The translations under genes were made by a program, and so were the position numbers. Positions 1 to 55,103 of a stretch of 55,103 bases of DNA are shown piece by piece. The DNA lies in contig JAZDOD010000009.1 of assembly GCA_043798995.1 (NCBI GenBank), forward strand, positions 80,015 through 135,117. The letters are read 5' to 3'. The notes beneath the pieces are model-generated. The model was given only the letters and a program-made list of their open reading frames with translations, did not search any database and was not told where the DNA came from. The stretch is from a bacterium (GTDB lineage Bacteria; Patescibacteriota; Patescibacteriia; JAACEG01; JAGUWE01). Numbering within the stretch: position 1 is the first letter of the stretch; every line of letters begins with the position of its first letter.

Positions 1-2
1 TA

Positions 3-290
3 TACCGTTCGGAAAAACCAATTTTTAAACCTAAGGAGTTATATGAATTAAGCGGCTTAGTTGATATTTTACCAGGTGGATTTAAGGAAATGGGAAAAAT
101 GAGCAAAGAAAAATTAGCAGAATTTATAAAGAAAGAAAAAAAGATTGGTAAAATGCCCCAAGTTATCTTTTGTTGTGGGGCAGTGGTAGCTGGTGACATT
201 CTTAGAATTTATTACGGGGCGAGTGATTCTTTTATTTGTACCGCCACCAATAAGTTAGATAATATTTTAGATATTTATACGAAAAAGTAA
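3..290 (+). CDS. GH130-like glycosidase, C-terminal fragment (5' end outside window)
   Basis: The frame is open from base 3 (YRSEKPIFKPKELYELSG...), so the M at 90 is internal. The tail VIFCCGAVVAGDILRIYYGASDSFICTA resembles the last blade of GH130/DUF377-type glycosidases. Confidence 0.5.
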   Translation, partial: YRSEKPIFKPKELYELSGLVDILPGGFKEMGKMSKEKLAEFIKKEKKIGKMPQVIFCCGAVVAGDILRIYYGASDSFICTATNKLDNILDIYTKK

Positions 291-358
291 CACCAATAAC
301 TTTTATACATTAAATAGAAAATAGATTATTATAGATTATTAAAGAAAGCGATTGATAT

Positions 359-2575
359 ATGACTAAATCAAAAAATCCCTGTATTCTTTATGCCGGCACT
401 TTCCCTCCCCGAGAATGCGGCATTGCTACTTTTACCCAAGATTTAACTAATGCCATTGATAAAGAATTTACGCCGACTATAAAAAGTAAAATTTTGGCAA
501 TTAATGATAATGGCACCTCAATTTATAACTATCCCAAAAAAGTAGTCATGCAGATTAATGAAACTGATATTGAAGATTATCTTAACCGGGCCCAGGAAAT
601 TAACAAATTAAATCACATCAAGTTAGTTAACATTCAGCACGAGTATGGCATTTTTGGCGGCGAATGGGGCAATTATCTATTGCCCTTTTTAGAACTTTTA
701 AAAAAGCCGGTGATAACCACCTTTCACACTATTTTACCCCAGCCTAATGAAAAATTAAAAAAATTAACCCAAAGCATTGTTGCCAGATCTGTTGGCGCAG
801 TGGTTATGACCAGGTCAGCCGGCAGATTACTCGAGGAAGAGTACGGCGTTAATAAATCAAAAATTTTTATTATTCCTCACGGCGTGCATCATGTGCCTTT
901 CCCTTCCAAAAAGAAAGCTAAAAAAAGGCTCAATTTATCAGATCATATTGTTTTATCAACTTTTGGCATGTTGAATCGCGATAAAGGCATTGAATACGCG
1001 ATTTCCGCTTTACCCCAGATCGCCAGAGAGTTCCCTAATATTTTATATTTAGTCATTGGCGCTACTCACCCGGTTGTCCGCCGACAAGAAGGCGAGAAAT
1101 ACCGAAACAAATTAAAAAAAATGGTCTTAAAATTAGGTCTTAAGGATTATGTTAAATTTTATAATAAATATCTAATCCTGCCGGAACTGATTGAATTTCT
1201 TAAAGCCACTGACATTTATATTTCACCCACCCTAAATCCCCGCCAGTCGGTCAGCGGGACTATTTCCTATGCCCTTTCCTGCGCTTGTCCGGTTATTTCC
1301 ACCGCCACTCAATATGCTCAAGATGTGATTGAGCCAAACCGGGGGTTTTTGGTTAGATTTAAAAATCCAGCCGATATTAGAAAAGCTCTTTTTGAAATGC
1401 TTTCTGATAAAAAAGCTCAGAAAGAAATGGGAAAGAATGCTTACTTTTTTTCCCGCCATATGACCTGGCAAAATGTGGCTCTTTCTTATTTTAAGACCTT
1501 TAATCATTTTGCCAAGATTGTGCCCAAAGAAAAAGGCAAGTTGCCCGTCTTTAATTTGGATCACATAAAGGGTTTAACTGATAAATTCGGCATTATTCAA
1601 TTTGCTCATCATACCAGGCCGGATCATCATTCCGGTTATTGTTTGGATGATAATGCCCGGGCGCTTCTGGGTTGCGCCATTTATTATAAAATCAGGCCCA
1701 GCAAGGGGATTTTAAGCTTAATCAATGTTTATTTTAACTTTATAAAATTTTGCCAAAAGCGCAACGGTTCATTTCATAATTTTGTCAGTTACAACCGGAC
1801 TTTTAATGAAAAAAATGAAAGCGAGGATTCTTTCGGTCGGGCTATTTGGGCTTTGGGTTATGTAATAAACAGCGATCATTTGCCACCGAATCTTAAAAAA
1901 CAAGCGACTAAAATTTTTAATAAAGCCATTAAATTAACTTCTTCAATCAATTCTTTGCGTGCCATTGCTTTCACGCTTTTAGGATTATGCTTAGTCGAAA
2001 CCAAATCTCATGATACTAAACGATTAAACTTAATAAAAAAATTAGCCGATAGATTGATTCGGGCTTATTATGATCGCCTTGAAAAAGAAACGCGGCAGAA
2101 TTGGTTTTGGTTTGAGAATTACTTGACTTACTCTAATAGTAAATTGCCGGAAGCTTTGCTTTTCGCCTATCAGATTACTAAAAATAAAGATTATCTTAAG
2201 GTGGCAGAAAGTTCTCTCAAATTTTTAGCCGGGGTTACTTTTGAGAAAAACCATTTTTCTCCCATTGGTCAGGACGGCTGGTATTTTCGCAATGGCAAGC
2301 GGGCTTATTTTGACCAACAGCCAGAAGATACTTCTTCGGCTGTTGAGGCCCTGATAACGGCTTATAAAATTACTAAGAAAAAAGGCTATCAGGTCAAAGC
2401 CAAAATCGCCTTTGAGTGGTTTTTAGGCAAGAATCATTTAAACCAGATGGTTTATGACGAAATAACCGGCGGCTGTTACGATGGCCTGGGCAAATACTCG
2501 CTCAACTTCAACCAAGGCGCCGAATCAACTCTTTCCTATTTTCTGGCGCGTTTGGCCATTGAAGAGGTTTATTAA
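359..2575 (+). CDS. Family 4 glycosyltransferase fused to a C-terminal alpha-helical (six-hairpin/toroid-like) domain
   Basis: 738-aa ORF. The N-terminal ~390 aa has a GT4/GT1 two-Rossmann layout (ISPTLNPRQSVSGTISYALSCACPVISTATQYAQDVI region). The C-terminal ~340 aa (LDDNARALLG, AIWALGY, LPEALLFAY, SSAVEALITAY) shows a repeated helical-hairpin pattern. Confidence 0.7.
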   Translation: MTKSKNPCILYAGTFPPRECGIATFTQDLTNAIDKEFTPTIKSKILAINDNGTSIYNYPKKVVMQINETDIEDYLNRAQEINKLNHIKLVNIQHEYGIFGGEWGNYLLPFLELLKKPVITTFHTILPQPNEKLKKLTQSIVARSVGAVVMTRSAGRLLEEEYGVNKSKIFIIPHGVHHVPFPSKKKAKKRLNLSDHIVLSTFGMLNRDKGIEYAISALPQIAREFPNILYLVIGATHPVVRRQEGEKYRNKLKKMVLKLGLKDYVKFYNKYLILPELIEFLKATDIYISPTLNPRQSVSGTISYALSCACPVISTATQYAQDVIEPNRGFLVRFKNPADIRKALFEMLSDKKAQKEMGKNAYFFSRHMTWQNVALSYFKTFNHFAKIVPKEKGKLPVFNLDHIKGLTDKFGIIQFAHHTRPDHHSGYCLDDNARALLGCAIYYKIRPSKGILSLINVYFNFIKFCQKRNGSFHNFVSYNRTFNEKNESEDSFGRAIWALGYVINSDHLPPNLKKQATKIFNKAIKLTSSINSLRAIAFTLLGLCLVETKSHDTKRLNLIKKLADRLIRAYYDRLEKETRQNWFWFENYLTYSNSKLPEALLFAYQITKNKDYLKVAESSLKFLAGVTFEKNHFSPIGQDGWYFRNGKRAYFDQQPEDTSSAVEALITAYKITKKKGYQVKAKIAFEWFLGKNHLNQMVYDEITGGCYDGLGKYSLNFNQGAESTLSYFLARLAIEEVY

Positions 2576-2579
2576 AATT

Positions 2580-3713
2580 ATGAAAATTGAACAATTAGCT
2601 TATCAAAAAGCCATTGAAGTTCTGGAGCACTGTGTGAGGCCTGGTGGTTTTTATGCTTCGGGACTGCCGGGCGGTTATGAAGCGGTCTGGGCGCGAGACA
2701 GCATGATTTCTTCTTTGGGCGCTTCTTTGGTTGGCGATAAATTTAAAGACACTATTAGAAAAAGCATTGAAACGCTTAGTAAAAATCAGTCGGAATTAGG
2801 CCTTATTCCCAACTGCGTTGGTTCTTATAATACCGACCGCCGTTCGGATGTAACCTTTAATACAATTGATTCGCCGCTTTGGTATCTTATTGGCCATTTT
2901 GTTTATGCCAAAAGATTTGGCGGCCGGTCGCTTTTTAAAAAATATCAGAAAAATATTGAGAAAACTTTTCTCTGGCTGCGTTATCAAGATCCGGATGTTT
3001 TAGGACTTGTTGTTCAACAGCCGACTTCGGACTGGCAGGACGCTTTTCCCCATAAATATGGTTATACTATCAACAGTTTAGCTTTGTATTATCAAGCTCT
3101 TTTACTTTTGAAAAAAAACAAAGAAGCGCAAATTGTCAAAAAGACGACCAACGGCGAAATTAGAAAATACGTTTCTTTGTATGATAAAAAGTTAGGTTAT
3201 TATTACCCTTGGGGCTGGAAAAACCACGATGGCGACCGGGAACATGAAGAATGGTTTGATACTTTAGGCAATCTTTTGGCAATTATTACCGGGCTAGCCA
3301 CTCCTAAAATCGCTACCAAAATTTTAAATTATATTGAAAAAGAAAAAATTAATAGGCCCTTTCCTTGCAAATGCCTTTGGCCGCCAATCAAAAAAAATGA
3401 TCCCGAGTGGCATTCTTATTTTTCTAAATGCGACGCCCGCGCGCCTTACCATTATTTAAATGCCGGCATTTGGCCTTTTATCGGCGGTTTTTATGTGGCG
3501 GCTTTAGTTAAAATGAAAGAATATAAAAAAGCCGAGCGTCAGTTAGAAAACTTAGCTCGGGCCAATCTTAAGAAATTGAGAAATTATGAGTTTAATGAGT
3601 GGTTAGATGGTCGGAATGGCCGGCCGCGTGGCGAACCGTATCAGGCCTGGTCGGCCGGAACTTATCTTTGGGCTTACGAGTGTTTAAAAAGAAAAAAAGT
3701 TTTATTTTTTTAG
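2580..3713 (+). CDS. Six-hairpin glycoside hydrolase, amylo-alpha-1,6-glucosidase (GDE_C) / neutral-invertase-like
   Basis: Start moved to ATG 2580 (MKIEQLAY), 4 nt after the upstream stop. Motifs seen: WARDSMISSLGA, SDWQDAFP, YHYLNAGIWPFIGGFY, QAWSAGTYLWAYE. Confidence 0.6.
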   Translation: MKIEQLAYQKAIEVLEHCVRPGGFYASGLPGGYEAVWARDSMISSLGASLVGDKFKDTIRKSIETLSKNQSELGLIPNCVGSYNTDRRSDVTFNTIDSPLWYLIGHFVYAKRFGGRSLFKKYQKNIEKTFLWLRYQDPDVLGLVVQQPTSDWQDAFPHKYGYTINSLALYYQALLLLKKNKEAQIVKKTTNGEIRKYVSLYDKKLGYYYPWGWKNHDGDREHEEWFDTLGNLLAIITGLATPKIATKILNYIEKEKINRPFPCKCLWPPIKKNDPEWHSYFSKCDARAPYHYLNAGIWPFIGGFYVAALVKMKEYKKAERQLENLARANLKKLRNYEFNEWLDGRNGRPRGEPYQAWSAGTYLWAYECLKRKKVLFF

Positions 3714-3729
3714 ATTTTTTCTCATCTTC

Positions 3730-4875
3730 CTATCGTAAATTCAGCCTTTCTTTGATTGTTTTAATTGCTCTTTTGGCAATTTTCTGATAATGGAAATTTT
3801 TCAGAGCATGTTCGTAGGCATTTTTGCCCATTTCTTCTCTTAATTTGTCATTGGTCAGAAGTTCCTTGGTATATTTGGCTAAATCAGGAACACTGGCCCG
3901 ATAAGCAAAGATTTTTGGCTCGGCAAACTTTATTTTATGAGTGGCGTCAAAACCCATGCTTTCATGGGCCCATTCCTCGGTTAATTTTACGGTTTCGCCA
4001 ACCTCAGCCAAAAAACCGGTTTTATTATGGATAATAGTATCGGCCGGACCGCCGGTGTTAATTGAAATAACCGGTCGTCGGCAGGCTTGAGCTTCAAGCT
4101 GAACCATGCCAAATCCTTCAATTCGCGACGGTGCGGCATAAATGTCGCAAGCAGAGAGAAGATAGCTCATAAAATCATGCGAGTACATGCCGGTAAGATA
4201 AATGATTTTGTTTTTATCCAGTCCCAATTCTTCAATTAAGCGTTCTTCTTCGCGATGATGGGCTTCGGCGCAATCACTTTCAGAGGCCTTGCAGACATAT
4301 TTCCAGGCCTTAAAATCTTTATCAATAACCGCTAAAGATCTAATCATTTCCTGCGCGCCCTTAGAAGTGACGTCGCCGCCAATAGTCAAAATCATTTTTT
4401 CTTCCGGACCTATGCCTAACATTTCCCGAAGGCGCTGAATCTTGGGATCGGATTGAGGGATTGGCTTGATTTCTTCCGGATCAAAGCCGATGGGCAGAAC
4501 TTCAAAATTTTTAGTGTTTACTCCATCTCGAGCATAAGTTTCCTTGACCCATTGGCTGGTTGCAAAAACCAAAGGCAAATCACTTATTATCTGATGATAG
4601 TTGGCTACCCAGCCATTGGCCACAAACCAGGGCACAGGCGAAATACCATTTTTTTGCGGACTCAAAACAATGTCCGGCACATAAGTCCAACAGCCAATGC
4701 CAATGGCAATATCTGGCTGATAAGCGCTGAAAAGCCATTGTTTTTGAAAACTTGGCCCGTGATGGCAGGGCATGACATCAATGCCAATTTCTCGGAGCCC
4801 GCGATAAAGCAAATGCCCCTGAATACTCAGACCATCTGGCTCCGGCGGATAGGCATAAAGGATTGCAACGCGCAT
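3730..4875 (-). CDS. Family 4 glycosyltransferase
   Basis: 381 aa. EGFGMVQLEAQACRRPVISINTGGPADTI is a GT4 E-x7-E region. Confidence 0.8.
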   Translation of the reverse strand: MRVAILYAYPPEPDGLSIQGHLLYRGLREIGIDVMPCHHGPSFQKQWLFSAYQPDIAIGIGCWTYVPDIVLSPQKNGISPVPWFVANGWVANYHQIISDLPLVFATSQWVKETYARDGVNTKNFEVLPIGFDPEEIKPIPQSDPKIQRLREMLGIGPEEKMILTIGGDVTSKGAQEMIRSLAVIDKDFKAWKYVCKASESDCAEAHHREEERLIEELGLDKNKIIYLTGMYSHDFMSYLLSACDIYAAPSRIEGFGMVQLEAQACRRPVISINTGGPADTIIHNKTGFLAEVGETVKLTEEWAHESMGFDATHKIKFAEPKIFAYRASVPDLAKYTKELLTNDKLREEMGKNAYEHALKNFHYQKIAKRAIKTIKERLNLR

Positions 4876-4881
4876 AAATTC

Positions 4882-4959
4882 GTCATTCCTGCGAAAGCAG
4901 GAATCTATTTATAAATAAAATTTTATTATTTTTGGATTCCGCGTCAAGCACGGAATGAC
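4882..4959. repeat. GC-rich composite hairpin repeat, family A copy 1 (GTCATTCC...GGAATGAC)
   Basis: GTCATTCCTGC-GAAA-GCAGGAATC, then an AT spacer, then GGATTCCGCG-TCAAGCA-CGGAATGAC. The outer termini are inverted. The same architecture occurs at 40111, 44101 and 46517. Confidence 0.8.
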
Positions 4960-4962
4960 ATT

Positions 4963-5568
4963 CTATATTTTAGCTTTTAGAAAAGTTTCTGTTTTTTTAG
5001 CGCTTTGATATTCAAAAGAATCTTGGCTAAAGCCGTAAAATTTTTCAATTAATTTTTGTTTGAGTTTAAAATTTTTTGACCCCCCTTTAAAATAAAAATT
5101 AGTTTTTTCAAGATTATTAACGATTTTTTTATCAATAGTTTTATAAGCGAAGTAAAACAAATTAGAACAGATTAATTTCTTTTTTTGGGCGAATTTTTTA
5201 ACTATCTGATTGACACCTTTGTGGCGGGGATGACCATATTCTCCGTTGGCGCCGTGGGTAAAAATATAATCGTATTTTTTTTTGCCGACAAAAGGCGAGA
5301 ACCGGCGTTCTATTTCCGACAAGCTTTGGGCCAAGGTTAATTTTGCTTCGTCATCTAAATCAGACATCAACCCTTTAGCGCCGTAGAAACGGCAGACTTT
5401 ATAAAATTTGGGAGCGCGATCTGGGTCGGTTTTGCGGCAGAGTGAAAAAATTGTCCAAGAAACTTTGGGATTGCTTAAAATAACTTCGCCCATCCAGATG
5501 GTTTCATCGTCCGGATGAGCGACAACTACTAACGCTTTCGTGTCATTTTCCAATTTTAATCTTTGCAT
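4963..5568 (-). CDS. PIG-L (LmbE-type) family de-N-acetylase
   Basis: VVVAHPDDETIWMG and GEYGHPRH motifs; 201 aa. Confidence 0.8.
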   Translation of the reverse strand: MQRLKLENDTKALVVVAHPDDETIWMGEVILSNPKVSWTIFSLCRKTDPDRAPKFYKVCRFYGAKGLMSDLDDEAKLTLAQSLSEIERRFSPFVGKKKYDYIFTHGANGEYGHPRHKGVNQIVKKFAQKKKLICSNLFYFAYKTIDKKIVNNLEKTNFYFKGGSKNFKLKQKLIEKFYGFSQDSFEYQSAKKTETFLKAKI

Positions 5569-5605
5569 ATATTCCTGTCAACAGTTTAACATAAAAAAAT
5601 AAATT

Positions 5606-6376
5606 ATGGAAGTGATTATTACTAAAAATTATCAAAAAATGTCCGAGGTTGCTGCTTCGGTTGTGGCTAGGGCTATTGCCAAAAATAAAAAGATTGTTTT
5701 GGCCTTGCCGACCGGCAAAACACCGCGGGAATTGTACCGCTTTTTAATTAAAGCTTATCGGCGCGGCAGTATTAGTTTTAAAAAAGCAGTTGCTTTTAAT
5801 TTAGATGAATACATCGGTTTAAGTCCGGCGGATAAAGCCAGTTATCATTTTTATATGAAAGAATTTTTTTTTAAGTTTATTGATATAAAATCTAAAAATA
5901 TTTTTATTCCCGATGGCCAAGCCCGCCTGCCAAGGCCTGGAGCCAAGGCGACTGGCGGGCAGGCTAAAAATTTAGCCGCCGAATGCCGCCGTTACGAGAG
6001 AGAAATTAAAAAGCAAAATGGTCTTGATTTGGCAATTTTGGGTTTAGGCAAAAATGATCATCTTGGCTTTAACGAGCCGGGCTCAAGTTTTAATTCCAAA
6101 ACCAGAGTAGTTAAATTATCAGAAGCGACGAGAAAAACCAACGCTAAATTTTTTAAAGGCAGAAAAATTCCCAACTTTGCTATTACTATGGGACTTAAAA
6201 CAATTTTTTCCGCCAAAAAGATAATCCTTCTGGCTTCGGGCAGGGAAAAAGCTGAAGCGGTTAAAAAAGCTCTAAAAGCGCCGATTAGTCCTCAAATTCC
6301 AGCTTCAATTTTGCGTCAACACCCCAATGTGATTTTTATTCTTGACCGCGCCGCGGCTTTCAAAATAAAAAAATAA
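5606..6376 (+). CDS. nagB: Glucosamine-6-phosphate deaminase (carries a 14-codon repeat-derived insertion)
   Basis: LALPTGKTP, DEYIGL and GLGKNDHLGFNEPGS motifs. The extra segment ARLPRPGAKATGGQ is encoded by the GC-rich element at 5922-5963. Confidence 0.85.
   Translation: MEVIITKNYQKMSEVAASVVARAIAKNKKIVLALPTGKTPRELYRFLIKAYRRGSISFKKAVAFNLDEYIGLSPADKASYHFYMKEFFFKFIDIKSKNIFIPDGQARLPRPGAKATGGQAKNLAAECRRYEREIKKQNGLDLAILGLGKNDHLGFNEPGSSFNSKTRVVKLSEATRKTNAKFFKGRKIPNFAITMGLKTIFSAKKIILLASGREKAEAVKKALKAPISPQIPASILRQHPNVIFILDRAAAFKIKK
5922..5963 (+). repeat. Family B GC-rich element, 42-nt form, in frame inside nagB
   Basis: The sequence is cccgcctgccaaggcctggagccaaggcgactggcgggcagg. It is 42/42 identical to the reverse complement of 15086-15127 in topA, so both copies have the same orientation relative to the coding strand. 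Confidence 0.9.
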
Positions 6377-6400
6377 GACATTTTTAATTCGTTTTTTAGT

Positions 6401-6738
6401 ATGAATTTTAAAAAGCTTCTAAAGAAGCTTTTTAAAATTCATGATCTTAAATTTAATATTTTTGGTATCAACTACTGGTGTCGGTTACAGAACATTATTA
6501 GGACTATACTGGACAATTCTGAAGCTATTAAGAGCTGCTTTGAGCAAATGAATTTAATAAAGTCAGAAACGATCAATACTTAACAATCTATGACGGCAAT
6601 TTTAATGCTTCAAATAATAACTTTAGAATTGGTTACCTAGTAAGAGCATTTGATTGGCTCCGCACTGTGAACAATGTTAGAATTATTATTCAGCGGTCAA
6701 ATGAGTATATTTATGTTCCAAAACTGGAACTATTCTGA
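6401..6738 (+). pseudogene. Possible decayed gene: 60-codon ORF followed by a 58-codon Met-less open frame in another phase
   Basis: ORF 6401-6583 ends at TAA. A second frame (…YDGNFNASNNNFRIGYLVRAFDWLRTVNNVRIIIQRSNEYIYVPKLELF*) opens shortly before that stop, overlapping the first ORF's end, and runs to 6738. I recognised no family. Confidence 0.2.
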
Positions 6739-6756
6739 CTTATACTTAGAATATAA

Positions 6757-8121
6757 TTAATCCGGCAAACGCGGATTTAAAGAAATATCCCTATCACTAA
6801 ATAATTCTAATACAGTATTATCTTTTTGAAGGTCAATGGCTGTTAAAATTCTCGAAACTTTATTTGCGTCATTACTAGTATCATTAAAAACTATGTATCG
6901 TCCTCTTTGGGAAAAATAAACTTCTCCTTGTAAATAATGATTTCCCGTTACAGTGTATCTAAAATCAATTTGTCCATTGTCTAAATTTAAAGTGTAAATA
7001 TTATTATGACCACTTAAAACAAGAGTCTTTTCATCTTCCGACCAATTGTTTATCCGAGATAATCCATCAGCACTCAAAATAGATGAGATGTCAAAGTTTT
7101 TTTGTGGAGTAGAAAGATTGTCACTGCTATATAGCATCAAATCCCACTTCTTGTTTTCGTTTTTGTTAATAATTGCAAATTTAGATAATGATGGACTAAA
7201 AGATACATCTATAGGATCTTTCTTGTTATTTTTATCTTCAAAATCACCTATTTGTTTTATCTTGTCATTGTTAGCATCGTAAATATATATCGGCCAAAAT
7301 TTAAACCTCCATTCAGCTGGTACCGCAATTGAATAAAATCCAGCCAATATATTTTTATTAGAATCCCAGTTGGACCATATATATTTGTTGTCGCCAAAGG
7401 AGTAATATTCCTCATAATCATTATACCATTCGTCTTTTTTCCCGACCGCTTTATAAGCAGAATCAAGAATAGTGGTTGGAGAACAATTTTTTATTCTTGT
7501 ATCACATATGAATTCTTCTGCTTTCAAGATTGGAGGAGAATCTATATAATTATTTGGTTTTTTTGTCTCATCATAGGTAATAGAAACAATTATAGCTTTA
7601 TCATGGTCTTCTGATAAGAGATAGGTGCTATTTGATATGCTGATTTGATTATTTTTTGTTTCTTCTGGCAACCCAGTATATTCAGAAAGATCATAAAAAT
7701 TAGTTTCGATTTTTTTTAATTCCTTTGTATCTATATTCAGTATGTAATCATCGCCTTCAATATTGCACAAAATTGTATCTTGAATTTGTGGCATTACCAA
7801 TTTACCTTCACCAAGAGGATTATATCCGTTTAATATTTCGGCCCCATCCAAGTAGCCATCATTATCTGAATCAGAATTATTTGGGTTTGTTCCGTATTTT
7901 GTTTCGTCATTATCAGTAAGACCATCATTATCGGAATCTTTGACAACTGATTCACTTTTTGTATCGGTTGGTCGGGAGTTTTTCATCCAAAGCCAAGCAC
8001 CTCCTCCTATGGCTAGCAGAACGACTAATATGACAATCAAAATAATTCCCGTCTTGGACTTTTTCACAGGCTCATAATTTGTATCTTGATAGTCACTTGG
8101 GTCTATTTGTTGGTTAGGCAT
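6757..8121 (-). CDS. Membrane-anchored thrombospondin-type-3-repeat protein with a large C-terminal extracytoplasmic domain
   Basis: N-terminal TM helix (GIILIVILVVLLAIGGGAWLW), then DSDNDGLTDNDE...NPNNSDSDNDGYLDGAEILNGYNPLG. Confidence 0.6.
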   Translation of the reverse strand: MPNQQIDPSDYQDTNYEPVKKSKTGIILIVILVVLLAIGGGAWLWMKNSRPTDTKSESVVKDSDNDGLTDNDETKYGTNPNNSDSDNDGYLDGAEILNGYNPLGEGKLVMPQIQDTILCNIEGDDYILNIDTKELKKIETNFYDLSEYTGLPEETKNNQISISNSTYLLSEDHDKAIIVSITYDETKKPNNYIDSPPILKAEEFICDTRIKNCSPTTILDSAYKAVGKKDEWYNDYEEYYSFGDNKYIWSNWDSNKNILAGFYSIAVPAEWRFKFWPIYIYDANNDKIKQIGDFEDKNNKKDPIDVSFSPSLSKFAIINKNENKKWDLMLYSSDNLSTPQKNFDISSILSADGLSRINNWSEDEKTLVLSGHNNIYTLNLDNGQIDFRYTVTGNHYLQGEVYFSQRGRYIVFNDTSNDANKVSRILTAIDLQKDNTVLELFSDRDISLNPRLPD

Positions 8122-8171
8122 AAGGTTATTATTAAGATTTAGTTGTTTTAATTATAGCAAAAATTCAATTA

Positions 8172-8190
8172 TAAAAAACCCCTTGCGGGT
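8172..8190 (-). terminator. Intrinsic terminator candidate downstream of 8284-9291
   Basis: The - strand reads ACCC-GCAAG-GGGT followed by TTTTTT. The stem is short (4 bp). Confidence 0.35.
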
Positions 8191-8283
8191 ATTTTTTAGA
8201 TTCGCCGGGTCAAAAAAAATATCCTGGATAATATGAGCGTTTTTTAAAATAAAATTAGTTGAGGATTTCAAAGAGTTGAATTT

Positions 8284-9291
8284 TTATTTATCTTTTCTTG
8301 TGTCAATAATCGAGACATTGGAAAAAATTTCAGAGAGTTTATCCATTTGCTTTATTACCGAATCAGAGGTGGTATTTTTAATAATAAGTTCTACTTTATC
8401 GCCCTGAATTATTTTTTTGGTAAATTCTATATCTAATTTTAATGATAAACATCGTAGATCTTCGAGGGAACATTTAAAGCGCTCTTTAATTTTTTGTTCA
8501 ACTAAATTGCGTGACTCATAGTTTCCGAAATAAGCTTTAAAGACGGTGTCTTCATTAAGGGCTAATTCTTTCATAACCAAATGGGTGGCTGCTCGACACC
8601 AACCATAATAATCACCCTCCTCTTCTCTGCTGGGGATAACTGAATTATCGTTCACTGAAGTTTCTTCCCACATTACTGTTACTCCTTCATTAAACCATTT
8701 ATTTCCCACTGATATTATCCGTCCTTCTTTACTTTTTTCTAAACGAGTAAAACCAGTCGCTGATTCATGGGGCCTAGTGCTTAGCGTATGACCAACTTCG
8801 TGTGCCAGTAATTTATTAGGAGTATTAAGTTCTATATAAATAGCGTTAAGGTCTTGCGAATATGAATTAAGAGTGGGAGTAAATTTTGAAGGTTGTAAAC
8901 CATAGTGAAGAAAATTATCAGCGATGATTATCTTATAATCTCTGGCCTTGGTTAAATACTCCTTTTTTCTGGTGAGGGCGAAACAATCATCAGCTTGTTG
9001 TTTAAATAATAGCATTTTTTCAGCAGCGCTTCTCTGATAGTTTTCAATTATTTTTTGAGCATAAAGTTCTAACTCTTTGGCAAAAGGTTGACCGCCAGTT
9101 AAATTATATTTTTGGCGGTAGCGATTCTCAGAAATTGGATTTTCTCTAACTTTTTCTAAAATAATTTCAATAGCCTTTTGACTTAATTCTTCTAAACTTA
9201 AACCAGAAAAAGTTGAAATGTCTTGCATTTCAATATGTGGTTTGTACCCTTCTTTTATTTCCGGCATTTCAAATTGTTCATGATTTTTCAT
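8284..9291 (-). CDS. Hypothetical protein with HExxH zinc-metallopeptidase motif
   Basis: 335-aa ORF containing LLAHEVGHTL. I recognised no other motifs. Confidence 0.45.
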   Translation of the reverse strand: MKNHEQFEMPEIKEGYKPHIEMQDISTFSGLSLEELSQKAIEIILEKVRENPISENRYRQKYNLTGGQPFAKELELYAQKIIENYQRSAAEKMLLFKQQADDCFALTRKKEYLTKARDYKIIIADNFLHYGLQPSKFTPTLNSYSQDLNAIYIELNTPNKLLAHEVGHTLSTRPHESATGFTRLEKSKEGRIISVGNKWFNEGVTVMWEETSVNDNSVIPSREEEGDYYGWCRAATHLVMKELALNEDTVFKAYFGNYESRNLVEQKIKERFKCSLEDLRCLSLKLDIEFTKKIIQGDKVELIIKNTTSDSVIKQMDKLSEIFSNVSIIDTRKDK

Positions 9292-9304
9292 GTTTGTATT
9301 ATAT

Positions 9305-9326
9305 CAAAAAACCGCCTCTTAGGCGA
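9305..9326 (-). terminator. Intrinsic terminator after the tRNA-Leu/tRNA-Met pair
   Basis: The - strand reads CGCCT-AAG-AGGCG followed by GTTTTTTGA, 38 nt past the tRNA-Met 3' end. Confidence 0.5.
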
Positions 9327-9363
9327 TTTTTTTTGAAGTTATAATAAGATAGAACTAAAAATG

Positions 9364-9436
9364 TGTCAGGGGCGGGGATTGAACCCGCGACCTTAGGTTT
9401 ATGAGTCCTATGCTCTACCAACTGAGCTACCCTGAC
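9364..9436 (-). tRNA. tRNA-Met (anticodon CAT; elongator or Ile2-type not distinguishable)
   Basis: The reverse complement folds as GTCAGGG-TA-GCTC-AGTTGGTA-GAGC-A-TAGGA-CTCATAA-ACCTA-AGGTC-GCGGG-TTCAATC-CCCGC-CCCTGAC-A. There is one A.A mismatch at 31:39. CCA is not encoded. Confidence 0.9.
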
Positions 9437-9474
9437 AAAAAAGTGGGCGGGTGAGATTTGATATTTTATTTTTG

Positions 9475-9558
9475 TGCCGCGGGAGAGAATCGAACTCTCA
9501 TGCTCTTGCGAACATACGATTTTGAGTCGTACGCGTCTGCCAATTCCGCCACCGCGGC
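9475..9558 (-). tRNA. tRNA-Leu (anticodon CAA)
   Basis: The reverse complement is GCCGCGG...TACGA-CTCAAAA-TCGTA, a long variable arm TGTTC-GCAA-GAGCA, GAGAG-TTCGATT-CTCTC, then CCGCGGC-A. Confidence 0.9.
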
Positions 9559-9638
9559 ATTTTTCTTAATCTTAAATAAAATTGGCTAAATTGTCAAAAG
9601 ACGAGTAATAAGGTATAATATTAGTAGTCAATTTTTTT

Positions 9639-9770
9639 GACATTTGACATTTGCCTGCCCGCCAATTGCCAATGAGTCACTCGGTGATTTTAACAGATAT
9701 TTTAATAAAAAGCTTGATAAAATTTGGAAGCTTTCTTAATTGGCTTTGGCAGGCGGGAGCTTTGAGATTT
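9639..9770. repeat. Family B element, long intergenic form (reverse orientation relative to the nagB copy)
   Basis: GACATTTGACATTTG-CCTGCCCGCCAATTGCC, then ~74 nt of AT-rich filling, then AATTGGCTTTGGCAGGCGGG-AGCTTTG. Both ends match the ends of the 42-nt form (15/17 and 16/17 nt). Confidence 0.8.
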
Positions 9771-9777
9771 TTAAATT

Positions 9778-10551
9778 ATGTCCCATATTATTTCAGTTGT
9801 TAATCAAAAAGGCGGAGTGGGCAAAACTACGACGGCGATTAATTTATCGGCTTATTTAGCCCATTCGGGCAAATCAGTGCTTTTAGTTGATGTTGATCCC
9901 CAAGCTAATGCCACCAGCGGCCTTGGCATTAATCATCGCACTTTGGAAAAAAGTATTTATCATGTTCTTTTAGGCCAGGCGTCCCCCAAGGAAGTGATAA
10001 TCAACGGTGATCTTAAGAATTATAAATTAATTCCAGCCACCCCGGCTTTAGCCGGCGCTAACATCGAATTAATTAATGATGCCGAACGGGAGTTTAGATT
10101 GCATCACCTTCTTCGCCAAATTAAACCCGAATTTGATTTTATTATTGTTGATTGTCCGCCCTCTTTGGATTTACTGACTATCAATGGCATTGTGGCCGCT
10201 GACAAAATTTTAATTCCGGTTCAGGCCGAGTATTATGCCTTAGAGGGTTTAGGGCAGTTGCTTGAAACGATTAATTTGGTTAAAGAAAATTTAAGGCCGG
10301 ATTTGGGTATTTTGGGAGCCGTGGTCACAATGTATGATAAAAGGAATTTGCTTTCAAAACAGGTTTTAGATGAATTATATAAATATTTTCCAGCTAAAAT
10401 TTTTCGCGTGGTTATTCCCCGCAATGTCCGTTTAACTGAAGCGCCGAGCCACGGCAAGACCATTTTGCATTATGATAAAAATTCAAAAGGCGCAAAATCT
10501 TATGAAAGATTAGCCAGAGAAATTTTAGAACATTTGTCAATTGGAAACTAA
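9778..10551 (+). CDS. parA: ParA/Soj chromosome-partitioning ATPase
   Basis: Deviant Walker A NQKGGVGKTTT; DVDPQANAT; IVDCPPSL. Confidence 0.9.
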   Translation: MSHIISVVNQKGGVGKTTTAINLSAYLAHSGKSVLLVDVDPQANATSGLGINHRTLEKSIYHVLLGQASPKEVIINGDLKNYKLIPATPALAGANIELINDAEREFRLHHLLRQIKPEFDFIIVDCPPSLDLLTINGIVAADKILIPVQAEYYALEGLGQLLETINLVKENLRPDLGILGAVVTMYDKRNLLSKQVLDELYKYFPAKIFRVVIPRNVRLTEAPSHGKTILHYDKNSKGAKSYERLAREILEHLSIGN

Positions 10552-10608
10552 TTATTTTCCGAGTAAAATTATTATTATTTTTTAAAATTTAATTAATTTT
10601 CTAAAATT

Positions 10609-11499
10609 ATGAAAAGTTTAGGTTTAGGTAGGGGATTGGGTTCATTGATTCCAAGAAGGGAGCCCGATCAAGCCAAAGTTCAAGAAGAAAAATTTAAAAT
10701 TACTGATGTTAGAAATTCTGAAGGAACAAGAATTTTAGAAGTGCCCATTAATATTATTAAAGCCAATCCGTGGCAACCGAGGCAGGGTTTAAATGACAGC
10801 GATGAAGATTTGGCTGAGTTAGTCCATTCAATTAAAGTTCATGGCATTCTCCAACCTTTGATTGTGACTGCCACCAGCGGCGGCAATTATGAACTAATTG
10901 CCGGCGAAAGAAGATTACGGGCTGCCAGATTAGCCGGTCTTAAATTAGCGCCGATTATTATCCGTAATGCCCAAAATCAGGAAAAAATAGAATTGTCGCT
11001 GATTGAAAATATCCAGCGAAAAGAATTAAATTCAATTGAGCAAGCCATTGCTTTTCGCCGGTTAGCTGATGAATTTGATTTGACCCATGAAGAAATCTCC
11101 AAAAAAATCGGCAAAAGCCGTTCGGTTGTTACCAATATGATACGGCTTTTAAGTTTGCCCGATAATATTCAACAAGCTTTGCTTGATGGCCGCATCACTT
11201 CGGCCCATGCCAAACTTTTGGTTACCTTAAAACCGGAAGAGCAAGAAAATTTGTTTAAAAAAATTCTCAAAGAAAAAATTACTACCGAACAGACCGAACG
11301 CGAAGTTAGGAAAATCTGGCAGAAAGAAGATATTACAAAACTCCGAAAAGATATTTTTCTGGAATCAAAAGAAGAGCGGTTGAGGGAATTTCTGGGCACT
11401 AAAGTTTCAATTAAAAAATCAGGCCAGCGCGGCCAGATTTTAATTGATTTTTATTCTGACGAAGAATTATCAGAAATAATTAATAAAATAGTTTCTTAA
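10609..11499 (+). CDS. parB: ParB/Spo0J partitioning protein
   Basis: GLGRGLGSLI N-terminus, ParB box LIAGERRLRAARLAG, and an HTH region. Confidence 0.9.
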   Translation: MKSLGLGRGLGSLIPRREPDQAKVQEEKFKITDVRNSEGTRILEVPINIIKANPWQPRQGLNDSDEDLAELVHSIKVHGILQPLIVTATSGGNYELIAGERRLRAARLAGLKLAPIIIRNAQNQEKIELSLIENIQRKELNSIEQAIAFRRLADEFDLTHEEISKKIGKSRSVVTNMIRLLSLPDNIQQALLDGRITSAHAKLLVTLKPEEQENLFKKILKEKITTEQTEREVRKIWQKEDITKLRKDIFLESKEERLREFLGTKVSIKKSGQRGQILIDFYSDEELSEIINKIVS

Positions 11500-11506
11500 T
11501 TATTTA

Positions 11507-11550
11507 CCACCACACCCCCAAAGCCCTACCATTTATGGCTGGGCGTGAGG
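11507..11550. repeat. Family C unit (CACACCC...AAAGCCC...CCAT-TT-ATGG...GGGCGTGAG) between the convergent parB and rel genes; likely also a bidirectional terminator
   Basis: AAAGCCCTACCATTTATGGCTGGGCGTGAGG aligns with AAAGCCCTGCCATTCATGATGGAGTGTGGGG at 20507-20540. Confidence 0.6.
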
Positions 11551-11552
11551 TT

Positions 11553-13016
11553 TTATCTTTTAATTTTAGTCAGCAATTTAGTTAAAAGCCCTTTACTTTT
11601 AGCAAAGTGTCTTATTCTTGAACGGGCTAAATTAGTTTTAGCAAATTTTAGCCAATCTAAATTCGGGCCCGGCCGATTTTTCTCGGTGATGATTTGAACA
11701 ACATCACCGCTTTTTAATTTAGCATCAAGAGGCATCATTTTGTCATTAACTATAGCCCCGGCACATTTATTGCCGATTTCGGTGTGGACATGATAGGCAA
11801 AATCAATCGGCGTGGCCTCTTTTGGCAAATCAATCACTTCGCCCTTGGGAGTGAAAACAAATATTCTGTCGTCCAAAATATCAAATTTGAAATTTTTAAT
11901 ATATTCATTAGTATCTTTGTATTGTTTTTGTAATTCCAAGATATCATTAATCCATTCACTTTTGGTTTTAAATTCAGCCAGATTAATTTCTTTATAGCGC
12001 CAGTGAGCCGCAATGCCATAAAGAGCTTCCTCATTCATTTCATGGGTTCTAATCTGAAATTCAGTTAATTTGCCCTCGGGACCAAAAACAGTCGTTTGGA
12101 GACTGCGATAGCCGTTTGGTTTAGGTACGGCGATGTAATCTTTAAAGCGATCTTTTTTTGGCCGCCAAAGATTGTGAATAATGCCCAGCATTTTATAACA
12201 ATCAGAAACACTCTCAACAATGATTCTTAAGGCGAAAACGTCATAAATTTCATTAAATTGTTTGCCTCTTTCTTGCATTTTGCGAAAAATTGAGTAAATG
12301 TGTTTGAAACGGCCATTAACTTCGCATTTAATGCTTTGTTTTTTAGCCTCGGTCAATATAATTTGTTTGATTTTTTCAATATATTGCTCACGTTCGTATT
12401 TCTGTTCAATTTCGTAATATTTTTTAATTTTATTATAATTTTCCGAATCAATGTAGCGGAAACACTCATCTTCCAGTTGCCAGCGCAGTCGCCACATACC
12501 TAAGAGTCCCGCGATTGGCGCGTAAATTTTTAAGGTTTCCTGGGCAATCCTTAATCTTTTCGGCGGCGGTAAAGCTTCCAAAGTCCAGAGATTGTGGAGC
12601 CGATCAGCAAATTTAATTAAAAAAACCCGGCTGTCGCTGGCAGCCGAGAGAAACATTTTTTTTAGGTTTTCAACATAACGATCCATGCCGCGGTATTGAA
12701 TTTTGCCTAATTTAGTGGTGCCTTGGACTAAATTAGAAACCTCTTTGCCAAAATTTTTTTCAATTTTCCCAAAAGGAGTGGTTGTATTTTCGGGGATATC
12801 ATGGAGCAGGCCGGCGACGATGGTGGGAATATCAGCTTTATTTTCCGCTAAAATTTTAGCCGTGGCCAAGGTATGATTAAAATACGGCTCGCCAGAAAAG
12901 CGGTTTTGTCCCTCGTGGGCTTTTTGGGCAAAATCATAAGCCAGCCGGACCAAATCCAAGTCAGCTTCCGGTTGGTTTTTTTTAATAATTTTAGCCAATT
13001 CCTTAAACGAAGACAT
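11553..13016 (-). CDS. rel: Bifunctional (p)ppGpp synthetase/hydrolase, short Rel/SpoT homologue (HD + synthetase + TGS, no ACT domain)
   Basis: HD region (HTLATA...LLHDIPE), synthetase motif YRSLQTTVFGPEG...EFQIRTHEM, and TGS IFVFTPKGEVIDLPKEATPIDFAY. Confidence 0.85.
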   Translation of the reverse strand: MSSFKELAKIIKKNQPEADLDLVRLAYDFAQKAHEGQNRFSGEPYFNHTLATAKILAENKADIPTIVAGLLHDIPENTTTPFGKIEKNFGKEVSNLVQGTTKLGKIQYRGMDRYVENLKKMFLSAASDSRVFLIKFADRLHNLWTLEALPPPKRLRIAQETLKIYAPIAGLLGMWRLRWQLEDECFRYIDSENYNKIKKYYEIEQKYEREQYIEKIKQIILTEAKKQSIKCEVNGRFKHIYSIFRKMQERGKQFNEIYDVFALRIIVESVSDCYKMLGIIHNLWRPKKDRFKDYIAVPKPNGYRSLQTTVFGPEGKLTEFQIRTHEMNEEALYGIAAHWRYKEINLAEFKTKSEWINDILELQKQYKDTNEYIKNFKFDILDDRIFVFTPKGEVIDLPKEATPIDFAYHVHTEIGNKCAGAIVNDKMMPLDAKLKSGDVVQIITEKNRPGPNLDWLKFAKTNLARSRIRHFAKSKGLLTKLLTKIKR

Positions 13017-13106
13017 ATTTTTGATAATTTTTTAATTTTTAATGGTTGTACCTAATATTATTACTCAAATCAAAAATCTTAGCAAGATTGACATTTTATA
13101 TAATAT

Positions 13107-13141
13107 AAAAAATAACGGGGCAATTGCCCCGTTATTTTATT
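13107..13141. terminator. Bidirectional intrinsic terminator (ends topA)
   Basis: Perfect 20-nt palindrome AACGGGGCAATTGCCCCGTT (13114-13133) flanked by an A-run and a T-run. Confidence 0.8.
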
Positions 13142-13144
13142 TGA

Positions 13145-15436
13145 CTATTTTTCTTCTTGTGGTTTTTGCCAGGAAACATAATCGCATTTGGGATAGTTTG
13201 AACAGCCGTAGAAGAAACGGCCGCGTTTGCTGCGCCGGCGGACTACTATTCCCTCCTGGCATTTGGGGCATTTGATTTCCTCGCCCTTTTCATCAGTAAT
13301 TTTAAAATTATTATTTAAATGTTTAGTATTTTTGCAATCGGGATAACCAGAGCAGGCCAAAAATTTGCCAAAACGGCCCGTTTTAACAACCATTGGCTGG
13401 CCGCACTTTTCGCAAATAACATTGGTTTCTTCATTATTTTCATTTTGAGATTTTTTCTCGCCATTTTCACCGGCCCTGGCTAAATCTTGGGTATATTTGC
13501 AGCGCGGAAAATCAGAGCAGGCCAAAAATTTGCCAAAACGGCTCATTCTGGTAACTAAAGGCGAGCCGCATTTGGGACATTTTTCCTCAGTCACCTCACC
13601 CAGGATTTTTTCTTTGGAAAGCGTCTTTTCTTTTTGGGTTAAATTTTTCTTAAAGGGCTCATAGAAATCAGCAATCACCGGCTGCCAGGCAGTTTCTCCC
13701 TGGGCAATTTTATCAAAGTCATCTTCCATTTTAGCCGTAAACTGGTAGTCAACTATTTGAGAAAAATGTTCAGTTAAAAGATCGGTCACTAAGAAAGCAA
13801 CCTCGGTTGGTTTTAAACGGCCGGTTTCTTTTAGGATATAACCGCGATCCTGAATGGTGCTGATAATCGGCGCGTAAGTTGAAGGCCGGCCAATGCCGTA
13901 ACTTTCCAATTTTTTAATGAGTCCCGCTTCTGAATAGCGAGCCGGTGGCTGGGTGAAATGCTGATTATTTTTTATCTCAAGAAGAAGCAAGTCGTCGCCC
14001 GCTTTAACTTGGGGTAGAATCGTTTCACTGGTGGCAGTTTGATAAATTTTTAAAAAGCCCTTAAATTTGATTATCTGGCCATTAGCCAGAAAAATGTAAG
14101 GCGTCTTTTGGGCCTCAATTTCCAAAGCGGTCTGATCAAAAAAAGCATCGGTCATCTGGGAGGCGACTGTCTTTTGCCAGATTAATTGATAGAGTTTAGC
14201 TTGGTTTTTATCTAAATAATTTTTGATTTTTTCCGGCTCCCGGAAAACACTGGTTGGCCTGATTGCTTCATGGGCTTCTTGGGCTAGTTTGGCTTTGGTT
14301 TTATAATATTTTTTGCCCCTGAAGTAGCCGGATTCAAAATTATTTTTAAGGTAACTCGCAACCTCGTCTAAAAATTTTTCTGCCAGATTCAGCGAGTCGG
14401 TTCGCATATAAGTAATTAAACCAACAGAGCCCTCCTCTCCTAATTCAATGCCTTCATAAAGTTGCTGGGCTAACCTCATTGTTTGTTTGGCCGAGAAACC
14501 AAAACGGCGGTTGGCTTCCTGCTGCAGAGTGGAGGTGATAAAAGGCGGCGGGCTTTTGCGGATAACTTCTTTTTTTCTGACATTTAAAACTTGATACGAA
14601 GCATTTTTTAAGTTTTTTAAAATTTCCTGGGACTGAGTCTCATTTTTTATTTCTAACTTATCAATTTTCTGACCGTTGATTTTATCAAGATGCGCGGAAA
14701 AAGATTCTCCGCTGGCTTTTTGGGTTTTGCCATCAAGCGGATCAAAAATAGCGTCAATGGTCCAATATTCATCTTTTTTAAAGGCCTGGATTTCTTTTTC
14801 TCTTTCAACGATTAATTTGACCGCCACCGATTGGACGCGGCCGGCTGAAAGTTTTTTGGTGACTTTACGCCAAAGAAAAGGCGAGAGTTCATAGCCGACT
14901 AAGCGGTCTAAAATGCGCCGGGCTTGCTGGGAATCAACTAAATTCAAATTAAGATCGCGCGGTTCTTTTAAGGCATTGTCAATCGCTTCTTTGGTAATTT
15001 CATGAAAAACAATACGTTCTACCTTACTTTTGACTTTTGCCTGCCCCGTAGCTCCGCCAGTTGGCGGATGCTTCGGGGACTTTTGCCTGCCCGCCAGTCG
15101 CCTTGGCTCCAGGCCTTGGCAGGCGGGACTTTTGACCTCATTCAAGCCCAAGGCTTGGGTGAGGTGCCAGGCAATAGCTTCGCCTTCGCGATCTTCATCG
15201 GTGGCTAGAATTATTTTATCGGCTGATTTCAGTTGAGCCTTTAAATCTTTGACAACTTTTTTAGCTTTGCCGGGGATAATATAATGAGGCGCAAAATTGT
15301 TTTCAATCTCAATACCCATTTTGTTTTTAGGCAAATCTCGGACATGGCCGTAGGAAGAAGCGACCTGATAATTTTTATCCAAAAATTTGGCAATAGTTTT
15401 GGCTTTGGTTGGCGATTCAACGATAACGAGATTCAT
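13145..15436 (-). CDS. topA: DNA topoisomerase I with C-terminal zinc ribbons (carries a 34-codon repeat-derived insertion)
   Basis: TOPRIM start MNLVIVESPTKAKTI and DEDREGEAIAWH. Several CPKCG/CEKCG zinc ribbons. The extra segment SPACQGLEPRRLAGRQKSPKHPPTGGATGQAKVK lies between ...GLNEVK and SKVERIVFHEITK. Confidence 0.9.
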   Translation of the reverse strand: MNLVIVESPTKAKTIAKFLDKNYQVASSYGHVRDLPKNKMGIEIENNFAPHYIIPGKAKKVVKDLKAQLKSADKIILATDEDREGEAIAWHLTQALGLNEVKSPACQGLEPRRLAGRQKSPKHPPTGGATGQAKVKSKVERIVFHEITKEAIDNALKEPRDLNLNLVDSQQARRILDRLVGYELSPFLWRKVTKKLSAGRVQSVAVKLIVEREKEIQAFKKDEYWTIDAIFDPLDGKTQKASGESFSAHLDKINGQKIDKLEIKNETQSQEILKNLKNASYQVLNVRKKEVIRKSPPPFITSTLQQEANRRFGFSAKQTMRLAQQLYEGIELGEEGSVGLITYMRTDSLNLAEKFLDEVASYLKNNFESGYFRGKKYYKTKAKLAQEAHEAIRPTSVFREPEKIKNYLDKNQAKLYQLIWQKTVASQMTDAFFDQTALEIEAQKTPYIFLANGQIIKFKGFLKIYQTATSETILPQVKAGDDLLLLEIKNNQHFTQPPARYSEAGLIKKLESYGIGRPSTYAPIISTIQDRGYILKETGRLKPTEVAFLVTDLLTEHFSQIVDYQFTAKMEDDFDKIAQGETAWQPVIADFYEPFKKNLTQKEKTLSKEKILGEVTEEKCPKCGSPLVTRMSRFGKFLACSDFPRCKYTQDLARAGENGEKKSQNENNEETNVICEKCGQPMVVKTGRFGKFLACSGYPDCKNTKHLNNNFKITDEKGEEIKCPKCQEGIVVRRRSKRGRFFYGCSNYPKCDYVSWQKPQEEK
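15026..15134 (-). repeat. Composite GC-rich insertion in topA: [ACTTTTG]x2 - 39-nt hairpin - [ACTTTTG] - 42-nt family B element - [ACTTTTG]
   Basis: 15040-15078 is CCTGCC-CCGTAGC-TCCGCCA-GT-TGGCGGA-TGCTT-CGGGG. 15086-15127 is the exact reverse complement of 5922-5963. The net added length is 102 nt (34 codons). Confidence 0.9.
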
Positions 15437-15459
15437 AATTTAGAATTTAAAATTTAAAA

Positions 15460-16551
15460 TTAACGGGCAAGAACATAATTCATTCCCCCTAAATTTCTGA
15501 CCAAACCCTTAAGTTCCATCAGCGCGAGGGTGGAATTAATTTGAGCTGGGGGTAGTTTACTAAGCTGAATAATTTTGTCAATATGGAGAGGATTTTTACT
15601 GAGCAGTTCAATAATATTTTTTTCTTCCTCGTTTTCAGCAATGATTTTTTGATTTTCTAAAAAGGCGGTTGCCTGTTTAAGATTTAAACTTTCCAGAATA
15701 TCAGAGGCAGAGGTTGTGGGTTTGGCCCCCAGTTTAATTAAATTATTAGCGCCCTGGGAATTTCGGCTGTAAATATTGCCGGGTACGGCAAAAACGTCAC
15801 GATTTTGCTCCAGAGCAAAATTGGCCGTAATTAAGGTGCCGCTTTTTTCTGGCGCTTCAATAACCAGCACCCCCAAAGAAAGTCCGGAAATCAGACGATT
15901 GCGGGCCGGAAAATGCTGCTTAAGTGGCATGGTGCCCGGCGGATATTCAGAAAGAAGAAGACCCCCCTTTTCAATTATTTTTTTAGCTAAAAAGCGGTTG
16001 CTGCTTGGATAAATATTTTGCTTATCAAGACCTGAACCTAAAACAGCAATGGTTTTGCCGCCTGCTTCCAGGGCGGTCTGGTGAGCTAAGGCATCAATGC
16101 CTAAAGCTAAGCCACTGACAATTGTTAGGCCATTTTGGACCAAGTCCCAGGTCATTTCTCTTGCCACCTGCTGGCCGTAACTGGTTGGTTTTCTGGTGCC
16201 GACCACGGCCAGAGAAAATTCATTGGCAACTTTTAAATCACCGGAGAAAAAAAGAAGAGGTGGCGGTTGATAAATTTCCCGAAGCAGTTTGGGGTAATCC
16301 GGCTCTAAAATAGTTATAATTTCCAAACCTTCTTTTTTAAGTTCCTCCCATTCCCTATTAGGATTAATTTCTTTTCGTTTAATCAAAAGATTTTCCAGAG
16401 CTTCCTGATCCAAACCGGCTTCTCTCAGTGCTCCGGCTTCAGCCTGCCAGGCGGTTTTTAAATCGGGAAAAGCTCGCAGTAATTTTTTTAATTTTTGCGG
16501 CCCGATTTTATTGATTTTGGCAAAAGTAAGCCAATATTTTTTATCATCCAT
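15460..16551 (-). CDS. dprA: DNA-processing protein DprA (Smf)
   Basis: VVGTRKPTSYG and GLALGIDALAHQ motifs plus a C-terminal wHTH. ATG 16551 is preferred over GTG 16569, which lies inside an inverted repeat. Confidence 0.85.
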   Translation of the reverse strand: MDDKKYWLTFAKINKIGPQKLKKLLRAFPDLKTAWQAEAGALREAGLDQEALENLLIKRKEINPNREWEELKKEGLEIITILEPDYPKLLREIYQPPPLLFFSGDLKVANEFSLAVVGTRKPTSYGQQVAREMTWDLVQNGLTIVSGLALGIDALAHQTALEAGGKTIAVLGSGLDKQNIYPSSNRFLAKKIIEKGGLLLSEYPPGTMPLKQHFPARNRLISGLSLGVLVIEAPEKSGTLITANFALEQNRDVFAVPGNIYSRNSQGANNLIKLGAKPTTSASDILESLNLKQATAFLENQKIIAENEEEKNIIELLSKNPLHIDKIIQLSKLPPAQINSTLALMELKGLVRNLGGMNYVLAR

Positions 16552-16561
16552 AAGCTCTTGA

Positions 16562-16706
16562 CCCCCCACCTATTCCAATGTAATACTTCTATAACTGAAC
16601 CTTTGATAGGCGAAGCCGCGCTCCGTCGCTAAAGCTTTGAAGCGTCGGCGACCTTACGGCTCTGTTCCTCGGCAAAAGAAAATAATTCTTTAGAATAGGT
16701 GGGGGG
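16562..16706. repeat. Perfect 14-bp inverted repeat (CCCCCCACCTATTC / GAATAGGTGGGGGG) bracketing 117 nt with a GC-rich core
   Basis: The arms are at 16562-16575 and 16693-16706. The core contains AGCCG...GTCGC...GCGAC...CGGCT nested stems. Confidence 0.8.
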
Positions 16707-16735
16707 TTGACAAATTTTGTTATTTATGCTAAGTT
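16707..16735 (+). promoter_or_regulatory. Sigma70-type promoter (TTGACA - 17 nt - TGcTAAGTT) with no downstream + strand CDS
   Basis: TTGACA at 16707-16712; extended -10 TGCTAAGTT at 16727-16735. Confidence 0.5.
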
Positions 16736-16741
16736 ACTTTG

Positions 16742-16880
16742 ATAAAGATTAAGGTTAATTTCTGGCTTTTTGTCTACCAGTAGCGAACGCTGAAGGTCAC
16801 CCCTCCTAACCAGAGGCAAGTAGCACCAAGTTAAGGTTTGCTGATGTATTTTAGCTAAACCTTCACTGGTAGGCAATAAA
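16742..16880 (+). ncRNA. Unassigned structured RNA candidate (strand uncertain)
   Basis: Closing stems CTACCAG/CTGGTAG (16774/16866) and TGAAGGT/ACCTTCA (16791/16859). A mutually exclusive alternative AAGGTTT/AAACCTT exists at 16833/16857. No ORF is present. Confidence 0.3.
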
Positions 16881-16921
16881 TTGGATGTTAATATTAAAAA
16901 TACTAGGGAAAATCTAGTGTT

Positions 16922-17461
16922 TTAGTTTTTTAACAGTTTAATAATTTTTTGGCTTAAAACTTCGAAGAGGTCATTAAGCTGTTTGAACTCGTCTTTTTTA
17001 AAATTTTCTAAAATAAAACATTCGGTCGGAAAATTTAGGCTTTTAATTTTTGGTCCAACACCGATACGCACTCGCCAAAAATTTTTAGTTTTCAGTCGGT
17101 CAATAATTGACTGGACGCCGCGATGACCGGCTGAGCCGCGGTTAAAACTCGTTTTAAATTTGCCTAAAGGCAAATCAATCTCATCGTGGATAATTATTAT
17201 ATTTTCCGGTTTTATTTTGTAATAAGCGCTGATTTTTTTAACTGACTCACCCGAATTATTCATATAATCCTGGGGCAGAGCAACAATAATTTTTTTTTCA
17301 TCTAATTTGGTTTGGCTGATTTTGGCTTGGAAATTTTTATTTTGTTTTACGGCCGGCCAGGTAAAATCTTTCATTATTTTTTCAATTAATAAAAAGCCGA
17401 CATTGTGGCGAGTAAGAGAATATTTTTTGCCAGGATTACCCAAACCAACTAAAAGTTTCAT
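16922..17461 (-). CDS. pth: Peptidyl-tRNA hydrolase
   Basis: MKLLVGLGNPGKKY, TRHNVGF, and GSAGHRGVQSI. Confidence 0.9.
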   Translation of the reverse strand: MKLLVGLGNPGKKYSLTRHNVGFLLIEKIMKDFTWPAVKQNKNFQAKISQTKLDEKKIIVALPQDYMNNSGESVKKISAYYKIKPENIIIIHDEIDLPLGKFKTSFNRGSAGHRGVQSIIDRLKTKNFWRVRIGVGPKIKSLNFPTECFILENFKKDEFKQLNDLFEVLSQKIIKLLKN

Positions 17462-18792
17462 AAAGAAATATTTTTAACTTTAATTTTTATATTCAGACCG
17501 CTTAGATTAATTTTTTTTCTCAAGCGGTTTTCCAAATATTTTAAATAAGAAGTATGAAGAGTATCTCGGGGACCGATAAAAACGGTAAATTCGGGCGGCG
17601 TGATTCTGGTCTGGCGAAAGTCATAGATTTTCGGATGTTTTTTACCCTTGGCGCGAAGCGGTTTATGAAAAAGGCGTGCTTCACGGATGAAACCCTTGAG
17701 CTCTTCTTCCGTCAGGGTTATTTCGTTAGTTTTATAAATCGCAACAGCGGTTTCTAAAATTTTTTGCAGCCCCACTCCGCTTTTGGCCGAAACAAAAAAA
17801 ACCGGCGACCATTTAAGCGGTGCCAATATCGTTTGGGCATAAGCAGTAAAATCATTTCTTGATTTTTGATCAAAATTAGTCAAAAGATCAATTTTATTGA
17901 CAGCTATCAAAGCTGGTTTTTGCGACTTTAAAATTAAATCAGATAGTTTTATATCCTGTTTGGTTATTTTTTGGCTTACATCCAGAAGCAAAATTGCCAT
18001 ATTCGCTTTTTTAAGAGCCCTAAGGCTTTTGTTAATGATGATTTTTTCAATCTGCGTAGTCCATTTTTTAATACCGGCCGTATCAATGATAATAAGCGGA
18101 GTTTGATTGAAAATTATTTCTCGCTCTTGCGGCTCTAAAGTTGTTTGCGGCCGGGGGCTGGTCAAAATTTCCTCACGGCCTAATAATTTATTAAGCAGAC
18201 TTGATTTGCCGACATTGGGCTTGCCAATCAGAGCGATTTTGATTTTTTTTATCTCAGGGGTCGATTTTTTAAATTTAAGGCGGCTAATTATTTTATCCAG
18301 TAAATCGCCACTGCCGCTGCCGTTGGTTGCCGAAACAAAAAAAGGCGAACCAAGCCCTAATTTTTCTAAACCAGCTTCTTTGGCAGTATTTCTTATTCTT
18401 TGGTTGTCAATTTTATTGGCAACAAAAATTATCGGCTTTTGCAAGAGGCGGATTTTTTTTAAAACCGCTCGGTCGTCAGCGGTTATGCCGATCTGGCCAT
18501 CAATTAAAAAAGCAATTAAACTAGCTTTTTTCACTACTGCCAAAGATTGTTGAGCGCTTTTTTCTTCAAGTTCATTTTTTTTAACAATATCAAAACCAGC
18601 CGTGTCAGCCAAAAAAAAGGTTTTGGCGCGCCAAAGGCAAGCGCCGTAATTAACATCGCGAGTGGTGCCGGGAAAGGGAGAAATAATGGCTTTACTTTCT
18701 TCAATCAGTCGGTTAAAAAGCGAAGATTTACCGACATTTTTTCGGCCAACGATGGCAACTAATGGTTCTATTTTTGTGAGGGTTAATGTCAT
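17458..18792 (-). CDS. der: Ribosome-associated GTPase Der (EngA), two G domains + KH-like domain
   Basis: GRKNVGKSSLFN and GKPNVGKSSLLN P-loops; DTAG twice; NKID twice. Confidence 0.9.
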   Translation of the reverse strand: MTLTLTKIEPLVAIVGRKNVGKSSLFNRLIEESKAIISPFPGTTRDVNYGACLWRAKTFFLADTAGFDIVKKNELEEKSAQQSLAVVKKASLIAFLIDGQIGITADDRAVLKKIRLLQKPIIFVANKIDNQRIRNTAKEAGLEKLGLGSPFFVSATNGSGSGDLLDKIISRLKFKKSTPEIKKIKIALIGKPNVGKSSLLNKLLGREEILTSPRPQTTLEPQEREIIFNQTPLIIIDTAGIKKWTTQIEKIIINKSLRALKKANMAILLLDVSQKITKQDIKLSDLILKSQKPALIAVNKIDLLTNFDQKSRNDFTAYAQTILAPLKWSPVFFVSAKSGVGLQKILETAVAIYKTNEITLTEEELKGFIREARLFHKPLRAKGKKHPKIYDFRQTRITPPEFTVFIGPRDTLHTSYLKYLENRLRKKINLSGLNIKIKVKNISL

Positions 18793-18800
18793 TTTAAAAT

Positions 18801-20264
18801 TTATTGATTTCCATTTGCCAAATCACCGCTGGCATTTTGTCCTAAGATAATAACAAAATTAGCGTTGCGGTTGAGATCTAGCGAAGAAACAAGAGGGGAG
18901 TCGGTAGATAAAGAAAAAACATTAATTTCCTCTATTTGACTTTTTTGTTTTAGGAAATTTTTGATTTTTTCTAAATTTTCAATTTCTCGTCCGCTGGTTA
19001 AATCATAAATAGCGGTCTGTAGATAATCTTGGCGCGAAGCATTGCCGATATGAATAATATTAAAATCATTTTTTTCAACTTCGGTGGCGAAACTTGCCGC
19101 TAAACCGTTGATTTTAGTGCCGTTTTGGATTTCAATTGCTATTTTTGGTTCTGAAGCGTTAATTGTGGTTGGCAGCCCTAATTTTTTGTTTGTTGTTGAA
19201 AGCAACCCCCGGGCAATCATCTGTAGTTCTGAAAAATCCCCCCTTTTAGGCAATAAAACATAAGCGCTATTTTCAGTATTGGCAAAAAGCGGCCCATCTG
19301 TACCATTATCTAAAACTTTGTTGGCAATATTTTCCCCTTTAGCGTTTTTGGTTAATTTAGCCAGTTTTATCATTTGCCAGCTTTCAAGATTGGTTTTGAT
19401 ATGCCCGCCTAAATCTTCTAAAATTGCCGAAATTTTGACTGGGTTTAAAATAAAGGAAACGGAAAAAACTTTGTTTTTGACTGCTTCAATAACTTTTTGT
19501 TGGCGCAATCCTCGGGCAAAATCCGAACCCTCACCATTATCACCGTGGCGTGAACGAGCGTATTTTAAGGCCGCGTCGCCGGCCATTTTTTGCCAGCCGG
19601 GGCGGAAAGAAACGGTTTGATATAAATCATTATCAGTTGGATAAGAATTATCGGTAAAACTTCGTTCAACATAAATATCAACTCCGCCCAAATCATCTAT
19701 TACTTTTCTAAAACCTTCAAAATCAGCTCTTATATAATAATGTATAGGCAGATCAAAAACCCCACTGACAGTTTCCGCGGCCAAAATCGGTCCTTGGCCA
19801 CGGCCTTGGGCTTCACCCAAAGCATTGGCGTCATTAATTTTTCGCCAGCCGTGACCAGGTATGGGGACATACAAATCACGAGGAATTGAGAGAAGCGCTA
19901 CTTTAGGAACAGAGGGCTGGATACTGGCAATAATAATTGTGTCTGATAAATTCGGACCATCGTGACCTTGGCCGCCGATTCCTAAAATAAGAATATTAAC
20001 ACGGTCTTTTCCCTCGCCTTTTAATAATTTATCCGAACCTAAAATCAAATATTTCAAATCAACAATCATTTTTATTTCCTCAACCAAATTATTTCGAAAA
20101 GTGGCCTCCGGCCCATTCTTAGAAGCGATCAGCCGGTAAGTAAAAATTCCCAAAAACAAAAAGAAAGTCAAAGCCGAGACAATGACAACCCTGCCGGCCA
20201 GAAGCAGTTTGTTTTGATTTTTTGGTCTTAGGTGTTCAGTTAAGTTTATTTTAAATTTTTCCAT
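18801..20264 (-). CDS. LytR-CpsA-Psr (LCP) family protein with C-terminal LytR_C-like domain
   Basis: N-terminal TM helix; RVNILILGIGGQGHDGPNLSDTIIIASI and SIPRDLYV motifs. Confidence 0.8.
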   Translation of the reverse strand: MEKFKINLTEHLRPKNQNKLLLAGRVVIVSALTFFLFLGIFTYRLIASKNGPEATFRNNLVEEIKMIVDLKYLILGSDKLLKGEGKDRVNILILGIGGQGHDGPNLSDTIIIASIQPSVPKVALLSIPRDLYVPIPGHGWRKINDANALGEAQGRGQGPILAAETVSGVFDLPIHYYIRADFEGFRKVIDDLGGVDIYVERSFTDNSYPTDNDLYQTVSFRPGWQKMAGDAALKYARSRHGDNGEGSDFARGLRQQKVIEAVKNKVFSVSFILNPVKISAILEDLGGHIKTNLESWQMIKLAKLTKNAKGENIANKVLDNGTDGPLFANTENSAYVLLPKRGDFSELQMIARGLLSTTNKKLGLPTTINASEPKIAIEIQNGTKINGLAASFATEVEKNDFNIIHIGNASRQDYLQTAIYDLTSGREIENLEKIKNFLKQKSQIEEINVFSLSTDSPLVSSLDLNRNANFVIILGQNASGDLANGNQ

Positions 20265-20436
20265 AGGGTGTCTAAAAGTATATTACAACAAAAAATTATA
20301 ATTGCCAATTTTTTTAAGGGTTAACAAAGGGTTTAAACCCTTTTTGCTCTTTCTTATTTTTTATGTTAAAATAAATTTTAATAGAGATTAGTTTAAGTTT
20401 ACCATGTTGGTAAGATATCTGACAGCGGCATTTCTT

Positions 20437-20543
20437 TACCCCCACACCCAAAAAGCCCCATTTCTCAAGGCAGGAATGAAGGGTGTGAGAAAAATAAATT
20501 CCATAGAAAAGCCCTGCCATTCATGATGGAGTGTGGGGGTTTA
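20437..20543. repeat. Family C repeat, two tandem units closed by AAACCCCCACAC / GTGTGGGGGTTT
   Basis: Unit 1 is CCCACACCC...GGGTGTGAG (20441-20489). Unit 2 is AAAGCCCTGCCATTCATGATGGAGTGTGGGGG (20507-20539). The region explains the spurious ORF 20314-20520. Confidence 0.7.
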
Positions 20544-20579
20544 CTTTGTGCCAAATTGGGCACATAGCTCAGCTGGTTA

Positions 20580-20623
20580 CCCGCCCGACTCGCTGCAGAC
20601 GCAGTTGCGTCGAAGCGGGCGGG
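20580..20623 (+). repeat. 44-nt hairpin block in the D loop (between positions 21 and 22) of the outer tRNA-Val
   Basis: CCCGCCCG-ACTCGC-TGC-AGAC-GCA-GTTGCGTCGAAG-CGGGCGGG, with an 8-bp perfect closing stem. Confidence 0.8.
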
Positions 20624-20639
20624 GAGCGCTACATTCACA

Positions 20640-20743
20640 CCCGCCTGCCTTGGCCGTTTAGCTCAGCTGGTTAGAGCGCTTCGTTCACATCGAAGAGGTC
20701 GAAGGTTCAAATCCTTCAACGGTCATAGTTTTAGGCGGGCAGG
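20640..20743 (+). repeat. 104-nt family B element in the anticodon loop of the outer tRNA-Val, carrying a complete tRNA
   Basis: CCCGCCTGCC-TT-[tRNA 20652-20725]-TAGTTTTA-GGCGGGCAGG. The termini pair over 10 positions with one C.A mismatch and one U.G wobble. Confidence 0.85.
20652..20725 (+). tRNA. tRNA-Val (anticodon CAC), nested
   Basis: GGCCGTT-TA-GCTC-AGCTGGTTA-GAGC-G-CTTCG-TTCACAT-CGAAG-AGGTC-GAAGG-TTCAAAT-CCTTC-AACGGTC-A. Confidence 0.95.
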
Positions 20744-20761
20744 TTGTAGAGGTCTCTGGTT

Positions 20762-20792
20762 TGACCCTGCGGGTCATCTCCCGTAGGGATGA
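20762..20792 (+). repeat. 31-nt double mini-hairpin block in the T loop (between positions 55 and 56) of the outer tRNA-Val
   Basis: TGACCC-TGC-GGGTCA followed by TCTCCC-GTA-GGGATGA. Removing it restores the T loop TTCAAGT. Confidence 0.7.
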
Positions 20793-20878
20793 CAAGTCCA
20801 GATGTGCCCATAAAGATGTTTGGCACTATTTAAGAATTTCATACTTAAAAGATAAAAATCAAATCAATCTTTAGCTGG

Positions 20879-21466
20879 ATGTCTTTATTTTTTATCAAAA
20901 GCAAAAAAAAACAATTTCCCCGAGGCATTAGCCGCATTGAACTGGTAGTAGTACTGCTGGTAGCTCTTTTTTTCGCTTTTCTTATTAAGATGAGATTTAG
21001 TTATTACCAAGCTAAAGCCATTGATTCAGCCCGGGCTTACAATTTAAATATTATTACCCAGGCCTTGGAATTTTATCATCAGGAAAAAGGTTATTATCCG
21101 CCTTACATTCTAAATTATCCGACCATTTCCTTTGGCCACATTATTAACGGCACCAACGATGTTTTAACCAAGGAATTGGCGCCAAACTATCTTGACAAAT
21201 TAGATCCGAGTCTTTATAATTCGCAAAGTTTTATTTACGGAGCCAAAAGAGAAAATATAACCTTTACGCTTAATTGTCAAGAGGGTTCTTTTAGCTACAC
21301 CGTGCCGACCAACTTTTCTTATTGCGGCTATAATTTGGCTAAATGTTTTGACGGCAAAGATTATTATATTGTATACTGCTTACAGCGTTTGCCGGTTAAA
21401 GATAATACTCATTTAATTGAGAGACATACCGGCAACTGGGTAGTTAGCGAGGAAGTTCAAATTTAA
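20879..21466 (+). CDS. Type IV pilin-like / pseudopilin protein
   Basis: The N-terminus KKQFPRG-ISRIELVVVLLVALFFAFLI resembles the prepilin cleavage/methylation motif (G|xxxxE + hydrophobic helix). It is not a perfect match. Confidence 0.5.
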   Translation: MSLFFIKSKKKQFPRGISRIELVVVLLVALFFAFLIKMRFSYYQAKAIDSARAYNLNIITQALEFYHQEKGYYPPYILNYPTISFGHIINGTNDVLTKELAPNYLDKLDPSLYNSQSFIYGAKRENITFTLNCQEGSFSYTVPTNFSYCGYNLAKCFDGKDYYIVYCLQRLPVKDNTHLIERHTGNWVVSEEVQI

Positions 21467-21477
21467 TTTAAATTCTT

Positions 21478-22080
21478 ATGACCGAAAATCAACCTTCAAA
21501 AAATAATTTAAAATTCTTAAAAACGGCCGCTGGCTTTGCTTTCGAAATTATTAAAGCTTTTGTTATTTCCTTGGCTATTATTTTGCCGATCCGTTATTTT
21601 TTAATTCAGCCCTTTTATGTCCAAGGAGCTTCAATGGAGCCGACTTTTTCCACCCATGATTATTTAATTATTAATGAAATTGAATATCGTTTTGAGGCGC
21701 CTACCCGCGGCGATGTGGTGGTTTTTAAATCGCCTTATAGCCAAAAGGAATATTTTATTAAAAGAATTATCGGCCTGCCCGGAGAAAAAGTGGAAATTAA
21801 AGACGGCCAAATTTATATCTATAATCAAGAGCATCCCCAAGGTTTTGTTTTGCCGGAAGATTATTTGCCCGGTATTCAGACTTATACCGAGGGCAAGCAA
21901 TATAGCCAGCTTCAGATTAAAAATAATGAATATTTTGTTTTGGGCGATAACCGCAATGCCAGTTTAGATTCAAGAAATTTTGGGGCTATACCGCGCCAGA
22001 ATATTATTGGCCGGGCCTGGATTCGCGGTTGGCCATTTACCAAACTTAGTATTTTTAATAAAGTAAATTATAATTATTAA
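21478..22080 (+). CDS. lepB: Signal peptidase I
   Basis: GASMEPTF (Ser), KRIIGLPGE (Lys), and GDNRNASLDSR. Confidence 0.9.
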   Translation: MTENQPSKNNLKFLKTAAGFAFEIIKAFVISLAIILPIRYFLIQPFYVQGASMEPTFSTHDYLIINEIEYRFEAPTRGDVVVFKSPYSQKEYFIKRIIGLPGEKVEIKDGQIYIYNQEHPQGFVLPEDYLPGIQTYTEGKQYSQLQIKNNEYFVLGDNRNASLDSRNFGAIPRQNIIGRAWIRGWPFTKLSIFNKVNYNY

Positions 22081-22173
22081 TGAGTTATGTGAAATAATAA
22101 AAAATTCTTTTCGCCCGTTGGTCAATTTAATCGGGGTAAATTTATTATTATTTTTAACTAACTGCAAAAAATC

Positions 22174-22434
22174 ATGAACAAAAAAATCAACATAGCCTTA
22201 GCGATTGTAATGATAATCCTAATCGCCGGAGCGCTTGGAATTTTTGTCTATTTTGAGAATAGAGATCAATCAATGAATGAATCTATATGTATTCAACAAG
22301 GAGGATTATGGGGACAACATGAAAATTCATGGGACGATGGTCGTTTCGATATGTTTTTTGCTTGTACTTGCCCCCAAGAAAAATCAGATGAAACAAGAGT
22401 TATTCCCGAAGGAAGTCCATCTAATTGCAAATAA
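22174..22434 (+). CDS. Small membrane-anchored Cys-containing hypothetical protein
   Basis: 86 aa with an N-terminal TM helix (IALAIVMIILIAGALGIFVYF). Confidence 0.5.
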   Translation: MNKKINIALAIVMIILIAGALGIFVYFENRDQSMNESICIQQGGLWGQHENSWDDGRFDMFFACTCPQEKSDETRVIPEGSPSNCK

Positions 22435-22469
22435 AAAAAATAAAATTTCCCCGATTAAATAATTTGCTA
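22431..22469 (+). repeat. Left copy of a ~39-nt direct repeat flanking the Bro-N gene
   Basis: ataaaaaaaataaaatttccccgattaaataatttgcta compared with 23331-23369 attaaaaaaataaattttccccgattaaataattcgcta. The two copies lie exactly 900 bp apart. Confidence 0.8.
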
Positions 22470-22500
22470 TTAGTGAGTTTAGAAACTTTATAATGTGTCT

Positions 22501-23343
22501 ATGGAAAAAACCCAAAATCCGAATCATCACATCGCCTTATTTAGGGGAAAAACAATCAGAAAAACCATTTATCAAAAAGAATGGTGGTTTTCGGTTATTG
22601 ACGTTGTTGAAGTGCTCACAGACAGCGTTAATCCTCGTGATTATTGGTATAAAATGAAAATTCGTGTTAAAGACGAGGAAGGATTTGAACCGTCGACAAT
22701 TTGTCGACAGTTGAAATTACTTGCTCCTGACGGTAAAATGCGCGAAACCGATTGCGCTAATACTGAAGGAATGTTTCGTATAATTCAGTCAATTCCTTCG
22801 CCTAAAGCCGAACCCTTAAGGCGTTGGCTGGCGAAAGTCGGCTATGAGCGCGTACAAGAAATCGAAAATCCCGAATTAGCCACCAAGAGAACAAAATTAC
22901 TCTACAAACTCAAGGGTTATCCGGAAGATTGGATTGAAAAACGCATGCGCGGAATTGCTATTCGCGAAGAATTAACCGACGAATGGCAAAAGCGCGACGC
23001 GGAAAATGATAGGGATTACGAAATTTTAACCGCCGAAATATCGCAAGCGACTTTCGGTCTAAAACCTAATGAATATAGAAAACTGAAAGGCCTGAAGCGT
23101 GAAAATCTTCGCGATCATATGGATGATTTTGAGCTGATTTTATCAATGCTCGGCGAAAGAACGACAACTGAAATTCACCGTACCAAAAATTCTCGCGGTG
23201 TGCCGAGATTAAAAGACGATGCCAGAGTCGGTGGACAAATTGCTGGTTCAGCTAGAAAACAGATCGAAAGGCGAATCGGTCGCTCAATAGTTTCAAAAAA
23301 CAATTTCCTTAAAAATAAGGAAATTAAAAAAATTAAAAAATAA
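22501..23343 (+). CDS. Bro-N domain protein (DinD / phage antirepressor-like)
   Basis: FRGKTIRKTIYQKEWWFSVIDVVEVLT...NPRDYWYK resembles the Bro-N DNA-binding module. ATG 22501 is preferred over GTG 22495. The gene is visibly more GC-rich than its neighbours. Confidence 0.6.
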   Translation: MEKTQNPNHHIALFRGKTIRKTIYQKEWWFSVIDVVEVLTDSVNPRDYWYKMKIRVKDEEGFEPSTICRQLKLLAPDGKMRETDCANTEGMFRIIQSIPSPKAEPLRRWLAKVGYERVQEIENPELATKRTKLLYKLKGYPEDWIEKRMRGIAIREELTDEWQKRDAENDRDYEILTAEISQATFGLKPNEYRKLKGLKRENLRDHMDDFELILSMLGERTTTEIHRTKNSRGVPRLKDDARVGGQIAGSARKQIERRIGRSIVSKNNFLKNKEIKKIKK

Positions 23344-23369
23344 ATTTTCCCCGATTAAATAATTCGCTA
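23331..23369 (+). repeat. Right copy of the ~39-nt direct repeat flanking the Bro-N gene
   Basis: See 22431-22469. Like the left copy, it starts at the stop codon of the preceding gene. Confidence 0.8.
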
Positions 23370-23383
23370 ATAAAGTATTTTAT

Positions 23384-24709
23384 ATGGGAAGACGTCCAAA
23401 GCAAGAAAAAAAAGCACCTAAACTTCAAAAAGAAAAAATCAAGACCTTTCAACTGCTTCGCGGTATGAAAGATATTTTGCCCTCGGAGCAAAAATACTGG
23501 CATCAGATCAGAATTTTGGGAGAAAAAATTGCTTATGATTACGGCTTTAAGAGAATTGACTCGCCGATTTTAGAAGAGCTTGGCTTGTTTATCCGTTCAA
23601 TAGGCAAAGAAACTGATATTGTTCAAAAAGAACTTTTTTCTTTTATCGATCAGGGTGGAGATAAAATTGGTTTGCGTCCGGAATTTACCGCCGGCCTTGC
23701 TCGCGCTTATATTGAGCATGGCATGTTCAACTTGCCCCAACCAGTCAAGCTTTATACTAACGGTCCTGTTTTTAGGCACGAGCGGCCCCAAAGCGGCCGC
23801 GCCCGCCAGTTTCATCAATTAAATTTTGAGGTTTTAGGCGATGATCAACCGGTGATTGATGCCCAACTTATTTTATTGGCTTATTCTTTTTTTAAGGAAT
23901 TGGGTTTAGAAACAAAAGTTGAAATTAATAGCATTGGTTGCCCTGAATGCCGCGAGAATTACCGCGAAACCTTGGTTTCTTATCTTCGCTCAAAAAGAAG
24001 CCAGCTTTGTGAAACTTGTAAAAAAAGAATAAGCCATAATCCTTTGAGGGTTTTTGATTGCAAAGAACAAAAATGCCAGTCGGTTAAGGAAGAAGCGCCG
24101 CAAATCATTGATTGGCTCTGCGATGATTGTAAAAATCATTTTATGAGAGTGCTGGAATATTTGGATGAGTTAGAAGTGCTTTATGAGCCCAATCCTTATT
24201 TAGTCCGAGGTTTAGATTATTATACTCGTACTGTTTTTGAAGTTTTTACCAAAAATAGCATTAATAAATCAGCTCAGGAATCAATTGCGGCCGGCGGGCG
24301 TTATGACAATTTAATTGAATTTTTAGGCGGCCGACCAACCCCGGCTTCTGGCATGGCTATTGGCATTGAACGGTCTATTTTAAAAATGAAAGAAGCAAAA
24401 GTCGAACCGGCTGAGGTACCGGCGCCGCAAATTTTTTTAGCCCAGCTTGGCGAAAAAGCTAAAATAAAAGCCCTTTCTTTATTTGAGGCCTTGCGGCGAG
24501 AAGGTATTCCGGTAACTGAGAATTTATCCAAAAGCAGTTTGCGGGCGCAGCTGGACATCGCCAATAAATTAGGCGTTAAGCTGACCCTGATTTTAGGCCA
24601 AAAAGAGGTTTCTGACGGTATGATTTTAATCCGCGATATGGAAAGCGGTATTCAGGAAGAAGTGGATTATAATAAAGTTATCAAGGAAATTAAGAAAAAA
24701 ATATTATAA
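23384..24709 (+). CDS. hisS: Histidine--tRNA ligase
   Basis: LRPEFTAGLARAY, FRHERPQSGRARQFHQ (motif 2), GGRYDNL (motif 3), and an anticodon-binding C-terminus. Confidence 0.9.
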   Translation: MGRRPKQEKKAPKLQKEKIKTFQLLRGMKDILPSEQKYWHQIRILGEKIAYDYGFKRIDSPILEELGLFIRSIGKETDIVQKELFSFIDQGGDKIGLRPEFTAGLARAYIEHGMFNLPQPVKLYTNGPVFRHERPQSGRARQFHQLNFEVLGDDQPVIDAQLILLAYSFFKELGLETKVEINSIGCPECRENYRETLVSYLRSKRSQLCETCKKRISHNPLRVFDCKEQKCQSVKEEAPQIIDWLCDDCKNHFMRVLEYLDELEVLYEPNPYLVRGLDYYTRTVFEVFTKNSINKSAQESIAAGGRYDNLIEFLGGRPTPASGMAIGIERSILKMKEAKVEPAEVPAPQIFLAQLGEKAKIKALSLFEALRREGIPVTENLSKSSLRAQLDIANKLGVKLTLILGQKEVSDGMILIRDMESGIQEEVDYNKVIKEIKKKIL

Positions 24710-24734
24710 TTTAATTAATAAAAATTTATTTTTT

Positions 24735-25340
24735 ATGCCAAAAGAAACTTTTAAAAAACAAAACGAGGTGGATGATATTTTTTCTAGCACTGAATCAGCT
24801 TCAAAAACTCAGCCAATTTCAAACTTAAAACGAGCCACGCGAGCCATTTCAGCCGGTTTAGGAGGACAAAGGTCAATATCCCAAAGCGAAAATTCTGGCA
24901 ACTCAGGCGGCAGCGGCTGGGGGAAAAAGATTTTGATTATGGCGGTGGTTGTAATCGTTGCTTCAGCCGGAGCAGCTTTAGCCTGGTTTTTGTTAAGCAA
25001 GAGTCCGGCCGGAACCCCGGGAGTTAATAATATAAGTAATATCAATGAAAACCAGCCGACTGGAGAAACTTTAAAAAATACCGGCGGCAATTATGTTAAT
25101 CAGAAAATTGATGCCGATACCGATGGCTTAACTAACGAGGAAGAAAAAAAATTAGGCACTGATCCCAATAAAGCTGATTCCGACAATGATGATTTATTGG
25201 ATCGCGAAGAAGTAAAAACTTACCAGACCGATCCCTTAAATCCAGACACTGACGGCGATGGTTATAAAGATGGCGAAGAAGTAAGAACCGGCAATAATCC
25301 CAAGGGGCCGGGGCGGTTATTTGAAATACCTAAAAAATAA
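24735..25340 (+). CDS. Membrane-anchored thrombospondin-type-3-repeat protein
   Basis: TM helix ILIMAVVVIVASAGAALAWFLL; DADTDGLTNEEE...DSDNDDLLDREE...NPDTDGDGYKDGEE. Confidence 0.6.
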   Translation: MPKETFKKQNEVDDIFSSTESASKTQPISNLKRATRAISAGLGGQRSISQSENSGNSGGSGWGKKILIMAVVVIVASAGAALAWFLLSKSPAGTPGVNNISNINENQPTGETLKNTGGNYVNQKIDADTDGLTNEEEKKLGTDPNKADSDNDDLLDREEVKTYQTDPLNPDTDGDGYKDGEEVRTGNNPKGPGRLFEIPKK

Positions 25341-25390
25341 AAATTTCTAAAATTAACTTATATTTATAATTAATTATTAGATTTAAATTT

Positions 25391-26452
25391 ATGTTTGAAG
25401 AAAACGTTCCAAATAATTTGCCAACCGGCAATCAGCCCGAAGACCCGTTTGCTAAAATTGAGTCAGAAAAAGCAATTTTTACCGCGCCTGCTTCCTCACC
25501 GCCGCCACCACCGACATCGCTGGCGGGCGAGGAAATTCATACCATGCCGGAAAAATTTCTAACTCAGCCACTCAAAAAAGTATCAACCACTGTTATTTTA
25601 ATAATTGTTTTACTTTTAGTTTTAATTGCGGCCGGTGTCGGCGTATTTTTTTTCCGTGACAAAATCAGCGGTTTCTTAGCTAGTCGCTTTGGCGGCAACG
25701 TGGCTTTAGAAGTTAATTCCACTCCGAGCAATCTCAATAATACTGCCTTGGTTAATGAGACCAACGAAAATACTAATAATACTAATACCAACGAAAATAC
25801 CAACCTTAACGAAAACACTAACAACGAAACAAACACTAATTTAAATACCAATACCGAAGTAACTCAGCAATTTTTAGATACTATGCTTTCCAGCACCGAT
25901 ACGGACAATGATTTATTGACTGACGCAGAAGAGACTATTTATCAAACCAATCCCAACCAAGCCGACAGCGATCAAGACGGTTATTTAGACGGTCAAGAGG
26001 TAGTGAATTTTTATGATCCGGCAGCCGCTCAAGTTAAATTAGCTAATTCCACGGCGGTTCATAAATACACTAATTCTGATTATGGCTATTCCGTTTATTA
26101 TCCAGCAACTTGGCAAGCAAGAAACCTGGGCGAGGGTAATCAGGAAGTTATCTTTGATTCTGGCGTCGGAGAGTTTATCGGTATAAGCGTTCAGGAAAAT
26201 CCCAATGGACTTTCGGCTTTAGATTGGTACTCACAAAGTTTGACTGATTTTAACTCTTACGAAATTCAGAAAGTTAATTTTGGTACAATTCAAGCAATTA
26301 AGAGTTTAGATGGCTTCAGTCTTTATTTTAGCGGTACCAACGGCGGTAAAAATTACATTTACACCTTAACTTATAATATCGGCAACAAAACCGAAGTTGC
26401 CTATAAAACTACCTTTCAGATGATGCAAAAAAGCTTTGAATTTATCCCGTAA
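25391..26452 (+). CDS. Membrane-anchored thrombospondin-type-3-repeat protein with Asn/Thr-rich linker
   Basis: TM helix, an NENTNNTNTNENTN low-complexity stretch, and DTDNDLLTDAEE...DSDQDGYLDGQE. Confidence 0.6.
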   Translation: MFEENVPNNLPTGNQPEDPFAKIESEKAIFTAPASSPPPPPTSLAGEEIHTMPEKFLTQPLKKVSTTVILIIVLLLVLIAAGVGVFFFRDKISGFLASRFGGNVALEVNSTPSNLNNTALVNETNENTNNTNTNENTNLNENTNNETNTNLNTNTEVTQQFLDTMLSSTDTDNDLLTDAEETIYQTNPNQADSDQDGYLDGQEVVNFYDPAAAQVKLANSTAVHKYTNSDYGYSVYYPATWQARNLGEGNQEVIFDSGVGEFIGISVQENPNGLSALDWYSQSLTDFNSYEIQKVNFGTIQAIKSLDGFSLYFSGTNGGKNYIYTLTYNIGNKTEVAYKTTFQMMQKSFEFIP

Positions 26453-26457
26453 CCTTA

Positions 26458-26889
26458 ATGGCTCGCTTGCCAAAAATTCAGTGCCAGATTAATCCGGGTC
26501 GCAGTTTAGCCATATCACCGAAAATAGTTAAAAAAACGGCAGAGAAAATTTTGGCTTTATTTAAAATTAAAGAAGCTGATATATCCATAGCTTTTATTGA
26601 CCGCGGGGAGATAAGAAAACTTAACAAGACTTATCGCGGAAAAAACTCAGCAACCGATGTTTTAAGCTTTCCTTATTATCACCAAAAAAATTATCTTTCA
26701 GGCGAAATAATTATTTCCTGGCCGCAAGTTAAGAAAAACGCTGCCAAAGAAAAAATCTCGCCCTTTTCTGAACTGAACAAGGTTCTTGTTCACAGTCTGC
26801 TTCATTTGATAGGTTATGATCATCAGAAAGAAGCTGAAACAATTTTAATGAGAAAAAAAGAACGAGAAATAATCTCCAAAATTAAATGA
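26458..26889 (+). CDS. ybeY: rRNA maturation endoribonuclease YbeY
   Basis: TDVLSFP and HSLLHLIGYDH motifs. Confidence 0.85.
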   Translation: MARLPKIQCQINPGRSLAISPKIVKKTAEKILALFKIKEADISIAFIDRGEIRKLNKTYRGKNSATDVLSFPYYHQKNYLSGEIIISWPQVKKNAAKEKISPFSELNKVLVHSLLHLIGYDHQKEAETILMRKKEREIISKIK

Positions 26890-26957
26890 AATTTTCATCA
26901 GAAATTAGTAATTATCGTCCCTTCGGGAGATCTCTCGTAGGGAGAGAAATTTAATTT

Positions 26958-27335
26958 ATGTCCTTTTTTAATTTTAAGATACTTTTTTCAAGTTTTCAGC
27001 ATGCCGGCAAAGGATTGGTGCGGGCTATCAGAAAAGAGCAGAATTTCAGAATCCATTTTTTGATCGCTATTTTTATTTTACTCTCGGCTTATTATTTTCA
27101 GATCAGCAGTTTTGAGCTTATTGTAATTATTATTTTAATTACTTTAGTTTTTGTTTTAGAATTGTTTAACACGATTTTTGAAAGATTGGTTGATTTGCTT
27201 CAACCGCGTATCCATCACTATGCTAAGGAAATAAAAGATATTAATGCCGCCGTTGTTTTGGTGGCGGCAATCGGCAGTTTTATTATTGGTTTGATTATTT
27301 TTTTGCCAAGAATTTTTTCCTTATTTTTTAAATAA
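26958..27335 (+). CDS. dgkA: Diacylglycerol/undecaprenol kinase family membrane protein
   Basis: 125 aa with three TM segments; EQNFRIHF and NTIFERLVD motifs. Confidence 0.7.
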   Translation: MSFFNFKILFSSFQHAGKGLVRAIRKEQNFRIHFLIAIFILLSAYYFQISSFELIVIIILITLVFVLELFNTIFERLVDLLQPRIHHYAKEIKDINAAVVLVAAIGSFIIGLIIFLPRIFSLFFK

Positions 27336-27364
27336 TTGGCAGAAAATTGTTTTTTTAGTATAAT
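27336..27364 (+). promoter_or_regulatory. Sigma70-type promoter for ftsA-ftsZ
   Basis: TTGGCA - 17 nt - TATAAT, 44 nt upstream of the ftsA ATG. Confidence 0.55.
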
Positions 27365-27407
27365 GATTTAAGCTGTTAATATATATAATATTAGGTAAAA
27401 AGCTTCT

Positions 27408-28661
27408 ATGAAGCGGGATCAATTAATAGCCGGATTAGATGTTGGTTCAGAAGCTATTCGGATGGCCGTAGCCCGACCACCGCGCACCAGTGAAGCGGAA
27501 AGAAGATTAAATATTATTGGGGTGGCCGAAGCAACTTCCGAAGGTATTTCTAAGGGGATTATTAATAGTGTAGAAGAAGCAGTCTCCAGTATTTCGCTTT
27601 GCTTGGAGCGGGCCGAAAGAATGGTCGGCTTGCCGATTGAAAGCGTCTGGGTTGGCATTTCCGGCGGTCAAGTTATTTCTCACGAGAACAAGGGAATAGT
27701 AGCTATTTCAAGAGCCGACGGTGAGATTCAAGAAGAAGACATTGAGCGCGTCATTGAGGCGGCGCGGCTTGTCAATGCCCCGGCTAATTATGAAATTTTG
27801 CATGTTATTCCCCAGAGTTTTGCTATTGATCATCAAAGTGGCATTAAGGATCCTTTGGGTATGAGCGGCATTCGTCTGGAAGCTAATGTTCAGGTTATTC
27901 AGGGACTTTCCAGCCAGATTAAAAATTTGACCCGCTGCATTTATCGGACCGGCCTGGAAATTGAAGATTTGGTTTTTTCAATTTTAGCCACGGCCGAAGC
28001 AGTTTTGGATAAGCGTCAAAAAGAGTTGGGCGTAGCATTGATTGATATTGGTAAATCAGCCACTAATGGCGTAATTTTTGAAGATGGCGATGTGATTCAT
28101 ACTTTTAATATTCCCATTGCCTCCTCTCATATTACTGCTGATATTGCCATTGGCCTTAGAAGTTCAATTGATACGGCTGAAATAATCAAGCTTCAGTTTG
28201 GCACCGCGGATATTAAGGCCATAAAAAAAGGTGAAGAAATTGATTTGGCTACCTTAAGTTCAATTGACGAGGGAGTGGTTTTAAGAAAATATGTAGCCGA
28301 AATAATTGAAGCTAGGGTTGAAGAAATCTTTGAACGCGTGGTCAAAGAACTGGATAAGATTGACCGGGCTAGCAAATTGCCAGCCGGAGTGATTTTTACC
28401 GGTGGCGGTGCCAAATTAGGAGGACTGGCGGAGTTGGCCAAGCGCAAGTTTAAACTGCCGGCTTTCCTGGGTTATCCTCATCATTTTATCAGTGCGATTG
28501 ATCGGGTTAATGATTTAAGTTTTGCCACGGCCGTTGGTCTGGCTCTGTGGGGTATTAATGCCGAAATTCATCCGGAGGGAGCGATGTTTAAAGCCAAAGG
28601 CCGAGGATTGGGCAAATTGGGCGACAAAATTAAAAAAATATTTAAATCATTTACACCTTAA
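27408..28661 (+). CDS. ftsA: Cell division protein FtsA
   Basis: Actin-fold motifs GLDVGSEAIR and VIFTGGGAKLGGL. Confidence 0.9.
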   Translation: MKRDQLIAGLDVGSEAIRMAVARPPRTSEAERRLNIIGVAEATSEGISKGIINSVEEAVSSISLCLERAERMVGLPIESVWVGISGGQVISHENKGIVAISRADGEIQEEDIERVIEAARLVNAPANYEILHVIPQSFAIDHQSGIKDPLGMSGIRLEANVQVIQGLSSQIKNLTRCIYRTGLEIEDLVFSILATAEAVLDKRQKELGVALIDIGKSATNGVIFEDGDVIHTFNIPIASSHITADIAIGLRSSIDTAEIIKLQFGTADIKAIKKGEEIDLATLSSIDEGVVLRKYVAEIIEARVEEIFERVVKELDKIDRASKLPAGVIFTGGGAKLGGLAELAKRKFKLPAFLGYPHHFISAIDRVNDLSFATAVGLALWGINAEIHPEGAMFKAKGRGLGKLGDKIKKIFKSFTP

Positions 28662-28710
28662 AGTGATACGAATAAAATTTAAGATTATAATAATTTAAAA
28701 ATAGTTTTTT

Positions 28711-29904
28711 ATGGCTGAAGTTAAACCAGAAATCGAAACCTTAGCAAAAATAAAAGTTATTGGCGTTGGGGGGAGTGGTAGTTCGGTAGTTAATCGTATG
28801 ATTAAAAAGAAAATCAGAGGTGTTGAGTTTTGGGCAATTAATACTGATGCCCAGGCCTTGCATCACTCGGCCTCACCGCGTAAATTGCACATTGGCAAAA
28901 CCGTGACGCGGGGCTTGGGCGCCGGCATGAATCCGGAGTTGGGCCGACGGGCGGCCGAAGAAAGCCAGAACGAAATAAGAGAAACGCTTAAAAGCAGCGA
29001 TATGGTTTTTATTACCTGCGGTTTAGGCGGCGGTACTGGCACTGGCGCTTCGCCAATTATTGCTGAGATTGCCAAAGATTCAGGCGCTCTGACAATTGCG
29101 GTCGTGACCAAGCCCTTTTCTTTTGAAGGCCTTCAGCGCAAAGAAATTGCTGAAAAAGGATTGGAAGAACTGCGCCAAAAGGTTGATTCTCTTATTATTA
29201 TTCCGAATGATAAAATTTTACAGATTATTGACAAAAAAACTTCTCTTTTGGATGCCTTTGCCGTGGTTGATAATGTTTTGTATATGGGAGTTCAGGGCAT
29301 TGCTGAAATTATTACCGTGCCTGGTTTGATCAATGTTGATTTTGCTGATATCAAAGCCATTATGCAAAATACCGGTTCGGCTCTTTTGGGCATTGGTGAA
29401 GCTAGCGGTGAAAATCGAGCTGAAGTTGCGGCTAAGGCCGCTATTAAATCACCCTTGCTTGATATTTCCATTGAAGGGGCTAAAGGGATTCTTTTTACCA
29501 TTTCCGGCGGCGAGGATTTAACTATGCATGAAGTTAATGAAGCCGCTAGGATTATAACCGAACAGGCTGATGAGAACGCCAAGATTATTTTCGGCGCTGT
29601 CATTAACGAGGAGCTCAAAGATCAGTTTAAAGTTACGGTTGTAGCTACCGGTTTTGAATCAAGGCCGTCGCCCTCCTCTTCCTTAAGGGAAAAAGAAACC
29701 CCGCTTTATAGTCCTTATTATCGTGAAAACAGCTATCTTAAGGAAAAAGAGGAGGAAGAAACCAAAAAGAAAATAAAAATTAAACGCGAGCAATTATTTA
29801 CTCCCACTCCCGAAGAAAAGCCAACCCCTGAAGAGTCGCCCCAAAAAAAAGAAGAAGAGGATGAACTGGACATCCCGGCTTTTATCAGAAAAAAAATGAT
29901 GTAA
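28711..29904 (+). CDS. ftsZ: Cell division GTPase FtsZ
   Basis: GVGGSGSSVVNRM, the GGGTGTGASP signature, and the C-terminal peptide DIPAFIRKK. Confidence 0.95.
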   Translation: MAEVKPEIETLAKIKVIGVGGSGSSVVNRMIKKKIRGVEFWAINTDAQALHHSASPRKLHIGKTVTRGLGAGMNPELGRRAAEESQNEIRETLKSSDMVFITCGLGGGTGTGASPIIAEIAKDSGALTIAVVTKPFSFEGLQRKEIAEKGLEELRQKVDSLIIIPNDKILQIIDKKTSLLDAFAVVDNVLYMGVQGIAEIITVPGLINVDFADIKAIMQNTGSALLGIGEASGENRAEVAAKAAIKSPLLDISIEGAKGILFTISGGEDLTMHEVNEAARIITEQADENAKIIFGAVINEELKDQFKVTVVATGFESRPSPSSSLREKETPLYSPYYRENSYLKEKEEEETKKKIKIKREQLFTPTPEEKPTPEESPQKKEEEDELDIPAFIRKKMM

Positions 29905-30028
29905 TTTTTATATAAAATATAAAAACGAAATTTTTTAAAAAACAAAAATAAAAAACAATAAAAAATAGCCACTCGAAAATTAAAAGTAAGATTTAAAGAT
30001 GGGCTATTTTTATTTGTTTTCCACAGCC

Positions 30029-30057
30029 TTGACAAGTTCTATATATTGTGGTATGAT
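30029..30057 (+). promoter_or_regulatory. Sigma70-type promoter of the nrdR-nrdD-nrdG cluster
   Basis: TTGACA (30029-34) - 17 nt - TGgTATGAT (extended -10, 30049-57). Confidence 0.6.
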
Positions 30058-30084
30058 ATTATTATATAACACAAGATATAGTAT
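30036..30084 (+). promoter_or_regulatory. Two NrdR boxes
   Basis: Box 1 core CTATATATTG (30039-48) overlaps the promoter spacer. Box 2 ACACAAGATATAGTAT (30069-84) matches acaCwAtATaTwGtgt at 14/16. The centres are ~33 bp apart. Confidence 0.65.
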
Positions 30085-30172
30085 AAATACGCTGAATTGT
30101 TATTCTAAATTATCCTCTTTATTTATATAAATTTCGGATTTTTGCCTTAATTTCGTAATCTCGAAGAATTTT

Positions 30173-30670
30173 ATGAAATGTCCTGCCTGCCATCATTTTG
30201 ATACCAAGGTCATTGATTCGCGGGTGGCTACCGATGGCATTACTATCAGACGCCGTCGCCAATGCCAAAAGTGCAGCTTTCGTTTTTCTACCCGAGAAGA
30301 AATGGAACTTTTGGATTTGACCGTTATTAAAAGAGATGGCCGCAAAGAGGCCTATAGCCGGGAAAAATTAGCCACCGGACTGCGAAAAGCTTTAGAAAAA
30401 AGACCAATCACTGCCGATGAATTTAAGAAATTAGTTAGCAATATTGAAAAAGACATTCAACTTAAAAAGAAAGACGAGATTAAAAGCAGTGAAATCGGTG
30501 AAATTGTGATTAAGAGATTGGCTAAACTTGATGAGGTTGCCTATATTCGCTTCGCTTCGGTTTATAAATCATTTAAGGATGTCAAAACTTTTCAGCGGGA
30601 ACTGGCCAAATTTACCTCTAAGAAAGTCAAGAAAAGCAAAGCAGCCGTGAGGGTCAAAAGAAAGAAGTAA
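30173..30670 (+). CDS. nrdR: Transcriptional repressor NrdR
   Basis: Zinc ribbon MKCPACHH...CQKCSFRF plus an ATP-cone. Confidence 0.9.
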   Translation: MKCPACHHFDTKVIDSRVATDGITIRRRRQCQKCSFRFSTREEMELLDLTVIKRDGRKEAYSREKLATGLRKALEKRPITADEFKKLVSNIEKDIQLKKKDEIKSSEIGEIVIKRLAKLDEVAYIRFASVYKSFKDVKTFQRELAKFTSKKVKKSKAAVRVKRKK

Positions 30671-30745
30671 ATAAGGGGTTTTAGCTAATTAGCCGAGATT
30701 AGTTAATAAATAAACCATCTTAATAATTAAATAAAATAACTTTCT

Positions 30746-32902
30746 ATGGTCTCATTGGAAAACAAAATCACGCAAATCAGAAAACGCGATGGTCGCATCG
30801 TTGATTTTGATCAAGTAAAAATTACCGAAGCAATTTGGAAAGCGCTTCAAGTCACGGGCGAAGCCAAAAATAAAAAGAAAGCTGAAAAGCTCTCGGACGA
30901 CGCCGTTATTTTACTGAACAAGAAATTTCATTCCCGTTCCATTCCAGCAGTTGAAGAAATCCAGGATGTAGTAGAAGAAACCCTGATTCGGGCGCGGCTT
31001 ATTAAAGCCGCCAAGTCCTATATTTTGTATCGCGAACAGCATCGAAAAATTAGAGAAATAAAAAATCTGCTTGATTCCAATGAGCTGGTGGAAAGTTATT
31101 TAAGCCAATTAGACTGGCGGGTCAAAGAAAACAGCAATATGAGTTTTTCCCTTCAGGGACTTAACAATCATATTTCTGCGGCCGTTTCTTCGCGTTATTG
31201 GCTAAATAAAGTTTATCCGCCTGAAGTGCGACAGGCCCATTTGGACGGCGATTTTCATCTTCATGATCTGCAACTGCTCTCAGCTTATTGCGCCGGCTGG
31301 GATTTAAAGGACTTACTGATCCGCGGCTTTGGCGGGGTGACTGGCAAAATTGAGTCCAAACCACCGAAGCATTTCCGCAGCGCCCTTGGCCAGATTGTTA
31401 ACTTTTTTTATACGCTTCAAGGTGAAGTGGCCGGCGCCCAGGCTTTTTCCAACTTTGACACTTATTTAGCTCCGTTTATCCGCCATGATAATTTGACTTA
31501 CGAAGAAGTTAAACAAGCGCTTCAGGAATTTTTATTCAACATCAATGTGCCAACCCGGGTCGGTTTTCAGACTCCTTTCACCAATATTACTTTGGATTTA
31601 TTTCCGCCGGAAAATTTAAAAGATGAAGCAGTTATTATCGGCGGTGAACCTCAGGCGACCAAACACGATGATTATCAGAAAGAAATGGATTTGTTTAATC
31701 TGGCTTTTGCCGAAGTAATGATGGCCGGCGACGCTAAAGGACGCGTTTTTACTTTTCCGATTCCCACTTATAACATCACTAAAAATTTTGATTGGGATAA
31801 TCCGGTCATTACCAAGGTTTTTGAAATGACGGCCAAATACGGCATTCCTTATTTTTCCAATTTTATTAATTCAGAAATGAAGCCGGAAGATGCTCGCAGT
31901 ATGTGTTGCCGTCTGCGTTTGGACAACAGGGAACTGCGTCATCGCGGCGGCGGACTTTTTGCCGCCAATCCTTTAACCGGTTCAATCGGAGTGGTGACTT
32001 TAAATTTAGTCCGTCTTGGTTATTTGGCGCATAAGGCTTATCCGCAAGATTCAGAAAAAGCCAAGAAAGAATTTTTCCGCCGCTTAAGCGAAATTATGGA
32101 CATTGCCCGTGCCAGCCTGGAAATTAAAAGAGAAACCCTGGAAAGGTTAACCGAGGAAAGTCTTTATCCTTATGCTAAATATTACCTCATTGGCATTAAA
32201 GAGCGTTTTGGCCAATATTGGAAAAATCATTTTTCCACCATTGGTATCAACGGCATGAATGAAGCTTTAATTAATTTAATGAAAAAAGATATTGCCACCG
32301 AGGAAGGCCGTCTATTTGGGCTTGAGGTTTTGGATTTTATGCGCGAGCGCTTAATGGATTACCAAAACGAAACCAATAATTTATATAATTTAGAAGCAAC
32401 CCCGGCCGAGGGCGTTACTTATCGTTTGCCTCATTTGGACAAAGCCAGATTTCCGGACATCATTGTGGCTAATGAAGAGGAAGTTAAAAAAGGCGCTGAA
32501 CCATATTATACCAATTCAACTCATCTGCCGGTAAATTTTACCGATGATATTTTTGAGGCCTTAAAACTTCAGGACAAACTTCAAACCAAATACACCGGCG
32601 GCACGGTTATTCATATTTTTGTCGGTGAAAAAATACCAAGCGTTGAAGCCACTAAAAATTTAATAAAGAAAGTAGCAGAAAATTTTCATTTGCCTTATTA
32701 CACCATTACCCCGACTTTTAGCGTTTGTCCGGAACACGGCTATTTGGCTGGCGAACATTTTGAATGTCCGCATTGCCAACGCCGAGCCGAGGTTTATTCC
32801 CGGATTGTCGGCTATCTTCGGCCGATCCAGCAATGGAATAAAAGTAAACAAGCTGAGTTTAATGACCGCAAGGTTTTTAAAATAGCGGCGCCAGTTAGTT
32901 AA
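30746..32902 (+). CDS. nrdD: Anaerobic (class III) ribonucleoside-triphosphate reductase
   Basis: N-terminal ATP-cone, C-terminal CPEHG...CPHC zinc site, and glycyl-radical motif SRIVGYLR. Confidence 0.9.
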   Translation: MVSLENKITQIRKRDGRIVDFDQVKITEAIWKALQVTGEAKNKKKAEKLSDDAVILLNKKFHSRSIPAVEEIQDVVEETLIRARLIKAAKSYILYREQHRKIREIKNLLDSNELVESYLSQLDWRVKENSNMSFSLQGLNNHISAAVSSRYWLNKVYPPEVRQAHLDGDFHLHDLQLLSAYCAGWDLKDLLIRGFGGVTGKIESKPPKHFRSALGQIVNFFYTLQGEVAGAQAFSNFDTYLAPFIRHDNLTYEEVKQALQEFLFNINVPTRVGFQTPFTNITLDLFPPENLKDEAVIIGGEPQATKHDDYQKEMDLFNLAFAEVMMAGDAKGRVFTFPIPTYNITKNFDWDNPVITKVFEMTAKYGIPYFSNFINSEMKPEDARSMCCRLRLDNRELRHRGGGLFAANPLTGSIGVVTLNLVRLGYLAHKAYPQDSEKAKKEFFRRLSEIMDIARASLEIKRETLERLTEESLYPYAKYYLIGIKERFGQYWKNHFSTIGINGMNEALINLMKKDIATEEGRLFGLEVLDFMRERLMDYQNETNNLYNLEATPAEGVTYRLPHLDKARFPDIIVANEEEVKKGAEPYYTNSTHLPVNFTDDIFEALKLQDKLQTKYTGGTVIHIFVGEKIPSVEATKNLIKKVAENFHLPYYTITPTFSVCPEHGYLAGEHFECPHCQRRAEVYSRIVGYLRPIQQWNKSKQAEFNDRKVFKIAAPVS

Positions 32903-32931
32903 TCTAATTATAATTAGCTATTTAGTTATTG

Positions 32932-33014
32932 CGAGTTTAGCGAGTTAAGAATTATGAAAATAACCCGCTAAACTCGTTAACCCGTAATAAGTTAATAATA
33001 ATAATAATAATAAT
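32932..33014. repeat. 11-bp-stem hairpin (CGAGTTTAGCG/CGCTAAACTCG) followed by an (AAT)7 microsatellite, between nrdD and nrdG
   Basis: Stem arms at 32932-42 and 32966-76; AAT x7 at 32994-33014. Confidence 0.7.
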
Positions 33015-33020
33015 AAAAAA

Positions 33021-33734
33021 ATGCTTATCGGCGGACTCCACAAACTAACTTTAATTGATTTTCCCGACAAAGTTGCGGCTGTGGTTTTTACTTATGGCTG
33101 TAATTTTGATTGCAGTTTTTGCCATAATGTGTTGATGAAAAAAGGCGTCATGAAACAAGACGAAAATTTTTTGAGCCAGATTTCCGAAGAGGAATTTTTT
33201 TCTTTTTTAAAAGAAAGAATCGGGCTTTTGGACGGCGTTTGTATCAGCGGTGGCGAGCCGACTTTGCACGAGGATTTGCCGGAATTTATAAAAAAGATTA
33301 AAGAGCTTGGTTTTGCTGTTAAACTTGATACTAATGGCACCAATCCTCAAATGCTCAAAGAATTAATTTCCCAAAATTTAATTGATTATATTGCCATGGA
33401 TATTAAAGCGCCTCTTAATGAAAGGGCCTACGAGAGAGCGACTAACAAAAAAATAGACCAACTACTGCCACGAGTTAAAGAAAGTATTGAAATTTTGCTC
33501 CGAGGCGAGGTTGATTATGAGTTTAGGACCACCACTGATAAAAAAGTTTTAAATCCAAAGGAAATTTTGGAAATCATCAAATCAATTCATAGCGCCAAAA
33601 GATATTATCTCCAAAACGTTGTCCGGCGTGAAGAATTATCAGCCGAAGTTGAACCTTATCAGCCCGAGGAACTAAAAACCCTCGCCCAAGTCATCAATCA
33701 AATGGCCATTCCTTGCGAAGTGAGGAATATCTAA
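33021..33734 (+). CDS. nrdG: Anaerobic RNR activating enzyme (radical SAM)
   Basis: CNFDCSFCHN cluster motif; GVCISGGEP. Confidence 0.85.
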   Translation: MLIGGLHKLTLIDFPDKVAAVVFTYGCNFDCSFCHNVLMKKGVMKQDENFLSQISEEEFFSFLKERIGLLDGVCISGGEPTLHEDLPEFIKKIKELGFAVKLDTNGTNPQMLKELISQNLIDYIAMDIKAPLNERAYERATNKKIDQLLPRVKESIEILLRGEVDYEFRTTTDKKVLNPKEILEIIKSIHSAKRYYLQNVVRREELSAEVEPYQPEELKTLAQVINQMAIPCEVRNI

Positions 33735-33767
33735 AATGGTTGTTTAACGTAAATTTATAAAATTTAA

Positions 33768-33791
33768 ACAAGGGCGAGCCCCTTGTTTTTT
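33768..33791 (+). terminator. Intrinsic terminator after nrdG
   Basis: ACAAGGG-CGAGC-CCCTTGT followed by TTTTTT. Confidence 0.8.
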
Positions 33792-33845
33792 AAATTCAAT
33801 TTGCTATAATTTGATAAATAAAAAATAAAGCAATAAGGAGGAAAG

Positions 33846-34598
33846 ATGAAACTAAAAATTTTAGGTTCTAATGGCTGGTATGCCAGCGCGACGGGCAACA
33901 CGAGTTGTATTTTAATTGAGACCAAAGATTTTTATTTAGTTTTGGATGCCGGCGATGGTTTGGCTAAATTAGACCGCGAAATAAAATTAGAAAAACCGAT
34001 TTATCTTTTTTTAAGCCATTTTCACTTGGACCACATTTACGGCCTGCACATTTTGAATAAATTCCGTTTTAGCCAATCAATGACAATTTTCGGTCAGCCC
34101 GGCACTAAAAAAATTCTCAAAAAGATTATTGCCAGTCCTTTTACCGCTCCTTTCAGTGTCTTAAAAACAAAAGTTGTCATCAAAGATTTAAAAGAAGGAC
34201 TTAATCGTCCGCCACTTGTGCCTTTTTTGGTTGAGGCGCGCTATTTAGTCCATGCTGATCCTTGTTTAGGTTTTCGTTTTAATCTTGATAGCAAAATTAT
34301 AACCTACTGTACCGATACCGGGGTTTGTCAGGAACTTTTACAGCTGGCGCGCCAAGCCGACATTTTAATTACCGAGTGTAGTATTAAACCCGGTCAAAGT
34401 TCACCCCATTGGCCTCATTTAAATCCAGAAGACGCAGCCATTATTGCCAAACGAGCTAAGGCAAGCAAACTTCTACTTGTTCATTTTGCAGCTCATATTT
34501 ATCAGACTCTTGAGGAGCGCCGTGTTGCCGAAAAAGTTGCCAGAAAAATTTTTCCTGAAACTTTTGCCGCTTTTGACGATTGGGAAATGGAGATATAA
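33846..34598 (+). CDS. MBL-fold metallo-hydrolase (RNase Z/BN-like size and motif)
   Basis: LFLSHFHLDHIYGL (HxHxDH); 250 aa. Confidence 0.6.
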   Translation: MKLKILGSNGWYASATGNTSCILIETKDFYLVLDAGDGLAKLDREIKLEKPIYLFLSHFHLDHIYGLHILNKFRFSQSMTIFGQPGTKKILKKIIASPFTAPFSVLKTKVVIKDLKEGLNRPPLVPFLVEARYLVHADPCLGFRFNLDSKIITYCTDTGVCQELLQLARQADILITECSIKPGQSSPHWPHLNPEDAAIIAKRAKASKLLLVHFAAHIYQTLEERRVAEKVARKIFPETFAAFDDWEMEI

Positions 34599-34610
34599 TA
34601 ATATAATTTT

Positions 34611-34640
34611 AAAAGGGCCCCCTTAAGCCCTTTTTTATTT
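34611..34640 (+). terminator. Intrinsic terminator
   Basis: AAAGGGC-CCCCTTAA-GCCCTTT followed by a T-run. Confidence 0.7.
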
Positions 34641-34703
34641 TTGGTCTAAATTCTGATATAATAAAAGAAGATTAATAATTAATCTTATAAATTTTATAAA
34701 AAA

Positions 34704-34746
34704 CAGCGAGATTGCCACGTCCGCCAACTGGCGGACTCGCAATGAC
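34704..34746. repeat. GC-rich hairpin element sharing modules with the topA insertion and family A
   Basis: CAGCGAG-ATTGCCACG-TCCGCCAACTGGCGGA-CTCGCAATGAC. The 16-mer at 34720-35 is the exact reverse complement of 15053-15068. The ...CTCGCAATGAC end matches 44200-44210. Confidence 0.8.
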
Positions 34747-34758
34747 ACTAATAATTTT

Positions 34759-35067
34759 ATGGAAAATTTAGAACAAGAGGAAATTTTGAAACTTTTAAAA
34801 GAAAATTTAGAAATCTCGCAAGAGATTTTGCGACAGTCGCAAAAAGTCCAGCGCTACATTTTTTGGCAGCGAATCATTAGTTGGTTTTACATTGCTTTAA
34901 TTGTCGGGCCGATCATTTTAGCAATCATTTATCTGCCGCCGCTTCTTAAAAGCACTATTAGCCAATATCAAAATTTATTGCAGGGTGATGTCGGGCAGGG
35001 GCAAATTAATCAATTGCCAGCTAATCTCAACCTAAATGATCTGCTCAAAGGGAAATTACCCAATTAA
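34759..35067 (+). CDS. Small membrane protein, hypothetical
   Basis: 102 aa with one central TM helix (IISWFYIALIVGPIILAIIYL). Confidence 0.5.
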   Translation: MENLEQEEILKLLKENLEISQEILRQSQKVQRYIFWQRIISWFYIALIVGPIILAIIYLPPLLKSTISQYQNLLQGDVGQGQINQLPANLNLNDLLKGKLPN

Positions 35068-35380
35068 AAAAGATTTATCAAGCCAAGTTTATCAACTCTT
35101 AAGAAAAATACCTCGCGGCAAAGTTACTACCTATAAAGAGATTGCCAAAGCATTAGGGAATAAAAATTTGGCTCGCGTTGTGGGCAATATTTTAAATAAA
35201 AACCCTAAGCCAATTGCTGTTCCTTGCCATCGCGTGGTTAAATCAGACGGCAATTTAGGCGGCTTTAGTTTGGGAATTAAAAAGAAAATAGAATTACTTA
35301 AAAAAGAGGGGCTTCAAATCAAAGCCGGCAAAATCATTGATTTTAAAAATAAAATTTTTAGGTTTAAATATGAATCTTGA
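35036..35380 (+). CDS. ogt: Methylated-DNA--protein-cysteine methyltransferase, single-domain (MGMT C-terminal domain)
   Basis: IPRGKVTTYKEIA and the active-site motif IAVPCHRVV. Confidence 0.7.
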   Translation: MICSKGNYPIKKDLSSQVYQLLRKIPRGKVTTYKEIAKALGNKNLARVVGNILNKNPKPIAVPCHRVVKSDGNLGGFSLGIKKKIELLKKEGLQIKAGKIIDFKNKIFRFKYES

Positions 35381-35494
35381 CCCCGTAGCAAATCCCAGCG
35401 AAGAGTTGTTATTATTGAATCATTTTAAGGCGAATCCGCCCCACGGCTTTAATTACTACTAAGCGATTGATTTAACTTAGGATTGCTACGGGGT
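35380..35494. repeat. Family D long-range inverted repeat (ACCCCGTAGCAAATCC ... GGATTGCTACGGGGT)
   Basis: The arms are at 35380-95 and 35480-94, with an 84-nt spacer containing GGCG-AATC-CGCC. The right arm abuts a TTGACA box. Confidence 0.75.
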
Positions 35495-35522
35495 TGACAA
35501 TTGATTTTTTTGATTTTACAAT
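35494..35522 (+). promoter_or_regulatory. Sigma70-type promoter for the HtrA-like gene
   Basis: TTGACA - 17 nt - TACAAT. Confidence 0.55.
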
Positions 35523-35549
35523 TATAAGGCGATTTAACTTTTTAAATCT

Positions 35550-36785
35550 ATGACTGAAGAAACAAAAAGCATAAAAAAAATTATTATTATCACTGTTATT
35601 ACAAGCCTGATTGTAGGAACACTAGCTGGCGGCAGCGCCGGTTTTTTAGTTGGGCTAATAATTTCTCCGCAAGTTACGAATTGGTTAGGCCAGGCAGTGC
35701 CAACTATTACCAAACAGAAAACCATTGAGAAAGTCAATGAGTTGGAGCAAGAATCAGCTACCATTGCCGCGGTTAAAAAAATCAGTCCGGCCGTGGTCAG
35801 TATTATTATCACTAAAGATTTAAGTAAATTCTATAATATGACGGACCCCAATTCTTTCCCATTTAATAATTTTTTTGACTTTGGCTTTCCCTATCAGGCT
35901 CCGCCACAAGGACAACAAGAAATAGGCGGCGGCAGCGGTTTTATTATTTCTGCCGACGGCATGATTATTACCAACCGTCATGTTGTTTCTGATTCTGAAG
36001 CCGAATACACTGTGCTTACAAATGACGGCAAAAAATATGACGCCAAAGTTTTAGCTCAGGACTCAGTCAATGATGTCGCCGTTGTTAAAATAGAAGCTAA
36101 AAATTTACCTACGGTAGAATTGGGCGATTCTGATAAAATACAGATTGGCCAGTCAGTCATTGCTATTGGCAATGCTTTGGGAGAATATCGCAACACCGTC
36201 ACCCGTGGCGTGATTTCCGGCATTGGCCGGACAATTACGGCCGGCACTGAAACTGGTCAAAGTGAAGTGTTGGAAGATGTAATTCAAACCGATGCGGCTA
36301 TTAATCCGGGCAACTCCGGCGGGCCGTTGGTTGATCTTAATGGCAAAGTTATAGGCATTAATACCGCAATTAATCAGCAGGGCCAACTCATTGGTTTTGC
36401 CATTCCGATTAATGATGTTAAGCCGGCGATTACCAGTGTTGAAAAAACCGGCAAGATTGTCCGCTCTTTCTTGGGTGTCAGATATGTTTTAATCAATGAT
36501 GTCATTGCTAAAGCCAATAATTTAAAAGTCAATTACGGCGCCTTAGTGATTCGTGGACAGAATCCCGAAGATTTGGCCGTTGTGCCAGGCGGTCCGGCTG
36601 ACAAAGCTGGCATTTCGGAAAACGACATTATTTTAGAGATCAACGGCCAAAAAATTGATCAAAATCATAGTTTGACTAAAATTATCAGCAAATTTGATCC
36701 CAATAAGGAAGTGACTCTTAAAATCCTCCACCGCGGCGAGGAAAAAGAAGTCAAAGTTAAATTGGGAGAAAAGAAAAGCGAGTAA
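35550..36785 (+). CDS. HtrA/DegP-family serine protease with PDZ domain
   Basis: N-terminal TM helix; TNRHV, DVAVVKI and GNSGGPL catalytic-triad contexts; C-terminal PDZ. Confidence 0.85.
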   Translation: MTEETKSIKKIIIITVITSLIVGTLAGGSAGFLVGLIISPQVTNWLGQAVPTITKQKTIEKVNELEQESATIAAVKKISPAVVSIIITKDLSKFYNMTDPNSFPFNNFFDFGFPYQAPPQGQQEIGGGSGFIISADGMIITNRHVVSDSEAEYTVLTNDGKKYDAKVLAQDSVNDVAVVKIEAKNLPTVELGDSDKIQIGQSVIAIGNALGEYRNTVTRGVISGIGRTITAGTETGQSEVLEDVIQTDAAINPGNSGGPLVDLNGKVIGINTAINQQGQLIGFAIPINDVKPAITSVEKTGKIVRSFLGVRYVLINDVIAKANNLKVNYGALVIRGQNPEDLAVVPGGPADKAGISENDIILEINGQKIDQNHSLTKIISKFDPNKEVTLKILHRGEEKEVKVKLGEKKSE

Positions 36786-36804
36786 AAAATATTTAGCATA
36801 ATTT

Positions 36805-36834
36805 AAAAGCCCCGCTAATCGCGGAGCTTTTTTG
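36805..36834. terminator. Bidirectional terminator between convergent genes
   Basis: GCCCCGC-TAATC-GCGGAGC with an A-run upstream and TTTTTT downstream. Confidence 0.6.
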
Positions 36835-36835
36835 C

Positions 36836-37402
36836 TCATTTCTTTGATACAAAATGATTATTTTTAAGATAAAATCTCCAGAGTTTATCTTTATATTCGC
36901 CGGCGTAGTCAACGCCGACGCGTTGGCTTTTGACAATTTGGCAGGGTTTGATTTTTAAGCCGGAATCAATTATATATAATTGAGCTTTTTGGCCAAAAGC
37001 AGGCGTATTATTTAGGGATTTATCAATTTTAAAATAACAACAGAGTTTGCCCGGACCGCTGGCTAAGCGATATGGCCTTTCTTTTTTATTAAGAAGTTCA
37101 ATTGCCCGAAGTAAAACCGCCGCCGGATAATCTTTATTTTCGGTCACAACATTGAGACAGTAATACATGCCATAAATTAAATAGATATACCAAAAACCTG
37201 GCTCGCCAAACATTGCTTCGGTGCGAGGAGTTTTTCCCCGCGAAGCATGGCTGGCTTTGTCGGCCGGCCCGACATAAGCTTCGGTTTCCACAATCAGGCC
37301 GCGCCGTGTTTTTCGGCCGACTTTTCTTATTAGAATTTTTCCCAATAATTCTTTGGCTACTTTGAGAGTCGATCGGTTATAAAAATTTTGTTTTAATTTC
37401 AT
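36836..37402 (-). CDS. DNA-3-methyladenine glycosylase (Mpg/AAG family)
   Basis: IVETEAYVGPADKASHA and GFWYIYLIYGMYYCLNVV. The start is set at MKLKQNFY (37402), because the upstream 40 codons overlap the divergent gene. Confidence 0.8.
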   Translation of the reverse strand: MKLKQNFYNRSTLKVAKELLGKILIRKVGRKTRRGLIVETEAYVGPADKASHASRGKTPRTEAMFGEPGFWYIYLIYGMYYCLNVVTENKDYPAAVLLRAIELLNKKERPYRLASGPGKLCCYFKIDKSLNNTPAFGQKAQLYIIDSGLKIKPCQIVKSQRVGVDYAGEYKDKLWRFYLKNNHFVSKK

Positions 37403-37454
37403 ACGCTTGTCAAAATAACTCAAATCAAATATAGTTATATTATAGCAAAAATTT

Positions 37455-37796
37455 ATGAAAGTCCGAGGCATTATTATTAGAGGGAAGGGAAAAGGCAAAA
37501 AACTTGGCTTTCCCACGGCCAATATTGCCTTAAAAAAAGAAATTCCCAGCGGAGTTTATGAAGGATCAGTTCACATCAAAGACAAAAAATATCAAGCGGC
37601 TATTTTTGTCGGCAAAGATAAAAAAATATTAGAAGCCCATCTGACTGGATTTTTTGGGGATTTGTACGGAAAAGAAATAACCGTGGAAGTCTTAGCTAAA
37701 CTAAGGGATATTATACATTTTGATAACGATTATGATTTGATTAAACAAATATCAAAAGATATAGAAAAAATAAAATCCCCAACTCATAATTTATAA
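37455..37796 (+). CDS. Monofunctional riboflavin kinase (RibF C-terminal-domain type)
   Basis: GKGKGKKLGFPTANI...GVYEG...LEAHLTGFFGDLYGKEI. Confidence 0.75.
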   Translation: MKVRGIIIRGKGKGKKLGFPTANIALKKEIPSGVYEGSVHIKDKKYQAAIFVGKDKKILEAHLTGFFGDLYGKEITVEVLAKLRDIIHFDNDYDLIKQISKDIEKIKSPTHNL

Positions 37797-37798
37797 TT

Positions 37799-37828
37799 TC
37801 CGCCAAAGGCGGATCAGCCTTTGGCTGA
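37799..37828. repeat. Family E tandem mini-hairpins (TCCGCC-AAA-GGCGGA + TCAGCC-TTT-GGCTGA)
   Basis: 23/30 identical to 44033-44062. Confidence 0.7.
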
Positions 37829-37843
37829 CATAATTCTAAACTT

Positions 37844-38432
37844 GTGTTTACGGGAATTGTCAGAAAATTATCCGCCGTGGAAAAAATATCAAAGACAAAA
37901 AATAGCCTTTTTGTTTTTATTAGAACGCCAAAAGGTTGGAAAATTAAAAAAGGTGAAAGCATTTCAGTCAATGGCGTCTGCTCCACTGTGAGAGCGGTTG
38001 ATAGACATAAGTTTGAAGTTGAGTATATGCCGGAGACAATAAAGAAAACCAGTATCGGAAATTTCAAAAAAGGGACAGTTGTAAATTTGGAAAAAAGTTT
38101 AAGAGTCAATGATTTGCTTGATGGCCATTTGGTAATGGGGCACGTTGATACTGTCGGAACGGCAAAAGAGATTAAAAAAGTGAAGCAGTCGGTTGTCTTA
38201 AAAATTAGTATCCCAATTAACTTTATAAAATTTATCGCCGAGAAAGGATCGGTCGCAATTGACGGGATTAGCTTGACAGTGGTGGAAACCGGGAAAAATT
38301 GGTTTACGGTTTCTCTTGTCAGTTACACGCTGGAAAATACTAATTTGGGAATTTTGGAAAAAGGAGACAAAGTGAATATAGAAATAGATATATTAGCCAA
38401 ATATATAAGTAAATTAATTTCTGCCATCAAGT

Positions 38433-38449
<17 letters not shown>
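37844..38449 (+). CDS. ribE: Riboflavin synthase alpha chain
   Basis: GTG start giving MFTGIV; duplicated lumazine-binding halves (VNGVCSTV / IDGISLTV). Confidence 0.85.
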
Positions 38450-38991
<542 letters not shown>

Positions 38992-38995
38992 TACT

Positions 38996-40097
38996 ATGCA
39001 AGAGACAACTCAACAATTAGAAAAGCTCCACACGAGGATTGTTGAAGCGCGGAGGTTACTTTGACTTAGCTGCCAAAGGAAAAGAAATTGTTTCAATTGA
39101 AAAGGAAATGACGGAAAAATCTTTTTGGCAGGATCGCGAACTTGCCGCCCAAAAAGCGCAGCGCCTCAAAGAACTAAAAGAGGAAATCGAAACTTGGGAT
39201 GAAATTGAAAAAGAATTGTTAGATTTATTAGAATTGGCTAAAGTGGCCCAAATTGAGAGTGATGAGAAACTGGAAAAAGAAATAAATCTTAAAGCCCAAG
39301 AGCTTAAAAAGCGGTTTGAAAAACTGGAATTTTTTATTTTATTTTCCGGATCTTACGACAAAAATAACGCTATTTTATCAATTCATGCCGGCACCGGCGG
39401 AGTAGAAGCGCAGGATTGGGCCGAGATGCTGCTGCGGATGTATCTTCGTTTTTGCGAGAAAAAAGGTTGGCGCGCCAATTTGGTTAATGAAACGCGGGGC
39501 CAAGAAGCCGGCATTAAAAGCGCCACGCTTCATATTTTTGGCCAATTCTCTTATGGGTGGCTTAAATCAGAAGCCGGCGTTCATCGTTTGGTCCGCATTT
39601 CGCCTTTTGATGCCGAAAAAATGCGCCATACCTCTTTTGCCCTGGTGGAAGTTCTGCCGGAATTTCCAGAAACCGAATCCTCATCTCTTAAAATAAAAGA
39701 AGAAGATTTAAAAATTGATACCTTCCGTTCCTCTGGCCATGGCGGACAAAGCGTTAACACGACTGACTCGGCCGTGAGAATAGTCCATCTGCCGACCAAA
39801 ATTACCGTGGTTTGTCAAAATGAAAGAAGTCAACTGCAAAACAAAGAAACAGCCTTTAAAATTTTGCGCTCAAAACTTTATCATTTAAAATTGGAAGAGA
39901 AGCACCGGGAAAGGGCTAAACTGCGCGGTGAAGTTTTAGCTGCCCAATGGGGCAATCAAATCCGCTCTTATGTGCTTCAACCCTATCAGTTAATTAAAGA
40001 TCATCGCACTGATTATGAGGAAACCGACGCCAAAGTAGTTTTAGATGGCGAGATTGAAGGGTTTGTGGAGAGTTATTTGAAATATTTAAAAAAATAA
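38996..40097 (+). CDS. prfB: Peptide chain release factor 2 with programmed +1 frameshift (38996-39061 joined to 39063-40097)
   Basis: Frame 0 reads MQETTQQLEKLHTRIVEARRLL-TGA. The shift site is GGAGG-TTA-CTT-TGA-C. The downstream frame has SPF (RISPFD) and GGQ (SGHGGQSVN). Confidence 0.9.
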
Positions 40098-40110
40098 AAT
40101 AATACCTTTT

Positions 40111-40213
40111 GTCATTCCGCACTTGCTTGTCCCGCCATGGGCGGTGGATGCGGAATCTATATCCTAAAATAAATTAAGGATGACACTTGGATTCCCGCTT
40201 TCGCGGGAATGAC
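40111..40213. repeat. Family A composite hairpin repeat, copy 2
   Basis: GTCATTCCGCA...TGCGGAATC, then a spacer, then GGATTCCCGC-TTTC-GCGGGAATGAC. It creates the false TTG-start extension MDSRFRGND. Confidence 0.8.
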
Positions 40214-40225
40214 ACGGAAAAACTT

Positions 40226-41149
40226 ATGCCAAAAATTCTAATCACCGGCGGGGCTGGATTTATCGGCTCGCATTTAGTCGATGCTTTTATTAAAAGAGGT
40301 TATAAGGTAGTAGTGGTTGACAATCTTTCAACCGGGCGCAAAAAAAATTTCGACCCCAAAGCCAAATTTTATAAAATGGATATTCAAGATAAAAAACTTT
40401 CTGGAATTTTCCGCAGGGAAAAATTTGATTTTGTCAGCCATCATGCCGCCCAAATTGATGTGCGCCTCTCAGTAGCCGATCCTTTGTTTGATGCCCGCGT
40501 TAATATTTTGGGCAGTTTGAATTTATTAGAATGCTGCCGAAGGAACAAAGTCAAAAAAATTATTTTTGCTTCCTCGGGCGGAGCTATGTACGGTGATACT
40601 GAAGTTATTCCCACTCCGGAAGATTATCCGGCCAAACCTTGCTCGCCTTACGGCATCGCTAAAGTGACGGTTGAACATTATTTATATTATTATAAAATTG
40701 AATTTGGTCTGCCTTATGTTTGTCTGCGCTACTCAAATGTTTACGGGCCGCGTCAAAACTCCAAAGGCGAAGCCGGGGTGGTGGCAATTTTTGCTGATAA
40801 AATGTTAAACGAAGTTCAGCCGGTTATTAACGGCGCTGGCAAACAAACACGTGATTATGTTTATGTCGGCGATGTGGTGCGGGCCAATCTTTTGGCGCTG
40901 GAGAAGAAAGTTGAAGGTGAATTTAATGTTGCCACCACCAAAGAAACCTCGGTTAATGAACTATTTGCCAAAATGGTCAAAATTTTAAATCGTCCTTTTA
41001 AAGAAACTCACGGTCCAGCTAAATCCGGCGAACAAAAACGAAGCTGTCTTTCCTATGAAAAAATCAAAAAAATCTTGCTTTGGCAGCCGGCGGTCGGACT
41101 TGACGAGGGGTTGGAATTAACTATAAAGTGGTTTAAGGAGAATATATGA
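40226..41149 (+). CDS. NAD-dependent sugar-nucleotide epimerase/dehydratase (GalE-like)
   Basis: ILITGGAGFIGSH and YxxxK context (SPYGIAKV). The start is set at ATG 40226. Confidence 0.8.
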   Translation: MPKILITGGAGFIGSHLVDAFIKRGYKVVVVDNLSTGRKKNFDPKAKFYKMDIQDKKLSGIFRREKFDFVSHHAAQIDVRLSVADPLFDARVNILGSLNLLECCRRNKVKKIIFASSGGAMYGDTEVIPTPEDYPAKPCSPYGIAKVTVEHYLYYYKIEFGLPYVCLRYSNVYGPRQNSKGEAGVVAIFADKMLNEVQPVINGAGKQTRDYVYVGDVVRANLLALEKKVEGEFNVATTKETSVNELFAKMVKILNRPFKETHGPAKSGEQKRSCLSYEKIKKILLWQPAVGLDEGLELTIKWFKENI

Positions 41150-42435
41150 AAATTTTAATTATTGGCACAGGGTATGTTGGTTTGGTGACAGGAGCTTGTT
41201 TGGCTGACAAGGGCCACCAGGTCACCTGTCTTGATATTGATGAAAGAAAGATAAAAAAACTGAAACAAGGTATTTCTCCGATCCATGAACCTGGGTTGCC
41301 GGAACTTTTGGAAAAAAATATTGGTGCCAAAAAAATTTTTTTTGAGGCAAATATTTCACCGGTGATAAAAGGAGCTGAAATTGTTTTCATTGCCGTTGGT
41401 ACGCCGGCCAAGGAAAACGGGGAAGCAGATCTTTCTTATGTTGAAAAAGCATTAGAAGATGTTGGCCACAATTTGGACCACTATGTGGTGATCGTTAATA
41501 AAAGCACGGTGCCGGTCGGCACGGCTAAGCGGGCCAAAAAAATTATCAAAAAATATTATCAGGGGGAATTTGATATTGCTTCTAATCCAGAATTTTTGCG
41601 CCAGGGTTCGGCAGTCAAGGATTTTCTTTTTCCCGATCGGATTGTGGTTGGCATTGATTCAGAAAAAGCCAAAAAAATTATGGACGAGCTTTATAAGGAT
41701 TTTTCCTGCCCCAAGATTTTTACCAATTTGGAAAGCGCGGAAATGATTAAATATGCCTCCAATGCTTTTTTGGCAACCAAAATCTCTTTTATTAATGAAA
41801 TTGCCGGCGTTTGCGAAAAAGTCGGAGCTGACGTCAAGGAAGTGGCGCGTGGCATGGGGTTGGATCCTAGAATCGGCAATAAATTTCTGGAAGCAGGGCT
41901 CGGATATGGCGGCAGCTGTTTTCCCAAGGATACGAGAGCCCTTTATCAAATGGCCGGCGTTAATGGCTATGATTTTCGGATTCTTAAAGCCGTGATTGAA
42001 GTTAACAATTATCAGCGAAAATCCCTAATTGAAAAAATTGAAAGAGCCGTCGGCGAAGTTAAAAATAAAACCATCGGTATTTGGGGCTTGGCTTTTAAGC
42101 CCAACACTGATGACATTCGCGAGTCAGCTGCCATTGAAGTAATTCAACATCTAATTGGCAAGGGCGCCAACATTAAAGTTCATGATCCGGTAGCTATGCC
42201 GCGGGCTCGTGAAATTTTGGATGGGGACATTGTTTACCACGAAGATCCTTACGAAGTGGCTCGTGATGCTCATGCCATTGTAATCATTACCGATTGGCAA
42301 AGCTTTAAAGAAATTAATAAAGAGCAACTTAAAAAATTGCTTCTTGAGCCCAATATCATTGACGGCCGTAATATTTATGAAGTTGAGGAAATGAAACGGC
42401 TGGGGTTTAATTATTGGAGTATAGGGAGAACTTAG
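41146..42435 (+). CDS. ugd: UDP-glucose 6-dehydrogenase
   Basis: IIGTGYVGLVTGACLA, catalytic GGSCFPKD, and an ATGA overlap with the upstream gene. Confidence 0.9.
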   Translation: MKILIIGTGYVGLVTGACLADKGHQVTCLDIDERKIKKLKQGISPIHEPGLPELLEKNIGAKKIFFEANISPVIKGAEIVFIAVGTPAKENGEADLSYVEKALEDVGHNLDHYVVIVNKSTVPVGTAKRAKKIIKKYYQGEFDIASNPEFLRQGSAVKDFLFPDRIVVGIDSEKAKKIMDELYKDFSCPKIFTNLESAEMIKYASNAFLATKISFINEIAGVCEKVGADVKEVARGMGLDPRIGNKFLEAGLGYGGSCFPKDTRALYQMAGVNGYDFRILKAVIEVNNYQRKSLIEKIERAVGEVKNKTIGIWGLAFKPNTDDIRESAAIEVIQHLIGKGANIKVHDPVAMPRAREILDGDIVYHEDPYEVARDAHAIVIITDWQSFKEINKEQLKKLLLEPNIIDGRNIYEVEEMKRLGFNYWSIGRT

Positions 42436-42439
42436 GATA

Positions 42440-42548
42440 AATTTCCAATTTCCAATTTCCAATGAAATTTCTAATTTTTTAATGCTAAAAGTTTTGTTAA
42501 TTTAATCATTGGACATTTATTAGAAATTAGAAATTGGGAATTAGGAAT
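42440..42548. repeat. Inverted arrays of AT-rich heptads: (AATTTCC)3 ... (TAGAAAT)2 TGGGAAT TAGGAAT
   Basis: Left array at 42440-42460 (continuing degenerately to 42472); right array at 42521-42548. The right array is the reverse-complement type of the left. Confidence 0.7.
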
Positions 42549-42557
42549 TTTAAAGTT

Positions 42558-44072
42558 ATGTCTTCTTCTAAAATTTTTCTTTTTTCTTGCCTCGCTTTTA
42601 TTGCCGGTATCGGAGTTTCAAGTTTATTTCCGCCTCAAATATTTTCGGCGGATTTTTTGTTTTTTGTTTATGTTTTATTGCTAGGTTTTATTTTTACTTT
42701 GATATTCGGTTGGCAGAAAAAGAAATTAAAATTTATTTTATTTTTATTAATCTTTTTTGTTTTGGGATTTTGGCGTTACCAAATTAGTTGGCTAAAAACC
42801 GTTGAAGGCCAAATTGAATCCTATTTTGATCAGAAAATTACTTTTAGCGGAGTTGTGGCGCAGGAACCGGATGAAAGAATAGATAGTCAGCGTTTGGTCA
42901 TTCGGGTCAGCGAAGCAGAAGGCAAAGCAGCTAATGGAGAAATTTTAGTCACCGCCTCGGTCTATCCGCAACATAATTACGGCGACCGTCTTAGAATTAG
43001 TTGTAAAATAAAAAAACCGCAGAATTTTAATGACTTTGACTACGGCCAATATTTAGCCGTTTTTGATATTTATGCTATTTGCGGCTTTCCGCAAATTGAA
43101 GTTTTGGAAAAAAATCAAGGCGGAAAATTTTATCAAGAAATTTTTGCTTTTAAGAAAAAATTAAGGCAAGTTACCGTTGAAAACTTAGCCGAGCCGCCGG
43201 CCGGCTTTTTGATCGCCTTTTTACTTGGCGATAAAAAAAGTTTGGACCAAACGCTTTTTAATAATTTTGCTAAATCTGGCTTGGCCCATATTATTGCCAT
43301 TTCAGGCCAACATATCACAATTATTTCTGTTTTACTTTTAAGTTTTTTTATCAGTTTAGGCTTTTGGCGAAAACAAGCTTTTTACTTAATTTCTTTTTGT
43401 TTGATTTCTTACGTTATTATTATTGGAGCGCCGGCCTCGGCAGTCCGCGCTGCTATTATGGGTTTTTTGCTGCTTTTTGCCATGCATTTGGGACGGCTCA
43501 ACAGCGCTGACCGGGCTTTGAGTTTGGCGGCGGCTTTAATGCTGGCTTTTAATCCAAAATTAATCTTGGAAGCCGGTTTTCAATTGTCGTTTGCTGCCAC
43601 TATGGGCATTGTTTATTTTTATCCTTTTTTCCGCGAAAGGTTAAGAAAGGTTTCCTCATTCTGGGGACTGCGTGACTTGGTTTTGATCACCTTAGCGGCT
43701 CAAATTGCTGTTTTGCCGCTTAGTCTTTATTATTTTAAAAGATTGCCCCTTTTTTCAATTTTGGCTAATTTTTTAGTTTTGCCGATTTTACCCTTGGTCA
43801 TTTCTTTGGGCTTTGCCGCGCTTTTTATTGGTTTAATTTATCCGGCTTTAGCTAAGATTTTATTTTGGTTTCTTTGGCTGATTCTTATCTATATTATTAA
43901 AGTAGCCGAATATTCAGTTAAGCTGCCCTTAAGTTATTTTGAATTTCAGCGAGTTTCCTGGTGGTGGGCGGGAGGAGGTTATTTTGTGATTATTGGAATA
44001 ATAATAAAATTCAAAACTCAAAAGGAAAAGTCTCCGCTCGAGGCGGATCCATCTTTGGCGGAAAAAGTTTAA
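42558..44072 (+). CDS. comEC: ComEC/Rec2 DNA-uptake channel (DUF4131 + competence domains only; no MBL domain)
   Basis: Multi-TM protein with the AHIIAISGQHITI motif. ATG 42558 is preferred over TTG 42534. The last ~13 codons are encoded by a family E repeat. Confidence 0.8.
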   Translation: MSSSKIFLFSCLAFIAGIGVSSLFPPQIFSADFLFFVYVLLLGFIFTLIFGWQKKKLKFILFLLIFFVLGFWRYQISWLKTVEGQIESYFDQKITFSGVVAQEPDERIDSQRLVIRVSEAEGKAANGEILVTASVYPQHNYGDRLRISCKIKKPQNFNDFDYGQYLAVFDIYAICGFPQIEVLEKNQGGKFYQEIFAFKKKLRQVTVENLAEPPAGFLIAFLLGDKKSLDQTLFNNFAKSGLAHIIAISGQHITIISVLLLSFFISLGFWRKQAFYLISFCLISYVIIIGAPASAVRAAIMGFLLLFAMHLGRLNSADRALSLAAALMLAFNPKLILEAGFQLSFAATMGIVYFYPFFRERLRKVSSFWGLRDLVLITLAAQIAVLPLSLYYFKRLPLFSILANFLVLPILPLVISLGFAALFIGLIYPALAKILFWFLWLILIYIIKVAEYSVKLPLSYFEFQRVSWWWAGGGYFVIIGIIIKFKTQKEKSPLEADPSLAEKV

Positions 44073-44100
44073 GTTAAAAGTCAAAAGTGACAGCCTTATT

Positions 44101-44210
44101 GTCATTCTGAACGAAGTGAAGAATCTCGCGGGAGTGTTAGCGACCCGCGAACACGGGTCAGCCTACGGCTTCCCGTGAGATTGCTTCGTCGCTTTACTCC
44201 TCGCAATGAC
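44101..44210. repeat. Family A-related composite repeat, copy 4 (GTCATTCTGAACGAAGTGAAGAATCTC ... CTCGCAATGAC)
   Basis: Four stacked hairpins between the two ComEC-derived ORFs; outer termini GTCATT/AATGAC. Confidence 0.75.
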
Positions 44211-44227
44211 ATTTATATATATCTTTT

Positions 44228-45103
44228 ATGAGAAATTATAAAAAAATCATTCAGCTGGTTAGCTTGCTGGCAGTAGTATCTGCGATTTTGATTATTGTCG
44301 CGGCTTGGCAGGCCCGGGCTCAGGAGAGTTTAGAGATAAATTTTTTTAATGTCGGTCATGGAGACGCAATTTTTATTAGAACGCCGAATGACCAGAGAAT
44401 TTTAATTGATGGCGGCCTGGGCAATCAAGTTATCCAGAAACTGGGCCAGCGTCTGCCTTTTTTTGATAGAAGAATTGACGTGGTGATTTTGACTCATCCC
44501 CACCCGGATCATATTACCGGTTTAATCAGCGTGATTAAGCGTTACCAGATAGGCAAAATTTTTTATACCAATGTCAAAACCCAGGAAGAATTATTTACGA
44601 TTTTTAAAAATGAATCTTTGGCTAAGAATATTCCTTTAATAAAGGTTGATAAAATTACAAGCCAAGATTTAGTTGGCGAGGTTGTTTTAAATTTTCTATA
44701 TCCGGATCATGATTTGAATCAGGAAATAATTGAAGAAAAAGACATTAATAATACTTCAATTGTGTTTAAATTGATTTATAAAAAAAGTTCATTTTTGTTC
44801 GTCGGTGACGCCGGCGAAGAGGAAGAAAAGGGGTTAATTGCCTCGGGTCAAAACCTAAAAGCAGATGTTTTAAAAATCGGTCATCACGGCTCAAATACTT
44901 CGTCAAGCCAAGAATTTACCCAAGCCGTTTCGCCGCAGTTTGCCGTAATTACTTGCGGTGAAAATTATAATTTGAGCCATCCCAGCTTAAGAGTTATTCG
45001 CCGCCTGGAAAGAGTTGGGGCTAAAATTTATCGTACTGACCAAGCCGGTGATATTAAAATTTCTACTTCCGGGAACGGTCAATACCGAATTAAAACTGAC
45101 TAA
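44228..45103 (+). CDS. Stand-alone ComEC-type metallo-beta-lactamase domain protein with its own signal/anchor
   Basis: N-terminal anchor IIQLVSLLAVVSAILIIVAAWQARA; VVILTHPHPDHITGL; VLKIGHHGS. Confidence 0.8.
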   Translation: MRNYKKIIQLVSLLAVVSAILIIVAAWQARAQESLEINFFNVGHGDAIFIRTPNDQRILIDGGLGNQVIQKLGQRLPFFDRRIDVVILTHPHPDHITGLISVIKRYQIGKIFYTNVKTQEELFTIFKNESLAKNIPLIKVDKITSQDLVGEVVLNFLYPDHDLNQEIIEEKDINNTSIVFKLIYKKSSFLFVGDAGEEEEKGLIASGQNLKADVLKIGHHGSNTSSSQEFTQAVSPQFAVITCGENYNLSHPSLRVIRRLERVGAKIYRTDQAGDIKISTSGNGQYRIKTD

Positions 45104-45170
45104 TTCTTGCCCTTTTTTTATTTTTGTTGTATTCTAATAAAAGAGATTTCCTTTTTATTAATTAAATTTT

Positions 45171-45560
45171 ATGCCTGAGGTCAAAGCAAAAATTTTAATC
45201 ATTGAGGATGATAAGATGCTTTCGGATATGTATAGCTTAAAGTTTAATGAGGAAGGCTACCAAGCTATTCAGGCCTTTACCGGTTCGGAAGGAGTTGAAA
45301 AAACCAAAAGCGAGAAGCCGGACATTATTTTATTGGATATAATTTTGCCGCAAATGGACGGTTTTCAAGTGATGGAAGAAATTAAAAAAGATAAAAATTT
45401 AGTCAATATCCCGATTCTTTTTTTGACTAATCTAAGACAGGAAGAAGATGTGAAAAAGGGCACGGCCTTAGGCGCGGTTGGCTATTTGGTTAAAGCCAGC
45501 TATACCCCGGCCCAGGTTTTAGATAAAGTTAAAGAAATTTTAAAACAGTATAAAAAATAG
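45171..45560 (+). CDS. Single-domain response regulator (receiver only)
   Basis: ILIIEDD, the phospho-acceptor context IILLDIILPQMDG, and a conserved K (YLVKA). Confidence 0.8.
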   Translation: MPEVKAKILIIEDDKMLSDMYSLKFNEEGYQAIQAFTGSEGVEKTKSEKPDIILLDIILPQMDGFQVMEEIKKDKNLVNIPILFLTNLRQEEDVKKGTALGAVGYLVKASYTPAQVLDKVKEILKQYKK

Positions 45561-45596
45561 AATTAAAAATTTAGAATTAAGAATCAAGAATTTATG

Positions 45597-45694
45597 CCCC
45601 GTAGGAAATCAAAATTACAAATCATTTCTACGAGGCGTATTTAAATAAAAACATTCTAAAAAATAAAGTATTTAATTATTAATTTCCTACGGGG
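45597..45694. repeat. Family D long-range inverted repeat (CCCCGTAGGAAAT ... ATTTCCTACGGGG) ending 1 nt before the ndk ATG
   Basis: 13-bp perfect arms at 45597-609 and 45682-694. A competing partial partner ATTTCTACGAGG lies at 45624-635. Confidence 0.8.
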
Positions 45695-45695
45695 T

Positions 45696-46286
45696 ATGAA
45701 TCATCCCAAAGAAGAAAAGACATTGCTTATCATTAAACCAGATGGCGTTAAGAGGGGACTGGTCGGTGAAATTTTAAAACGAATTGAGGATCGTGGTTTG
45801 AAAATCATTGCTCTTTCCATGATTTGGGCTACACCTTCGCAGATGGACAATCATTATCCTAAGGATGAGGTTTGGATCAAGCGAGTCGGTGAAAAAACTT
45901 TAAGCACTTACAATAAATACGGTTTAGATGCAATCAAAGAATTAGGCACCGACGATCCGTTGAAAATTGGCAAAATGGTAAGGCACTGGCTCATTGATTT
46001 TATGACTTCCGGACCTTTGGTCAAGGCCATCGTCCAAGGCATTCATGCCATTGATATGGTACGGAAAATTGCCGGCAATACCATGCCTGCGCTTTCGGAA
46101 ATGGGCACTATCCGCGGTGATTACTCGGTTGATTCAGCTGCGGCGGCTAATCGCGACAAACGCGCAGTCCATAATTTAGTTCACGCTTCAGAAACTCAAG
46201 CCGAGGCTGATAATGAAATCAATCTTTGGTTTAGCAAAAAAGACCTCCATAATTATAAAAGAGGAGATGAAGATATAATGTTTTAG
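45696..46286 (+). CDS. ndk: Nucleoside diphosphate kinase (long form)
   Basis: KTLLIIKPDGVKRGLVGEIL, with the catalytic His in NLVHASE. Confidence 0.8.
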   Translation: MNHPKEEKTLLIIKPDGVKRGLVGEILKRIEDRGLKIIALSMIWATPSQMDNHYPKDEVWIKRVGEKTLSTYNKYGLDAIKELGTDDPLKIGKMVRHWLIDFMTSGPLVKAIVQGIHAIDMVRKIAGNTMPALSEMGTIRGDYSVDSAAAANRDKRAVHNLVHASETQAEADNEINLWFSKKDLHNYKRGDEDIMF

Positions 46287-46304
46287 GTTGTGGAAAACTA
46301 AAAA

Positions 46305-46332
46305 TTGACAAAAAATATAATTTTGTTAATAT
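46305..46332 (+). promoter_or_regulatory. Sigma70-type promoter for the 35-aa peptide gene
   Basis: TTGACA - 16 nt - TAATAT. Confidence 0.5.
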
Positions 46333-46344
46333 AAAGTAAATCTT

Positions 46345-46452
46345 ATGAGACAAGCCGTTTTAGAAAAGTTAGTTTTAGTATCTCTTATGCCAGTTATTAT
46401 TTTGGTAATTTTGGTTATTGTTTGTTTTTCGGCGGCTTGGAAATTAGGGTAA
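46345..46452 (+). CDS. 35-aa hydrophobic peptide
   Basis: MRQAVLEKLVLVSLMPVIILVILVIVCFSAAWKLG. It has its own promoter and terminator and is below the ORF-track cutoff. Confidence 0.4.
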   Translation: MRQAVLEKLVLVSLMPVIILVILVIVCFSAAWKLG

Positions 46453-46477
46453 ATTGAACTTAAACAAAGTTTTAAAA

Positions 46478-46503
46478 AGCCGCCTGAAAAACAGGCGGCT
46501 TTA
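46478..46503. terminator. Strong intrinsic terminator
   Basis: AGCCGCCTG-AAAAA-CAGGCGGCT (9-bp perfect stem) flanked by an A-run and TTTAAAA. Confidence 0.75.
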
Positions 46504-46516
46504 AAAATGTATGTCT

Positions 46517-46612
46517 GTCATTCCTGCCCCGCATCTAGTGCGGGATAAACTCCAGTAGGAATCCAACATGCCAAATAGAATAACTCTGGATTCCCACTTT
46601 CGTGGGAATGAC
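46517..46612. repeat. Family A composite hairpin repeat, copy 3
   Basis: GTCATTCCTG...CAGTAGGAATCC, then a spacer, then GGATTCCCAC-TTTC-GTGGGAATGAC. Confidence 0.8.
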
Positions 46613-46619
46613 ATTCAAG

Positions 46620-47053
46620 AAGAACTGTCTTACCGGGCTCTTCTCTTTAGCGCTTTCTTGCTCTTTATTTATTTTACCATTTGCTCCAGAGAAGCTTTTC
46701 TTAAGAGAAAGGGGTGAGTGGAAACTCGCCAAGCCCGACCAAATTTCGTTCTTTAAATTAAATTTTCGCCTGAAGGGGTGTCGTTGTTAGATTAAGCTAA
46801 AAGGGTTGCGGAACAAAAACCGCGATTACCTCCGATTAAGACCGGCACCGGTCTTAATTAACCTTAATCTTATATGACTTACGGGGGATACAATCCCGTA
46901 ACCAAGGCTAGGCAACCATAAGTCCTAAAGCCTTGCCCCTTCTTCCCCTTTTTCTTAAAAACAACAAATCTAGATAATTAATATAAGCACTGTTGCGGTG
47001 CTTGAATTTCCGTCGCTCTCCCATTACGAAAATAAATTTTCGTATGGGCTCGC
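46620..47053 (-). ncRNA. Unassigned, highly structured ORF-poor region; candidate large ncRNA (strand from promoter prediction only)
   Basis: At least six perfect 7-13-bp hairpins, for example TTAAGACCGG-CA-CCGGTCTTAA (46834-59), TTACGGG/CCCGTAA (46879-901), CAAGGCT/AGCCTTG (46904-936) and CCCATTACGAAAA/TTTTCGTATGGG (47020-48). The closing pair is GAAGGGGT/GCCCCTTC. Confidence 0.3.
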
Positions 47054-47058
47054 TAGGA

Positions 47059-47087
47059 AATATAAAAAATTATGCGTCTTTGGACAA
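47059..47087 (-). promoter_or_regulatory. Sigma70-type promoter reading leftward into the structured region
   Basis: The - strand reads TTGTCC - 17 nt - TATATT. It lies inside the 5' end of the 26-codon + strand ORF. Confidence 0.4.
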
Positions 47088-47152
47088 AACAAATCATTAT
47101 TGGTATCATCGCGATTATTATTAGTCGGTTTTGTTTTTGCTTTCGAAGATGA
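47072..47152 (+). CDS. 26-aa hydrophobic peptide with cationic C-terminus (type I toxin-like)
   Basis: MRLWTKQIIIGIIAIIISRFCFCFRR. The SD is weak and the ORF is below the ORF-track cutoff. Confidence 0.25.
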   Translation: MRLWTKQIIIGIIAIIISRFCFCFRR

Positions 47153-47245
47153 TTAATTTAAAAAAGATTAAACAAATTAAAATAAATAAAAGGATATCTT
47201 TGAAAGAAGACGGCCTTTGGTTTATAGCAAAAAAGGAGGGGAAAA

Positions 47246-47428
47246 ATGAAGAAAAACGCAGAGGTTATATTAGGAAAAGTTGAGGAAGAATGTGGTAACT
47301 GCCATACGAAATTAACCGAGGAAAACAGAGGCAAAGAAATTGTTAATTATTGTCAAGATTGCGAAGATTTAATTAAACGTGATTTTTTTAAGAAAGAGGA
47401 AAAACCTCCGCCAAACCCCAAGAGCTGA
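47246..47428 (+). CDS. Small zinc-ribbon protein (CxxC...CxxC)
   Basis: Strong SD AAAGGAGGGG 5 nt upstream of the ATG; CGNC...CQDC. Confidence 0.6.
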   Translation: MKKNAEVILGKVEEECGNCHTKLTEENRGKEIVNYCQDCEDLIKRDFFKKEEKPPPNPKS

Positions 47429-47448
47429 CTTAAATCAGCTCTCTTTTT
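47421..47448. terminator. Bidirectional terminator between convergent genes
   Basis: AGAGCTGA-CTTAAA-TCAGCTCT (8-bp perfect stem) followed by CTTTTT. The stop codon lies in the stem. Confidence 0.7.
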
Positions 47449-48082
47449 AATAAAGTTCATTAAGGGTTTTGATTATCGCAACGGAACTGTTTTTTAAATA
47501 GAATTTGTGTTCTTGTCTTTCTATATAAATAAAATCAATGCCGGAATTTTTAGCAAAAATAGCATCTTCATTGCTATTGCCAATGTAAACCGTTTCTTTA
47601 GCGCTAACAGCTAATTTTTTTAAAGCATAATACATTCCGGAAGGATCGGGTTTAGTTTTTAATTTTTTATGGGCAGTGGTGGCTAAATAAAAATCAACAG
47701 GGGCATTGTTTAATTTTCTAACCTCCATTTTAGAAATCCAAAGAGGTGCGCCAGTAATAATAGAAATTAATTTACCCATTTTATTTAATTGCCAAAAACA
47801 ATCTTCAACGTCATGATAGGCAAAAGTAAATTTACTCCTTCGGCGCGGAGTGTCAATTTGTTTAAAAAGCTGCCAGAAAGTTTTAGGATTTAATTTGAAT
47901 TTTTGGGAAACTGTTTCATCTCGATCAGCCTCAAACCAAAATTCATCCACAGCAGACAGTGAAGATATTGCTCCACCCAATTTTTTTACCACAAACGGCA
48001 CAATCCAATATCGATAGTCAGAAATTGTGTGAACCAAAGTTCCGTCTAAATCAAAAGAGATATGTTTATACTTTCTAAGCAT
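47447..48082 (-). CDS. HAD-superfamily hydrolase
   Basis: Motif I ISFDLDGTLV; motif IV-like GNSNED. Confidence 0.75.
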   Translation of the reverse strand: MLRKYKHISFDLDGTLVHTISDYRYWIVPFVVKKLGGAISSLSAVDEFWFEADRDETVSQKFKLNPKTFWQLFKQIDTPRRRSKFTFAYHDVEDCFWQLNKMGKLISIITGAPLWISKMEVRKLNNAPVDFYLATTAHKKLKTKPDPSGMYYALKKLAVSAKETVYIGNSNEDAIFAKNSGIDFIYIERQEHKFYLKNSSVAIIKTLNELY

Positions 48083-48692
48083 TATTTTTTATTCTTAAAT
48101 GTCTTTTTATCCAATAAATTATACCTAAAACAATAATTGCGCCAATCAAAAAATCGAATTTATGAAAATACTGACTCAAAATTTCCCAGTGCTGGCCTAA
48201 AGAGAATCCTAAATAAGCTAAAAAATAAGACCAGATAAAAGAACCAATAAAACTGGTAATTGCCAGAAGCCAAAGATTAACTTTAGCGATACCAGCCGGC
48301 AGAGAAATATAAGTTCGGACAATTGGCAAAATTCGTCCCAGAAAAAGCGACCAGACGCCATATTTTTTAAAAAATTTTTCAGCTAAATGCAAATCGTGGT
48401 TGGTTATCAAAAAATATTTGCCGTATTTTTCTAAAAAAGGCCGACCGCCGTATAAACCGACATAAAAGAGAGCAACGGCGCCGATGGTTGAGCCAATGGC
48501 TCCGGCTAAAGAAACAAGAAATAAAGTGAAGCGGTTTTGCGAAACTAAAAAACCGGAAAAAGGCATAATGATTTCCGAAGGCAAAGGCACCGCCGCCGAT
48601 TCCAAAGCCATTAGCAAGGCCACACCAGCATACCCCAGGCCAGAAATAGTGTTGATAATAAAAGTTGAAATTATAGCAAGAATAGCTGTCAT
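48075..48692 (-). CDS. DedA/VTT-family membrane protein
   Basis: 205 aa, multi-TM, with PLPSEIIMPFSGFL and GRILPIVRTYISLPAG motifs. Confidence 0.75.
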   Translation of the reverse strand: MTAILAIISTFIINTISGLGYAGVALLMALESAAVPLPSEIIMPFSGFLVSQNRFTLFLVSLAGAIGSTIGAVALFYVGLYGGRPFLEKYGKYFLITNHDLHLAEKFFKKYGVWSLFLGRILPIVRTYISLPAGIAKVNLWLLAITSFIGSFIWSYFLAYLGFSLGQHWEILSQYFHKFDFLIGAIIVLGIIYWIKRHLRIKNNA

Positions 48693-48782
48693 TTTTCAAA
48701 TTTTAAAAAATAAATTTTGGGTTTTAATTCTTGTTCAATTATTTTAAATTGTCCGTAAATCCGATCCTGATAAAGCATGGGA

Positions 48783-49526
48783 TTAAAGCTGAATTTTAGA
48801 AAATAGATAGCCGCCGATTAATAAAAGCAAGCTGGTAATGAAAGTCAAAACACCGATATCAGAAGCTAGCCCAAAATGGGCATTACCGATTAATGTCGCC
48901 CTTAATCCATCAACCCCGTAGGCCAAGGGATTAAGGCGGGTAATAATAACAAGCGCTTCAGGCAATCCTTCTAAGGGGAAAAGCGCGCCGGAAAGGAAAA
49001 AAGTCGGCATAACCAGAAAATTCATTATTAATTGAAAGCCCTGCATATCTTCCAAAATTGAGGCAATGGCAGTTCCCAGCGCGGTGAAAAGAAAAGCAAT
49101 TAAAACCATCACGAGAAATGTCAGCGGCAACATAACGGCACTGGGTCTAAACCCGATAAGAAGCGAAATTAGAAAAACTATCACGCCTTGAAGAACCGCT
49201 ACGGTGGCGCCGCCTAAAGTTCTCCCAATCATAATGTTAAACCGCGATACTGGCGCGACCAAGGTTTCTTTAAGAAAGCCAAACTGACGATCCCAAATTA
49301 TTTCAATGCCGGAAAAAACAGCCGTAAAAAGTATGCTCATTGAGATTATTCCCGGCGCCAGAAATTGAATGTAATTTCCTCCGCCGGCCCGTTGGTAAAT
49401 GGGTCCAAAACCAAAACCTAAAGCCACCAAAAAAAGAAGCGGCTGGCCAATTGAGCCAACGATGCGCGATTTGGAACGGAAATATCTTTTAAGCTGTCTT
49501 AGCCAAAGAATGTAAATAGTATTCAT
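48783..49526 (-). CDS. ABC-2 type transporter permease
   Basis: 247 aa with six TM segments. It lies downstream of an ABC ATPase in the same orientation. Confidence 0.75.
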   Translation of the reverse strand: MNTIYILWLRQLKRYFRSKSRIVGSIGQPLLFLVALGFGFGPIYQRAGGGNYIQFLAPGIISMSILFTAVFSGIEIIWDRQFGFLKETLVAPVSRFNIMIGRTLGGATVAVLQGVIVFLISLLIGFRPSAVMLPLTFLVMVLIAFLFTALGTAIASILEDMQGFQLIMNFLVMPTFFLSGALFPLEGLPEALVIITRLNPLAYGVDGLRATLIGNAHFGLASDIGVLTFITSLLLLIGGYLFSKIQL

Positions 49527-49562
49527 AATTATAAAGATAAATATTTTTTTAATAATTCTTTT

Positions 49563-49603
49563 ATCCCCACACCTTTTAATACCCCACCCAAAAGTGTGGG
49601 GAT
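49563..49603. repeat. Family C-type hairpin (ATCCCCACAC ... GTGTGGGGAT)
   Basis: 10-bp perfect arms with a 21-nt loop, between the ABC ATPase and permease genes. Confidence 0.75.
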
Positions 49604-50396
49604 TTATCTATGCCACATTTTTCTGCGTAGCCGCATTTGATCAATGGGTTTGGCCTCTTCTTCCCTAACAACTTTGCCAGTCAGTGCCAAAAAAGTATCT
49701 TCCAGAGACGCAGAATTGGTTTGCTTTTTCAAATCAAGAGGTGTTCCTTGGGCAATAATTCGGCCGTGGTCAATAATGGCAACTTTGTGCGCGACCCGAT
49801 TCCGCTTCTTCCATGTAATGAGTCGTGAAAAAAACAGCAATACCTTCTTCTTCATTCAATTTTTTAATGTAACTCCAGAGGTAGTTTCTCGTTTGCGGAT
49901 CAAGACCGAGCGTTGGTTCGTCCAAAAAAATTATTTTCGGATGGTGCAGAAAACCGCGGGCTATTTCCAGTCTTCTTTTCATGCCGCCAGAAAAATATTT
50001 AACTAATTGATCTTTTTTATTCCAAAGCTCTACATATTTAAGAAGCTCTTCAATTCTTTGCCGCCGCGTGAGGCGCGGAATTTTATAAAGAACGCCGTGA
50101 AATTCCATATTTTCATAAGCGGTTAGTTCTTCATCCAAGCTCGGATCTTGAAAGACAATCCCAAAGGAACATCTTACGTCGTGAGACTCGGTAACCGGAT
50201 CATAGCCGTTAATTAAAACCTTGCCACCCGTTGGTTTTAAAAGCGTGGTCAATATTTTTATAATAGTGGTTTTACCGGCGCCATTTGGGCCCAAAAAACC
50301 AAATATTTCTCCTTTTTCAACGGCGAAACTGATATCATCAACGGCCGTGAACTTCCCGAATTTTTTGGTTAAATTTTTTACTTCAATAATATTCAT
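49604..50396 (-). pseudogene. ABC transporter ATP-binding protein interrupted by a +1 frameshift near 49799-49802
   Basis: ORF 49770-50396 holds Walker A GPNGAGKTT, the signature SGGMKRR and Walker B IIFLDEPT, and runs to ...HYMEEAE. ORF 49604-49855 continues as RVAHKVAIIDHGRIIAQGTP. Skipping one nucleotide after GAA restores the frame. Confidence 0.75.
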
Positions 50397-50471
50397 TATT
50401 ACATTTTTGCTCTGTGGATAAATTCTAATATAATTTTACAATTTATTATATCTTAGCCAAATTTTAATTAC

Positions 50472-50500
50472 TTGACATAGACCAAATAGTCACCTACAAT
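50472..50500 (+). promoter_or_regulatory. Sigma70-type promoter of lexA; predicts a leaderless or near-leaderless mRNA
   Basis: TTGACA - 17 nt - TACAAT. The -10 box ends 7 nt before the ATG at 50508. Confidence 0.55.
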
Positions 50501-50507
50501 AGAATAT

Positions 50508-51161
50508 ATGGCTAGAAACATCACTAAAAGACAATTCGAGGCACTTAATGTTATTTACCAAAGTATTAAATCGTCCGGTTTTCCGCCATCTATGGCAGAA
50601 ATGCGTAGTAATCTTAGTGTAGCGTCAAATCAATCAATAATCAACCTTTTAAAAGTATTGGAGGAGGAAGGCTGTATTAAAAGAGAAGAAGGTTTAGCGC
50701 GCGGGCTTAAAATTTTGCCTAAAGGTTATAATGCCTTGGGAGTTGATCCTATGGCGCCCGTTGTTGGCGACAGTTCCTGTGGACCGTTCGTTGAGGCCAT
50801 ACAAGAAGTGGGAAAATGGATGAGCTTGCCCGGTACGGTCTGGAAAAATGATGTTTTAGAATCTGAAGAAAAATTTTATGTAATCCGGGTGTATGGCGAC
50901 AGTATGATTAATGCCGGCATTTTTGACGGAGATATGCTTTTGATAAAACAGTCGCGTGAATACAAAAACGGCGATATCGTGGTGGCGCGCGGCGATGATG
51001 GCACTACGGTAAAAAGATTTGTGTCAGAAGACAAAAAAGTTTATTTAAAACCGGAAAATCCGGCCTATAAAAATATTCCTTTTTATGAAGATTTATTCTT
51101 AGACGGAAAAGTCATCGCTAATTTAACTACTTTAAAAAGATTATATGGATCAAAAAATTAA
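50508..51161 (+). CDS. lexA: LexA-type repressor (wHTH + S24 self-cleaving peptidase)
   Basis: ITKRQFEALNVIY...GFPPSMAEM... wHTH; GDSM (Ser) and TVKRF (Lys). The putative cleavage site is SSC-GPF (Cys-Gly). Confidence 0.85.
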   Translation: MARNITKRQFEALNVIYQSIKSSGFPPSMAEMRSNLSVASNQSIINLLKVLEEEGCIKREEGLARGLKILPKGYNALGVDPMAPVVGDSSCGPFVEAIQEVGKWMSLPGTVWKNDVLESEEKFYVIRVYGDSMINAGIFDGDMLLIKQSREYKNGDIVVARGDDGTTVKRFVSEDKKVYLKPENPAYKNIPFYEDLFLDGKVIANLTTLKRLYGSKN

Positions 51162-53082
51162 TAGCGCGGTGCTAAATAAAATTTTTCGCGATCCCGGTAT
51201 TCAATATGGTTTAAAAGAATTTGATAATATTAAGCCGGTTGAAATGTTAGATATTTTTGAAAAAGAAAAAGGGAAATATTATATTAAATGCTTAAAGCGG
51301 GAAAAAGACATATTATTGCTTAATACCGAAAAGAATTTAGCCAAACCGGAAGAAGTAATACGGCAATTATGGCTGTTAAAACTGGCTAAATATTATAATT
51401 ATCCGTTGGATCGCATTGATTTGGAAAAAGATATCCGATTCGGCCATGAAATTCACTCTAAAGCGGCTGATATTATCGTTTATCGCGAAAACAAGGCAAC
51501 GCCGCTCATTATTATTGAAACTAAAAATCCAACCGTGGAAAAAGGTTTGGACCAATTAAAAACCTATATCAATTCCGAAGGCGCGCCCGTAGGAGTTTGG
51601 AGTAACGGCGTGGATAAAGTGGTTTTATATCGCCCCTATCCGCGCGAGTTTCAGACATTGCGCGATTTGCCCCGCGTTGATCAGACGATTGAAGACGTTT
51701 TGGAAGAAAAATTAACTCTTGACGATTTAAAGACGGATTATGATTTAGTAAAGATTTTAAAAATTTTGGAGGAATTAGTTTTGGCCGGCGCCGGTGTTGA
51801 TTCATTTAATGAGATTTTTAAATTGATTTACGCCAAATTATTTGATGAAAAAGAGGCGAAAAAACGCGCGGACAAAGAAGTGTTTTTTAAACAATCCAAA
51901 GACGTCCAGCTCACTTATGATATCGCGAACAGATTATTTCACGGCGCTTGCAATGAATGGCCGGGGATATTTAATACCTATGAAAACATAGAATTATCGC
52001 CAGGGCACTTATCCGTCTGTATCGGTGAGCTGGAAAAAATAAAACTGCTTAATTCTGATTTGGAAGTAATTGACGCGGCTTTTGAATATCTTTTGCCGGA
52101 TGTGGCTAAAGGCAAAAAAGGCCAATATTTTACCCCGCGCCATGTAATTGATATGGCGGTTAAAATGTTAAGCCCCAAAGACAACGAGTATGTTATAGAT
52201 CCGGCTTGCGGCAGCGGCGGCTTTCTTATTCATGCTATGCGTTATGTCTGGAATAATAGCTTAAAACGCGTTGATAAATCCGTCCAAACCGATTATGCCC
52301 GCAAATATGTTTATGGCATAGATTTTGACGATAAGCCGGTAAAAATCGCCCGAGCTATGATGTTAATTGCCGGCGACGGCAAATCGCATATCTTGAAATT
52401 AAATTCTCTGAATACTAAAGAATGGCAAGGCGATGAAAGCGAAAAAGAAAGAGCGCGCGCCGAATTGCGCGAGCGGCTTCATAAATTTGAAGATTACGAT
52501 AAAGATAAAAATAACAAAGAAAATTTTAAATATTTTGATTTTGATATTTTATTATCTAATCCTCCCTTCGCCGGCGAAATTCACGAAACCCCGCTTTTGA
52601 AAGAGTATGAATTGGCTAAAAACGATAAAGGCAAACTGCGCAACAAAATGGAGCGGCATATTTTATTTATTGAGCGCTCGCTTGATTTAGTTAGGCCAGG
52701 CGGGCGGTTAGCGGTAGTTTTACCGCAGGGAGTTTTTAATAATAGCAATATGGCATATGTGCGCGATTATTTATTGGACAAGGCACGAATTTTGGCGGTG
52801 GTGGGTCTTGAAGCGAACACATTTAGGCCCCATGCCGGAGTTAAGACAAGCGTAATTTTCTTGCAGAAATGGGGAGAAAAAGAAAAACTGCCGAAAGACT
52901 ACCCGATTTTTATGGCTGTATCTAAAAAATCAGGCAAAGATAATTCAGGCGAATATGTTTATCGCAAAGACAAAGATGGCAATTTAATTTTTGACGCGCA
53001 AGGCAAAAAGATTCTGGAGCATGATTTGGATGAGATTGCGGGGGAATTTTTGAAATTTATACTACGATATGGGGGGTTATGA
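51145..53082 (+). CDS. Fused restriction nuclease (HsdR_N-type PD-(D/E)xK) and gamma-class N6-adenine DNA methyltransferase, BcgI-like RM subunit
   Basis: AADIIVYRENKATPLIIIETKNP (D...ExK), YFTPRHV, DPACGSGGFL (motif I) and LSNPPFAG (motif IV). The start overlaps the lexA stop by 17 nt. Confidence 0.75.
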   Translation: MDQKINSAVLNKIFRDPGIQYGLKEFDNIKPVEMLDIFEKEKGKYYIKCLKREKDILLLNTEKNLAKPEEVIRQLWLLKLAKYYNYPLDRIDLEKDIRFGHEIHSKAADIIVYRENKATPLIIIETKNPTVEKGLDQLKTYINSEGAPVGVWSNGVDKVVLYRPYPREFQTLRDLPRVDQTIEDVLEEKLTLDDLKTDYDLVKILKILEELVLAGAGVDSFNEIFKLIYAKLFDEKEAKKRADKEVFFKQSKDVQLTYDIANRLFHGACNEWPGIFNTYENIELSPGHLSVCIGELEKIKLLNSDLEVIDAAFEYLLPDVAKGKKGQYFTPRHVIDMAVKMLSPKDNEYVIDPACGSGGFLIHAMRYVWNNSLKRVDKSVQTDYARKYVYGIDFDDKPVKIARAMMLIAGDGKSHILKLNSLNTKEWQGDESEKERARAELRERLHKFEDYDKDKNNKENFKYFDFDILLSNPPFAGEIHETPLLKEYELAKNDKGKLRNKMERHILFIERSLDLVRPGGRLAVVLPQGVFNNSNMAYVRDYLLDKARILAVVGLEANTFRPHAGVKTSVIFLQKWGEKEKLPKDYPIFMAVSKKSGKDNSGEYVYRKDKDGNLIFDAQGKKILEHDLDEIAGEFLKFILRYGGL

Positions 53083-53256
53083 ATTTTTTTGAAAAGGTAA
53101 AAAAATATATTGATAAAATAAAAAACAAGCCATGGCCCACAACGGGCGACGCTTGTTCTCGTTGATACTATGAATAATAGTATCTAAAAAGATTATAATA
53201 TTTTAACAAACACTTGTCAATATAACTGGTGTGGATAACTAAAATACACAAAAAAT

Positions 53257-54687
53257 ATGGTTTTCTCAATAATCCAAAAATCGCAAATTGAAGACACAAA
53301 GCGGCTAGATGCTGAATATTATCAGCCGGAGTATTTAGAAGTGGAGAAAAAACTCAAATCAATTAATACTAAAACGATTGGCGAAATATCAGATAGTGTT
53401 GTAAATTTCGGCGCATACTCGTTATGTAATTATATCCAATGGCAAGATGGTGGAGTGCCTTATTTAAATGTTCAAGATATCAAAGATGGTTATATTGATT
53501 TTGACGATACAAAATTTATTGGCGAAAAAGTAAACGAGATTTTAAAAAAATCAGAAGTAAGCGAAGGACAGGTTATTCTAACGATGGCTGGGACTATCGG
53601 AAATGCCGCGGTAGCACATAAAATTCCTTTAAAGGTAAATTCAAATCAGGCAACCGCAAAGATTACATTAAAAAAAGAAATTTCTCCGTATTTTTTAACG
53701 GCATTTTTAGGTTCATATTATGGTAAAAATCAAATAATTCGTGAAATTGTTAGTAGCGTTCAGCCAAATATATTCTTATTTCAGATTAAAAATTTTAAAG
53801 TTCCAATTGCAACACAAAAAGAACAAAAAGAAATTGAAAAAATCTATATTCACGGATTGGAGGAATTAGAGAACTCTAAATTATTTTATCGCCAAGCCGA
53901 GAATTCATTTTTTAAACAATTAAATTTACAAAATTTTAAAAATGATGGTTTATTGTCCATATCTATAAATTTGGCCGATATAAAAATAGTCAATCGTTTT
54001 GACGCAGAATATTTTAATTCACCTAGCAATAAAATGCTGGCGATAATCAATAAAGGTAAAATTGCCAAACTTAGCGACTTGGTGGAAATGACTAAGGGCG
54101 TTGAGCCCGGGGCGGAAGCGTATCAAGAGCCCTCCGACGCTCCCACCGGCGCTGAAGCTATGGCGGGCAAGGAAACTATGGAGGGTAAAAAGGGGAAGTT
54201 ATTTATCCGCGTCAGCAGTATTTCCAAAGACGGAATTATTAATAAAGACCAAAAATATATAAGCGAAGATTTATATAATGAATATAAAAAAGATTATCAG
54301 CCACAGGTTGGAGAAATATTATTAACTAAAGACGCCAGCCCGGGGATTGCTTGTTTAGTGCGTGAACCGATAGAAGGAATTGTCGCCAGCGGTGTTATGC
54401 GATTAAAAATTAAAGAAAAAATTAATTTGGAATATTTGACACTGGTATTAAATTCTATTGTCGGCCGCCTGCAAGCCGAACGGGATGCCGGCGGGTCAAT
54501 TATCGTCCATTGGAAACCGGAGCAAATAAAAAATTTAGTCGTTCCAATTTTACCCGTTTCAACGCAAAATAAAATTGGCGATTTAATATCGCAATCTTAT
54601 CAGGCGCGCAAAAAAGCGAAAGAATTATTAGAAGAAGCAAAATTAAAGGTTGAGGAAATGATAGTAAATAATCAATCATTAAAATGA
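53257..54687 (+). CDS. hsdS: Restriction-modification specificity subunit (HsdS-type, two TRDs)
   Basis: RLDAEYYQPEY / RFDAEYFNSP repeat starts, and central and C-terminal conserved helices (ATQKEQKEIEKI / STQNKIGDLISQ). Confidence 0.8.
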   Translation: MVFSIIQKSQIEDTKRLDAEYYQPEYLEVEKKLKSINTKTIGEISDSVVNFGAYSLCNYIQWQDGGVPYLNVQDIKDGYIDFDDTKFIGEKVNEILKKSEVSEGQVILTMAGTIGNAAVAHKIPLKVNSNQATAKITLKKEISPYFLTAFLGSYYGKNQIIREIVSSVQPNIFLFQIKNFKVPIATQKEQKEIEKIYIHGLEELENSKLFYRQAENSFFKQLNLQNFKNDGLLSISINLADIKIVNRFDAEYFNSPSNKMLAIINKGKIAKLSDLVEMTKGVEPGAEAYQEPSDAPTGAEAMAGKETMEGKKGKLFIRVSSISKDGIINKDQKYISEDLYNEYKKDYQPQVGEILLTKDASPGIACLVREPIEGIVASGVMRLKIKEKINLEYLTLVLNSIVGRLQAERDAGGSIIVHWKPEQIKNLVVPILPVSTQNKIGDLISQSYQARKKAKELLEEAKLKVEEMIVNNQSLK

Positions 54688-54839
54688 TTATGAGCAATCC
54701 AAAACATCTTTGCCAAAAATGCTGGGAGAAAAAACACGGACCCCTACGGGATACTGAAACCGAAAGTAATATAATGACTTGCGAAGAATGTGGCGAGAGA
54801 AACGAATTTACTATTTTAGATATAGATAAAGATGATTAA
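54684..54839 (+). CDS. 51-aa zinc-ribbon protein, translationally coupled (ATGA) to hsdS
   Basis: MIMSNPKHLCQKCWEKK...MTCEECGERNEF. It is below the ORF-track cutoff. Confidence 0.4.
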   Translation: MIMSNPKHLCQKCWEKKHGPLRDTETESNIMTCEECGERNEFTILDIDKDD

Positions 54840-54844
54840 GTTAA

Positions 54845-54881
54845 TCGCAACCGACATGTACTGCCATTATACTATAGCCCA
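54845..54881 (-). other. tRNA-like 5' fragment (acceptor strand + D arm + anticodon-loop-like TTGCG), truncated at the end of the RM island
   Basis: The - strand reads TGGGCTA-TA-GTAT-AATGGCA-GTAC-A-TGTCG-GTTGCGA. I found no matching 3' half. Confidence 0.4.
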
Positions 54882-54916
54882 TTGAAAAGGTGGGCCGGGT
54901 CCAAGTGCTCGCGTTT

Positions 54917-55024
54917 CGCCCGACTGCCTTGACTATCGGGGTGCGGAGAATTGAACTCCGGCCACATGCACCCCATGCACGCGTACTACCGTTATACTAC
55001 ACCCCGGCAGTCAAGGCGGGCGGG
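54917..55024 (-). repeat. GC clamp enclosing tRNA-Pro (arms CCCGCCCGCCTTGACTGC / TAGTCAAGGCAGTCGGGCG)
   Basis: The arms at 55024-55007 and 54935-54917 pair as GCCTTGACT/AGTCAAGGC, a 4-nt bulge, then CGCCC/GGGCG. The CCCGCCCG terminus is shared with 20580-20623. Confidence 0.8.
54936..55006 (-). tRNA. tRNA-Pro (anticodon GGG)
   Basis: CGGGGTG-TA-GTAT-AACGGTA-GTAC-G-CGTGC-ATGGGGT-GCATG-TGGC-CGGAG-TTCAATT-CTCCG-CACCCCG-A. Confidence 0.9.
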
Positions 55025-55047
55025 CACTACCGTTACGCTACACCCCG
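55025..55047 (-). other. tRNA-like 5' fragment duplicating the acceptor strand + D arm of tRNA-Pro
   Basis: CGGGGTGTAGCGTAACGGTAGTG(C) versus CGGGGTGTAGTATAACGGTAGTAC is 21/24 identical, with compensatory changes at D-stem pair 11:24. Confidence 0.5.
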
Positions 55048-55052
55048 AAATT

Positions 55053-55085
55053 ATTATTCATTATTCATTATTCATTATTCATTAT
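55053..55085. repeat. Tandem heptad repeat (ATTATTC) x4.7
   Basis: attattc repeated head to tail from 55053. Confidence 0.85.
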
Positions 55086-55103
55086 ATTATATAATTAATA
55101 TAA

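Follow-up and report, generated by a model that had tools for sequence, protein, structure and literature searches.

The gene encoding glucosamine-6-phosphate deaminase (nagB) contains a 42-nt block, CCCGCCTGCCAAGGCCTGGAGCCAAGGCGACTGGCGGGCAGG, whose G+C content of approximately 74% sets it apart from that of the window (38%), by which we mean the entire 55,103-nt stretch of DNA that was analyzed. Because the same block also resides within topA, the locus raises the question of what kind of sequence can occupy two protein-coding genes at once, how it came to be there, and whether it is still present in the gene products. The block occurs exactly twice in the window, with no mismatches, and a comparable match was found in none of 100 dinucleotide shuffles, which bears out the 42/42 identity described in an earlier note on this DNA. 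That note also held that identity ends with the block; instead, it extends 5 bases farther, to 47 nt with one mismatch. As nagB and topA lie on opposite strands, both copies are sense-oriented relative to their mRNAs, as had been noted, and both open reading frames remain open across the block, hereafter E1. The frames in which E1 is read differ, giving (A)RLPRPGAKATGGQ in nagB versus PACQGLEPRRLAGR in topA, and therefore the peptide is not conserved, again in line with the earlier reading. In the predicted NagB protein, the insert peptide appears as ARLPRPGAKATGGQ. The description of E1 as palindromic holds only in part: a single strand of E1 does fold into a hairpin, but this hairpin is imperfect, with an unpaired 3′ CAGG, and E1 is not a perfect palindrome.

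The block shared by nagB and topA is a genuine insertion. The nearest relatives of the NagB protein (78-85% identity by BLASTP; 242-244 aa) lack exactly 14 residues at the insertion point, and alignment of B. subtilis NagB (PDB 2bkv) from end to end likewise leaves a 14-residue gap at this position. The corresponding empty site is preserved in the DNA of a relative (L002), in which GATGGCCAA is joined directly to GCTAAAAAT, without the 42 bases that separate them in the window, and a second relative (L001) is empty as well; the segment is thus missing from other NagB sequences at both the protein and DNA levels, as the earlier note had proposed from protein comparison. The boundary of the nagB insertion is ambiguous by 2 nt (GC on either side), and beyond this ambiguity there is no target duplication. 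In an AlphaFold model of NagB with a mean pLDDT of 91, residues 108-120 have pLDDT values below 50 and are without secondary structure, and therefore the insert corresponds to a loop that connects a strand to helix 123-136. As judged from this model, E1 most likely provides NagB with a disordered surface loop.

In topA, E1 forms part of a larger composite with the order CAAAAGT-E1-CAAAAGT-E2-CAAAAGT-CAAAAGT. The earlier note had mentioned neither the second hairpin, E2, nor the four CAAAAGT heptamers. E2 is present as a single copy across all DNA examined, and its fold has a predicted free energy of -14.7 kcal/mol (z = -4.6). Alignment with the closest TopA orthologues found, which are approximately 60% identical, reveals that about 34 residues are absent from these proteins between a conserved EAIAWHL helix and the sequence RIVFHEIT; as no relative is closer than this, topA has no empty site at the DNA level. 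A few orthologues carry other, unrelated insertions at the position of the E1/E2 block, where the length of the loop is variable, and the loop is therefore permissive.

Table 1. Elements, host genes, and interrupted tRNA genes in the window (positions counted from the first nucleotide of the window).
Feature	Position	Strand	Remarks
nagB host gene (glucosamine-6-phosphate deaminase), otherwise intact	5606..6376	+	PF01182 homologues; mean pLDDT 91
E1, 42-nt short form in nagB	5922..5963	+	Adds 14 aa, approximately residues 106-119; exact match, empty site
Long form, 104 nt, AT-rich interior, intergenic (tRNA-Leu/parA)	9654..9757	-	Ends as in E1 family; absent from syntenic L001
topA host gene (bacterial topoisomerase I)	13145..15436	-	Translation; PF01751/PF01131 homologues
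topA composite block (heptamers, E1, and E2)	15026..15134	-	Approximately 102 nt (34 aa) extra relative to orthologues
E2, second hairpin, 39 nt, CCCCGAAGC...GCTACGGGGCAGG	15040..15078	-	3′ end GGGCAGG as in E1
E1, second identical 42-nt copy, in topA	15086..15127	-	Sense; frame other than in nagB; carried by no TopA orthologue
Outer tRNA-Val(CAC) gene, three interruptions	20558..20810	+	D-loop 20580-20623, 37/38 20640-20743, T-loop 20762-20792
Related hairpin, 44 nt, CCCGCCCG...CGGGCGGG	20580..20623	+	In D-loop of outer tRNA-Val
Long form, 104 nt, interior a complete tRNA-Val(CAC) gene (20651-20726)	20640..20743	+	E-family ends
GC-rich hairpin, 31 nt	20762..20792	+	In T-loop of outer tRNA-Val
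E-like element, 106 nt, one mismatch per end, carrying tRNA-Pro(GGG) (54936-55006)	54919..55024	-	Abuts tRNA-Pro fragment
23-nt duplicate of tRNA-Pro 5′ end	55025..55047		Adjoins 54919-55024 element

The two E1 copies belong to a repeated family whose scope is far wider than the earlier note had envisaged: it is large, extends over many phyla, has strictly conserved ends, and includes both a 102-nt form and forms that carry tRNA genes. What defines its members is their ends, CCCGCCTGCC...GGCGGGCAGG, together with the pyrimidine that comes next. A scan of genomes, taking one genome per species, with the pattern CCCGCCTGCCWWRGCC-N(4-34)-GGCGGGCAGG matched at least 117 stretches, and a scan of metagenomes for longer forms matched at least 120; because both scans required exact ends, the search itself is responsible for part of the conservation seen there. 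Among the matches listed, and judged by record title, copies reside in Patescibacteria/CPR (many classes), Chloroflexi/Dehalococcoidales, and MAGs of Delta- and Gammaproteobacteria, as well as in PVC, WOR-3, Cloacimonadota, Planctomycetota, and other lineages. The loci bearing them range from 30 to 65% G+C, and several copies are often found in one MAG. Short forms span 30-55 nt, and the lengths of the long form show a sharp peak at 102 nt (range 99-105 among the matches listed). Also among these matches, the 33-, 39-, and 42-nt forms predominate in CPR genomes, and copies of a 32-nt form, CCCGCCTGCCAAAGCCTTGTGCGGCGGGCAGG, do not differ between phyla and are largely intergenic; in Chloroflexi, this 32-nt form sits within clusters, approximately 100 nt in length, of differing hairpins. 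Copies of E1 that differ by one or two substitutions are present in a Yanofskybacteria MAG (L009) and at another locus (L084).

The 10-nt ends of the family constitute terminal inverted repeats in the style of MITEs, pairing with one C·A mismatch and one G·T pair, and the unpaired tag CAGG (CCTG on the other strand) occurs in E1, in E2, and in all family members examined. Among the matches listed, the first position after the element is a pyrimidine in approximately 93% of copies. CPR copies mostly precede C(T)AAA, and no tetra- or pentanucleotide is common to all copies. Conservation in the long form is confined to the terminal 10-bp stem and an inner GCC/GGC stem, and its interiors fall into 82 unrelated clusters in 113 sequences (among the matches listed). 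No covariation, tRNA-like fold, or conserved RNA structure was detected inside the long form, for which only the terminal stems are predicted. These interiors were also considered as decayed tRNAs, a reading that we rejected because relaxed ARAGORN calls were no more numerous than in shuffled controls. Nesting of one copy within another is observed frequently (L057, L091, L097, L185, L178). Searches of IMG/VR viral contigs with the short and long patterns returned no matches, BLAST searches of plasmids gave chance-level matches only, and no protein matched the peptides encoded by the element in its six frames at E <= 10.

In the explanation that we propose, the 42-mer represents one copy of a non-autonomous mobile DNA element (REP/MITE/RPE-like) that is small and folds into a hairpin. 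Such an element would be carried as a passenger in genes and mobilized in trans, and we consider this reading probable. The element would have entered nagB and, very recently, topA at the DNA level, the copies still being identical. Insertion would entail no obligatory target duplication and would often be directed to the loops of other hairpins, to the element's own copies, and to tRNA genes. In a gene-dense, AT-rich genome of the Patescibacteria type, copies in essential genes would survive only if the total insert is in frame and occupies a tolerant surface loop, after which the element would be transcribed and translated as a disordered peptide without a function of its own. Movement would take place as DNA, in trans, by means of an enzyme encoded outside the window. 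The likeliest type of enzyme would be one that recognizes a folded single strand, like the HUH/Y1 transposases of REP and IS200/IS605, because the family combines an imperfect stem and unpaired tetranucleotide with the absence of duplication, a conserved neighboring base, and a preference for hairpin and tRNA loops.

The window and the 1.5 Mb of loci examined yielded neither a transposase nor an autonomous parent with E-family ends, and segments longer than 300 nt that are bounded by E-family ends contain ordinary host genes only. When IS200-like and YafM-like queries were compared with the 1.5 Mb of loci by tblastn, a single IS200-like match was obtained that is not flanked by E; this TnpA lies in one CPR locus and has GC-rich hairpin ends of its own.

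Many copies are embedded in lineage-specific short direct repeats, including CAAATTT, CAAAAGT, CACTTTAG, and TCGAAxA. Among the matches listed, 10 of 116 short copies have exact 7-nt repeats on their two sides, versus 0.1 expected, as do 2 of 114 long copies. Where a coding copy is accompanied by a 7-mer array, the units typically number four in total (L074, L111, L064, L087, and topA), and in one case five (L098); if three units were gained, the additional 21 nt would leave the frame unchanged. Period-7 arrays are also common in the intergenic DNA of the window. We considered the 7-mers as an obligatory target duplication and rejected this possibility, because the nagB site and nested copies have none. 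The flanks of the intergenic 104-nt copy near parA (ctcaaagtt, the element, and then caaatgtcaaatg) recur around copies in metagenome loci (L181, L211, L237), and therefore some flanking repeats travel with the element.

The direct repeats and 7-mer arrays beside copies resemble slippage products, and on this basis one might suppose that the element spreads without a dedicated transposase, either by template switching or microhomology-mediated repair at hairpin-stalled forks or by gene conversion after uptake of DNA from relatives. This supposition is also consistent with the failure to find a transposase in the window or the 1.5 Mb of loci, with the clean empty sites corresponding to nagB and the 104-nt copy, which have no target duplication, and with the presence of dprA in the window. 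We nevertheless regard such a route as unlikely: across phyla, strict conservation of the ends goes with free variation of the interiors, the pyrimidine at +1 is conserved, and nesting recurs at loop positions. Conserved ends, the +1 pyrimidine, and nesting in loops point to sequence-specific recognition by a protein.

Whether coding copies are translated was examined using short forms with an open frame of at least 240 nt on each side. In all 15 such cases, one frame reads directly through the element, including 32-nt copies, and nine of these copies are in the sense and six in the antisense orientation. The lengths of 32 of the 52 distinct short forms are divisible by 3. A few 102-nt forms also read through, for example in what appear, from reading of the translations, to be aminoacyl-tRNA synthetase genes. 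Virtual excision of long forms to restore open reading frames gave only a few ambiguous cases. Openness of the element in six frames was considered as an adaptation and set aside, as approximately 40% of shuffles share it.

Another conceivable reading is that the element is retained because it benefits the host, whether through an RNA hairpin that influences the stability of the mRNA or translational pausing, through a protein-binding DNA site, or through a useful peptide. Such roles have been assigned to REPs elsewhere (PMC3733652), and the core sequence is extremely conserved. Close relatives function without the element, however, and its frame differs according to the host, so that no one peptide is conserved; moreover, the peptide is predicted to be disordered, and copies occupy unrelated sites in either orientation. 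We consider a benefit to the host quite improbable.

Instead of being translated, the hairpins might be removed after transcription, either by intron-like excision and religation or by ribosomal bypassing as in gene 60 and the mitochondrial "byp" elements, with NagB, TopA, and the outer tRNA-Val all being made free of inserts. Interrupted tRNA genes are pertinent to this possibility. The outer tRNA-Val gene of the window is interrupted in all three of its loops (Table 1), and when the three inserts are subtracted, ARAGORN calls a tRNA-Val(CAC); a syntenic relative (L156; LytR, tRNA-Val, signal peptidase) has one ordinary, uninterrupted tRNA-Val(CAC) at this location. A tRNA-Thr(TGT) gene is found within another tRNA-Thr(TGT) gene at three loci (L161, L123, L184), one of which (L161) likewise yields a clean outer tRNA-Thr, and the same tRNA-in-tRNA design recurs with other families of inverted-repeat ends (L189, L162). 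Excision would be aided by the terminal stem, which would juxtapose the exon ends.

Several observations weigh against removal. Retention of the frame in 15 of 15 coding cases, in both orientations relative to the gene, argues for translation and against splicing, and exact excision of the 32-nt coding copies would break the frame. Introns and bypass elements need not retain the frame and must be sense-oriented; the observed pattern is therefore not theirs and fits translated DNA passengers. Searches with Rfam covariance models gave matches at the gathering score for nothing other than tRNAs in the window and, in 18 loci, a single cobalamin riboswitch; all ribozyme and intron families fell below it. 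The genome is bacterial, and when the 37/38 junction was read by eye for a bulge-helix-bulge (BHB) motif, the geometry was lacking, the 3′ end of the intron having no complement to the exon bases of the anticodon loop. Finally, an inner tRNA with the same anticodon as the interrupted outer gene is present in every case, and in L189 the 5′ end of the outer tRNA-Val-like gene has become degenerate. Taking these points together, we judge post-transcriptional removal to be very unlikely.

In our reading, it is the outer tRNA genes that are disrupted, with the inner ones being functional. Survivorship can account for the finding of each tRNA in a gene of its own kind, as a single-copy tRNA gene would tolerate only a cassette carrying the same tRNA, and the degenerate outer gene in L189 supports this reading. 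Tentatively, the approximately 102-nt form may represent a tRNA-sized mobile cassette that lodges in a loop of the cognate resident tRNA and renders the host dependent on it, which would amount to a selfish "tRNA-in-tRNA" replacement; we hold this idea to be possible but doubtful. Besides the tRNA-Val and tRNA-Thr loci and those with other ends, the tRNA-Pro(GGG) element that adjoins a piece of tRNA-Pro (Table 1) would be a case of this kind. In a bolder version, the interrupted outer tRNAs would still be matured by a putative bacterial excision pathway.

An artefact of assembly or a chimera, for which one might cite the metagenome-type contig and the capacity of hairpins to disturb assemblers, is scarcely credible given that the nagB and topA reading frames stay open and that hundreds of assemblies made independently in separate projects contain the family (GW2011, RIFCSP, NC_groundwater, UBA, MFD, binchicken).

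Insertion of REPs and RPEs within genes is already documented, and therefore the kind of element is known; the E family and its properties are apparently undescribed in the literature that we searched by sequence string and by topic, which yielded only general work on REPs and RPEs. If the family is confirmed, it could be used to mark recent horizontal exchange between uncultured lineages and could serve as a defined substrate for finding a new transposase. It would also account for some lineage-specific insertions in CPR proteins and would represent a source of annotation errors, in the form of spurious protein loops and missed or doubled tRNA calls.

Comparison with known systems begins with those that interrupt tRNAs or invade AT-rich genomes. 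Archaeal BHB introns and split tRNAs resemble the interrupted tRNA-Val in that several inserts may occupy the D, anticodon, and T loops and in that a GC-rich stem joins the halves, but here the host and its gene content are bacterial and the insert brings with it a second tRNA gene that is complete. The GC clusters, double-hairpin elements, and "byp" elements of fungal mitochondria are likewise GC-rich hairpins that invade AT-rich genomes, coding regions included. These elements are organellar, however, and byps are skipped by the ribosome, whereas the data for E call for no skipping.

Among mobile elements, MITEs (Correia/NEMIS, ERIC, RUP, Nezha) share with the E family a non-autonomous nature, imperfect 10-bp terminal inverted repeats, a size class of approximately 100 nt, and nesting. 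E differs in having no target-site duplication of fixed length (nagB and nested copies). In a further difference from MITEs and PATEs, E copies of the same length have unrelated interiors; no parent IS sharing the E ends was found in the window or the 1.5 Mb of loci. PATEs derived from IS200/IS605 lack a target duplication, as does E at the nagB site, and insert beside a short preferred sequence, to which the +1 pyrimidine of E and the C(T)AAA of most CPR copies may be comparable. The ends of E pair with each other, and E has no conserved, separate subterminal hairpins. REPs are similar to E in forming imperfectly paired hairpins (20-40 nt) that leave a tetranucleotide unpaired at one foot, in reaching many copies per genome, in clustering with other hairpins in intergenic DNA, and in occasionally residing in frame within genes. 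The E tag, in contrast, is CAGG (CCTG) rather than the GTAG/CGTC tetranucleotide by which REPs are defined, many CPR copies of E are intragenic, and the long form and nesting are atypical of REPs; no RAYT was found near E in the 1.5 Mb of loci. A simple REP/MITE model leaves unexplained the identical 32-mers in phyla of 30-65% G+C, the sharp 102-nt length of forms with unrelated interiors, and the short direct repeats or arrays of 7-mers that accompany many copies.

The Rickettsia palindromic elements also enter RNA genes, tmRNA included. RPEs are short palindromic repeats that are inserted in frame in protein-coding genes, read in differing frames, and tolerated as loops, and RPE-4 and RPE-6 have been classed as CGTC-type REPs (PMC3733652). 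In-frame intragenic REPs and RPEs are often located in genes for replication and repair (PMC3733652, PMC6006769). The E family resembles RPEs in its in-frame insertion into open reading frames that leaves the host gene intact and in the coexistence of several families within one reduced genome. It differs in its host lineage, in its shorter short form (30-55 nt), and in its ends, CCCGCCTGCC/GGCGGGCAGG, which are unlike the CGTC tag when compared by terminal motif only. Near-identical copies of E occur in many phyla, versus one genus for RPEs, and E alone of the two has a form of fixed length (102 nt) with a free interior and versions that carry tRNAs. The analogy with RPEs drawn in the earlier note is thus valid as one of mode of action, as insertion is in frame, the reading frames remain open, and every one of the coding copies described above is read through; we do not claim membership of the RPEs or of the GTAG/CGTC REP super-families. 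In-frame palindromic passengers, known from Rickettsia and a few REP-rich bacteria, are now seen in CPR genomes that have almost no intergenic room, and they exhibit properties unusual for such elements: near-invariant ends over phyla of 30-65% G+C, a class of approximately 102 nt, nesting, and the carriage of tRNA genes into cognate tRNA genes.

An interrupted tRNA-Val(CAC) gene in the window, which bears GC-rich hairpins in all three of its loops, holds a second, complete tRNA-Val(CAC) gene within its anticodon-loop insert, and a single plain tRNA-Val gene stands at the corresponding place in a syntenic relative (locus L156). The window also contains a 100-nt element with inverted ends, flanked on both sides by the direct repeat TTTAC. 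This end family recurs in two further loci (L130 and L218) and in L189, where an element with ends of this type carries a tRNA-Val(CAC) gene and lies within the D-loop of another tRNA-Val-like gene. In L162, a perfect 15-bp inverted repeat (TAGCCTGACACTTTT) brackets a tRNA-Pro(TGG) gene, and on either side of this unit lies one half of a further tRNA-like gene, which has matching acceptor ends (CGGAGCA...TGCTCCGACCA).

Features of the window and of compared loci, with positions
Locus	Position	Feature
Window	20435-20544	100-nt element with inverted ends CCCCACAC.../...GTGTGGGG
Window	20558-20810	Interrupted tRNA-Val(CAC) gene
Window	20651-20726	Complete inner tRNA-Val(CAC) gene
Window	54919-55085 region	tRNA-Pro(GGG) within 106-nt E-like element, with the adjoining duplicate and tandem array
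Window	55025-55047	23-nt duplicate of tRNA-Pro 5′ end
Window	55053-55085	ATTATTC tandem array, 4.7 copies
Window	9636-9653, 15437-15461, 42440-42463, 42519-42549, 45559-45592	A/T-rich 7-mer tandem arrays, intergenic
Window	40117-40153, 44127-44179	GC-rich intergenic hairpins (CCGCACTTGCTTGTCCCGCCATGGGCGGTGGATGCGG; CGCGGG...CCCGCG / CACGGG...CCCGTG)
Window	25483-25531	End-like segment in ORF 25391-26452
Window	54468-54495	End-like segment in hsdS-like ORF 53257-54687
Window	6757-9291	Two ORFs between nagB and tRNA-Met
Window	13316-13408, 13481-13573	93-nt direct repeat in topA
L057	7903-8000	Nested copies
L185	181-381	Nested copies
L178	1229-1359	Nested copies
L162 (reverse strand)	~8290-8363	Bracketed tRNA-Pro(TGG)
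L093	1533-2700	smpB between two short-form copies
L058	4363-4704	IS200-like TnpA gene

The tRNA-Pro(GGG) gene of the window lies within an element resembling the GC-rich hairpin family (E), and this element is adjoined by a duplicate of the tRNA-Pro 5′ end, which is followed by a tandem array. Another tRNA-like 5′ half was observed near this locus, at ~54842-54881(-). A/T-rich 7-mer tandem arrays are unusually frequent in the intergenic DNA of the window and are similar to the 7-mers found beside hairpin elements, both there and in other loci of the candidate phyla radiation (CPR).

Three of the compared loci contain copies of the element nested up to four deep, with a period of 17 nt in the heads and 15 nt in the tails, and long forms likewise occur within other long forms. 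Other GC-rich hairpins in the intergenic DNA of the window, which are of different sequence types, may be members of additional element families. Two segments within ORFs match the element ends with two mismatches, and these could be degenerate old copies or else chance matches.

Among the surroundings of the host genes, nagB is followed by two ORFs, one of 454 aa that includes a TSP3 repeat and the other of 335 aa. Both are missing from a relative (L002) and are replaced in another (L001) by a LAGLIDADG homing-endonuclease-like ORF; this segment is a variable island adjoining tRNA genes. The direct repeat in the 3′ part of topA (76% identity) is taken to be an ordinary feature, because its translation places it among repeated C-terminal Cys-rich (zinc-ribbon-like) motifs.

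The IS200-like TnpA gene of a Moranbacteria MAG (L058) has its own GC-rich hairpins (CCTCGGGGCTTGCCCCGGGG) at its borders, and a 33-nt copy of the element occurs 2.5 kb away. This TnpA locus thus shows that CPR genomes harbour HUH-type elements with GC-rich hairpins. In L093, where smpB is bracketed by two short-form copies, the downstream copy (2661-2700) occupies the place expected for the tmRNA gene, an expectation by analogy with the Rickettsia palindromic elements, insertions of which occur in tmRNA.

Follow-up and report, generated by a model that had tools for sequence, protein, structure and literature searches.

Hairpin elements in the window and their empty sites

The DNA analyzed (the window; 55,103 nucleotides, positions 80,015 to 135,117 of contig JAZDOD010000009.1, assembly GCA_043798995.1, hereafter genome G000) comes from an ultra-small groundwater bacterium of the class Patescibacteriia. 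Four copies of a small GC-clamped hairpin element, called family B, are found in the window. All are bounded by the 10-nt arms CCCGCCTGCC and GGCGGGCAGG, and reside at 5922-5963 (plus strand), 9654-9757 (minus), 15086-15127 (minus) and 20640-20743 (plus). Each arm occurs exactly four times, always as part of a pair, whereas in 100 dinucleotide shuffles the mean expectation was 0.08 and 0.06, and no shuffle reached four. The comparison with chance expectation confirms the observation made in the initial annotation that paired GC-rich termini enclose different fillings at four loci. Genome-wide, 7 and 14 exact arms are present, and about 16 distinct elements, 30-132 nt in size, could be read out of 19 rows listed at two or fewer arm mismatches.

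The 104-nt element at 9654-9757 (the interval 9639-9770 given initially includes flanking heptads) carries 84 nt of AT-rich DNA between the arms, or about 70 nt if the conserved subterminal bases are counted as terminus. It is located downstream of a promoter-like site (9591-9619, 11 of 12 positions) and 20 nt upstream of parA. The conservation of subterminal bases between short and long forms holds, four long copies sharing 20 nt on the left and 18 nt on the right. The copies at 5922-5963 and 15086-15127 are 42 nt long, with 22 nt between the arms, and the copy at 20640-20743 holds a complete tRNA-Val(CAC) gene at 20651-20726. In predicted folds the termini are paired in all forms, with z-scores of -3.8 and -4.3 for the long form, -4.6 for the tRNA form and -2.0 for the short form. 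The C.A mismatch and the G.U wobble noted within the paired arms are real and strictly kept: in five genomes holding 61 hits of the asymmetric pair, the perfectly complementary pair has no hits.

Two heptads (ACATTTG) at 9640-9653 precede the element upstream of parA, and two more, not identical to the former, follow at 9758-9771. Heptads ACTTTTG are found in topA at 15026-15039, 15079-15085 and 15128-15134, and a solo pair with no element at 44076-44092. Heptads had been listed as flanking features of the elements, but are not part of them. In G001, a genome of the same genus searched for empty sites, the same four-heptad arrays stand uninterrupted, and G000 has 74 such AT-rich, period-7 arrays. 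G001 aligns through both the parA-upstream and the topA sites, lacking exactly the 104-nt element at the former, which sits between the second and third heptad of its array, and 39-nt and 42-nt elements at the latter, with no target duplication seen in the filled-versus-empty alignments. The reading of the heptads as excision footprints or target duplications is not favored, because tRNA insertions show no duplication and the heptads flanking the parA element differ from each other, yet it is not excluded for the heptad sites. The 39-nt hairpin at 15040-15078 (minus strand; z-score -5.3) belongs to another family with CCCCG...CGGGG arms, lies in the same topA heptad array as the 42-nt copy, and is in frame in topA. 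Long forms of family B also sit inside a palindromic repeat of roughly 90 nt which has uninterrupted paralogues.

The short form is read in frame in four proteins: NagB, TopA, Tgt and a glycosyltransferase. In nagB (5606-6376) it reads as the 14 residues ARLPRPGAKATGGQ; in topA (13145-15436, minus strand) as PACQGLEPRRLAGR, in a length-variable loop of the TOPRIM region, a segment missing in other Patescibacteria TopA proteins. All four coding copies are 42 nt long and lie in loop or low-complexity segments. The multiple-of-three argument is weak, as the fifth short copy, which is intergenic, is also 42 nt long, and on inspection all six frames of the element appear open. A 42-nt copy in another genome is in frame in an ORF of 229 aa. 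The 41-nt copies in genome G006 all lie in one larger intergenic repeat, and say nothing about frame. No short forms occur in five genomes rich in long and tRNA forms.

tRNA cassettes nested in tRNA genes

The tRNA-Val copy, taken initially as one interchangeable cargo among others, lies in the anticodon loop (37/38) of a second, disrupted tRNA-Val(CAC) gene (20558-20810, plus strand), the pieces of which are at 20558-20579, 20624-20639, 20744-20764 and about 20797-20810. This outer gene carries two more insertions: a 44-nt hairpin with CCCGCCCG...CGGGCGGG arms at 20580-20623, at the 3' end of the D-loop (z-score -3.7), and about 32 nt at 20765-20796, in the T-loop, nearly identical to an insert in the T-loop of the outer tRNA-Ile on another contig (C2). 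Upon removal of the three insertions, ARAGORN calls tRNA-Val(CAC), in 18 of 25 boundary variants. The outer Thr and Trp genes are called after one excision, the outer Ile after two. A cassette with CCCGCCCG arms, variant arms with two mismatches also noted initially, is found at 54919-55024 (minus strand); it holds tRNA-Pro(GGG) at 54936-55006, and is preceded on the minus strand (55025-55048) by the 5' part of an outer tRNA-Pro, where G001 has a simple tRNA-Pro(GGG) at the same upstream junction. The inner genes are the only intact Val(CAC), Thr(CGT), Trp, Ile(GAT) and Pro(GGG) genes in the assembly. Rfam models at gathering score detect only the four tRNAs in the window.

The same clamp, with 70-130 nt of cargo, was monitored in 401 genomes of the class, and found in 79; the reversed-pattern control matched none. 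Of 33 elements examined in 30 loci, 21 hold a tRNA, and the tRNA-bearing form is thus the commonest. Flanks resemble the halves of the inner tRNA, in the same orientation, in 24 of 25 cases, and in 13 of 25 match it better than any inner tRNA of another anticodon. Insertions are at the end of the D-loop in 10 cases, in the anticodon loop in 12 as scored by script and in one more by eye (the Gly locus of G001, where the script estimate failed on a short flank), and elsewhere in two. The tRNA lies in reverse orientation relative to the asymmetric arms in 18 and forward in 7 of the 25. In most class members the arms extend the acceptor stem of the enclosed tRNA by about 17 bp, with only 2-10 nt between them, and some short-form interiors contain, as judged by eye, the last bases of a tRNA 3' end. 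Most tRNAs in these genomes lack the clamp. No known RNA family was found in nine loci with AT-rich cargo.

G000 and G001 differ at Val, Thr, Leu, Pro and Arg loci, so turnover is fast. At syntenic loci G001 has simple Leu(CAG), Thr(CGT) and Pro(GGG) genes where G000 has nests; the outer Leu fragment of G000 is the orthologue of the intact gene of G001, and its 3' part is already deleted. The Val gene of G001 resembles the outer gene of G000 (63 of 76) more than the inner one (58 of 77), and its working Trp gene resembles the outer Trp of G000 (58 of 74), while the outer Trp of G001 is truncated. In genome G226 the Thr type which is outer in G000 is the inner one. In one genus, the outer Pro(CGG) is pristine in one genome and further interrupted in the other (loci L033 and L032, respectively).

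Hidden tRNA genes were sought in G000, in which 25 tRNAs are detectable, against 26-45 in relatives. Removing each of about 1,000 GC-rich hairpins one at a time (25,550 variants) gave no new ARAGORN call except an edge effect at tRNA-Met. ARAGORN with long introns and a lowered threshold gave mostly noise (178 calls), and a T-arm pattern and nhmmer half-tRNA profiles only a few fragments. BLAST with the 5' and 3' halves of 37 tRNAs from G001 and two other relatives (G002 and G003), with anticodons missing in G000, found only cross-hits to known genes, and no interrupted Phe, Lys, Glu or Asn genes. The roughly 20 missing tRNAs are therefore probably unassembled. One locus (contig C3, 458-656, Gly-TCC-like) has a clamp arm but no intact inner tRNA, and no Gly(TCC) gene is in the assembly; a tmRNA-like 3' end at 623-653 of this contig was rejected as too weak (15 bits against a gathering score of 47). 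Eleven viral contigs match the arm pattern, but all have 53-72% G+C and none has tRNA cargo, and these are chance matches.

Origin and persistence of the elements

The initial interpretation, a conserved clamp with interchangeable cargo, is partly supported: it is correct and generalizes, the same arms bounding 22-nt, roughly 84-nt AT-rich and tRNA cargos in G000 and across the class, but the heptads are extraneous, the nesting of the tRNA copy was missed, and the elements are DNA insertions with empty sites. At a probability of about 0.6, family B is best viewed as a non-autonomous mobile DNA element with imperfect terminal inverted repeats (the 10-nt clamp plus about 6-10 conserved subterminal bases), folding as a single strand into a hairpin closed flush at the ends of the element, the tRNA-bearing form of which survives in tRNA genes because it replaces what it breaks. 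The comparisons show precise entry without target duplication or loss, subject to the reservation on heptad sites; entry between AT-rich heptads, inside other palindromic repeats, and at the 3' end of the D-loop or in the anticodon loop of tRNA genes; coding copies readable in long open frames; co-orientation of inner and outer tRNAs; and further insertions and deletions in outer genes.

The role of selection, and the translation, transcription and processing of the copies, are inferred from sequence alone. In this view, only in-frame 42-nt copies in tolerant surface loops persist in proteins, and are translated, and only copies whose cargo is a working tRNA of the same identity persist in single-copy tRNA genes. 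Co-orientation suggests that the inner tRNA is transcribed from the promoter of the host gene and released by RNase P/Z, the clamp acting like a processing stem. Such a cassette would replace the gene it breaks and could not then be lost, and the outer gene, a relic, would collect hairpin insertions and deletions, until the inner gene is the native one and can be invaded again. The strictly kept asymmetry of the arms points to recognition of the ends by a protein, as yet unidentified, rather than mere base pairing, and is a concrete handle for finding the enzyme. Spread between strains by homologous recombination through the conserved tRNA halves is a possible route.

Not all data fit this view easily. 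Neither Y1 (PF01797) nor IS110 (PF01548) transposases, the two families searched, are present in G000, which is 94.5% complete and has one tyrosine recombinase and one reverse transcriptase, DGR-like as judged from its motif; mobility therefore rests on comparison alone. The outer tRNAs are surprisingly intact: upon clean removal of the palindromes all four in G000 are still called as cognate tRNAs, as are called 9 of 21 elsewhere (three with the cognate anticodon, one miscalled, five tRNA-like with the anticodon unresolved), which is also what a spliced, functional gene would look like. At most one of 25 tRNA cassettes was seen at a neutral site; survivorship can explain this, but active targeting explains it better. 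How the same arms came to bound at least 15 different tRNA identities is unexplained, and the Gly-TCC-like locus on contig C3, with a clamp arm but no intact inner tRNA, also counts against this view.

If the main reading holds, essential single-copy tRNA genes in streamlined bacteria are not static, but repeatedly broken and replaced by 100-nt cassettes, two species of one genus already differing at five or more tRNA loci. Family B would be a minimal selfish element surviving by compensating for its own damage, would help explain why so few tRNAs are reported in some of these genomes and why assemblies break at tRNA loci, and would provide a bacterial, sequence-tractable case for the old question of where interrupted and split tRNA genes come from. 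Nested and relic tRNAs, and 14-residue in-frame inserts in housekeeping proteins, should be expected in annotations of this class.

A more speculative possibility, only tentatively entertained, is that the clamp marks a dedicated tRNA-gene replacement system, cassettes actively homing into the exposed loops of the cognate tRNA gene, either as DNA, through a structure-specific recombinase, or as RNA, through reverse insertion and copying back. By supplying the only working copy, they would become indispensable, in a gene-drive-like addiction cycle turning over the tRNA set of a whole bacterial class, and would be a living bacterial model for how interrupted and split tRNA genes arise.

It is rather unlikely that the arms are the folded-strand recombination site of a site-specific system resembling integron attC cassettes, possibly run in G000 by the single tyrosine recombinase, in which case cognate targeting would be active. 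Insertion is precise and without duplication, tRNA cassettes are hardly found outside tRNA genes, and the conserved mismatch and wobble recall the extrahelical bases which mark the recombined strand of attC. The recombinase gene is about 1.2 kb from a long-form copy, but may well encode the ordinary Xer protein. No common target motif exists among tRNA loops, heptad arrays and nagB, and the cargo lies inside the hairpin, not beside it as in integron cassettes.

Slightly less likely, the insertions could be intron-like, cut out of the RNA by some structure-specific nuclease, for example RNase III at the clamp, and the halves ligated, the outer tRNAs being functional and the inner tRNA an intron-encoded second gene. 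In line with this, outer genes fold as tRNAs upon excision, this genus shows only 25 detectable tRNAs, and insertion points are exposed loops of a folded tRNA, recurring at the same position for the same tRNA type in distant genomes (Val 37/38, Thr(CGT) 35/36, Gly(TCC) 35/36). The outer Thr genes of G000 and genome G057 also differ by what appears by eye a compensatory change in the anticodon stem. In contrast, profile searches of G000, in which controls were detected, found neither a splicing endonuclease (PF01974) nor an RtcB ligase (PF01139), and the termini pair flush to the last base, with no 3-nt bulges and no bulge-helix-bulge. Every anticodon-loop case examined carries an intact replacement tRNA, which a spliced intron would not need, outer genes such as Leu(CAG) and Trp lose parts, coding copies sit only in tolerant loops, as expected if translated, and BLAST with Phe, Lys, Glu and Asn tRNA halves of relatives found no hidden interrupted genes in this assembly.

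That the clamp is a host-beneficial processing or expression signal for tRNA precursors, like the stems flanking rRNAs, the non-tRNA copies being decayed remnants, is supported by the extension of the acceptor stem and the tRNA 3' ends in some short forms, but is improbable, given the copies in protein genes and in a 5' leader, with clean empty sites in G001, the many tRNAs lacking the clamp, and the occurrence of the tRNA in either orientation relative to the arms. Although contigs of G000 and G001 often end at these loci, chance similarity or misassembly at a short GC repeat can be dismissed given the excess over expectation, the 79 independent genomes, and the nests within long contigs of nearly closed genomes, ten bases presumably being too short to mislead an assembler.

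Relation to known elements

A literature survey, largely at the level of abstracts, found no description of nested or hairpin-interrupted tRNA genes in these bacteria, nor of an element of this structure, in line with the initial annotation. Rickettsia palindromic elements, like family B at tolerant sites in nagB, topA, tgt and the glycosyltransferase gene, insert in frame into unrelated protein-coding genes, and are kept as extra peptide segments (PMC10969869). They are however about 150 bp long according to that review, the main text of which does not mention tRNA, and the host lineages are unrelated. MITEs and REP or REPIN elements are short, non-coding and multi-copy, feature terminal inverted repeats or GC-rich imperfect palindromes, and nest within one another. 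Family B shares small size, terminal inverted repeats and copy number, but no target-site duplication was seen in the filled-versus-empty alignments and tRNA loops are restored exactly upon its removal, the RAYT-type (Y1) gene is missing in G000, four of five short copies are inside ORFs and others inside tRNA genes, and the arms differ at two fixed positions across a whole class.

In filamentous cyanobacteria, very small hairpin-forming repeats insert into one another and into conserved RNA genes, in genomes also rich in heptanucleotide tandem repeats; sequences and hosts differ, and these repeats are not known to carry tRNAs or to replace genes. Archaeal tRNA genes may be interrupted in the D-loop, anticodon loop and T-loop, up to three times per gene, with GC-rich pairing holding the pieces together, and transposition has been proposed as the source of such introns. 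A review is available (PMC4090602). Here the host is a bacterium, and the insert contains a full replacement tRNA. Group I introns of bacterial tRNA anticodon loops have a catalytic core of at least about 200 nt, whereas the inserts are 42-132 nt long, and no Rfam intron model was matched in the window.

Phages and ICEs which target tRNA genes often enter the anticodon or T-loop, and keep the cell alive by bringing a copy of the displaced tRNA sequence. Those elements are kilobases long, encode an integrase, bring only the 3' part of the tRNA and leave direct repeats. The family B cassette is about 100-130 nt long and holds nothing but a complete tRNA, the one tyrosine recombinase of G000 is on another contig, no direct repeats are seen at the junctions, and both halves of the old gene are left around the element.

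Family B arms in the window and in the host genome

The two arms CCCGCCTGCC and GGCGGGCAGG occur four times each in the 55-kb window and always as a pair, at 5922-5963 (+), 9654-9757 (-), 15086-15127 (-) and 20640-20743 (+). Dinucleotide shuffles gave means of 0.08 and 0.06 for the two arms, and none of 100 shuffles reached four. The observation made in the initial annotation is therefore confirmed. The element upstream of parA is 104 nt long, the interval 9639-9770 assigned to it in the initial annotation including the flanking heptads. The short copies measure 42 nt, and the fourth copy encloses tRNA-Val(CAC) at 20651-20726. Four long copies from this genome and its congener share 20 nt on the left and 18 nt on the right around a variable AT-rich interior. 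All forms fold with their ends paired, with z-scores ranging from -2.0 to -4.6. The arms are not exact complements, and the folded form has one C.A mismatch and one G.U wobble, as initially described.

The window lies in a 765-kb assembly of 12 contigs (hereafter G000; contigs are denoted by C), with a per-contig G+C of 0.36-0.39 and a completeness of 94.5%. The SSU rRNA is bacterial, and the nearest named TopA relatives are Patescibacteria MAGs, including Giovannonibacteria and Harrisonbacteria. ARAGORN and Infernal detected only 25 tRNAs in G000, none for Phe, Lys, Glu or Asn. The same number was found in the same-genus genome G001, whereas 13 other relatives have 26-45. BLAST searches with tRNA halves of relatives revealed no hidden copies in G000. 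Several contigs start or end at nested tRNA loci, and these loci thus probably break assemblies.

A genome census allowing 2 or fewer arm mismatches lists 19 rows, which were read as about 16 elements, namely five 42-nt copies, four 30-nt mini-forms, three long forms and four tRNA cassettes (Thr, Trp, Val and Pro). A fifth cassette, Ile, appears in the census only as a truncated 42-nt match, and was recognized by inspection of the locus.

Insertion into heptad arrays and protein-coding genes

The G001 genome aligns through both sites, and lacks exactly the 104-nt element upstream of parA, as well as the 39-nt and 42-nt elements in topA. Nothing is duplicated or lost. Four uninterrupted tandem heptads are found in G001 at each place, and in the window the elements sit between heptads, after TTTG. 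The heptads are therefore a pre-existing array and not part of the element. AT-rich period-7 arrays of this type are common, G000 featuring 74 of them (e.g., window 9640-9653, 15026-15039 and 44076-44092; C1:153467-153499). By our count, four or five elements of this or a related family lie in such arrays, and clamp elements with AT-rich cargo sit in such arrays in several other genomes too. Some arrays are translated inside ORFs as K/S/Q/N-rich segments, as in the Tgt-like protein and in TopA. TopA proteins of five other Patescibacteria have only a few residues at the insertion point. Two long copies also lie at one fixed point inside a roughly 90-nt palindromic repeat which has uninterrupted paralogues. 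At least 5 copies of this repeat were found (C1:22170-22420, C10:20180-20330, C7:72897-72989, C1:105941-106030, C1:33881-33961), two of which are split at the same central point by a long-form family B element. The element at 9654-9757 lies downstream of a strong promoter-like site at 9591-9619 (TTGTCA, 17 nt, TATAAT; 11 of 12 matches), conserved in G001. It is therefore probably located in the 5' leader of parA, where its hairpin could affect expression.

Four of the five 42-nt copies lie in frame in long ORFs, and would be read as ARLPRPGAKATGGQ in NagB and PACQGLEPRRLAGR in TopA, the other two residing in a Tgt-like protein and in a glycosyltransferase. A 42-nt copy in another genome is in frame in a 229-aa ORF. 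All of these sit in loops or heptad-encoded low-complexity stretches. This is what selection at the protein level would leave, and what is reported for Rickettsia palindromic elements (PMC10969869).

Nested tRNA genes in the genome and in the class

The cassette at 20640-20743 is surrounded by the pieces of a second tRNA-Val(CAC), spanning 20558-20810, and sits between positions 37 and 38 of its anticodon loop. A 44-nt hairpin with CCCGCCCG arms is found at the end of the D-loop of the outer gene, and an insert of roughly 32 nt in its T-loop. Upon removal of the three inserts, ARAGORN calls tRNA-Val(CAC) in 18 of 25 boundary variants. The T-loop insert (window 20765-20796) has a counterpart at the same T-loop position in the outer tRNA-Ile (C2:23754-23784). 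This insert, of roughly 31 nt and with two overlapping, pseudoknot-like stem options, looks like a third insertion family that prefers T-loops. The initial interpretation of the elements is partly supported. The description as a conserved clamp with interchangeable cargo is correct, but the tRNA copy is not simply cargo, being a gene inside a gene.

The same pattern recurs in G000. Thr(CGT), Trp and Ile(GAT) are nested in the anticodon loops of cognate outer genes, which are called after one, one and two excisions, respectively. Pro(GGG) at the end of the window, Arg(TCG), Arg(CCT), Leu(CAG), Pro(CGG) and Gln(CTG) carry outer fragments and other GC clamps. The inner genes are the only intact genes for those anticodons in the assembly. 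Further tRNA-Pro-like 5' fragments lie downstream of the Pro(GGG) nest (window 54840-54918, minus strand), which suggests several stacked layers of replacement at this locus. At C3:458-656, a Gly(TCC)-like 3' half is preceded by a right clamp arm, but both the left arm and an inner tRNA are missing. No intact tRNA-Gly(TCC) is in the assembly, while G001 has the intact nested version, and Rfam gives at this locus only a weak tmRNA-like hit.

The arm pair, with 70-130 nt between the arms, occurs in 79 of 401 sampled genomes of the class, and the reversed-pattern control in none. In the 30 loci retrieved, 21 of 33 elements hold a tRNA. With the addition of three nests from G000 and one from G001, 25 cases were analyzed. 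The flanks resemble the halves of the inner tRNA, in the same orientation, in 24 of 25 cases, and in 13 of 25 they match it better than any inner tRNA of another anticodon. ARAGORN recognizes the outer gene after clean excision in 9 of 21 cases (3 with the cognate anticodon, 1 miscalled as Lys, and 5 as tRNA-like with the anticodon unresolved). Insertion points fall into two hot spots, the 3' end of the D-loop (10 cases, all with the clamp in the same orientation relative to the tRNA), and anticodon-loop positions 34-38 (12 cases scored automatically, plus G001 Gly assigned by eye). Two cases lie elsewhere. The same tRNA type is hit at the same position in distant genomes. One locus, L037 in genome G152, is a triple nest, made up by a tRNA-Arg(CCT) cassette inside the remains of a second clamp-bounded tRNA inside a third tRNA-like gene. 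The perfectly complementary arm pair has no hit in five genomes that hold 61 hits of the asymmetric pair. The two ends are therefore kept different, which suggests recognition by a protein. Short forms are rarer, being found in 5 of 41 relatives and in none of five genomes rich in the other forms.

Turnover, maintenance and comparison with other elements

The 25 tRNA sites of G001 were compared with G000. Downstream of an identical tRNA-Leu(GAG) and spacer, G001 has a simple tRNA-Leu(CAG). G000 keeps the first 15 nt of that gene, followed by a hairpin, a few more native bases, a cassette arm and a different tRNA-Leu(CAG), the native 3' part being gone. At Pro(GGG) the two genomes share the same upstream junction, but the gene is simple in G001, whereas G000 has 41 extra bases of outer gene plus arm. 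Thr(CGT) is simple in G001 at a syntenic site. Arg(CCT) is also simple in G001, and by eye resembles the inner gene of G000. The Val gene of G001 is closer to the outer (63 of 76) than to the inner (58 of 77) gene of G000, and the working Trp gene of G001, itself nested with a different clamp, is closest to the outer gene of G000 (58 of 74). In G226, another genome analyzed, the Thr type that is outer in G000 and G057 is the inner one. In one other genus the outer Pro(CGG) is pristine in one genome and further interrupted in its congener. Together these data point to repeated cycles of invasion, replacement, relic decay and relic loss.

The analysis shows that DNA insertion is precise and without duplication, that coding copies lie in long open frames and are readable in frame, that nesting is co-oriented and involves tRNAs of the same identity, that turnover is rapid and that the asymmetric ends are fixed. 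The rest is inference. In the most likely view, a tRNA-bearing cassette would survive in a single-copy tRNA gene because it replaces the gene, co-orientation would let it use the host promoter, RNase P and Z would release the inner tRNA, with the clamp acting like a processing stem, and the outer gene would be a relic. No Y1 or IS110 transposase was found in G000, which encodes one tyrosine recombinase and one 342-aa reverse transcriptase (C6:1008-2036), with a GxxxSQ-type motif typical of diversity-generating retroelements. Homologous recombination through the conserved tRNA halves could spread nests between strains, but this is speculation.

Two facts fit an actively homing or an intron-like system better than pure survivorship. 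The outer genes are remarkably intact once the palindromes are removed, and no tRNA cassette was seen at a neutral site. Splicing remains possible, but is disfavored by the lack of an archaeal-type endonuclease and of RtcB in G000, by the flush hairpins, devoid of bulges, by the presence of a replacement gene in every anticodon-loop case, by the loss of parts from outer genes, and by the failure to find hidden interrupted genes for the missing tRNAs.

The element works like a palindromic MITE or RPE in proteins, and like a tRNA-targeting integrative element in tRNA genes. It differs from MITEs because there is no duplication, and from REPINs because there is no RAYT and copies are not extragenic. 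It also lacks the defining features of BHB introns, group I introns and integrase-borne elements. No description of it was found in the literature, and a 2024 MITE review does not mention tRNA in its main text (PMC10969869). A further repeat, a 30-nt GC-rich double hairpin (TCCGCC...GGCGGA type), occurs in many copies in G000 (e.g., C4:1790-1819, C1:124596-124625, C1:185505-185534), some of which reside inside relic tRNA genes (outer Arg on C10 and C2).

Follow-up and report, generated by a model that had tools for sequence, protein, structure and literature searches.

The topA gene in the stretch of DNA analysed here (55,103 nt, hereafter "the window"), which comes from an ultra-small bacterium of the Patescibacteria, contains a short GC-rich block that leaves the reading frame open. 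The locus raises the question of how such a block came to lie in an essential gene, and whether it is read into the protein. The ORF was assigned to topA from its homologues, which are named topoisomerase I, from its PDB matches, which are TopA chains, and from precomputed Pfam domains (Toprim, Topoisom_bac, Zn_ribbon_Top1). For comparison, we used a syntenic relative, L001, with 80% nucleotide identity over 5.5 kb, and a second orthologous locus, L003. The parts of the topA locus are as follows.

13145-15436, minus strand: topA, the host gene, encoding a type IA DNA topoisomerase I of 763 aa (from its ORF, homologue names and domains)
15026-15039, plus strand: heptads 1 and 2, ACTTTTG ACTTTTG, assigned to an ancestral four-unit coding microsatellite from orthologues L001 and L003
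15040-15078, plus strand: unit A, a 39-nt hairpin of 72% GC, absent from L001 and present once in the window
15079-15085, plus strand: heptad 3, ACTTTTG, separating unit A from unit B
15086-15127, plus strand: unit B, a 42-nt hairpin of 76% GC, delimited by MAFFT alignment with L001 and matched by a covariance model of its family
15128-15134, plus strand: heptad 4, ACTTTTG

The sequence-only reading had described this block as four copies of ACTTTTG bounding two hairpins. The copies were found at 15026, 15033, 15079 and 15128 on the plus strand (CAAAAGT on the coding strand of topA), and the sequences of the 39-nt and 42-nt units read exactly as it gave them. ACTTTTG occurs 20 times in the whole window against 13.7 expected, with these four copies falling within 109 nt. 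The 109-nt block has a folding value of -26.1 (z = -3.6), and the block reads in frame within topA as SPACQGLEPRRLAGRQKSPKHPPTGGATGQAKVKS.

The insert had been put at 102 nt (34 codons), but MAFFT alignment with L001 revealed exactly two insertions in topA, 15086-15127 (42 nt) and 15040-15078 (39 nt), and the inserted DNA thus amounts to 81 nt or 27 codons. At the corresponding site L001 carries (CAAAAAT)x4 and L003 carries CAAAAGT CAAAAAT CAAAAGT CAAAAGT, encoding VKSQKSKVKS; neither has a hairpin. Since these hairpin-free orthologues have four tandem heptads, the heptads are best read as an ancestral coding microsatellite, and not as target-site duplications or part of the element as had been suggested. 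Removal of 102 nt with one heptad kept does retain the frame, as the sequence-only reading stated, but the ancestral segment that it derived, ...EVK-SKVERIVF..., is not the one indicated by the relatives: with four heptads, the ancestral protein is, by this comparison, ...EVKSQKSKVKSKVERIVF... Orthologue P0002, 85% identical over a 443-aa query, is 27 aa shorter and lacks the insert. Both units are absent from TopA orthologues at or below 85% identity, in agreement with the proposal that essential topA carries two mobile-looking hairpins, and conservation of the 34 residues at protein level in distant orthologues was not found. Relative to these relatives, the alignments show both units to be insertions. 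Units A and B also share the phase of successive heptads, which bears out the idea of successive insertions at one site.

The two units differ strongly in composition from their surroundings, with 72% (A) and 76% GC (B) vs 32-44% in the 1-kb steps of the window. Unit A reads CCTGCCCCGTAGC-TCCGCC-AGTT-GGCGGA-TGCTTCGGGG, folds as DNA with -15 kcal/mol (z = -5.0) and codes on the minus strand for roughly PKHPPTGGATGQA. Its GTAG is internal, at 15048-15051, and is not an end tag. The first 16 nt of unit A are identical to hairpins adjoining B-type hairpins in the phage-like contigs L010, L011, L014, L137 and L140-142. A search for the exact unit A head in viral contigs gave 12 matches, about half of them chance-like, and we regard as credible relatives only the matches located beside B-type hairpins and CTCTGTG repeats.

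Unit B has the ends CCTGCCCGCC...GGCAGGCGGG and codes on the minus strand, in topA, for PACQGLEPRRLAGR; it has stop codons in none of the six frames. With lengths of 42 (B) and 39 nt (A) and no stop in the frame used, the two units leave topA open. By itself, unit B does not fold better than shuffled sequence (-10.9, z = -1.1), and a copy in a NagB-like gene, taken together with its flanks, gives -18 (z = -3.5). Unit B has neither a GTAG nor a CGTC tag and starts with CCTG. The notion that CCTG is an unpaired REP-like tag was weakened by the family alignment, in which CCTGCC can pair with GGCGGG via a T.G wobble, so that the whole unit would form one hairpin.

The sequence-only reading had assigned unit B to a family, and an identical second copy was indeed present on the opposite strand:

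5922-5963, minus strand: second copy of unit B, in frame in a NagB-like gene (5606-6376, plus strand)

Both copies in the window score 55.1 bits (E about 2e-9) with a covariance model of the B family. The NagB-like copy has the opposite orientation to the topA copy and is read in another frame, as ARLPRPGAKATGGQ. The NagB-like orthologues at L008 and L009, 14 aa shorter as proteins, are without unit B. Aligned with the empty site of L008, GGCCAAG^CTAAAAAT, the NagB-like copy is a clean 42-nt insertion with zero target duplication. At locus L012, one hairpin is situated exactly within the loop of another, again with no duplication.

Two longer elements in the window end in the same way as unit B:

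9654-9757, plus strand: 104-nt element, AT-rich inside and with the 10-nt ends of unit B, in the tRNA-Leu/parA spacer
20640-20743, minus strand: 104-nt element with unit B ends and an intact tRNA-Val(CAC) inside (20651-20726, plus strand)

The first of these is absent from the syntenic relative L009 and has (ACATTTG)x2 to its left and AGCTTTG to its right. Compared to L009, about 6 bases are extra at this copy, and ACATTTG/AGCTTTG could conceivably be an imperfect 7-nt duplication. The second splits another tRNA-Val(CAC) gene (20558-20812) in the anticodon loop, between positions 37 and 38. We considered whether both 104-nt elements share a decayed tRNA interior; however, the interiors were no more similar than shuffled sequence. 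The 55-kb window thus holds two short and two long B-type copies. Counting unit A, three of the five units lie inside protein-coding sequence. The cumulative GC skew rises across the window, but three copies face in one direction and two in the opposite one, which gives no sign of a lagging-strand preference. No transposase was detected among about 40 window ORFs scanned. With Rfam 15, only tRNAs reached the gathering score in the window, and nothing relevant was found in 14950-15200 at E up to 10. An insert in NDK (45696-46286) was examined as a further hairpin and rejected, being AT-rich and without a hairpin.

The distribution of unit B was then surveyed beyond the window. The exact 23-nt core had no match in 185,579 representative genomes and occurred in a single metagenomic contig, L004; the family was revealed only by a relaxed pattern of the ends. 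With this pattern at least 120 matches were obtained, 110 of those listed being in loci with GC of 58% or less, many of them in Patescibacteria. The carriers are metagenome-assembled genomes (MAGs) whose labels span many phyla, with Patescibacteria and Desulfobacterales prominent among them. Members are 32-61 nt long and have conserved ends, and the two sides of the apical mini-stem covary (GCC/GGC, GGC/GCC, GTC/GAC, AGC/GCT, TAGC/GCTA). The family model is strand-specific, scoring 55 bits on one strand and 18 bits on the other. These alignments show a multi-copy, oriented hairpin family that spans many bacterial lineages. The length is divisible by 3 in 64 of 87 distinct members. Among the matches listed, 37 of 110 copies are in read-through ORFs, 32 of these 37 with a length divisible by 3, and copies inside genes are found in both orientations (19 vs 18). 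Nine host genes were checked: RNase J, MurC, MurD, ArgRS, CysRS, UvrB, UvrC, LigA and a UvrD-like helicase. Selection against stop codons in the family was considered and discarded, as 24% of members were open in six frames vs 23% of shuffled controls.

Apart from protein genes, B-family copies are present in tRNA genes, in D, anticodon and T loops (in L069, L126 and L095 as well as in the window), in the loops of other hairpins and in short tandem repeats. The base preceding CCTG is a purine at 93 of 108 sites, and this preference at -1 was all that a search for a defined tetra- or pentanucleotide target of the IS200/IS605 type returned. Direct repeats of at least 6 nt (25% vs 5.7%) and inverted repeats (15.7% vs 5.6%) are shared by the two flanks of a site more often than by randomly paired flanks. 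Y1/IS200-like proteins, identified by Pfam Y1_Tnp matches, are encoded at 4 of about 110 B-family loci (loci of up to 8 kb). Their best NCBIfam match is NF047646 (REP-associated tyrosine transposase), with scores of 63.8 and 49.3 bits, below the cut-off of 80. Two of the four Y1 genes are interrupted by a B-type element, not flanked by it as in REPtrons, and the co-occurrence could reflect mere indiscriminate insertion.

The position of the insert in the protein was inspected with structural data. At this position, experimental TopA structures contain no more than 2-5 residues. The AlphaFold2 model of TopA places residues 101-136 (pLDDT <50) between a helix (83-95) and a strand (139-144), with a mean pLDDT of 80.8 outside the insert. 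As modelled, translation most likely adds the 27 residues to the protein as a loop that is disordered and exposed to solvent, which answers the call for a structure model made with the original reading. The same linker has K/S/N-rich expansions in P0003 and P0004, and its length is variable among Patescibacteria. Near residue 410, GARP-rich inserts are seen in other TopA proteins, and these inserts are themselves GC-rich hairpins in DNA.

We consider it probable that units A and B are non-autonomous selfish hairpins of the REP or RPE (Rickettsia palindromic element) kind, which were inserted separately, without target duplication, and are translated through. Each would have landed on its own and in the same phase of a CAAAAGT microsatellite that was already there and appears to code for a short surface linker in the TopA TOPRIM domain. 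The insert would be tolerated passenger DNA and not an adaptation, and it would be translated, not removed. The units may move as single-stranded DNA hairpins that are cut and joined by a trans-acting HUH/Y1 transposase (RAYT-like, IS200-type), and this enzyme would target loops that become single-stranded where tandem repeats slip, in cruciforms and at replication forks.

The heptads could alternatively be target-site duplications or excision footprints, in which case topA had one ancestral heptad and the relatives with four lost their elements precisely. Identical heptads do stand on either side of each unit, three footprints (21 nt) plus 39 and 42 nt give 102 nt, in frame, and the similar heptads ACATTTG and AGCTTTG flank the independent locus 9654-9757. 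Across the family, the flanks share a direct repeat of at least 6 nt at 25% of sites vs 5.7% of randomly paired flanks. However, with a 7-nt duplication each step would add 49 or 46 nt (unit B or A plus 7) and throw an essential gene out of frame, several clean excisions would be needed in each of L001/L002 and L003, and the same element is found in the NagB-like gene without duplication. The flanking repeats vary from 5 to 12 nt and are often part of longer tandem arrays, a pattern more in keeping with an element that prefers repeat tracts than with duplication of a fixed length, although the 8-12-nt direct repeats of some members could be variable-length duplications instead of pre-existing repeats. 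We reject the plain target-site-duplication model of the heptads because of what the orthologues show at DNA level, the shifts of frame and the empty NagB-like site, and we find the footprint scenario with its precise losses unlikely.

A second alternative accepts the insertions but holds that they remain untranslated, either by removal from the RNA, as for an intron or intervening sequence, or by a ribosome hop between identical heptads, in the manner of T4 gene 60 or mitochondrial byp elements. The block is flanked by identical AAA-AGU codons, and a ribosome that jumped the 102 nt between the first and the last heptad would stay in frame, whereas hops over single units (49 or 46 nt) would break it. 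Moreover, the insert keeps topA open and in frame, and the putative take-off codon is not followed by a stop. Processing would be favoured by the copies in tRNA genes (D, anticodon and T loops), since an insert left in a tRNA should do harm, but the interrupted tRNA-Val of the window is backed up by an intact copy. The strand-specific family model with its T.G wobble hints at structure at the single-stranded or RNA level; yet a strand-specific RNA signal could not serve copies that lie in genes in both orientations. In addition, the predominance of lengths divisible by 3 among copies in ORFs (32 of 37) is expected only under read-through. Removal or skipping of the hairpins therefore seems improbable, and translation through the units is the preferred reading.

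An ordinary lineage-specific TopA loop, formed by protein-level selection or by local duplication and slippage with no mobile element, might be suggested by the variable linker length among Patescibacteria, the K/S/N-rich linkers of P0003 and P0004 and the GARP-rich inserts near residue 410. The latter are GC-rich hairpins as well, however, and such a loop is very hard to reconcile with an 85%-identical orthologue without the insert, a GC content of 72-76% in a window of 32-44%, a unit B that is base-for-base identical in an unrelated gene and a different frame, and more than 100 related copies in unrelated contexts; on these sequence comparisons we regard it as already refuted. Misassembly or chimerism is scarcely credible even for a metagenomic contig with GC-rich palindromes, which can cause misassembly, given that the frame is kept at all three coding insertions, the insertion boundaries are base-exact relative to relatives, and the family recurs in assemblies made independently, by many projects and with many assemblers (JGI, NCBI MAG and IMG/VR records).

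On a wider and more tentative reading, which we rate as possible but short of probable, unit B may belong to an undescribed hairpin mobile element, present in MAGs with labels of many phyla, that inserts into loops, carries cargo, travels with phages and is moved by a RAYT-like Y1 enzyme. The ends of this element, CCTGCCCGCCA ... AGGCGnyGGCAGGCGGG, would be conserved across lineages, and it would insert without duplication into the loops of tRNAs, terminators and other copies and into slipped short tandem repeats. Its size classes are mainly multiples of three, which would make survival inside essential genes possible. Its cargo would include a whole tRNA-Val gene, replacing the tRNA-Val gene that the element splits. 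It would travel on phage-like contigs, and its mover would be a distinct clade of RAYT-like Y1 proteins, some fused to a DnaA-type helix-turn-helix domain.

If units A and B are indeed translated selfish hairpins, essential and conserved proteins of streamlined, ultra-small bacteria have been lengthened by selfish DNA and not by adaptive change, as in TopA here and, in related genomes, in UvrB, UvrC, LigA, MurC, MurD, aminoacyl-tRNA synthetases and RNase J. Annotation and structure prediction should then expect functionless, disordered, GARP-rich loops such as ARLPxP...GGQ or LAGRQ, and tRNA gene finders can miss genes broken by a hairpin, as illustrated by the split-and-replaced tRNA-Val. The occurrence of the family in MAGs of many labelled phyla and on phage-like contigs indicates either horizontal spread or binning problems. 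How REP-like hairpins move is a long-open question. The B family offers a very small, defined mobile unit of 33-57 nt that uses hairpin loops and short tandem repeats as landing places, with many pairs of filled and empty sites and candidate Y1 transposases, which makes in vitro testing direct.

The B family is probably REP- or RPE-like in kind, and is itself without a description found in the full-text literature, where searches included motif strings and RAYT/REPIN with Patescibacteria. Like DDE-type MITEs, it is small, non-coding and multi-copy with complementary ends, and it has 42-nt and 104-nt forms with common ends. MITEs have a fixed-length target-site duplication, in contrast to the NagB-like and nested L012 sites, which have none, to the topA heptads, which pre-exist in relatives, and to the variable flanking repeats of 5-12 nt. 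Yeast mitochondrial GC clusters and byp elements resemble the family as short GC-rich hairpins that spread in an AT-rich genome, in both protein and RNA genes. In the byp elements and in T4 gene 60, the ribosome passes over a gap that opens with a stop codon and lies between matched take-off and landing codons. Matching codons are present in topA too, but its insert contains no stop and keeps the frame.

With IS200/IS605 elements and PATEs, their transposase-less derivatives, the family has in common the absence of target duplication (NagB-like, topA, L012; 9654-9757 is ambiguous), DNA hairpins and, for its candidate enzymes, the Y1_Tnp superfamily. IS200/IS605 elements have separate subterminal left and right hairpins and insert 3' of a defined tetra- or pentanucleotide, whereas the B-family ends pair with each other and show only the purine preference at -1; the orientation bias of IS200/IS605 with respect to replication is also absent among the window copies (3 vs 2). 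REPs are imperfect GC-rich palindromes of 20-40 nt with multiple families per genome, some of them inside genes, many of which are replication and repair genes, and the action of HUH/Y1 enzymes on single-stranded hairpins has been proposed for them; RAYT-type Y1 genes lie near some B-family copies. REPs differ in being mainly extragenic, compared to 37 of 110 listed B-family copies in read-through ORFs, and in having a conserved unpaired GTAG or CGTC end, which is absent from unit B and matched in unit A by an internal GTAG only. No REPtron arrangement (a RAYT gene flanked by repeats) was seen, and the Y1 proteins near B-family copies are below the RAYT cut-off.

RPEs are about 100-150 bp long, are also present in RNA genes and are not known outside Rickettsia. 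Units A (39 nt) and B (42 nt) are shorter, the conserved ends differ (CCTGCCCGCC/GGCAGGCGGG), and the B family lives in Patescibacteria and other phyla, where it nests in hairpin and tRNA loops. Intragenic REPs tagged with GTAG or CGTC have been described (Di Nocera et al. 2013, PMC3733652), and RPEs are reported to lie in frame in ORFs whose products are probably functional (PMC3733652). The present units share this habit: they are short selfish palindromes in frame in housekeeping genes, the topA and NagB-like genes stay open, 32 of 37 in-ORF copies are divisible by 3, and the extra peptide appears to be tolerated at surface positions.

The topA gene has relA/spoT, dprA, pth and der as neighbours, and its named homologues, ~60% identical, are all from Patescibacteria. 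Re-reading of the + strand confirmed the order of heptads (ACTTTTG; CAAAAGT on the coding strand) and hairpins that the sequence-only reading had given.

Features of the topA locus
13145-15436, - strand: topA, type IA topoisomerase, 763 aa (ORF, homologues and matches to solved chains)
15026-15134, + strand: two heptads, unit A (39-nt hairpin), heptad, unit B (42-nt hairpin), heptad (direct reading)

The heptad occurs 20 times on both strands of the window against 13.7 expected, with four copies within 109 nt. The GC content is 72% in unit A and 76% in unit B, and 32-44% in 1-kb windows of the sequence. When folded as single-stranded DNA, unit A (15040-15078) reached -15 kcal/mol (z = -5.0), unit B (15086-15127) alone -10.9 (z = -1.1), and the whole heptad/hairpin block -26.1 (z = -3.6).

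Comparison with relatives revealed what had been inserted. P0002, the nearest TopA orthologue (85% identity over the 443-aa query), is shorter by 27 residues and reads ...LNKIKN-QKS-KIKNKVERIVF... at the insertion site, where another orthologue, P0040, has ...EVKSQKSKVKSIERIVF... At the DNA level, the orthologue loci L001 and L003 carry four tandem heptads without a hairpin (CAAAAAT x4 and CAAAAGT CAAAAAT CAAAAGT CAAAAGT, respectively). A 5.5-kb alignment of the window with L001 (80% nucleotide identity, same gene order) contained only two in-gene indels, exactly 15086-15127 (42 nt) and 15040-15078 (39 nt). Because hairpin-free loci carry four tandem heptads and the indels exclude the heptads, these are, judging from the alignments, an ancestral 7-nt microsatellite encoding VKSQKSKVKS. 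On the coding strand, the insertion points are the heptad junctions 1|2 and 2|3, both in the same phase (AAAAGT^CAAAAGT). Units A and B thus add 81 nt, or 27 codons, and not the 34 codons (102 nt) first proposed; removing 102 nt does keep the frame, but it does not restore the ancestral state.

Unit B and its ends were also found elsewhere in the window.

Further copies of unit B and elements with its ends
5922-5963, strand opposite to the topA copy: second, base-identical unit B, in a glucosamine-6-phosphate deaminase-like (NagB-like) gene
9654-9757: 104-nt B-ended element upstream of parA, flanked by ACATTTG ACATTTG and AGCTTTG
20558-20812, + strand: outer, split tRNA-Val(CAC) gene with three GC-rich hairpin inserts
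20580-20623: D-loop insert of the outer tRNA-Val, 44-nt hairpin
20640-20743: 104-nt B-ended element, its interior an intact tRNA-Val(CAC) gene (20651-20726)
near 20764-20794: T-loop insert of the outer tRNA-Val, hairpin of about 30 nt

The copy in the NagB-like gene is read in a different frame, giving ARLPRPGAKATGGQ compared with PACQGLEPRRLAGR in TopA, and folds with its flanks at -18 (z = -3.5). NagB-like orthologues (78-85% protein identity) are shorter by 14 residues; at two of their loci the 42 nt are absent. The empty site in one such locus, L008, reads GGCCAAG^CTAAAAAT; this clean junction demonstrates that no target duplication took place in the NagB-like gene. The heptad had been proposed as a target-site duplication, and it does border both units. 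This empty site, together with the four heptads already present in hairpin-free relatives, speaks against that proposal; moreover, a 7-nt duplication would make a single insertion +49 or +46 nt and so shift the frame of an essential gene. The view that the units are mobile hairpins held up, as both are lacking in TopA orthologues and unit B recurs without a base change in the NagB-like gene. Very probably, an ancestral microsatellite in topA took up two mobile hairpins with no duplication of the target, and the protein tolerates them as part of a loop.

Both 104-nt elements have the same 10-nt termini as unit B (CCTGCCCGCC ... GGCAGGCGGG); their interiors were unrelated when compared. The element upstream of parA is missing from the syntenic relative L009, and the other splits the anticodon loop of the outer tRNA-Val gene, with positions 37 and 38 on either side. 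ARAGORN and Rfam call only the inner tRNA there; with the three inserts taken out, ARAGORN calls the outer sequence tRNA-Val. The exact unit B core was found elsewhere in one metagenome contig, L004, again in a tRNA-Val anticodon loop, and the D loop of the same tRNA gene also holds hairpins.

Solved TopA enzymes have 2-5 residues where the window TopA has about 40. HMMER comparison with the solved chains broke the query into two stretches, 2-99 and 136/140-219. An AlphaFold2 model (60 homologues; mean pLDDT 80.8) gave residues 101-136 a pLDDT below 50 and no secondary structure, between a confident helix (83-95, after the DxDxEGE motif) and a strand (139-144, RIVFHE). The most suitable reading of the insert is a predicted disordered surface loop that would leave the TOPRIM fold intact, and it is probably translated through. 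In-frame hairpin inserts also occur in topA genes of other Patescibacteria; unrelated to those of the window, GC-rich (60-67%) and 45-48 nt long, they lie in a different loop near residue 410 (L005 11234-11278; L006 5376-5420; L007 2467-2514). The L006 insert ends in GGCAGGGCAGG, like the ends of units A and B.

A separate MITE-like repeat in the window has ends GTCATTCC...GGAATGAC and small internal hairpins.

MITE-like repeat
4878-4959: copy 1, between glycosyltransferase and PIG-L-like genes, missing in syntenic L008 and L009
46516-46611: copy 2, downstream of ndk, adjoining a terminator-like hairpin (46476-46502)

The interval from the NagB-like gene to parA (window 6400-9560) holds two ORFs, one with TSP3 repeats, plus tRNA-Met and tRNA-Leu; the same interval of L009 (10885-11463) has a free-standing LAGLIDADG-type ORF beside a tRNA-like stretch. 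This interval is evidently, from the gene content compared, a local rearrangement hotspot.

One-genome-per-species contigs were searched with a pattern of the ends only, CCTGCCCGCC N5-35 GGCNNNGGCAGGCGGG, which gave at least 120 matches. About ten of those listed are plausible chance hits in high-GC genomes, and at least 110 lie in loci of 31-58% GC. Among the matches listed, the phylum labels, which are those of the MAG records and may include binning errors, were Saccharibacteria, Nomura-, Jackson-, Buchanan-, Lipton-, Yanofsky- and Curtissbacteria and Parcubacteria, and further Desulfobacterales, uncultured Gammaproteobacteria, Chloroflexota, Actinomycetota, Bacteroidota and one archaeon. 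A Yanofskybacteria MAG (L054) has a copy that is one base away from unit B. When 59 distinct members (38-45 nt) were aligned, CCTGCCCGCCA and (Y)AGGC(G)NYGGCAGGCGGG were invariant, but the search pattern forces the ends, so that their invariance carries no structural information and is not a measurement of conservation. The segment between the two ends forms a small apical hairpin, and its stem sides co-vary (GCC/GGC, GGC/GCC, GTC/GAC, AGC/GCT, TAGC/GCTA, GGCC/GGCC). A covariance model built from this alignment gave the two unit B copies of the window 55.1 bits for the CCTG-first strand against 18.4 for the opposite one, and found no further short copies in the window. Lengths were divisible by three in 64 of 87 distinct members among the matches listed (33, 39, 42, 54 and 57 nt; L015-L134), and the family showed no stop-codon depletion against shuffled controls. 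Rfam has no family for these sequences and no description of the hairpin family was found in the literature searched; the family behind the topA insertion appears to be undescribed.

Among the matches listed, 37 of 110 copies lie in read-through ORFs (at least 40 codons on each side), in either orientation (19 vs 18), with lengths divisible by three in 32/37 compared with 46/73 of the others, where the bias is also present. The host genes checked by Pfam encode RNase J, MurD, MurC, ArgRS, CysRS, UvrC, UvrB, LigA and a UvrD/AddA-like helicase, and the peptide ARLPxP...GGQ was found again in many of these. A purine precedes CCTG at 93 of 108 listed sites and in all five copies of the window and L004. 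Both 20-nt flanks share a direct repeat of at least 6 nt at 25% of the listed sites (5.7% for randomly paired flanks) and an inverted repeat of at least 6 nt at 15.7% (vs 5.6%). Inspection revealed copies between short tandem repeat units (L112, L118, L132, L097), inside the loops of other hairpins (L043, L078, L119, L065) and in tRNA loops (L069 1538-1575; L126 around 746; L095 6337-6378). The topA heptads thus illustrate how the family as a whole tends to land in loops and short repeat tracts. The flanks of one tRNA copy, from a Saccharibacteria MAG, read atagctcaggtggtta|..|gagcacc and correspond to a D loop; those in two other loci resemble T loops. AT-rich intergenic stretches of short imperfect tandem units (TAGAATT / AAGAATC / GGATAAAAGAT) recur in Patescibacteria spacers, where they are frequent hairpin landing places.

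AT-rich tandem-unit stretches (also in L097 and L118)
15431-15461: first stretch in the window
45548-45592: second stretch in the window

In phage-like IMG/VR contigs of ~53% GC, B-type hairpins of 33 and 36 nt occur several times, and an adjoining hairpin shares its first 16 nt with unit A. Both types are embedded among CTCTGTG-type (CTCTGTG/CACAGAG) short repeats that form larger inverted repeats, and one such contig has matches to phage structural proteins. Intergenic regions of L010, L011 and L014 (IMG/VR 3300022846_000081, 3300024048_000009) are packed with B-type and A-type hairpins. In L012 (327-395), a 33-nt B-type hairpin sits exactly inside the loop of another, CCTGCCCGCAATGCTTCGCAA[33 nt]CGCGAGGCAGGCGGG, without duplication, a locus that directly illustrates how a copy has entered a hairpin loop.

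These comparisons show that a small hairpin with conserved ends has spread in copy-and-paste fashion, and those of its sites that are clean have no duplication. The family model is strand-asymmetric, and insertion favours a purine at position -1 as well as loops and repeat tracts. An HUH/Y1 tyrosine transposase may move the units in the form of single-stranded DNA, as has been proposed for REPs and RAYTs (PMC3733652). Clustering of all ORFs in the family loci yielded one transposase cluster, Y1_Tnp, in 4 of ~110 listed loci; the best NCBIfam match of its proteins is the REP-associated tyrosine transposase, with a score below its cut-off.

Hairpins in Y1/IS200-like (RAYT-like) genes
L057 469-560: 41-nt B-family copy interrupts codon 9, with a frameshift
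L130 2-1045: gene fused to a DnaA-C helix-turn-helix, 33-nt copy in frame near the 3' end

Hairpins within Y1 genes would fit local hopping by an enzyme acting near its own gene. Weighing against such an enzyme, no transposase was found among the scanned ORFs of the window, no REPtron arrangement in the family loci examined, no defined target tetranucleotide at family sites and no orientation bias among the window copies. We consider it possible, if somewhat doubtful, that a RAYT-like Y1 enzyme moves the hairpins.

Among known systems, the intragenic REPs of Di Nocera et al., who noted REPs inside replication and repair genes (PMC3733652), are alike in their way of working, but REPs are defined by a GTAG or CGTC tag and an extragenic habit, neither of which the B family shows. 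Rickettsia palindromic elements (RPEs) also work alike, but the size and hosts of the B family do not fit them, and it belongs to neither group. A DDE-type MITE was rejected because there is no fixed duplication, and a bypass element because the reading frame continues open through the insert. The insertion in topA is what in-frame selfish hairpins typically produce; the apparently undescribed family behind it is very small, present in many lineages, nested in loops, able to carry a tRNA gene and biased to lengths that are multiples of three.

Follow-up and report, generated by a model that had tools for sequence, protein, structure and literature searches.

We find that a complete bacterial tRNA-Val(CAC) gene lies within the anticodon loop of an older gene for the same tRNA in the window, a 55,103-nt stretch of Patescibacteriota contig JAZDOD010000009.1. 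The outer gene carries two further hairpin insertions, and nests of this kind recur in many Patescibacteria. The arrangement probably arose at the DNA level, when a MITE-like cassette brought in a replacement tRNA and left the outer gene as a recently disabled shell that collects small hairpins.

An earlier, sequence-only reading had parsed 20558-20810 as a tRNA-Val gene split by three hairpin blocks, and this parsing held base for base (Table 1). Removal of 20580-20623, 20640-20743 and 20762-20792 leaves the 74-nt sequence GGGCACATAGCTCAGCTGGTTAGAGCGCTACATTCACATTGTAGAGGTCTCTGGTTCAAGTCCAGATGTGCCCA, which ARAGORN calls tRNA-Val(cac) with four stems, all fully paired, bearing out the proposed cloverleaf with anticodon CAC. 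The cloverleaf and the invariant bases appear in the outer copy only once the three blocks have been removed computationally. As encoded, its anticodon, D and T loops are each interrupted, and neither ARAGORN nor Rfam recognised it in the unspliced sequence. The inner tRNA-Val(CAC), also predicted as an independent gene, was recovered by both ARAGORN and Rfam (RF00005, 70.2 bits) and is presumably the working copy. Inner and outer differ by paired changes in the acceptor, anticodon and T stems, the three variable stems.

Folded as a whole, the 253 nt adopt an MFE structure (-120.5 kcal/mol) that retains the outer cloverleaf and extrudes all three blocks as self-contained hairpins, as had been proposed; for block 3, this structure prefers one 9-bp hairpin to the two mini-hairpins that had been suggested. 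Terminal inverted repeats able to form a hairpin bound block 2 (CCCGCCTGCC/GGCGGGCAGG) and block 1 (CCCGCCCG/CGGGCGGG). The clamp described for block 2 is present, though a single C.A mismatch and a single G.U make it imperfect. The block separates A37 from T38 of the outer gene, the position to which it had been assigned. The exact block boundaries are ambiguous by 1 nt, as along the T run at 20760-20762.

Table 1. Features of the tRNA-Val nest and of related elements in the window.
Feature	Position	Strand	Remarks
tRNA-less hairpin element, CCCGCCTGCC...GGCGGGCAGG	5921..5963	+	block 2 termini; inside nagB-like ORF 5606-6376
~102-nt element with exactly the block 2 termini	9656..9757	-	AT-rich, non-tRNA interior
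Two adjoining hairpin elements inside topA	15037..15130	not assigned	both translated in-frame
TTGCTC-17-TAAAAT motif, TTTTGCTCTTTCTTATTTTTTATGTTAAAATAAAT	20343..20379	+	possible promoter of whole nest, from conservation; upstream of outer gene
~100-nt palindromic element, ACCCCCACACCC...GGAGTGTGGGGGT	20440..20545	not assigned	between putative promoter and outer tRNA
Outer piece 1	20558..20579	+	acceptor 5' strand, U8-A9, D-stem 5' strand, D-loop to GGTTA; identical in L123
Block 1, 44-nt GC-rich hairpin, CCCGCCCG...CGGGCGGG	20580..20623	+	in outer D-loop; fold -26.8 kcal/mol
Outer piece 2	20624..20639	+	D-stem 3' strand, G26, anticodon stem 5' strand, loop TTCACA (positions 32-37)
Block 2, 104-nt tRNA cassette	20640..20743	+	between outer positions 37 and 38
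Block 2 left clamp, CCCGCCTGCC	20640-20649	+	followed by spacer and inner tRNA
Inner tRNA-Val(CAC)	20652..20725	+	complete; presumed working gene
Block 2 right clamp, GGCGGGCAGG	20734-20743	+	preceded by inner tRNA and spacer
Outer piece 3	20744..20761	+	T38, anticodon stem 3' strand, variable loop, T-stem 5' strand, T54-T55
Block 3, 31-nt hairpin element	20762..20792	+	in outer T-loop, between T55 and C56; fold -18.5 kcal/mol
Outer piece 4	20793..20810	+	remaining T-loop, T-stem 3' strand, acceptor 3' strand, discriminator A
Second nest, tRNA-Pro(GGG) 54936-55006	54900..55047	-	inside D-loop of older tRNA-Pro-like gene

The nest has a LytR gene and a pilin-like gene as neighbours. The TTTTGCTCTTTCTTATTTTTTATGTTAAAATAAAT motif is the most conserved intergenic motif, kept in the window, L001, L002, L123 and L124, and this conservation suggests a possible promoter of the nest; a sigma-70 consensus scan called no promoter on the + strand, this motif included. 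The palindromic element downstream of it is present in L123 and absent from L001 at the aligned position. Rfam searches at gathering and at E<=10 returned just four ordinary tRNAs and no intron, ribozyme or tRNA-fragment match. No exact-protein matches to the window's two flanking proteins were found, and a first genome-contig scan with the LytR protein gave no match. Where LytR identity falls to 45-50%, relatives retain the order of the genes and have no tRNA at the nest site.

The block 2 termini occur in several copies at unrelated sites in the window. As the sequence-only reading had noticed, they are also the termini of the nagB and topA elements (5921-5963 and 15085-15127), and we found them again at 9656-9757. 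These shared termini fit one element family with a variable interior. The second topA element is the reverse complement of the nagB copy, and in a PDB alignment, the topA elements account for ~36 extra residues at TopA amino acids 100-139. Being translated in-frame, they are therefore not removed from the RNA. Blocks 1 and 3 have merely loosely similar copies elsewhere. In the second nest, tRNA-Pro(GGG) is enclosed by an 18-nt clamp (55025-55008/54935-54918). The older tRNA-Pro-like gene around it keeps its 5' part (55047-55026; 54917-54900, loop CTTGGA), and its 3' half is gone; we looked for the missing half across the window and found none. Another possibility was that the clamp serves tRNA operons in general as a leader-trailer processing helix. 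The tRNA-Met at 9363-9436 has just a left-arm-like TCACCCGCCCAC, and the tRNA-Leu is without any clamp arm.

In the close relative L123, an independent ENA assembly, the inner tRNA is 74/74 identical to that of the window, and so are the outer pieces once spliced, with the inserts at different positions. The relatives were taken from ENA ERZ27247960 and SRA SRR22388041. The presence/absence comparison that the earlier reading had called for was informative. Blocks 1 and 3 are missing from L123, its T-loop (TTCAAGT) is uninterrupted, and its D-loop holds a 38-nt double mini-hairpin that differs from block 1 and is positioned three bases upstream of the block 1 site. Small hairpins thus insert repeatedly into the shell. 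L124, which is far more distant, has a diverged counterpart of the L123 hairpin at the identical position; if this hairpin was inherited, the intact outer gene is old. The flanking intergenic DNA of the window and L123 differs by 15 substitutions in 338 aligned bases (~4.4%) and 7 indel events, and the chance of finding no change among the 74 outer positions is about 0.03-0.04 if the outer gene is neutral. Every insertion in these two sequences sits in a loop, and the stems are all perfectly paired. The nest is older than the split between them, at about 4-5% neutral divergence, so the very recent insertion that had been proposed is recent only in a relative sense. We find the intactness of the outer gene mildly puzzling.

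In many Patescibacteria, a GC-rich inverted-repeat clamp encloses a tRNA, and the clamped unit lies within an older gene for that tRNA, in most cases in the anticodon loop. We observed Val, Ile, Met, Thr, Ala and Pro nests, with up to three layers and with outer layers ranging from perfect to clearly decayed. The block 2 termini and the 37/38 site recur together in L040 (Woykebacteria), L119, L182, L217, L204 and L210, and the outer Val(CAC) genes that hold this cassette differ between those genomes. The inner tRNAs of L040, L182, L204, L210 and L217 form one family (acceptor GCACGCA/TGCGTGC); their outer acceptors all differ. Among the commoner TTCA/CAAG nests (L013, L047, L049, L058 and L122), L013 and L049 have coding flanks that are 72-74% identical and a cassette (~110 nt, including non-tRNA clamp and spacers) that is 100% identical, and their outer genes differ, by compensatory changes, at ~12 of 74 positions. 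This pattern would fit a cassette that moved recently into resident genes that had already diverged. One excision from a TTCA/CAAG nest leaves a 9-nt loop; more generally, the 7-nt anticodon loop cannot be regained by a single excision in the majority of related nests.

The covariation check that had been suggested for the outer stems showed more pairing than chance would give. Among seven outer genes from different genomes, 99.3% of cloverleaf cells are paired, with double compensatory changes in 13 of the 21 pairs, and intact outer genes with the window's 37/38 junction occur in L182, L217 and L119. Outer layers of related nests show a series of decay. The outermost layer of L119 has perfect stems and the anticodon CAT; the anticodon stem has lost its 3' strand in L070, L102 and L037; a further hairpin stands in place of the T-arm in L004. 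The 5' and 3' halves are mismatched in L058, the outer 3' half is missing in L210, and both outer layers of the three-layer L124 nest are degraded, with hybrid layers that indicate recombination between them. The shell is wholly lost or has mismatched halves in many nests (L058, L210, L078, L124 and the window's Pro nest).

The locus may be understood as two generations of one gene. The resident gene would be the outer tRNA-Val(CAC), into which a palindromic MITE-like element with a complete tRNA-Val(CAC) between its inverted-repeat ends would have inserted at 37/38, destroying the resident and supplying its replacement in a single step. The inner tRNA would be transcribed, together with the outer pieces, from the putative promoter ahead of the outer gene, because a second one could not fit into the 12 nt that separate clamp and tRNA; ordinary 5' and 3' tRNA-processing enzymes would then free it. 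The outer gene would now be a non-decoding shell that, being dispensable, could accept further hairpins, and it would later have taken block 1 in its D-loop and block 3 in its T-loop. Shells in other lineages would mutate, drop stems or halves, or be invaded again. A hairpin element with its own replacement tRNA was among the possibilities raised by the sequence-only reading, and it is favoured by the shared termini, the recurrent 37/38 site, the three-layer nests and the decay of outer layers.

Several observations sit less easily with a replacement cassette. The outer pieces are 74/74 identical to those of L123 despite diverged flanks, insertions in the window and L123 are confined to loops and never enter stems, and outer pairs of the L013/L049 type differ by compensatory changes. 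Target-site duplications are inconsistent. The flanks vary from CA..CA (Val nests) and TA..TA (L013 Ile) to CTTATA..CTTATA (L113) and GACTTTTG three times in topA, with no duplication at blocks 1 and 3. A Pfam scan of about 60 ORFs in the 55-kb window found no transposase or recombinase. IS200/IS605 and REP/RAYT elements insert 3' of a fixed tetranucleotide with duplication absent, and these rules do not fit all junctions; nor do integron attC cores (GTT..AAC is here in the wrong order), serine-recombinase or IS110-type 2-nt cores, or IS630-type TA duplications. The presence of the cassette solely in cognate tRNA genes could reflect survivorship, or homologous recombination via conserved tRNA flanks. 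Two scans of viral contigs found no clamp-type cassettes, leaving a phage source unsupported.

An alternative that we consider unlikely, though worth weighing, is that selection keeps the outer gene, not for decoding, but as a tRNA-like shell around the inner tRNA precursor. Such a shell could offer entry points for RNase P, RNase Z or the CCA enzyme, or it could protect or pace maturation. Its stems would therefore be conserved and its loops free to expand, which matches the loop-confined insertions and perfectly paired stems of the window and L123, as well as the contrast between 0/74 outer changes and about 4.4% in the flanks. Inner and outer would also be co-transcribed, and acceptor and T stems outlast the anticodon arm in L070, L102, L037 and L004. 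The survival of the acceptor stem is, however, partly ascertainment, because our 3'-half searches required the acceptor complement. Moreover, the many nests listed above with no shell or mismatched halves, and the window's ordinary tRNAs, do without one. Local origin is a more doubtful proposal. Here, a tRNA-less hairpin would have entered the anticodon loop first, and the inner copy would have been made in place from the resident gene by duplication, template switching or gene conversion at the hairpin. Inner and outer do have long runs of identity within a genome, and these runs vary from one genome to another (window, 22 nt; L001, 28 nt; L182, 31 nt, with the anticodon stem included). L124 has hybrid layers that point to recombination between layers, and tRNA-less copies of the block 2 element exist. 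Against this, the variable stems in the window differ by paired changes, the GCACGCA inner family occurs in genomes with unrelated outers, and the L013 and L049 cassettes are identical inside different outers. A mis-assembly or chimeric contig joining two tRNA-Val loci has a negligible chance of being the explanation. Short-read assemblers do break here (Logan contigs L001 and L002 stop within the locus or immediately short of it), but the nest was assembled independently in L123, analogous nests occur in three Logan samples (L124-L126), many GTDB MAGs and JGI contigs, and a chimera would not put a complete tRNA exactly at 37/38 with matching clamp arms.

We judge removal at the RNA level to be as improbable as local origin. 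In this scheme, a bacterial pathway would excise the hairpins, and the clamp with the inner tRNA, and ligate the outer pieces, giving two tRNA-Val per gene; otherwise, release of the inner tRNA by RNase P/RNase Z would leave clamp-joined halves. Both variants had been raised from the sequence and went unsupported, as the window shows neither a BHB nor a group I core and encodes none of the relevant enzymes. When the three blocks are cut out precisely, a canonical tRNA with all invariant bases does result, block 2 occupies the intron site that is canonical in archaea and eukaryotes, outers that are intact and have an identical junction exist in L182, L217 and L119, and the outer pieces are more conserved than the flanks. 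However, a BHB is a helix-bulge-helix-bulge-helix with two 3-nt bulges separated by a 4-bp helix, and no junction has this form. Hairpins abut the junctions, and the cassette 3' end (..GGCGGGCAGG followed by T) has no complement to loop bases 32-35. The blocks (44, 104 and 31 nt) are, as previously argued, far too small for group I introns, and also for group II, with no Rfam intron match. Unrelated hairpins at arbitrary positions, including T55/C56, would need recognition; elements of the same family remain in mRNA and are translated (TopA); TTCA/CAAG nests would be left with a 9-nt loop; and the anticodon of the L119 outermost layer has changed. EndA, RtcB and RNase III were absent from the about 60 window ORFs (Pfam; 55 kb of the genome). 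An undescribed Patescibacteria pathway could also be imagined that excises clamp-held inserts, nested tRNA included, along with the hairpins and rejoins the remainder. The intact outers of the window, L123, L182, L217 and the L119 middle layer would then be working, multiply interrupted genes, with one transcript yielding two tRNAs. We give this general form slightly less credence still.

A replacement-tRNA cassette would have its closest parallels in Rickettsia palindromic elements (RPEs) and in MITEs such as the Neisseria Correia elements. These are likewise short, hairpin-forming palindromic repeats whose copies share termini; they occur in intergenic DNA, in-frame in protein genes and in RNA genes, with presence varying between close relatives, and RPEs likewise inhabit a small AT-rich genome. 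Unlike them, the elements described here include a complete tRNA cargo, nest in the cognate tRNA gene and build multi-layer nests, and in contrast to MITEs, target-site duplications are inconsistent and a transposase was not found in the window. Among described RPEs and MITEs, we know of none that transports an entire tRNA gene, and the searchable literature yielded none. Integrative elements that target tRNA genes (phages and genomic islands) also restore the function that they disrupt and leave partial duplicates. They span kilobases, encode an integrase and replace the 3' (rarely 5') part of the gene, with the displaced fragment at the far end, whereas the unit here is ~100 nt, its sole gene is a whole tRNA, the old halves flank it directly and an integrase is absent.

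Archaeal multi-intron, split and tri-split tRNAs resemble the nest in having up to three interruptions per gene, one of them at 37/38, and GC-rich complementary sequences flanking an interruption. Archaeal BHB introns are cut by EndA and joined by RtcB, and Thermoproteales tRNA introns behave as mobile elements. In contrast, the host here is a bacterium, junctions are without a bulge-helix-bulge, one interruption falls at T55/C56, the 'intron' holds a whole tRNA and outer layers decay in related genomes. Self-splicing group I introns likewise interrupt the anticodon loop of bacterial tRNA-Leu, fMet, Ile2 and Arg genes, but they measure at least about 200 nt and have a conserved catalytic core, compared with blocks of 31-104 nt. 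Intervening sequences of bacterial 23S rRNA are also hairpin insertions in structural-RNA loops that vary among strains. They are removed by RNase III without re-ligation; unlike 23S rRNA, a tRNA would lose its function if its anticodon, D and T loops were cut.

We found no description of nested bacterial tRNAs in the searchable literature. If the replacement-cassette reading is right, this is a mobile element whose sole cargo is the gene that it destroys. Such a self-complementing insertion could occupy an essential, single-copy tRNA gene of genomes whose tRNA sets are minimal. It would explain the recurrent, so far unreported nested and fragmentary tRNA genes of Patescibacteria, and it would provide a bacterial counterpart to the archaeal debate over mobile introns and split tRNAs. 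The nests also bear on the speed of tRNA gene turnover and exchange between naturally competent lineages. Should the RNA-level reading be true instead, bacteria would have their first case of tRNA splicing that is protein-dependent and not of the group I type. The annotation of tRNAs in MAGs is affected, as ARAGORN and Rfam overlook outer genes and nests cause assemblies to break. Our metagenome search pattern, CCCGCCYGY plus a tRNA start, gave 99 matches, of which 7 were true nests; the others were mostly GC-rich promoter regions of high-GC bacteria.

The interrupted tRNA-Val(CAC) gene reads exactly as the sequence-only reading had parsed it. Once the three blocks are removed, ARAGORN calls the 74-nt outer cloverleaf claimed there as tRNA-Val(cac), with an acceptor stem of 7 bp, a D stem of 4 bp, anticodon and T stems of 5 bp each, and the anticodon and T-loops TTCACAT and TTCAAGT. 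The second complete tRNA-Val said to lie inside block 2 is likewise recovered as tRNA-Val(cac) by ARAGORN and Rfam (70.2 bits); these standard tools do not detect the outer gene in the unspliced sequence. The two tRNAs have the D-arm, anticodon loop and variable loop in common, and their acceptor, anticodon and T stems diverge through paired changes. In the predicted fold of the full 253 nt (−120.5 kcal/mol), three hairpins protrude from a cloverleaf, and the clamp of block 2 (the GC-rich inverted-repeat arms around the inner tRNA) pairs with one C.A mismatch and one G.U. Full-text literature searches returned group I introns in bacterial tRNAs, archaeal bulge-helix-bulge (BHB) introns and split tRNAs, and rRNA-gene introns of this phylum, and found no description of nested or hairpin-interrupted bacterial tRNA genes. 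The nest relates to two known kinds of element: mobile repeats that are palindromic, and elements that target a tRNA gene and restore it.

Positions of features in the window
Feature	Position (strand)	Length	Location or character
Outer tRNA-Val(CAC) gene	20558-20810 (+)	253 nt	Interrupted
Block 1	20580-20623	44 nt	D-loop
Block 2	20640-20743	104 nt	Anticodon loop, 37/38
Inner tRNA-Val(CAC)	20652-20725		Within block 2
Block 3	20762-20792	31 nt	T-loop, between T55 and C56
Conserved motif	20343-20379		Upstream of outer gene; putative promoter
Palindromic elements	20440-20545; 16561-16707	~100-150 nt	Separate family
Pilin-like gene	20879-21466		Directly 3' of nest
Hairpin with block 2 termini	5921-5963	43 nt	Inside nagB-like ORF, in-frame
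Reverse complement of nagB-like hairpin	15085-15127		Inside topA, adjoining second hairpin
Two adjoining GC-rich elements	15037-15130		topA, in-frame
Element with exactly block 2 termini	9656-9757 (-)	~102 nt, near block 2 length	Upstream of parA; interior AT-rich, non-tRNA
tRNA-Met	9363-9436
Candidate clamp remnant	9437-9460 (-)		Upstream of tRNA-Met
Other strong GC-rich hairpins	34713-34741; 44125-44177
Strong GC-rich hairpin	54090-54169		Inside HsdS-like ORF (53257-54687)
tRNA-Pro nest	54840-55047 (-)
Third tRNA-like 5' fragment	about 54880-54858 (-)		In tRNA-Pro nest

The nest is not an assembly artefact, as orthologous loci were recovered from other assemblies, and the chance of a mis-assembly is practically nil. 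In L123, an ENA contig retrieved through its downstream protein (94% identical), the spliced outer pieces and the inner tRNA each match the window at 74/74 positions, and the clamp carries three changes with pairing kept through wobbles. In L123 the T-loop has no insert, and the D-loop lacks block 1 but has another double mini-hairpin, 38 nt long and inserted three bases upstream of the block 1 site; it follows that blocks 1 and 3 are recent and variable insertions. The flanking intergenic DNA of the two loci shows 15 substitutions over 338 aligned bases and 7 indel events, so the absence of change across the 74 outer positions is mildly unexpected under neutrality (p about 0.03-0.04). A contig with an 80% identical LytR (L001) breaks off within a similar nest: it has the 5' half of the outer gene as far as the anticodon loop, then CCCGCCTAAATTT and the start of a complete tRNA. 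Contigs from three samples (L124-L126; downstream protein 77% identical) carry a three-layer nest. Their outermost layer is degraded yet retains a diverged copy of the hairpin in the L123 D-loop, stems are broken and the sequence is hybrid in the middle layer, and the innermost Val(CAC), located in the middle layer's D-loop, is the sole intact layer.

Nests recur across Patescibacteria. We scanned GTDB, taking one genome per species, for two D-arm motifs spaced too closely for tandem genes, and found many loci in genomes labelled Doudna-, Parcu-, Woyke-, Sacchari-, Curtiss-, Buchanan-, Magasanik- and Kaiserbacteria, Paceibacterota or plain Patescibacteria. Each locus has a tRNA 5' half, then a clamp arm rich in C, an entire tRNA of matching isotype and a clamp arm rich in G, and the 3' half that belongs to the 5' half often follows; isotypes are Val(CAC, TAC, GAC), Ile(TAT, GAT), Met, Thr and Ala, with Pro in the window itself. 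Matches outside Patescibacteria were mostly tandem truncated tRNA copies, and the Bacteroidota-type arrays are a different phenomenon from the nests. In these arrays (L009, L026, L032, L069, L074 and L090, from Bacteroidota and others), tandem truncated 5' portions, with the anticodon arm replaced by an odd stem-loop (e.g. GTCCCGATGGTAATCGGGAAGGTC), precede a complete tRNA-Ala or tRNA-Arg.

The termini and insertion point of block 2 (CCCGCCTGCC directly after TTCACA, GGCGGGCAGG directly before T) are found exactly in six loci: L119, L040 (Woykebacteria) and the metagenome contigs L182, L204, L210 and L217. Inner tRNAs of the last five form one family, with acceptor GCACGCA/TGCGTGC and compensatory variation in the anticodon stems, and their outer genes are all distinct. 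Syntenic loci L013 and L049, whose coding DNA is 72-74% identical, have a 100% identical cassette (~110 nt including non-tRNA clamp and spacers) within outer genes that differ at ~12 positions; the simplest explanation is that one cassette spread recently into two resident genes already diverged. An origin of the inner copy by local duplication is improbable in our judgement. The tRNA-Ile(TAT) nests (L013 4288-4362, L021, L063 and L113) have longer, AT-richer inserts, and in L113 the entire anticodon-loop segment CTTATA is present on either side. Two IMG/VR contigs (L230 and L231) carry phage-borne tRNA-like genes in which short insertions lie within the anticodon loop or beside it, with a tRNA 5' fragment ahead of each.

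Outer layers range from perfect (the window, L123, L182, L217, L122 and the middle layer of L119) to heavily degraded (L124). Across seven intact outer Val(CAC) genes, 99.3% of cloverleaf cells are paired and double changes occur in 13 of 21 pairs; these are real tRNA genes, or were until recently. The outermost layer of L119 has perfect stems and anticodon CAT; in L040 the acceptor stem contains a single mismatch and the loop is 6 nt long, and L013 has C55 in the T-loop. Elsewhere the anticodon stem lacks its 3' strand (L070, L102, L037), another hairpin replaces the T-arm (L004), the halves are mutually mismatched (L058), or the 3' half is absent (L210 and the window Pro nest). This range has the appearance of disabled genes of differing age. 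In the Pro nest, a tRNA-Pro(GGG) clamped by an 18-nt inverted repeat lies in the D-loop of an older tRNA-Pro-like gene (anticodon loop CTTGGA), followed by CCCGGCCCACC and a third tRNA-like 5' fragment (GGGCTATAGTATAATGGCAGTAC); matching 3' halves were not found in this nest.

The clamp also occurs as a repeat element elsewhere in the window. The interior of the parA-upstream element could be decayed cargo or other cargo. Each of the two topA elements is bordered by the direct repeat GACTTTTG (three copies), and alignment of TopA with solved structures places ~36 extra residues (aa 100-139, between Toprim and core domain) exactly at the hairpins; the elements therefore remain in the mRNA and are translated, as are Rickettsia palindromic elements within protein genes. 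Upstream of tRNA-Met, TCACCCGCCCAC resembles the cassette left junction (CCCGCC following TTCA), has no right arm after it, and may be a clamp remnant. The HsdS-like ORF hairpin has an end, ATGGCGGGCAAGG, resembling the cassette right end.

From anatomy, shared termini, polymorphism, recurrence and decay, we infer that insertion most likely takes place at the DNA level: a palindromic element carrying a tRNA as its cargo enters a tRNA gene at the anticodon loop or, in some cases, at the D-loop. Insertions would survive only in the cognate gene, because the cargo tRNA would substitute for the lost function. Alternatively, the cassette could pass from one related genome to another when the conserved tRNA flanks recombine homologously; these organisms are competent, which makes this plausible. 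The inner tRNA would be transcribed from the conserved upstream motif and excised by normal tRNA processing, and the shell would thereafter gather small hairpin elements, decay and lie open to reinvasion. No known transposition rule accounts for all junctions.

The outer gene might instead act as a non-decoding tRNA-like structure aiding inner tRNA processing, which we consider unlikely, or have its inserts truly removed at the RNA level, which we consider less likely still. Both are kept because the window and L123 have identical outer pieces, stems are spared by every insertion, compensatory changes distinguish some outer pairs, and the L123 D-loop hairpin may be old, given its diverged counterpart in L124. 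The translated topA elements argue against a general RNA-level excision system for elements of this kind. BHB geometry is absent at every junction of the outer gene, where hairpins begin right at the junctions, and near the block 2 3' end no sequence can pair with loop bases 32-35. Excision restores a 7-nt loop only for the window-type junction; in the commoner nest type (L013, L047, L049, L058, L122), with (TT)CA before the helix and CA(A/G)G after it, a single excision leaves a 9-nt loop. Group I and II introns were rejected for the blocks, which are far too small and match no Rfam family.

The Val nest is flanked on one side by a divergently transcribed LytR/LCP gene, Der, Pth, DprA and TopA, and on the other by a pilin-like protein (195 aa), signal peptidase I and HisRS. 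Named LytR matches come from Patescibacteria (Buchananbacteria, Falkowbacteria and Parcubacteria among them) and share 42-51% identity; a few metagenomic relatives reach 68-95%. A Pfam scan of ~60 window ORFs found no transposase, integrase, EndA, RtcB or RNase III; natural-competence genes are present (ComEC, DprA and the pilin-like gene). Gene order is conserved in more distant relatives (LytR 46-50% identical), and their lepB-LytR interval has neither tRNA nor pilin-like gene, so the two may have arrived together. The pilin-like protein resembles type IV pilins, and its N-terminus is similar to geopilin domain 1. The separate palindromic family has C-rich/G-rich ends (ACCCCCACACCC.../ACCCCCCACC...); the member at 20440-20545 separates the putative promoter from the outer tRNA, and is present in L123 and absent from L001 at the aligned position.
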